From positions 1 through 5,360 of the forward strand of contig JAQYWN010000583.1 in assembly GCA_029379265.1 (NCBI GenBank): a stretch of 5,360 nucleotides of DNA, read 5' to 3'. Shown one piece after another: positions 1 to 5,360 of this stretch. Positions within the stretch are counted from its first letter, which is position 1. Every line of letters begins with the position of its first letter. The DNA comes from Rhizonema sp. NSF051 (lineage in GTDB: Bacteria; Cyanobacteriota; Cyanobacteriia; Cyanobacteriales; Nostocaceae). The position numbers and the translations under genes were made by a program. A model generated the notes under the pieces. The model ran no database searches. It was not told where the DNA came from and worked only from the letters and a program-made list of their open reading frames with translations.

Positions 1-35
1 AGGTACAACATTAATAATGTTGTACCTAATTTTTT
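1..35 (+). terminator. Rho-independent terminator-like hairpin at the left window edge
   Basis: A perfect 10-bp stem AGGTACAACA (1-10) / TGTTGTACCT (18-27) has a 7-nt loop TTAATAA. It is followed after AA by a T6 run (30-35). The stem is only 40% GC and may extend beyond the window. It would terminate a + strand gene lying upstream of the window. Confidence 0.45.
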
Positions 36-43
36 AACTTCCT

Positions 44-74
44 AATTTTTACTTGACTAACGTTAGTAAAAATT
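44..74. repeat. AT-rich perfect 10-bp inverted repeat enclosing a 10-bp palindrome
   Basis: AATTTTTACT (44-53) is the exact reverse complement of AGTAAAAATT (65-74). The palindrome CTAACGTTAG (57-66) overlaps the spacer and the right arm. The structure is certain; its function (operator or hairpin) is unknown. Confidence 0.6.
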
Positions 75-248
75 GAGTTTGTGCAAAATATCAATAATCC
101 CTTGAAACAGTCTCTACATCAGGTATAGAGTCTACGTCATTAAACCCTCAAAAGCTAACGTAGGATGTCATCATACTGCATTTTCCCGATTTCTCCTTTC
201 AGAACACTGGGATATATAATGAATGTGAACAAACGACATGTTCTAAAA

Positions 249-274
249 GCTCTTACAGTGTACGTTGTAAGGGC
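249..274 (-). terminator. Hairpin A, candidate minus-strand (possibly bidirectional) intrinsic terminator
   Basis: GCTCTTACA (249-257) pairs with TGTAAGGGC (266-274): 9 bp with one G-U on the + strand RNA or one A-C mismatch on the minus strand RNA, and an 8-nt loop. Read on the minus strand, the stem is followed by TTTTAGAA. On the + strand it is followed by TTTACTT. Confidence 0.3.
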
Positions 275-306
275 TTTACTTATCAGAATAGAGCTTCAAG
301 AAAGTA

Positions 307-336
307 AAACCCTTACAATATAAACTGTAAGGGTTT
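307..336 (-). terminator. Hairpin B, candidate minus-strand (possibly bidirectional) intrinsic terminator
   Basis: AAACCCTTACA (307-317) pairs perfectly with TGTAAGGGTTT (326-336): 11 bp with the 8-nt loop ATATAAAC. On the minus strand the GC-rich core stem is followed by TTTTACTTTCTT. On the + strand only TTT follows the core. Confidence 0.35.
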
Positions 337-720
337 CGACGTCATATGGTGTAATTGCTACCTTATTATACTGGCATTAGTAGGGTGGAAAGTCGGGTTT
401 TAGATTTATGACGACTTAGAGATAGAACAGGCGTACAGTAGGGATTAGGAGCATACTACACATTAAAGGTCTGCTGGTTGCGTTCGTTGTCTAAAATGAT
501 GACTGCTTTTTCTTCAAATCAGGTGTCAAGTGTTCTGGAATTCCCTCTAACTAAATAACGTTACACCTAACTTTGTAAGCAAATTCAACAGATTCCCCAG
601 TACCCAAGGCATTATAGAAGCCAGTTGCAAATTTGATGGCTGCGCGATGCCAAAGGCAACGGCGGTATCGCCGTATCGCCAATCTCTTTATTCATGCCAA
701 TGACATAGGGGATATGTTGA

Positions 721-728
721 GCGATCGC
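721..728. repeat. HIP1 octamer GCGATCGC
   Basis: Exact GCGATCGC. Highly iterated palindrome 1 is characteristic of many cyanobacterial genomes. Two copies in 5.4 kb is far above the chance expectation for an 8-mer. Confidence 0.8.
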
Positions 729-764
729 TCGAAGAGCGGATTTCACCCCCATTGATCTATGGTT

Positions 765-814
765 GCGGGTTATTAAGGACAAGCTCGCTGCGCTCACGGT
801 CCTTAATAACCCGC
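765..814. repeat. Perfect 16-bp inverted repeat (stem-loop element) of unknown function
   Basis: GCGGGTTATTAAGGAC (765-780) is the exact reverse complement of GTCCTTAATAACCCGC (799-814). The 18-nt spacer is AAGCTCGCTGCGCTCACG. Neither strand has a U-tract after the stem, so it is not a canonical terminator. Confidence 0.7.
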
Positions 815-956
815 TTGAAAATATGTATTCCACGTTAGTCGGATTTCGTTGACCTGCTCCATCACTCATGAGCCGAGACTTAAGCTACAAGTTTTTTATT
901 TCCATTGCGGAATTGGCAACAGAAATTATGTGGTAATAATAAGATGCCGTGCTTAC

Positions 957-960
957 GAGG
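957..960 (+). promoter_or_regulatory. Shine-Dalgarno-like GAGG for the 967 ORF
   Basis: GAGG lies 6 nt upstream of ATG 967 (cgaGGtagtatATG by eye). Confidence 0.55.
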
Positions 961-966
961 TAGTAT

Positions 967-1359
967 ATGGAGCCATTGACTGCTGGTGCGATCGCAATTG
1001 GAACTGTAATTGCCACCAAAGCATTAGAAAAAACGGGCGAAAAGGTAGGGGAATCTCTATGGGATAAAACTGGTAAGTTTCTCGTTACCCTCAAAAAACA
1101 CTCTCCCCATACTGTAGTTGCTATTGAAAAAGCACCAGAACAACCACTCGATTATGGTAAAGCTGTATTGGAAGTAGAATTAGCAGCTAAAGCTCATCCT
1201 GAAGTCAATCAATCTATGCAGGAATTGATAGCAGCAGCACAAGCTGTGGAGAAATCTCAACATCCATATGCTCCCGCTTTTATTCAAAACATCCAAAAAG
1301 CTATTAATGCGGCTCAAAATCAAACCATTGACCAAAGAGGTAGTATTTTCAACATATGA
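967..1359 (+). CDS. Hypothetical 130-aa helical protein; candidate N-terminal effector/adaptor module of the downstream NLR (BELL/HeLo-like or EAD-like, unverified)
   Basis: It starts at an ATG with a GAGG SD and runs 130 codons to TGA 1357-1359. The N-terminus PLTAGAIAIGTVIATKAL is uncharged and rich in small residues. The remainder looks amphipathic-helical (KALEKTGEKVGESLWDKTGKFL, LDYGKAVLEVELAAKAHPEV, MQELIAAAQAVEK). The tail is N/Q-rich. It sits directly upstream of, and in frame with, the NB-ARC gene. Confidence 0.7.
   Translation: MEPLTAGAIAIGTVIATKALEKTGEKVGESLWDKTGKFLVTLKKHSPHTVVAIEKAPEQPLDYGKAVLEVELAAKAHPEVNQSMQELIAAAQAVEKSQHPYAPAFIQNIQKAINAAQNQTIDQRGSIFNI
988..995. repeat. HIP1 octamer GCGATCGC (inside the 967 ORF)
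   Basis: Exact GCGATCGC, the second copy in the window. Confidence 0.8.
1357..1359 (+). other. Single in-frame TGA (UGA-C context) between the two same-frame ORFs
   Basis: 967 and 1420 are 453 nt apart (151 codons). The only stop between them is TGA 1357-1359, followed by C. Codons 1360-1419 are open (LKPSEGECARYILEDLKKQP). Confidence 0.95.
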
Positions 1360-1419
1360 CTGAAGCCGTCCGAAGGGGAATGTGCGCGGTACATTCTTGA
1401 GGATTTAAAAAAGCAGCCA

Positions 1420-4400
1420 GTGGGTACTCCAAGCAACTTGCCTTTAACTAATGCCAAGTTTGTGGGGCGCGGCTCAGAATTGCAGTTGGTTCACGAAAAG
1501 TTGCAGCAATCTCGTACCGTTGCCATTTCGTCGGTTTCTGGCATGGGTGGCATTGGTAAAACGGAGCTGGCGTTACAGTATGCCTATGCACAGCTCTACC
1601 AAAATGTTTATCCAGGCGGAATTTGTTGGCTGGGTGTGCGTGAACAAGATATCGGTATTGGTCTTATAGATTTTGCTCGTTTACAGCTTGGTTTACCCGA
1701 ACCACCAGAAGACTTGAGCCACCTCCAGCAAGTGGAATGGTATTGTCGGCGATGGAAGGGACAGTCAATTCTGATTGTGATTGATGATGTCACGCATTAT
1801 GAAGTTATTCAACCCTATTTAAAAAAGTTTGATCCGCGCTTCAAAGTATTAATAACTACACGCTTGAAAATTGGGACATCCGATCAGCGATTAGATTTAA
1901 CTGTGCTTACAGAAGAGATATCTTTGGAACTGCTACAAGCCTTAGTAGGAGACCCTAAGCGCATTAATTCTCAGCTTGACGATGCCAAAGTATTGTGTGC
2001 ATGGTTGGGATATTTGCCGCTCGCACTAGAGCTAGTGGGTCGGTATCTAGAGAAAAAGCCTGATTTAAGTCTTGCAGAAGCATTGGAGCGCTTGAAAGCA
2101 AGAAAGCTAGAAGCTCAGGCTCTTATCAAAGTTAAAAGCGGCATGACAGCAACCTTAGGGGTGGCAGCTGCATTTGAGTTGAGTTGGCAAGAACTGGATG
2201 ACTTTGCTCAAGCTTTGGGTGAACTCCTCAGTATATTTGCTCCAGCGCCGATTCCTTGGGAATTAGTGGAACAGTGTACTGATATTTTAGAGGCGACCGA
2301 AAAATCACCAAACTGGGAACGAGAAAACATCGAGAATTATCGTGACGATGAACTCATTGGACACAATTTATTGCAGCACGTTGGAACCAAACACTATCAA
2401 CTGCATCAACTGATTCGGGAATTTTTTGTAACAAAGCGCGAACAACGGAAAGATACAGAAAGCTTAAAATATGCCTTTTGTTTTGGAATAACATCTGTCA
2501 GACTACTTATCCCAGAAGTAATTACATTGCCTATCAGCGAACAGTTAAAATCTTGGATTCCCCATCTGGAGGAAGCTGCTGCCCTCTTAAGCCCTTGGAT
2601 TACCAACTCAGAGATGACGATGACGTTCATCCTTTTACAAGGTAATGAACCCGCATTAATCATTGGTCAATTCTATGAATTCCAAGCCGTCTATGCAGAA
2701 GCAGAACGTTGGTATAAACAATGTCTTGAATTTCTGGAAAATTGCTTAAGTGATGATCCTCGGAGTACTGCATCTTTTCTAAAGGAATGGGCACGACGTA
2801 AGCAAGACAAAGAGTCTGTCGATTTTGTAATCTTTCAATTGAAAGAGCTTGAATCTGGTATTTCCACGATCCTCAATGAGTTAGCTCGACTCTACCAGTT
2901 ACAAGGACGGTATAGAGAAGCTGAACCTTTTTATCTAAAATCGCTTGAAGCTCAACAAAAAATATACGGTAACGATCATCCCAAGGTTGCACTGTCTCTC
3001 AATAATTTAGCAACACTTTATTTGGAGTATGGACGTGTCATGGATGCCGAATCCCTGCTCATCCAATCTCTCGACATTTATAAAAAACAACTTGGTGATG
3101 ACGATCCCGAAGTCACACAATGTCTCAACAATTTAGCGGGAATTTATATGATGGAGTGGCGTTGTCGCGAGGCAGAATCTATTTGGATGAAGTCTCTCAG
3201 GACTTACGAACAGCATTATGGCAGCGAGCATTCTAAAACAGCATTAGTACTCGCCAACTTGGCAAAACTTTATTTTCAGCAAAGACTTTATGGTAAGGCT
3301 GAACCCTTTTATTTAAGAGCATTTGAAATCTATCAACGGCAGTTTGGAGACAATCATCCTGATGTTGCCAAAGCCATGAGCAACTTAGCAAACCTGTATG
3401 CAGAACAAGGATGCTATAGCGATGCCGAACAACTGCAATTGAGATCACTTGAAATAACTCAGCAAATATTTCCAAATGGACATCTTGATGTCTCAAACGT
3501 TCTCATTAGAATGGGGGATCTTTACGTCAAGCAAGGACGCTATGCTGATGCTGATTCTGCCTACTTGAAGGCACTAGAAATTCATCAAAATTTGTTTGGA
3601 GAGGATAATGTCAATATCGCAATCATTAGTAATTTAGCGTGGGTATATATACGCCAAGGACACTTCAATACCGCTGAATCACTTTACCTAAAAATTATTG
3701 AACGGCAAAACCAGTTTGATCGTTTTAGTGCTTATGGCATTCCTATTGGTTTAGCGCAAGTTTACTCTCATCAAGGACGCTTGAATGAAGCAGAGTCGCT
3801 TTTGTTACAGTCATTAGAAATTCAGAAGCAACAGCTTGGCGACCATCATCCTGAACTAGCTACCAGTCTCAGCACTATAGCAGAAATCTACCGATTGCAA
3901 GGACGGCATTCGGAAGCAGAACCCCTTTTATGTCAGGCATTTGAGATTGATCGACAGTGTTATGGAGAGAATCATCCTCTGGTGGCAGATAGTCTCACAA
4001 GATTGGCTTTAATCCACCGGATGCAGGGACGCTATCAGGAAGCCGAGCCTCTCTTACAGCAAGCCCTCGATATTTATCAACAGCATTTTGGCTATGATCA
4101 TGCCAACGTTGCGGTCATTCTCAACAATTTGGCATTGGTTTACGATGCTCAAGGACACCCCGAAAAAGCCGAACATCTGTTAAAGCAAACCCTTGAGATT
4201 CGCCTGCGCCTGCTTGGAGCCGATCACCTTGAAGTTGCGACCTGCTTCAACGATCTTGGCATCATCTACCGCAACCAAGGACGCTATGCTGAGGCAGAAT
4301 CGCTGTTTCTGCAAGCTCGTGACATTTATCAACGGCAGCCTGATGGCGATCATCCTGACATGGCAGGGAATTTTTATCAGTTAGCAGAACTGTATTCTTT

Positions 4401-5049
4401 GCAAGATCGCTACGATGAGGCAAGACCGCTTTATCTCAAATCATTAGAAAGAGTGCAACATCAGTTTGGACTGACCCATCCTAATATTCTGGCTCATCTA
4501 ATGAAACTTGCAAAAATCTGCAACGTGCAAGCGCGTTATGCTGAGGCAGAATCGTTCGCTATCAAGGCTTTGATAATCGCTCGTCCGCTGTTCGGAGATA
4601 ATCATTCTGCGGTGGCGTTGTCCCTGAACCAATTGGGGCTTGCTTACCTCTCGCAAGGGCACTACCGAGAAGCCGAACCGTTGCTGCTGAAAAGTGTGGA
4701 TATTTTGCAAAGCCATTTTGGGCAGGATCATCCAATGCTAGTATCTGTTCTCAGCAATTTAGCAGAACTCTATTTCTCTCAGAAACGCTTTCCAGAGGCA
4801 GAACCGCTCGTGAGACAAGCCCTCGCTATTAACCAACAGCAATTTAGCAACGATCATCCCGAAGTTGCCTATCACATTCATCATCTGGCAATTTTGTCTA
4901 GCTCACAGGGACGCTATCAAGAGGCAGAATCCCTCTTTTCTAAAGCTTTGACTTTGTTTGAAGAACATCTCGGTGTTGCCCATCCTACAACAATGAATGT
5001 TCGTCAGAACTATGCCAAACTTTTACAGTGGATGAGTAATCATGAGTGA
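1420..5049 (+). CDS. STAND/NLR-like ATPase: NB-ARC domain plus 17 TPR (kinesin-light-chain-like, TPR_10/TPR_12-type) repeats
   Basis: The ORF is 1209 codons. NB-ARC motifs by eye: FVGRGSEL (aa 14-21), Walker A GMGGIGKT (nt 1540-1563), Walker B ILIVIDD (1768-1788), KVLITTR, GYLPLAL (2008-2028) and LHQ in the MHD position (2401-2409). A long TPR array follows. The start is uncertain: GTG 1420 is the first canonical start after the upstream stop and has no well-placed SD. Confidence 0.93.
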   Translation: MGTPSNLPLTNAKFVGRGSELQLVHEKLQQSRTVAISSVSGMGGIGKTELALQYAYAQLYQNVYPGGICWLGVREQDIGIGLIDFARLQLGLPEPPEDLSHLQQVEWYCRRWKGQSILIVIDDVTHYEVIQPYLKKFDPRFKVLITTRLKIGTSDQRLDLTVLTEEISLELLQALVGDPKRINSQLDDAKVLCAWLGYLPLALELVGRYLEKKPDLSLAEALERLKARKLEAQALIKVKSGMTATLGVAAAFELSWQELDDFAQALGELLSIFAPAPIPWELVEQCTDILEATEKSPNWERENIENYRDDELIGHNLLQHVGTKHYQLHQLIREFFVTKREQRKDTESLKYAFCFGITSVRLLIPEVITLPISEQLKSWIPHLEEAAALLSPWITNSEMTMTFILLQGNEPALIIGQFYEFQAVYAEAERWYKQCLEFLENCLSDDPRSTASFLKEWARRKQDKESVDFVIFQLKELESGISTILNELARLYQLQGRYREAEPFYLKSLEAQQKIYGNDHPKVALSLNNLATLYLEYGRVMDAESLLIQSLDIYKKQLGDDDPEVTQCLNNLAGIYMMEWRCREAESIWMKSLRTYEQHYGSEHSKTALVLANLAKLYFQQRLYGKAEPFYLRAFEIYQRQFGDNHPDVAKAMSNLANLYAEQGCYSDAEQLQLRSLEITQQIFPNGHLDVSNVLIRMGDLYVKQGRYADADSAYLKALEIHQNLFGEDNVNIAIISNLAWVYIRQGHFNTAESLYLKIIERQNQFDRFSAYGIPIGLAQVYSHQGRLNEAESLLLQSLEIQKQQLGDHHPELATSLSTIAEIYRLQGRHSEAEPLLCQAFEIDRQCYGENHPLVADSLTRLALIHRMQGRYQEAEPLLQQALDIYQQHFGYDHANVAVILNNLALVYDAQGHPEKAEHLLKQTLEIRLRLLGADHLEVATCFNDLGIIYRNQGRYAEAESLFLQARDIYQRQPDGDHPDMAGNFYQLAELYSLQDRYDEARPLYLKSLERVQHQFGLTHPNILAHLMKLAKICNVQARYAEAESFAIKALIIARPLFGDNHSAVALSLNQLGLAYLSQGHYREAEPLLLKSVDILQSHFGQDHPMLVSVLSNLAELYFSQKRFPEAEPLVRQALAINQQQFSNDHPEVAYHIHHLAILSSSQGRYQEAESLFSKALTLFEEHLGVAHPTTMNVRQNYAKLLQWMSNHE
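1459..2427 (+). other. NB-ARC (AP-ATPase) nucleotide-binding and winged-helix module within the NLR
   Basis: The motifs FVGR, GMGGIGKT, hhhhDD, LITTR, GxLPLAL and LHQLIREFF occur in the canonical NB-ARC order and spacing (established Pfam NB-ARC signature, recognised by eye). Confidence 0.85.
2872..5046 (+). repeat. Array of 17 coding TPR units (42 aa / 126 nt) plus a C-terminal partial cap
   Basis: The recurrent pattern is LNNLAxLYxxQGRYxEAEPLxxxxLEIxxxxxGxDHPxVAxx, with units starting at aa 485, 527, 569, 611, 653, 695, 736, 775, 817 ... 1153. At the DNA level, TATGCTGAGGCAGAATCG is exact at 4285-4302 and 4537-4554 (252 nt = 2 units apart). CAGGGACGCTATCA occurs at 4024 and 4906 (882 nt = 7 units apart). 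Confidence 0.9.
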
Positions 5050-5360
5050 ACCTTCAATATTCAATCCAGAGCGGACAGGAGTTTTCAGACTATCTTGCAG
5101 GAAATTACACGGATCTCGATCTTATGCCTATTGTAGATGTAGTAGACGTAGTTAACCTTAAAGCATTTTCGGGGAATACAAGGCTCAAACTATTAATCTC
5201 TCGTGGCTATGACTTGTCTGTCTCCCCCCACTTATATTTGTTTTCAGTGGGAGCAAGGACGCATAAAGACAAATTGCGTAAGCACCCCAACACCTTCCTC
5301 ACTTTCGGCATACTATTAAGTACAAGCTGGTGTCCTTTCAAAGCAATGGCTCTCAAGTGA
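5046..5360 (+). CDS. Hypothetical 104-aa ORF of unknown function; coding status uncertain
   Basis: A GTG start at 5046 overlaps the NLR stop (GTGA, 5046-5049), and TGA sits exactly at the window end. I recognise no motif or family. The purine-rich GGATGAG about 10 nt upstream is only a weak SD. The sequence has no clear domain-like character. Confidence 0.3.
   Translation: MNLQYSIQSGQEFSDYLAGNYTDLDLMPIVDVVDVVNLKAFSGNTRLKLLISRGYDLSVSPHLYLFSVGARTHKDKLRKHPNTFLTFGILLSTSWCPFKAMALK

What the first reader, a model, noticed from the sequence alone, without database searches (positions are those of the whole stretch)
1279..1563. One in-frame TGA splits an N-terminal module from an otherwise effector-less NB-ARC/TPR NLR: split gene, fresh pseudogene or leaky-stop recoding
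Seen directly: ORFs 967..1359 and 1420..5049 share a reading frame. Only TGA 1357-1359 lies between them, and the 20 intervening codons are open. The downstream ORF has no in-frame ATG before Met42, which sits inside the P-loop GMGGIGKT. Its only canonical start is GTG 1420, and the nearest SD-like GAGGA (1399-1403) is 16 nt away, which is poorly placed. Only 13 residues precede FVGR, the usual N-terminal boundary of the NB-ARC module, so the NLR as delimited has no N-terminal domain. Established knowledge: STAND/NLR proteins normally carry an N-terminal effector or adaptor domain. In E. coli fourth-base studies, UGA followed by C is among the weakest termination contexts; this is not demonstrated for cyanobacteria. 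A modest hairpin (GAATGT 1378-1383 / ACATTC 1391-1396, extendable by wobble pairs) starts 19 nt after the stop. Inference: the ancestral or functional product is a ~1360-residue fusion of helical module, NB-ARC and TPR. The stop could be a recent nonsense mutation or sequencing error. It could be a fission into effector plus sensor. It could also be a leaky stop setting a low ratio of armed full-length NLR to free N-terminal module.
Basis: partly seen in the sequence, partly recalled or inferred. Interest (0 to 1): 0.75.

Follow-up and report, generated by a model that had tools for sequence, protein, structure and literature searches.

The report
Conserved leaky stop before bacterial NLR
The stop codon separating a small Bell-like cell-death protein gene from a large NLR immune-sensor gene is not a mutation: it belongs to a signal (UGA-C plus an RNA hairpin) kept in about 85 cyanobacterial loci, and it most likely lets ribosomes sometimes read through to make a fused effector-sensor protein alongside the free effector.

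Summary
ORF 967-1359 (130 aa) and the NB-ARC/TPR ORF share a frame, and only TGA 1357-1359 lies between them.

The stop is ancient. All listed homologues of the small protein (the best 120 of 730 hits) are free-standing proteins of 98-148 aa. In 47 of 54 non-redundant genome loci that end in TGA, the frame stays open from the TGA into the large downstream ORF. This happens in 0 of 25 TAA/TAG loci.

A hairpin sits 8 nt after the TGA and shows compensatory changes (U-A 28, C-G 17, none broken). A metagenome scan for the hairpin alone returned 48 hits, 47 of them with TGA at the exact in-frame position and none with a sense codon.

In 27 of 46 loci there is no ATG/GTG/TTG before the NTPase domain begins.

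TAA/TAG sister loci repeat the small protein's C-terminal motif at the NLR N-terminus, as in Bell/BASS amyloid-signalling pairs. TGA loci do not.

Best reading: programmed UGA readthrough makes a free Bell-tail effector plus a rarer Bell-tail-NLR fusion. This rests on comparative evidence only.

The window copy is a chimera that lost the hairpin's 3' arm. No paper found describes this.

The parts
913..940 (+). Best sigma-70-like promoter match (TTGGCA-16-AATAAT), about 27 nt upstream of the small ORF. No comparable site and no terminator-like site lies between the two ORFs.
   Evidence: consensus scan only; not evidence of function
956..959 (+). SD-like GAGG, 7 nt before ATG 967
   Evidence: read directly from the sequence
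967..1356 (+). Small ORF of 130 aa: a Bell-like all-alpha domain. It starts MEPLT followed by a hydrophobic helix 1. The C-terminal Q/N-rich tail is FIQNIQKAINAAQNQTIDQRGSIFNI (about 1279-1356). It carries a deletion of about 16-18 aa relative to the usual 146-aa homologues.
   Evidence: the 120 homologues listed of 730 are all free-standing small proteins; AF2: six helices, pLDDT 75, last 10 residues disordered; the MEPIS motif of Bell/Hell/Bab domains, taken from the paper
1357..1360 (+). In-frame TGA followed by C: the proposed readthrough site
   Evidence: TGA is present in 85 of 86 hairpin sites (72 TGAC). TGAC accounts for only 10 of 344 stops of long ORFs in the same loci.
1361..1367 (+). 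Rest of the 8-nt spacer (C1360-C1367) between the stop codon and the hairpin. It is homologous to the conserved CTNNAGTC.
   Evidence: alignment A2
1368..1380 (+). Retained 5' arm GTCCG (1368-1372) and loop AAGGGGAA (1373-1380) of the family's conserved hairpin. The canonical 3' arm (CGGAC) is replaced here by TGTGC (1381-1385).
   Evidence: covariation in the family; the window scores lowest against model R1, 42.8 bits
1378..1381 (+). Recombination breakpoint. Upstream matches the Bell-TGA cassette. From residue 7 after the TGA, the sequence aligns at 64% identity to residues 89-231 of P0269, an NB-ARC/TPR protein that has a different N-terminal domain.
   Evidence: N-termini listed
1368..1404 (+). 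Window-specific replacement structure. The outer stem is GUCC 1368-1371 / GGAU 1401-1404. It encloses a 10-bp hairpin 1376-1385 / 1389-1398. It begins at the same 8-nt spacing from the stop as the canonical hairpin.
   Evidence: -14.7 kcal/mol, z = -1.9
1360..1458 (+). 33-codon linker between the TGA and FVGR. It would be translated only by readthrough, except for the part after GTG 1420.
1420..1422 (+). GTG, the first canonical in-frame start before the NB-ARC domain (an in-frame TTG follows at 1438-1440). There is no SD within 5-10 nt, and no start is conserved at this position in related loci.
1459..5049 (+). NB-ARC NTPase (FVGR 1459-1470, P-loop GMGGIGKT 1540-1563, Pfam NB-ARC about 1480-2112) followed by a long TPR array. 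It ends at a normal TGA at 5047-5049.
   Evidence: NB-ARC 1.2e-14; TPR_12 1.7e-165; homologues

Best explanation
The locus is one transcription unit whose two ORFs are joined by a programmed, leaky UGA.

Most ribosomes terminate at UGA 1357-1359. This releases a 130-aa Bell-like protein: a membrane-targeting helical domain with a Q/N-rich, amyloid-type C-terminal tail. A minority of ribosomes decode UGA-C with a near-cognate tRNA and continue. They produce a protein of about 1360 aa with the order Bell - tail - linker - NB-ARC - TPR.

In the family, readthrough is promoted by the weak UGA-C context and by a conserved hairpin placed 8 nt after the stop, at the ribosome's mRNA entrance.

Functionally, the long form is the sensor. 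When its NB-ARC/TPR part oligomerises on a trigger, the tails are brought together. They would then template the same tail on the abundant short form and activate Bell-mediated membrane damage (abortive infection or regulated cell death). This is the logic of two-gene Bell/BASS-NLR amyloid signalling, except that one copy of the motif serves both partners and the effector:sensor ratio is set by readthrough efficiency.

Shown by comparison: conservation of the TGA, the frame, the hairpin and the linker, and the absence of start codons. Inferred: actual readthrough, the amino acid inserted, amyloid templating and the defence role.

The window copy is a recombinant that lost the hairpin's 3' arm, so its readthrough efficiency is uncertain.
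For: 1. The stop is ancient. Of 730 homologues of the small ORF, all 120 listed are 98-148 aa. They share the C-terminus QRGSTFNI*.
2. Frame and openness. In 47 of 54 non-redundant TGA loci the frame stays open at least 100 codons into the large ORF. This occurs in 0 of 25 TAA/TAG loci, and frames +1 and +2 are never open.
3. The peptide right after the TGA (L-x-S-[SP]-x-x-E-R-[TAV]-K-L-x-P...FVGR) is conserved. Linker codons 11-24 have pN/pS 0.61, against 0.50 for the NB-ARC start, with the highest entropy at third positions.
4. No independent start. 27 of 46 loci have no in-frame ATG/GTG/TTG between the TGA and the first NTPase landmark.
5. Hairpin. RNAalifold finds a 5-bp hairpin 8 nt after the TGA independently. 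One pair is U-A 28 / C-G 17 / U-G 2 with none broken, and 98% of cells are paired against 12-43% when the partner is slid. Synonymous divergence in the hairpin codons is only 0.10.
6. Hairpin-only scan. Scanning metagenomes without specifying the stop gave 48 hits: 47 with TGA at the exact in-frame position (44 TGAC) and no sense codon. Pooled, 85 of 86 non-redundant sites carry TGA, in 53 clusters below 85% identity.
7. TGA is an ordinary stop in these genomes (73 of 344 long ORFs), and TGAC is the rarest context (10 of 344).
8. Motif duplication. TAA/TAG sister loci repeat the tail at the NLR N-terminus in 21 of 27 cases. TGA loci do so in 1 of 43.
9. The same cassette is fused in frame to NB-ARC, NACHT-HEAT, nSTAND3, CHASE2, FGE-sulfatase and other ORFs.
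10. Close NB-ARC relatives carry fused N-terminal EAD4, EAD10 or TIR domains, so an NLR with no N-terminal domain would be anomalous.
11. The covariance model hits only these junctions in 708 kb.
Against: - There is no direct evidence of readthrough: no proteomics, ribosome profiling or reporter assay.
- The hairpins are thermodynamically modest (z = -0.3 to -1.0). Support for them rests on covariation and conservation.
- In the window itself the canonical 3' arm is gone and the replacement structure is only mildly better than shuffles. The window also has GTG 1420 and TTG 1438, so an NB-ARC/TPR protein initiated independently and lacking an N-terminal domain is possible in this copy.
- Ten sites have TGA-G, and six genome loci (L023, L025, L037, L041-L043) place GTG directly after the stop. 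Termination-reinitiation could operate in those.
- Membership of the small domain in the Bell family rests on its features, not on a profile match. Pfam, NCBIfam, PADLOC and PDB fold searches found nothing significant.
- The loci are related by descent, so the counts are not independent events.
Confidence: 0.65

Rival explanations
1. True two-gene operon without recoding. The small protein terminates at the TGA. The NLR is translated separately, by reinitiation after termination or from a non-canonical or internal start. The hairpin sets relative expression (an RNA processing, stability or coupling element). The shared frame is a relic of an ancestral fusion.
For: The window has GTG 1420 and TTG 1438. 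Six TGA-G genome loci place GTG directly after the stop. Sister loci with TAA/TAG are genuine two-gene systems. The short products are what gene callers report.
Against: 27 of 46 loci have no ATG/GTG/TTG before the NTPase landmark. The codon after the TGA is mostly CTA, CTG or CCA. Frame and openness persist across 53 clusters below 85% identity, and linker length varies only in whole codons. The stop is never TAA or TAG, although TGA to TAA is a single transition. TGA-type NLRs lack the N-terminal motif that real two-gene partners carry.
Confidence: 0.15
2. The UGA encodes selenocysteine, and the downstream hairpin is a bacterial SECIS element bound by SelB.
For: A UGA followed closely by a conserved hairpin with G-rich loop nucleotides is the general layout of bacterial SECIS elements (my own knowledge). 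The hairpin shows covariation.
Against: [quoted passage not shown] None of 85 sites has Cys or any other sense codon at the position, whereas Sec sites normally have Cys-containing homologues (the second point is my own knowledge). The position is a linker between modules, not a redox centre. The same cassette precedes unrelated domain types. No Rfam family matches the region.
Confidence: 0.04
3. In this window specifically, the locus is a decaying or recently recombined copy. The chimeric junction destroyed the recoding element, so only the short Bell-like protein is made here, possibly with an NLR from GTG 1420 that lacks an N-terminal domain. The in-frame join is then a matter of luck.
For: The breakpoint lies inside the hairpin loop and the 3' arm is lost. 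The window scores lowest against the cassette model. The small protein has an internal deletion of about 16-18 aa. Other family members are clearly pseudogenised, with later stops in L012 and L031.
Against: The 1229-codon frame after the TGA is fully intact, including about 700 codons of TPR repeats. TGA-C, the spacer, the 5' arm and the tail motif are all retained. A new and more stable structure starts at the same 8-nt spacing. The recombinant junction preserved the frame.
Confidence: 0.15

Closest known systems
Bell-domain / BASS - NLR amyloid-signalling gene pairs of filamentous bacteria (Dyrka et al. 2020, bioRxiv 10.1101/2020.01.06.895854)
   Same: A small helical protein of about 100-150 aa with a hydrophobic N-terminal helix and a short C-terminal motif sits immediately upstream of, and collinear with, an NB-ARC/NACHT + TPR/WD gene in multicellular cyanobacteria. 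Sister loci found here (L038, L039, L049, L051, L068 and others) show the defining duplicated motif.
   Different: In the window and in the 43 in-frame TGA-type genome loci tested, 42 have no motif of their own at the NLR N-terminus (the cassette itself was found at 85 sites). Instead the two ORFs are in frame across a conserved UGA-C plus hairpin. The paper describes only two-gene and 'all-in-one' forms and never mentions stop codons or readthrough.
Bab/Agp antiphage system of E. coli ECOR25 (bioRxiv 10.1101/2024.11.07.622273)
   Same: A Bell-related effector with an N-terminal 'MEPIS'-type helix and a C-terminal amyloid motif is activated by a TPR-containing sensor and causes abortive infection. 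The window protein starts MEPLT followed by a Gly-containing hydrophobic helix.
   Different: Bab/Agp is two separate genes, each carrying the BASS11 motif. Its sensor is TPR-GreA/B-C-PIN, not a STAND NTPase. No recoding is involved.
Fungal HET-S/NWD2 and HELLP/PNT1 amyloid-signalling pairs, and 'all-in-one' HeLo-NLRs
   Same: An NLR nucleates an amyloid fold that activates a membrane-targeting helical effector. Both two-gene and fused architectures exist (as summarised).
   Different: These are eukaryotic and have no shared ORF or stop-codon readthrough. The arrangement here would produce the fused and free forms from one message.
Programmed stop-codon readthrough: phage Qbeta A1 protein (UGA), MuLV gag-pol (UAG plus a structure about 8 nt downstream), alphavirus UGA-C (my own knowledge; reviewed in PMC13517186 and PMC7026636, listed)
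   Same: A single conserved leaky stop, a C at +4, an RNA structure after a spacer of about 8 nt, and a fixed low ratio of extended to short product sharing one N-terminus.
   Different: Those cases are viral. Conserved readthrough signals in chromosomal bacterial genes are, to my knowledge, very rare. Here the hairpin is short (5-6 bp) and the extension is a protein of more than 1000 aa.
E. coli prfB (RF2) recoding site CUU UGA C (my own knowledge)
   Same: It uses the poor RF2 termination context UGA-C (often UGA CUA) as the recoding trigger.
   Different: prfB uses a +1 frameshift with an upstream SD-like stimulator. Here the zero frame is open and the stimulator lies downstream.

Membership tests
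Bell/BASS-NLR amyloid signalling pair | Small all-alpha domain of about 100 aa with a conserved hydrophobic N-terminal helix (MEPIS-type start) | tested here: met
   The sequence starts MEPLTAGAIAIGTVIATKAL. AF2 gives six helices with H1 at residues 3-23, pLDDT 75. The motif is described.
Bell/BASS-NLR amyloid signalling pair | Profile or sequence homology to the published Bell family | tested here: inconclusive
   No Bell model was available. Pfam, NCBIfam and PADLOC gave nothing significant. The PDB fold and sequence searches found no meaningful relative: no fold match reached significance, and the only strong sequence scores were to WD40-repeat proteins with no single stretch passing. Assignment rests on features and genomic context.
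Bell/BASS-NLR amyloid signalling pair | C-terminal motif of the small protein repeated at the N-terminus of the adjacent NLR | tested here: not met
   In the window and in 42 of 43 in-frame TGA loci the motif is not repeated. It is repeated in 21 of 27 loci in the non-in-frame comparison group, which is mostly TAA/TAG sister loci.
Bell/BASS-NLR amyloid signalling pair | Collinear adjacent STAND NTPase with TPR/WD repeats | tested here: met
   NB-ARC + TPR lies immediately downstream on the same strand; the same holds in related loci.
Bell/BASS-NLR amyloid signalling pair | The tail forms amyloid and templates its partner | not testable with these tools
   This needs fibril or prion assays. The tail is Q/N/G/T-rich and of low confidence in AF2.
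Programmed stop-codon readthrough | A single in-frame leaky stop conserved across diverged homologues, never replaced by a sense codon or a tighter stop | tested here: met
   85 of 86 hairpin sites carry TGA; none carries TAA, TAG or a sense codon.
Programmed stop-codon readthrough | The downstream frame is open, shows a coding signature, and has no independent start | tested here: met
   In the window itself GTG 1420 and TTG 1438 exist, so the no-start criterion is not met for this copy.
Programmed stop-codon readthrough | Stimulatory context: weak +4 base and an RNA structure after a spacer of about 8 nt | tested here: met
   For the family. For the window only in part: TGA-C, the spacer and the 5' arm are kept, the 3' arm is replaced, and an alternative structure starts at the same spacing.
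Programmed stop-codon readthrough | The extended protein is actually produced | not testable with these tools
   No proteomic or ribosome-profiling data are available here.
Bacterial selenoprotein / SECIS | Homologues with Cys at the UGA position | tested here: not met
   0 of 85 sites have any sense codon. The long fusions found by the exhaustive search lack this junction.
Bacterial selenoprotein / SECIS | selA/selB/selC present in the genome | not tested
   Literature only: cyanobacteria were reported as non-Sec-decoding.
STAND NLR-like NTPase (NB-ARC + TPR) | NB-ARC domain with P-loop, followed by a TPR array | tested here: met
   (NB-ARC 1.2e-14; TPR_12 1.7e-165); GMGGIGKT at 1540-1563.

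The most novel reading that the evidence does not exclude
Cyanobacteria carry a dedicated, modular recoding cassette: Bell-like domain, amyloid-type tail, UGA-C, 8-nt spacer, hairpin, linker. It programs stop-codon readthrough so that a single reading frame yields both a free pore-forming effector and, at low frequency, the same effector-tail fused to its STAND, NACHT or other sensor. This would be a third, 'two-in-one' architecture for NLR amyloid signalling, with sensor:effector stoichiometry fixed by translation. Readthrough might also respond to infection or stress. The cassette appears to be shuffled by recombination onto many sensor types, and the window is one such recombinant.
Probability: 0.6. 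Interest if true: 0.9.

Novelty: new variant of a known kind. Interest (0 to 1): 0.85.

Why it matters
Conserved, structure-assisted stop-codon readthrough is well known in viruses but barely documented for bacterial chromosomal genes. This would be a sizeable family of such sites: about 85 non-redundant cases in the loci sampled here.

It would also explain why many cyanobacterial NLR-like genes appear to lack an N-terminal effector domain. It would explain why many Bell-type small proteins carry a C-terminal motif with no partner. In both cases annotation pipelines split one recoded gene into two.

It adds a third architecture to NLR amyloid signalling, in which one copy of the motif serves both nucleator and effector and the ratio between them is set translationally.

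The cassette occurs in the Nostoc/Anabaena PCC 7120-type chromosome (L003), so the prediction can be tested directly in a genetically tractable strain.

Tried and rejected
- Exact look-up of the window's small protein in the assembly index found nothing. The identical protein P0001 comes from a Rhizonema sp. NSF051 MAG.
- Pfam, NCBIfam and PADLOC gave no family for the small protein.
- The AF2 model had no significant PDB fold match; every hit had E above 0.6.
- The PDB profile search returned only a summed, repeat-driven resemblance to cyanobacterial WD40 proteins, with no single stretch passing. I treated it as a curiosity.
- Rfam has no family at the junction, in the window or in L005.
- I looked for true sense-codon fusions with an exhaustive HMMER search. 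Among the 150 best representatives listed (of 329 hits), a few long proteins fuse the Bell-like domain directly to dynamin-like GTPases or HEAT repeats (P0184, P0228, P0241, P0148). None has this tail-linker junction or an NB-ARC.
- An outer stem pairing TTTGACT with AGTTAAA, which would include the stop codon, is only 77% paired and shows almost no compensatory change (one cell in one of its eight pairs). I do not claim it.
- Single-sequence folding of canonical hairpins is not significantly better than shuffles. Stability alone is therefore not used as evidence.
- My pN/pS values for the regions upstream of the stop (0.88-0.89) are meaningless, because different tail families were compared without alignment.
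- Literature searches for readthrough in cyanobacterial or NLR/antiphage contexts found nothing relevant. Dyrka 2020, the Bab/Agp preprint and Kaur 2020 do not mention stop codons or readthrough.


Full report
**1. The observation.**
The window holds ATG 967..TGA 1359 (130 aa) and GTG 1420..TGA 5049 (1209 aa) in one frame. TGA 1357-1359, followed by C1360, is the only stop between them, and the 20 intervening codons are open. Pfam finds NB-ARC and a very long TPR array in the downstream ORF and nothing in the small ORF. GTG 1420 is the first canonical in-frame start before the NTPase domain (a TTG follows at 1438-1440), and the nearest SD-like GAGGA is 16 nt away. The small ORF has GAGG 7 nt before its ATG and the best promoter-like site of the window just upstream (913-940). 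No promoter-like or terminator-like site separates the two ORFs. The description is therefore accurate.

**2. The stop is ancient.**
A search with the small protein plus linker returned 730 homologues. The 120 listed are all free-standing proteins of 98-148 aa, and none covers the region past the stop. The identical sequence comes from a Rhizonema sp. MAG. Aligned homologues end at the same residue...QRGSTFNI*. The window copy differs by an internal deletion of about 16-18 aa. In Stigonema and in Anabaena/Nostoc PCC 7120-type genomes, the small gene is followed directly by an NB-ARC gene.

**3. The frame is conserved across the stop.**
I fetched 80 genome loci by homology to the small protein and tabulated stop codon, next base and reading frames.
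- Among 54 non-redundant loci ending in TGA, 47 have the same frame open for at least 100 codons straight after the TGA. Many run 400-1230 codons.
- Frames +1 and +2 are never open.
- Among 25 loci ending in TAA or TAG, none continues in frame. Their large downstream ORF lies in any of the three frames, after gaps of 4-538 nt.
- TGA is a normal stop in these genomes: 73 of 344 ORFs of at least 200 aa. TGA-C is the rarest stop context (10 of 344). Yet TGA-C is the rule at this junction.

**4. What follows the TGA is conserved as protein and as RNA.**
The peptide directly after the stop is L-x-S-[S/P]-x-x-E-R-[T/A/V]-K-L-x-P..., running into ...IPY-x-GS-x-x-FVGRE, the start of the NB-ARC module. 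In 27 of 46 in-frame loci there is no in-frame ATG, GTG or TTG between the TGA and the first NTPase landmark. This conserved segment therefore cannot be made by ordinary initiation. Linker codons 11-24 have pN/pS 0.61 and the greatest variability at third positions, much like the first 36 NB-ARC codons (0.50).

Codons 3-10 behave differently. Their synonymous divergence is only 0.10, which points to a constraint on the RNA. The alignment of 47 junctions (A2) shows TGA-CTNNAGTC-GYCYG-(AACGGGAA)-CGGRY-AAAG.
- RNAalifold predicts this 5-bp hairpin on its own.
- One pair is U-A in 28 sequences, C-G in 17 and U-G in 2, and is never broken.
- The two inner helices are 98-99% paired. For the whole tested structure, 85% of cells pair, against 12-43% when the 3' partner is slid by 1-3 columns.
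- This pairing explains an otherwise odd amino-acid covariation: Pro at position 4 goes with Ala or Val at position 9, and Ser with Thr.

The hairpin begins 8 nt after the stop codon. That is the spacing at which downstream structures act on a ribosome with the stop in its A site (my own knowledge of viral recoding signals). Single hairpins are not unusually stable (z = -0.3 to -1.0), so the case rests on covariation and conservation. A possible outer stem that would include the TGA is only 77% paired and shows almost no compensatory change; I do not claim it.

**5. An independent test.**
I scanned metagenome contigs for the hairpin alone, leaving the stop position unspecified. Of 48 hits, 47 have TGA at exactly the expected in-frame position: 44 TGAC, 2 TGAG and 1 TGAA. 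The remaining hit is an unrelated high-GC chance match. No site has a sense codon, TAA or TAG. Pooling all loci gives 86 non-redundant hairpin sites, 85 with TGA, in 53 clusters below 85% identity. Of these sites, 79 are open for at least 100 codons or to the contig end. A covariance model of the cassette hits only these junctions in 708 kb, once per locus, and never in the TAA/TAG loci.

The modules upstream of the stop in the metagenome set are several sub-families of the same kind of small protein (MEPLT..., MEPVTLT..., MTDPVT...). They have different N/Q/G/T-rich tails. The ORFs downstream include NB-ARC(+TPR), NACHT-HEAT-NCC-H, nSTAND3/NACHT, CHASE2, TM+FGE-sulfatase, PsbP-like and TPR-only proteins, and all are in frame.

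**6. What the small protein is.**
It begins MEPLT followed by a Gly-containing hydrophobic helix. AF2 predicts six helices (pLDDT 75) with a low-confidence C-terminal tail. No profile library or solved structure gives a meaningful match.

These features fit the Bell domain defined by Dyrka et al. and the 'MEPIS' N-terminal motif shared by Bell, Hell and Bab:
- size of about 100-150 aa;
- a hydrophobic first helix;
- a short C-terminal motif;
- position just upstream of, and collinear with, an NLR in filamentous cyanobacteria.

The decisive comparison is internal. In the TAA/TAG sister loci, the tail of the small protein is repeated at the N-terminus of the downstream NLR in 21 of 27 cases. Examples are QVGKIQANEVNF / QVGQINADTVNF and AEKIGQVVMPGG.. 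/ AEKIGVYVAPGG... That duplication is the signature of BASS amyloid-signalling pairs. In the in-frame TGA loci it is repeated in 1 of 43. The TGA-type NLRs thus lack their own motif, and readthrough is the only way they would acquire one.

Close NB-ARC relatives of the window protein carry fused N-terminal EAD4, EAD10, TIR or protease domains. An NLR of this clade with no N-terminal domain would therefore be abnormal.

**7. Mechanism proposed.**
Most ribosomes terminate at UGA-C and release Bell-tail. A fraction read through, helped by the weak RF2 context and the hairpin, and make Bell-tail-linker-NTPase-repeats. On activation, oligomerisation of the long form would bring the tails together and template the free short form. 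This would trigger Bell-mediated membrane damage, as shown experimentally for the two-gene Bab/Agp system. The ratio of effector to sensor would be set by readthrough efficiency.

Everything up to 'the linker is translated and the TGA and hairpin are under selection' is supported by comparison. Readthrough itself, the inserted residue, amyloid templating and a defence role are all inferred.

**8. The window copy is atypical.**
From residue 7 after the TGA, its sequence stops resembling the cassette. It aligns instead (64% identity) with residues 89-231 of P0269, an NB-ARC/TPR protein with a different N-terminal domain of about 90 aa. The breakpoint falls in the hairpin loop (about 1378-1381). 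The canonical 3' arm CGGAC has become TGTGC, and the window scores lowest against the cassette model.

The join preserved the frame. A new and more stable structure starts at the same 8-nt spacing: GUCC 1368-1371 / GGAU 1401-1404 around a 10-bp hairpin at 1376-1398, -14.7 kcal/mol, z = -1.9. Whether this copy still reads through efficiently is open. Its 1229-codon frame is intact.

**9. Rivals.**
- Separate translation of the NLR fits the window's GTG 1420 and the six TGA-G loci with GTG directly after the stop. It fails for the majority that have no start codon. It also does not explain why the stop is never TAA or TAG, or why the NLR-side motif is missing.
- Selenocysteine fits the UGA-plus-hairpin layout. 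However, cyanobacteria are reported as non-Sec-decoding, no homologue has Cys at the site, and the position is an inter-domain linker.
- Sequencing error or fresh pseudogene is excluded by the conservation.

**10. Novelty.**
The Bell/BASS papers recognise only two-gene and 'all-in-one' architectures and do not mention stop codons or readthrough. The same is true of Kaur et al. 2020, and full-text searches found nothing. I therefore rate this a new variant of two known things, NLR amyloid signalling and programmed readthrough. It awaits experimental confirmation, which is feasible because the cassette occurs in a PCC 7120-type chromosome (L003).

Noticed in passing
window 1-27; 247-336; 765-814: There are three strong inverted repeats upstream of the operon. 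One is a perfect 13-bp hairpin followed by a T-run (1-27). One has 35-nt arms at 83% complementarity (247-281 / 302-336), which drew spurious miRNA-type Rfam hits and a terminator-like call on the minus strand. One is a perfect 16-bp repeat, GCGGGTTATTAAGGAC / GTCCTTAATAACCCGC, with an 18-nt loop (765-780 / 799-814). They may be terminators of neighbouring genes or small mobile or repeat elements.
   Followed up: partly
window 721-728 and 993-1000: Two copies of the cyanobacterial HIP1 palindrome GCGATCGC are present, one of them inside the small ORF.
   Followed up: no
window 1048-1110 (small-protein residues 28-48, GESLWDKTGKFLVTLKKHSPH): This segment resembles the consensus of cyanobacterial WD40 repeats. 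The family profile scores E = 6.6e-13 against the Nostoc WD40 protein 2ymu by summing many weak repeat matches, though no single stretch passes. It could be chance, or a relic of exchange between NLR modules.
   Followed up: no
window 5046-5360: A 104-aa ORF starts at a GTG that overlaps the NLR stop (GTGA) and ends at the last base of the window. It has no Pfam match. It may be a translationally coupled third gene.
   Followed up: partly
L031 5421-5429: One cassette reads TGA CTG TAG, with a second stop one codon after the first, before an otherwise intact NB-ARC ORF of 537 codons. It is either a recent pseudogene or a double readthrough.
   Followed up: no
L027 5439-5984; L028 3862-4011: In Dapis and Okeania (Oscillatoriales), the homologous small ORF also ends in TGA-C and continues in frame, but without the canonical hairpin. 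The continuation is a short protein with a predicted transmembrane segment. In-frame TGA-C may therefore be older or broader than the hairpin cassette.
   Followed up: no
L002, L003, L004 (6571-9345 in L003): The same locus in three Anabaena/Nostoc PCC 7120-like assemblies encodes NLRs of 751, 924 and 798 aa as called. This indicates TPR copy-number variation between near-identical strains.
   Followed up: no
P0184, P0228, P0241: The Bell-like N-terminal domain is also fused directly to dynamin-like GTPases of 820-900 aa, with no stop, no tail and no cassette. It is a modular N-terminal effector used by NTPases other than STAND.
   Followed up: partly
L017 2178-3329; L021 2097-3395; L052 5439-6098: The TGA-hairpin cassette also precedes non-NTPase sensors in frame: TM + FGE-sulfatase, CHASE2, and a PsbP-like domain. 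The proposed recoding would therefore not be restricted to NLRs.
   Followed up: partly

Follow-up and report, generated by a model that had tools for sequence, protein, structure and literature searches.

Amyloid signalling between Bell-domain effectors and NLR-type sensors through BASS motifs is already known. Among the cyanobacterial Bell/BASS5-NLR pairs (Dyrka et al. 2020, bioRxiv 10.1101/2020.01.06.895854), a Bell tail of the type ...KLADKIGQVVMPGGTGNI and its counterpart at the N-terminus of the NLR make up the bass_05 pair found on Bell proteins (Table S2 of that study), in which half of all Bell tail motifs lacked a partner. The Bab/Agp antiphage system of E. coli (bioRxiv 10.1101/2024.11.07.622273) also has a small helical Bell-like effector with an MEP... 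helix and a C-terminal amyloid motif, which is activated by an adjacent sensor and causes membrane damage and abortive infection. Its two proteins share BASS11, whereas the locus described here has an NLR in place of the TPR-GreA/B-C-PIN sensor, and no read-through has been described for Bab/Agp. The same logic is found in the fungal HET-S/NWD2 and HELLP/PNT1 systems, where oligomerisation of an NLR nucleates an amyloid fold that acts on a helical membrane-targeting effector. These fungal signalosomes encode the motif twice, in two genes, whereas here a single copy would serve. In all-in-one effector-NLRs (Bell/MEPIS N-terminal in Avast2 and bNACHT; fungal HeLo-NLRs), effector, NOD and repeats are arranged as in the read-through product proposed below. 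The present locus would differ from them in that the fusion is a minor product beside the free effector, and in that an amyloid-type tail lies between effector and NOD.

The window analysed here is a stretch of 5,360 nucleotides from Rhizonema sp. NSF051. It has the Bell domain and the collinear NB-ARC/TPR neighbour in common with the pairs of Dyrka et al., and differs from them by the lack of a motif copy on the NLR, by a single reading frame interrupted by a conserved TGA-C with a hairpin, and by an NLR that in the family usually has no start codon. The Bell ORF (967..1359, + strand) starts with ATG, stops with TGA and codes for 130 aa including the amyloid-type tail. A protein of Rhizonema sp. 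NSF051 matches its product at 100% identity, and heterocystous cyanobacteria have more than 740 homologs, 122-148 aa long; the ORF is a genuine gene. Reading of the upstream sequence showed a Shine-Dalgarno-like GAGG (957..960, +) 6 nt 5' of ATG 967, and a consensus scan found a promoter-like TTGGCA and AATAAT with a 16-nt spacer (913..940, +), a weak site with 10/12 consensus matches and no better than shuffles.

A first-pass annotation of this DNA had described a helical 130-aa ORF with a hydrophobic N-terminal helix and an N/Q-rich tail, and had suggested either a BELL/HeLo-like death executor or an EAD-like adaptor. The ORF is indeed as described. At the family level the product is identified as a Bell-domain effector, in agreement with the first suggestion: residues 1-93 are 86-90% identical (~90%) to homologs with catalogued BASS5 tails, such as P0075, and the family includes catalogued Bell/BASS5 proteins (Dyrka et al., Table S2). 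The AlphaFold2 model of the 130-aa protein (pLDDT 72.9, pTM 0.70) has helices at residues 3-23, 29-45, 47-55, 63-76 and 78-96, which agrees with the hydrophobic helix and some four further helices expected from the sequence. A 130-aa protein with five helices within residues 3-96 has the size and fold of Bell proteins, and alignment and model together delimit a helical bundle of residues 1-96 (967..1254, +). Residues 1-23 (MEPLTAGAIAIGTVIATKALEKT; 967..1035, +) form the N-terminal hydrophobic helix, presumed to be membrane-inserting; within it, residues 4-17 (LTAGAIAIGTVIAT) are the uncharged small-residue stretch that had been pointed out. The window N-terminus (MEPLTAGAIAIGTVIAT), which begins MEPLT..., matches the 'MEPIS' signature of Bell-type N-terminal helices (bioRxiv 10.1101/2024.11.07.622273), which combines a hydrophobic helix with an acidic residue at position 2-3 (position 2 in the window), and M1, E2 and L4 are each at least 90% conserved in the family. 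The most conserved part of the family is the segment SPHTVVAIEKAPEQPLDYGKAV, with invariant S46, P47, K55, D62, Y63, K65 and A66. In line with the resemblance to N-terminal modules of other cyanobacterial multidomain signalling proteins that the first-pass annotation had proposed, a few long proteins (P0148, P0186 and P0247) also begin with this segment.

Scans of the 130-aa protein against Pfam, NCBIfam and PADLOC gave nothing above threshold, and the sub-threshold matches to DUF2683 (E 0.013) and ZorA_3 (E 0.008) were both far below the cut-offs. At E<=1, DUF2683 was the only Pfam match; none was obtained to HeLo, HELL, Helo_like_N, SesA, RPW8, Rx_N or MLKL 4HB. The adaptor suggestion is unsupported, since no Pfam EAD profile matched and the homologs are nearly all small, free-standing proteins. 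Foldseek comparison of the AlphaFold2 model with the PDB yielded no significant match (best E 0.86; Rx-CC at E 1.4 and TM ~0.2; nothing at E<0.8), and kinship to HeLo, MLKL, Rx or Bab is therefore without structural support. WD40 proteins (2ymu and others), retrieved when the family profile was compared with PDB sequences, were rejected as an artefact, because the score sums matches of ~4 bits between one 20-residue stretch and each repeat.

The last 26 residues (FIQNIQKAINAAQNQTIDQRGSIFNI; 1279..1356, +) form an N/Q/I-rich tail which, from alignment, composition and Table S2, appears to be a BASS5-like but uncatalogued variant. With Q5, N4, I6, K1 and neither P nor L, it has the nine N or Q residues counted in the first-pass annotation and the composition of a BASS motif (~25 C-terminal residues, rich in Q/N/G/V/I and poor in K/P/L). 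Over all tails that precede a TGA the frequencies are N 15%, Q 13%, I 16%, P 0.9% and L 2.2%, with G and V not enriched. In length and composition the window tail is similar to BASS5 tails, and it can be aligned position by position with the class-D tail IEKIVNFAQRDINVETQNINI, which in turn resembles the bass_05 entry IEKIVNFSQRDIN. AlphaFold2 places a helix at 103-117 of the tail, and not a strand, with low confidence (pLDDT 45-60), a result that is uninformative for templated folds. The closest Bell homologs (e.g. P0075) end in ...NLQKLAEKIGQVVMPGGTGNI, and the NB-ARC genes adjoining them begin M..DSGKFAEKIGxxAAPGxQVNI. In such two-gene BASS5 loci, the NLR's own motif occupies exactly the place of the Bell tail in the TGA loci.

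The first-pass annotation had also placed BELL genes next to NLR genes. The adjacency holds: in the window and in the surveyed loci the Bell gene has a collinear NB-ARC/NACHT NLR-type gene as its neighbour, and linkage to STAND NTPases is recurrent. An N-terminal NLR copy of the tail was not found. A search for a second tail copy in all six frames of the window gave a best non-self score of 31, against a mean of 29.8 and a maximum of 42 for shuffles, and the N-terminus of the adjacent NLR is too short to hold a separately encoded motif. The canonical two-gene mechanism of motif matching is thus absent from this locus, and the sensor would acquire a motif only through read-through. The tail strings 'AINAAQ' and 'IDQRG' do not occur in Table S2 of Dyrka et al. 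and are therefore undetectable by the pair-matching screen of that study; since Bell/BASS identification needs one motif in two adjacent genes, such loci are invisible to it.

The Bell ORF and the NLR ORF lie in one frame, and the TGA at 1357..1359 (+) is all that separates them. In a family survey of 86 distinct Bell-like ORFs, the stop was TGA in 68 and TAA or TAG in 18, and in 64 of the 68 TGA genes the frame stayed open beyond the stop and ran on into the sensor downstream. TGA stood at 64/64 open junctions and was followed by C in 56, G in 5, A in 3 and T in none, counts which do not represent independent events, as there is relatedness among the surveyed loci and recombination may spread the cassette. 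Among ordinary long ORFs of the same loci, 31 of 129 stops were TGA (24%), and only 2 of these 31 were TGA-C. A hairpin-only metagenome scan returned 49 junction matches (46 distinct), all 49 with TGA at the stop position. From frame reading and this survey, the conserved in-frame TGA followed by C (UGA-C) is proposed to be a recoding (read-through) site. It could be argued that the stop is a sequencing error, or that all-in-one Bell-NLR genes are decaying through nonsense mutation: all-in-one Bell-NLR architectures exist, and one natural variant, from a single 283-nt MAG contig and possibly itself an error, has TGG (Trp) at the stop position, which gives a single continuous ORF with the hairpin retained. 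At least 64 distinct junctions, over many genera, tail classes and partner types, nevertheless have the same stop in the same place, between ORFs that are intact and under purifying selection on both sides; this conservation effectively refutes both forms of the argument, to which we assign almost no probability.

Downstream of the stop, folding and covariation in the family point to an RNA stem-loop (1368..1404, +), whose canonical 5' arm GUCCG (1368-1372) begins 8 nt past the TGA. Of the 68 TGA genes, 60 had a perfect 5-bp stem in this fixed register, and none of the 18 TAA/TAG genes had a hairpin with >=4 of the 5 stem pairs. In the hairpin alignment 98.5% of cells were paired, compared to 12-41% in slid registers; double (compensatory) changes were seen in three of the five stem pairs, and RNAalifold recovered the same helix. 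In an independent replicate, pair 19-37 was TA in 25, CG in 20, TG in 1 and CA in none of the true junctions, whereas CA was present in 6 of 30 chance matches. The compensatory changes are non-synonymous and exchange Ser/Pro with Thr/Ala/Val. Single hairpins are small and no stabler than shuffles (z +0.5 to -0.9; -1.9 for the window), so that the case for the hairpin is based on covariation. In the canonical register, the window hairpin has one of its five pairs broken (C-U) and two others as G-U wobbles, and the window folds into a larger hairpin with an inner stem at 1376-1385 / 1389-1398 (-14.7 kcal/mol). Comparative analysis thus shows a 3' RNA structure conserved with covariation in the family, of which the predicted window structure is a divergent, larger stem-loop. 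Rfam contained no family at the junction; its only matches, weak and miRNA-like, were to an inverted repeat further upstream. The shared frame of the two ORFs, their single TGA and the hairpin had been overlooked in the first-pass annotation.

A UGA with a conserved hairpin shortly after it, the apical loop of which is G-rich, recalls the geometry of a bacterial SECIS element, and the UGA might accordingly be thought to code for selenocysteine. The sense variants seen at the stop position were TGG (Trp) and AAC (Asn), with no Cys codons, and there is no functional reason for a redox residue in a linker between domains. Cyanobacteria showed no Sec-decoding trait (SelA/SelB) in PMC1794560, and the junction is present in the PCC 7120-type chromosome (Anabaena/Nostoc PCC 7120). 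We therefore consider selenocysteine very improbable.

The first codon after the stop bears on termination at the UGA followed by restart on the next codon (CUG/GUG), by which the sensor would begin with the linker and be unfused. This codon is CTG in 25 and GTG in 4 (~6%) of the 64 junctions, reinitiation being possible at the latter, and initiation at CUG can be measured with reporters in Anabaena (PMC10272220). It is CTA in 27 others, and ATC, CCA, CTC, CTT, GTA or CCG in the remainder, none of which is a canonical start. A reinitiated sensor would moreover carry no copy of the signalling motif, and an uninterrupted ORF is tolerated, as seen from the TGG variant; reinitiation is a decidedly improbable account of the junction.

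Frame reading shows that the linker codons of the window (LKPSEGECARYILEDLKKQP; 1360..1419, +) are open and in frame from the TGA to the first canonical start codon, GTG 1420. Linker codons 11-23 have a dN/dS of 0.26, compared to 0.22-0.29 for NB-ARC, and the hairpin codons have a dN/dS of 0.80 with depressed dS. Judged by these rates, the post-stop linker of the family is shown to evolve as coding sequence under purifying selection. The dN/dS obtained from a set with 153-nt spacing was discarded as uninformative because this set mixes non-homologous NLR classes. The ORF list and profile matches define an NB-ARC + TPR NLR-type sensor (1420..5049, +) in frame with the Bell ORF, with the NB-ARC domain at about 1480-2112 (+), the P-loop GMGGIGKT at 1540-1563 (+) and then ~17 TPR units up to the NLR end. 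In many loci of the family the sensor lacks a start codon of its own: no ATG, GTG or TTG precedes codon 33 in 7 of 15 closely related loci, one locus (L027) has no start codon at all before the P-loop, and public annotations let the NLR begin at a CTG, at the P-loop or within it. The window follows this pattern only partly, owing to GTG 1420, which lies upstream of the NB-ARC core (FVGRGSEL) and makes independent NLR synthesis possible there. Between the Bell and NLR ORFs of the window, no terminator was found, nor a Shine-Dalgarno sequence before GTG 1420.

These observations have to be weighed against an ordinary two-gene operon, in which Bell and NLR are translated separately (from GTG 1420 in the window and from internal or non-canonical starts elsewhere), the contact between tail and NLR needs no matching motif, and the TGA and hairpin have another role, for instance as an element of mRNA stability or processing by which the Bell:NLR ratio is set. 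The two genes of a Bell/NLR pair are normally separate and collinear, GTG 1420 precedes the NB-ARC core in the window, and hairpins between cistrons are an established means of differential expression in bacterial operons. An operon of this kind leaves unexplained why the stop is constantly TGA, and mostly TGA-C, among neighbours that mostly have other stops, why the junction is open and in frame with every partner type, and why the linker is constrained upstream of start codons; many loci furthermore have no start before or within the NB-ARC N-terminal motif. We regard separate translation as unlikely, with a probability that is still appreciable.

The reading that we favour, at slightly better than an even chance, is that programmed UGA read-through yields abundant free Bell-tail protein and a rare Bell-tail-NLR fusion. 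Most ribosomes starting at ATG 967 would terminate at UGA 1357, giving the free effector of 130 aa, and a minority would decode the UGA, most probably as Trp by a near-cognate tRNA, favoured by the weak UGA-C context and the stem-loop starting 8 nt downstream. The latter ribosomes would enter the NB-ARC/TPR sensor in frame and produce a Bell-tail-linker-NLR fusion with a predicted length of 1,360 aa. When the sensor oligomerises on a trigger, the fusion tails would gather into a cross-beta nucleus able to template the identical tails of the abundant free effector, and the Bell helix thus freed may damage the membrane, leading to abortive infection or regulated cell death. A single DNA stretch would then encode the receptor-side and the effector-side motif alike. 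Programmed recoding is known from the UGA of phage Qbeta A1, the MuLV gag-pol stop with a structure after an 8-nt spacer, the UGA-C of prfB and bacterial SECIS elements. The junction has in common with such signals a conserved specific stop, a weak UGA-C context, a structure ~8 nt downstream and a startless in-frame extension; it differs from them in belonging to cellular bacterial immune genes, in its 5-bp hairpin, in that Sec machinery is not expected, and in being a prediction from sequence. To our knowledge, there are few precedents among cellular bacterial genes for near-cognate read-through stimulated by a hairpin. A UGA suppressor tRNA was looked for in the TrcR/tRNA-operon paper, which describes none and shows only that read-through is measurable and modulated. 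Nonsense reporters are available for Anabaena/Nostoc PCC 7120, one of the carriers of such a junction.

The TGA-hairpin-linker cassette is not confined to one pair of partners. It precedes NB-ARC, NACHT, FGE-sulfatase, CHAT-like and PsbP-like partners, in frame every time, and is found after several Bell subfamilies and one alpha/beta-hydrolase effector. The distant long fusions P0148, P0186, P0211, P0225 and P0247 have no junction linker and are therefore silent on the residue inserted at the stop. We put forward, as an evenly balanced proposal, that heterocystous cyanobacteria use a portable recoding cassette (UGA-C, 8-nt spacer, 5-bp hairpin and short linker) to join death effectors to diverse sensors, giving a rare fusion and an abundant free effector in which one amyloid motif is both template and substrate. 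Read-through might be raised by translational stress, which would tie immune priming to the state of the ribosome.

No prior report of a conserved UGA-hairpin Bell-NLR junction was found in the literature. If the junction is a read-through site, it would account for orphan Bell tails and would be a rare example, among cellular genes of bacteria, of stop-codon recoding that is both conserved and structured. Many genome annotations, in which the NLR start is truncated or arbitrary, would be corrected as well. The design would be an economical one, as one gene would fix both the stoichiometry of nucleator to effector and the perfect identity of their motifs, and, if the cassette is portable, two motifs would not need to co-evolve and the tails could diversify freely.

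The ORF at 967-1359 (+ strand) has an ATG start and encodes 130 amino acids, exactly as described in the first-pass annotation, with a Shine-Dalgarno-like GAGG 6 nt 5' of the ATG and a promoter-like site upstream at 913-940. Inverted repeats precede it: a perfect 13-nt repeat with 1 nt between its arms (1-27, AGGTACAACATTA / TAATGTTGTACCT); an imperfect one with 35-nt arms, 83% complementary (247-336), which gives weak miRNA-like Rfam matches and possibly represents a small repeat element or the terminator of an upstream unit; and a perfect 16-nt repeat with an 18-nt loop and no T-run (765-814, GCGGGTTATTAAGGAC / GTCCTTAATAACCCGC), ~150 nt 5' of the gene. The product matches a hypothetical protein of Rhizonema sp. 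NSF051 with full identity. The database contains more than 740 homologs, the best 120 of which are all 98-148 aa long and all from heterocystous cyanobacteria. In the family alignment, a strongly conserved N-terminal module of ~95 aa leads through a variable spacer to the C-terminal tail, which is 25-30 aa long and sorts into discrete classes; the usual homolog has 146 aa, the window protein being 16 residues shorter in the variable segment. The helical character and N/Q-rich tail proposed earlier were borne out: an AlphaFold2 model from a 29-sequence alignment (pLDDT 72.9, pTM 0.70) has helices at 3-23, 29-45, 47-55, 63-76 and 78-96 and a low-confidence helix in the tail, and 5 Q and 4 N occur among the final 26 residues. 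Residues 4-17 are LTAGAIAIGTVIAT. Residues 29-47 (ESLWDKTGKFLVTLKKHSP, 1051-1107), in the helix 2 region, resemble the Nostoc WD40 repeat consensus KLWNRNGQLLQTLTGHSS, and the family profile therefore piles up spurious scores on WD40 proteins (2ymu, and also P0214, P0232 and P0250). This resemblance is probably due to chance, but is odd given that WD40 NLRs are abundant in the same genomes.

The product had been proposed to be a BELL/HeLo-like executor or an EAD-like adaptor. Pfam scans gave no HeLo, Helo-like, Rx_N, RPW8 or EAD match, NCBIfam and PADLOC scans no match, and Foldseek of the model against the PDB no significant match, so that profiles and folds lend no independent support to either proposal. 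Proteins 86-90% identical to it across residues 1-93 carry a tail of the class ...NLQKLAEKIGQVVMPGGTGNI..., and at their loci the adjoining NB-ARC gene starts from an ATG of its own that may lie in any of the three frames; its product opens with M..DSGKFAEKIGxxAAPGxQVNIGTQII, a match to the Bell tail motif. Exactly this type of tail and NB-ARC N-terminus pair is listed as the bacterial amyloid signalling motif BASS5 on Bell-domain proteins (Table S2, Dyrka et al. 2020). The MEPLT... N-terminus agrees with the 'MEPIS' signature of Bell, Hell and Bab, position 2 being acidic. By these sequence features, the ORF therefore encodes a Bell-domain protein as the Bell literature operationally defines it, in line with the BELL proposal. 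Its own tail is FIQNIQKAINAAQNQTIDQRGSIFNI. It can be aligned residue for residue with IEKIVNFAQRDINVETQNINI, a tail similar to a further BASS5 entry, IEKIVNFSQRDIN. Strings characteristic of the window tail are absent from Table S2. No second copy of the tail was found at the NLR N-terminus or anywhere in the window, which therefore lacks the two-gene arrangement that defines BASS systems.

The Bell ORF and the downstream NLR (NB-ARC + TPR) ORF share one frame, which the first-pass annotation had overlooked, and the TGA at 1357-1359 is their sole separator. The same layout occurs in Stigonema and in a PCC 7120-type chromosome. Public NLR starts are placed at a CTG (L001:6499), at a GTG five codons 5' of the P-loop (L003:6571) or, within the P-loop itself, at an ATG (MGGIGKT, L002:6586), suggesting that the NLR genes of this class are systematically mis-annotated. 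A 104-aa ORF at 5046-5360, whose GTG start overlaps the NLR stop (GTGA), has no Pfam match and perhaps represents the unit's third gene.

The junction was surveyed in 80 genomic loci, fetched by homology, and 80 metagenomic loci, fetched by the pattern of the post-stop hairpin sequence only, together covering 86 distinct Bell-like ORFs. Among the 68 ORFs with a TGA stop, 64 are open in frame into the downstream gene and 60 have a perfect 5-bp stem (positions +9..13 pairing with +22..26 after the stop); among the 18 ending in TAA or TAG, two are open in frame and none has a perfect stem or even at least 4 pairs. The hairpin-seeded metagenome scan demanded neither a Bell gene nor a stop codon, and TGA stood at the expected position in 49/49 genuine junction matches, the remaining matches being unrelated and largely high-GC sequence. 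In these loci, ordinary ORFs with 300 codons or more end in TAA (63), TAG (35) or TGA (31). The base 3' of the junction stop is C in 56 cases, G in 5, A in 3 and never T, whereas TGA-C is the rarest TGA context among the ordinary ORFs (2/31). The first post-stop codon is CTA (27), CTG (25), GTG (4), ATC (3) or others, and is therefore not generally a start codon; reinitiation at codon +1 after the UGA is improbable, since it is excluded wherever that codon is CTA or CCA, as it is at many loci. That the UGA encodes selenocysteine is more improbable still, as no Cys variants were seen and a Sec-decoding trait has not been found in Cyanobacteria (PMC1794560). One Brasilonema angustatum contig (L029:4421-4429, also L140) has TGA CTG TAG at the junction; the second stop, in frame and two codons on, marks the copy either as inactivated or as carrying a tighter double stop.

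The post-stop consensus is UGA CUNNAGUC [G(U/C)C(C/U)G] AACGGGAA [CGG(A/G)(C/U)] AAAG. Pairing is present in 98.5% of the cells of a 39-sequence alignment, versus 12-41% with the 3' arm slid, and 3/5 pairs show double changes (pair 19-37: UA 22, CG 15, UG 2); RNAalifold finds the same helix. The independent metagenome set has TA 25, CG 20, TG 1 and CA 0 at this pair, CA occurring in 6/30 chance matches. Compensatory changes are non-synonymous (Ser or Pro at codon 4, together with Thr, Ala or Val at codon 9), and codons 1-10 show no third-position excess and a dN/dS of 0.80 with depressed dS; the constraint on the hairpin therefore acts on nucleic acid, not peptide. Single hairpins are no more stable than shuffles, a comparison whose statistics are not probabilities since the sequences are related.

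Across 15 closely related loci that share one spacing, codons 11-23 after the stop (LTPTKSIPYRGSV), which lie 5' of the NB-ARC FVGRExEL motif, have a dN/dS of 0.26, and the NB-ARC segments of the same loci 0.22-0.29. In seven of these 15, no ATG, GTG or TTG occurs within the first 32 codons, and in L027 none occurs 5' of the P-loop. In two-gene BASS5 loci, the NLR's own motif runs straight into the homologous residues (..QKQLTPTKSIPYRGSVNFVGRETEL), so that the Bell tail of TGA loci holds the place of the receptor-side motif. That the loci are pseudogenes is hardly conceivable, this reading being excluded by conservation. Separate translation of Bell and NLR, with the hairpin acting in mRNA stability, is the less remote but still unlikely alternative, as it leaves unexplained the exclusivity of TGA, the conservation of frame and the coding constraint on the linker.

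Programmed read-through of the UGA is the best-supported explanation of these sequence patterns. UGA-C is a weak terminator in bacteria, exploited in prfB, UGA can be read by near-cognate tRNA-Trp, and recoding stimulators typically lie ~8 nt 3' of the recoded codon. In the window, 20 codons are open from the TGA to the first canonical start, GTG 1420, which lies 5' of the NB-ARC core, so that NLR initiation independent of Bell is possible there, although this GTG has no Shine-Dalgarno sequence. The linker is also 9 codons longer than usual and the canonical stem is imperfect, RNAfold favouring a larger hairpin (1368-1404, -14.7 kcal/mol, z -1.9); for these reasons, the case for read-through in the window leans on the family pattern. 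Read-through would yield two products, a free Bell-tail protein that is abundant and a Bell-tail-linker-NLR fusion that is rare; oligomerisation of the sensor would nucleate the tails of the fusion, which would in turn template the free effector. Bell/BASS, Bab/Agp and fungal HET-S/NWD2 systems work in the same way, except that the TGA junction loci would encode the motif once.

Bell identity itself is already known. Stop codons or read-through are not mentioned in Dyrka et al. 2020 or in the 2024 Bab/Agp preprint (bioRxiv 10.1101/2024.11.07.622273), and full-text searches yielded nothing relevant on read-through together with NLR, amyloid signalling or cyanobacteria. The screen of Dyrka et al. 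2020 demanded a motif on the annotated NLR N-terminus and therefore could not detect TGA junction loci. The conserved recoding-type junction thus appears to be new within the known Bell/BASS system.

The TGA-hairpin-linker cassette follows several divergent Bell subfamilies, all starting MEP..., and a 301-aa alpha/beta-hydrolase (DUF676-like, THSMGG; L138:683-1609) without obvious N/Q-rich tail also ends in it, in frame with a P-loop protein. A partial Dolichospermum sequence (P0269, ...QRGSTFNF-W-QHSSDGERTKL...GMGGLGKT), known from a single 283-nt contig, has TGG instead of TGA and keeps the hairpin. At L154, an AAC sense codon replaces the stop (3339-3341; the pattern match, 3349-3371, starts 10 nt further 3'), and the NLR, which has its own N-terminal BASS-like motif MTDENWQGINLKGGNPTIKDNVI, passes through it into the hairpin-encoding linker FISSERERVKSNPP; the hairpin-linker cassette therefore also exists without a stop. 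Downstream, the cassette precedes NB-ARC+TPR, NACHT+HEAT and another NACHT type, always in frame, and likewise in frame TM+FGE-sulfatase (L016:2175-3329), TM+PsbP-like (L048:4436-5098) and CHAT-like+TPR (L034:4397-5659) proteins. As these last partners are not STAND NTPases, the effector module appears to be wired to non-NLR sensors as well.
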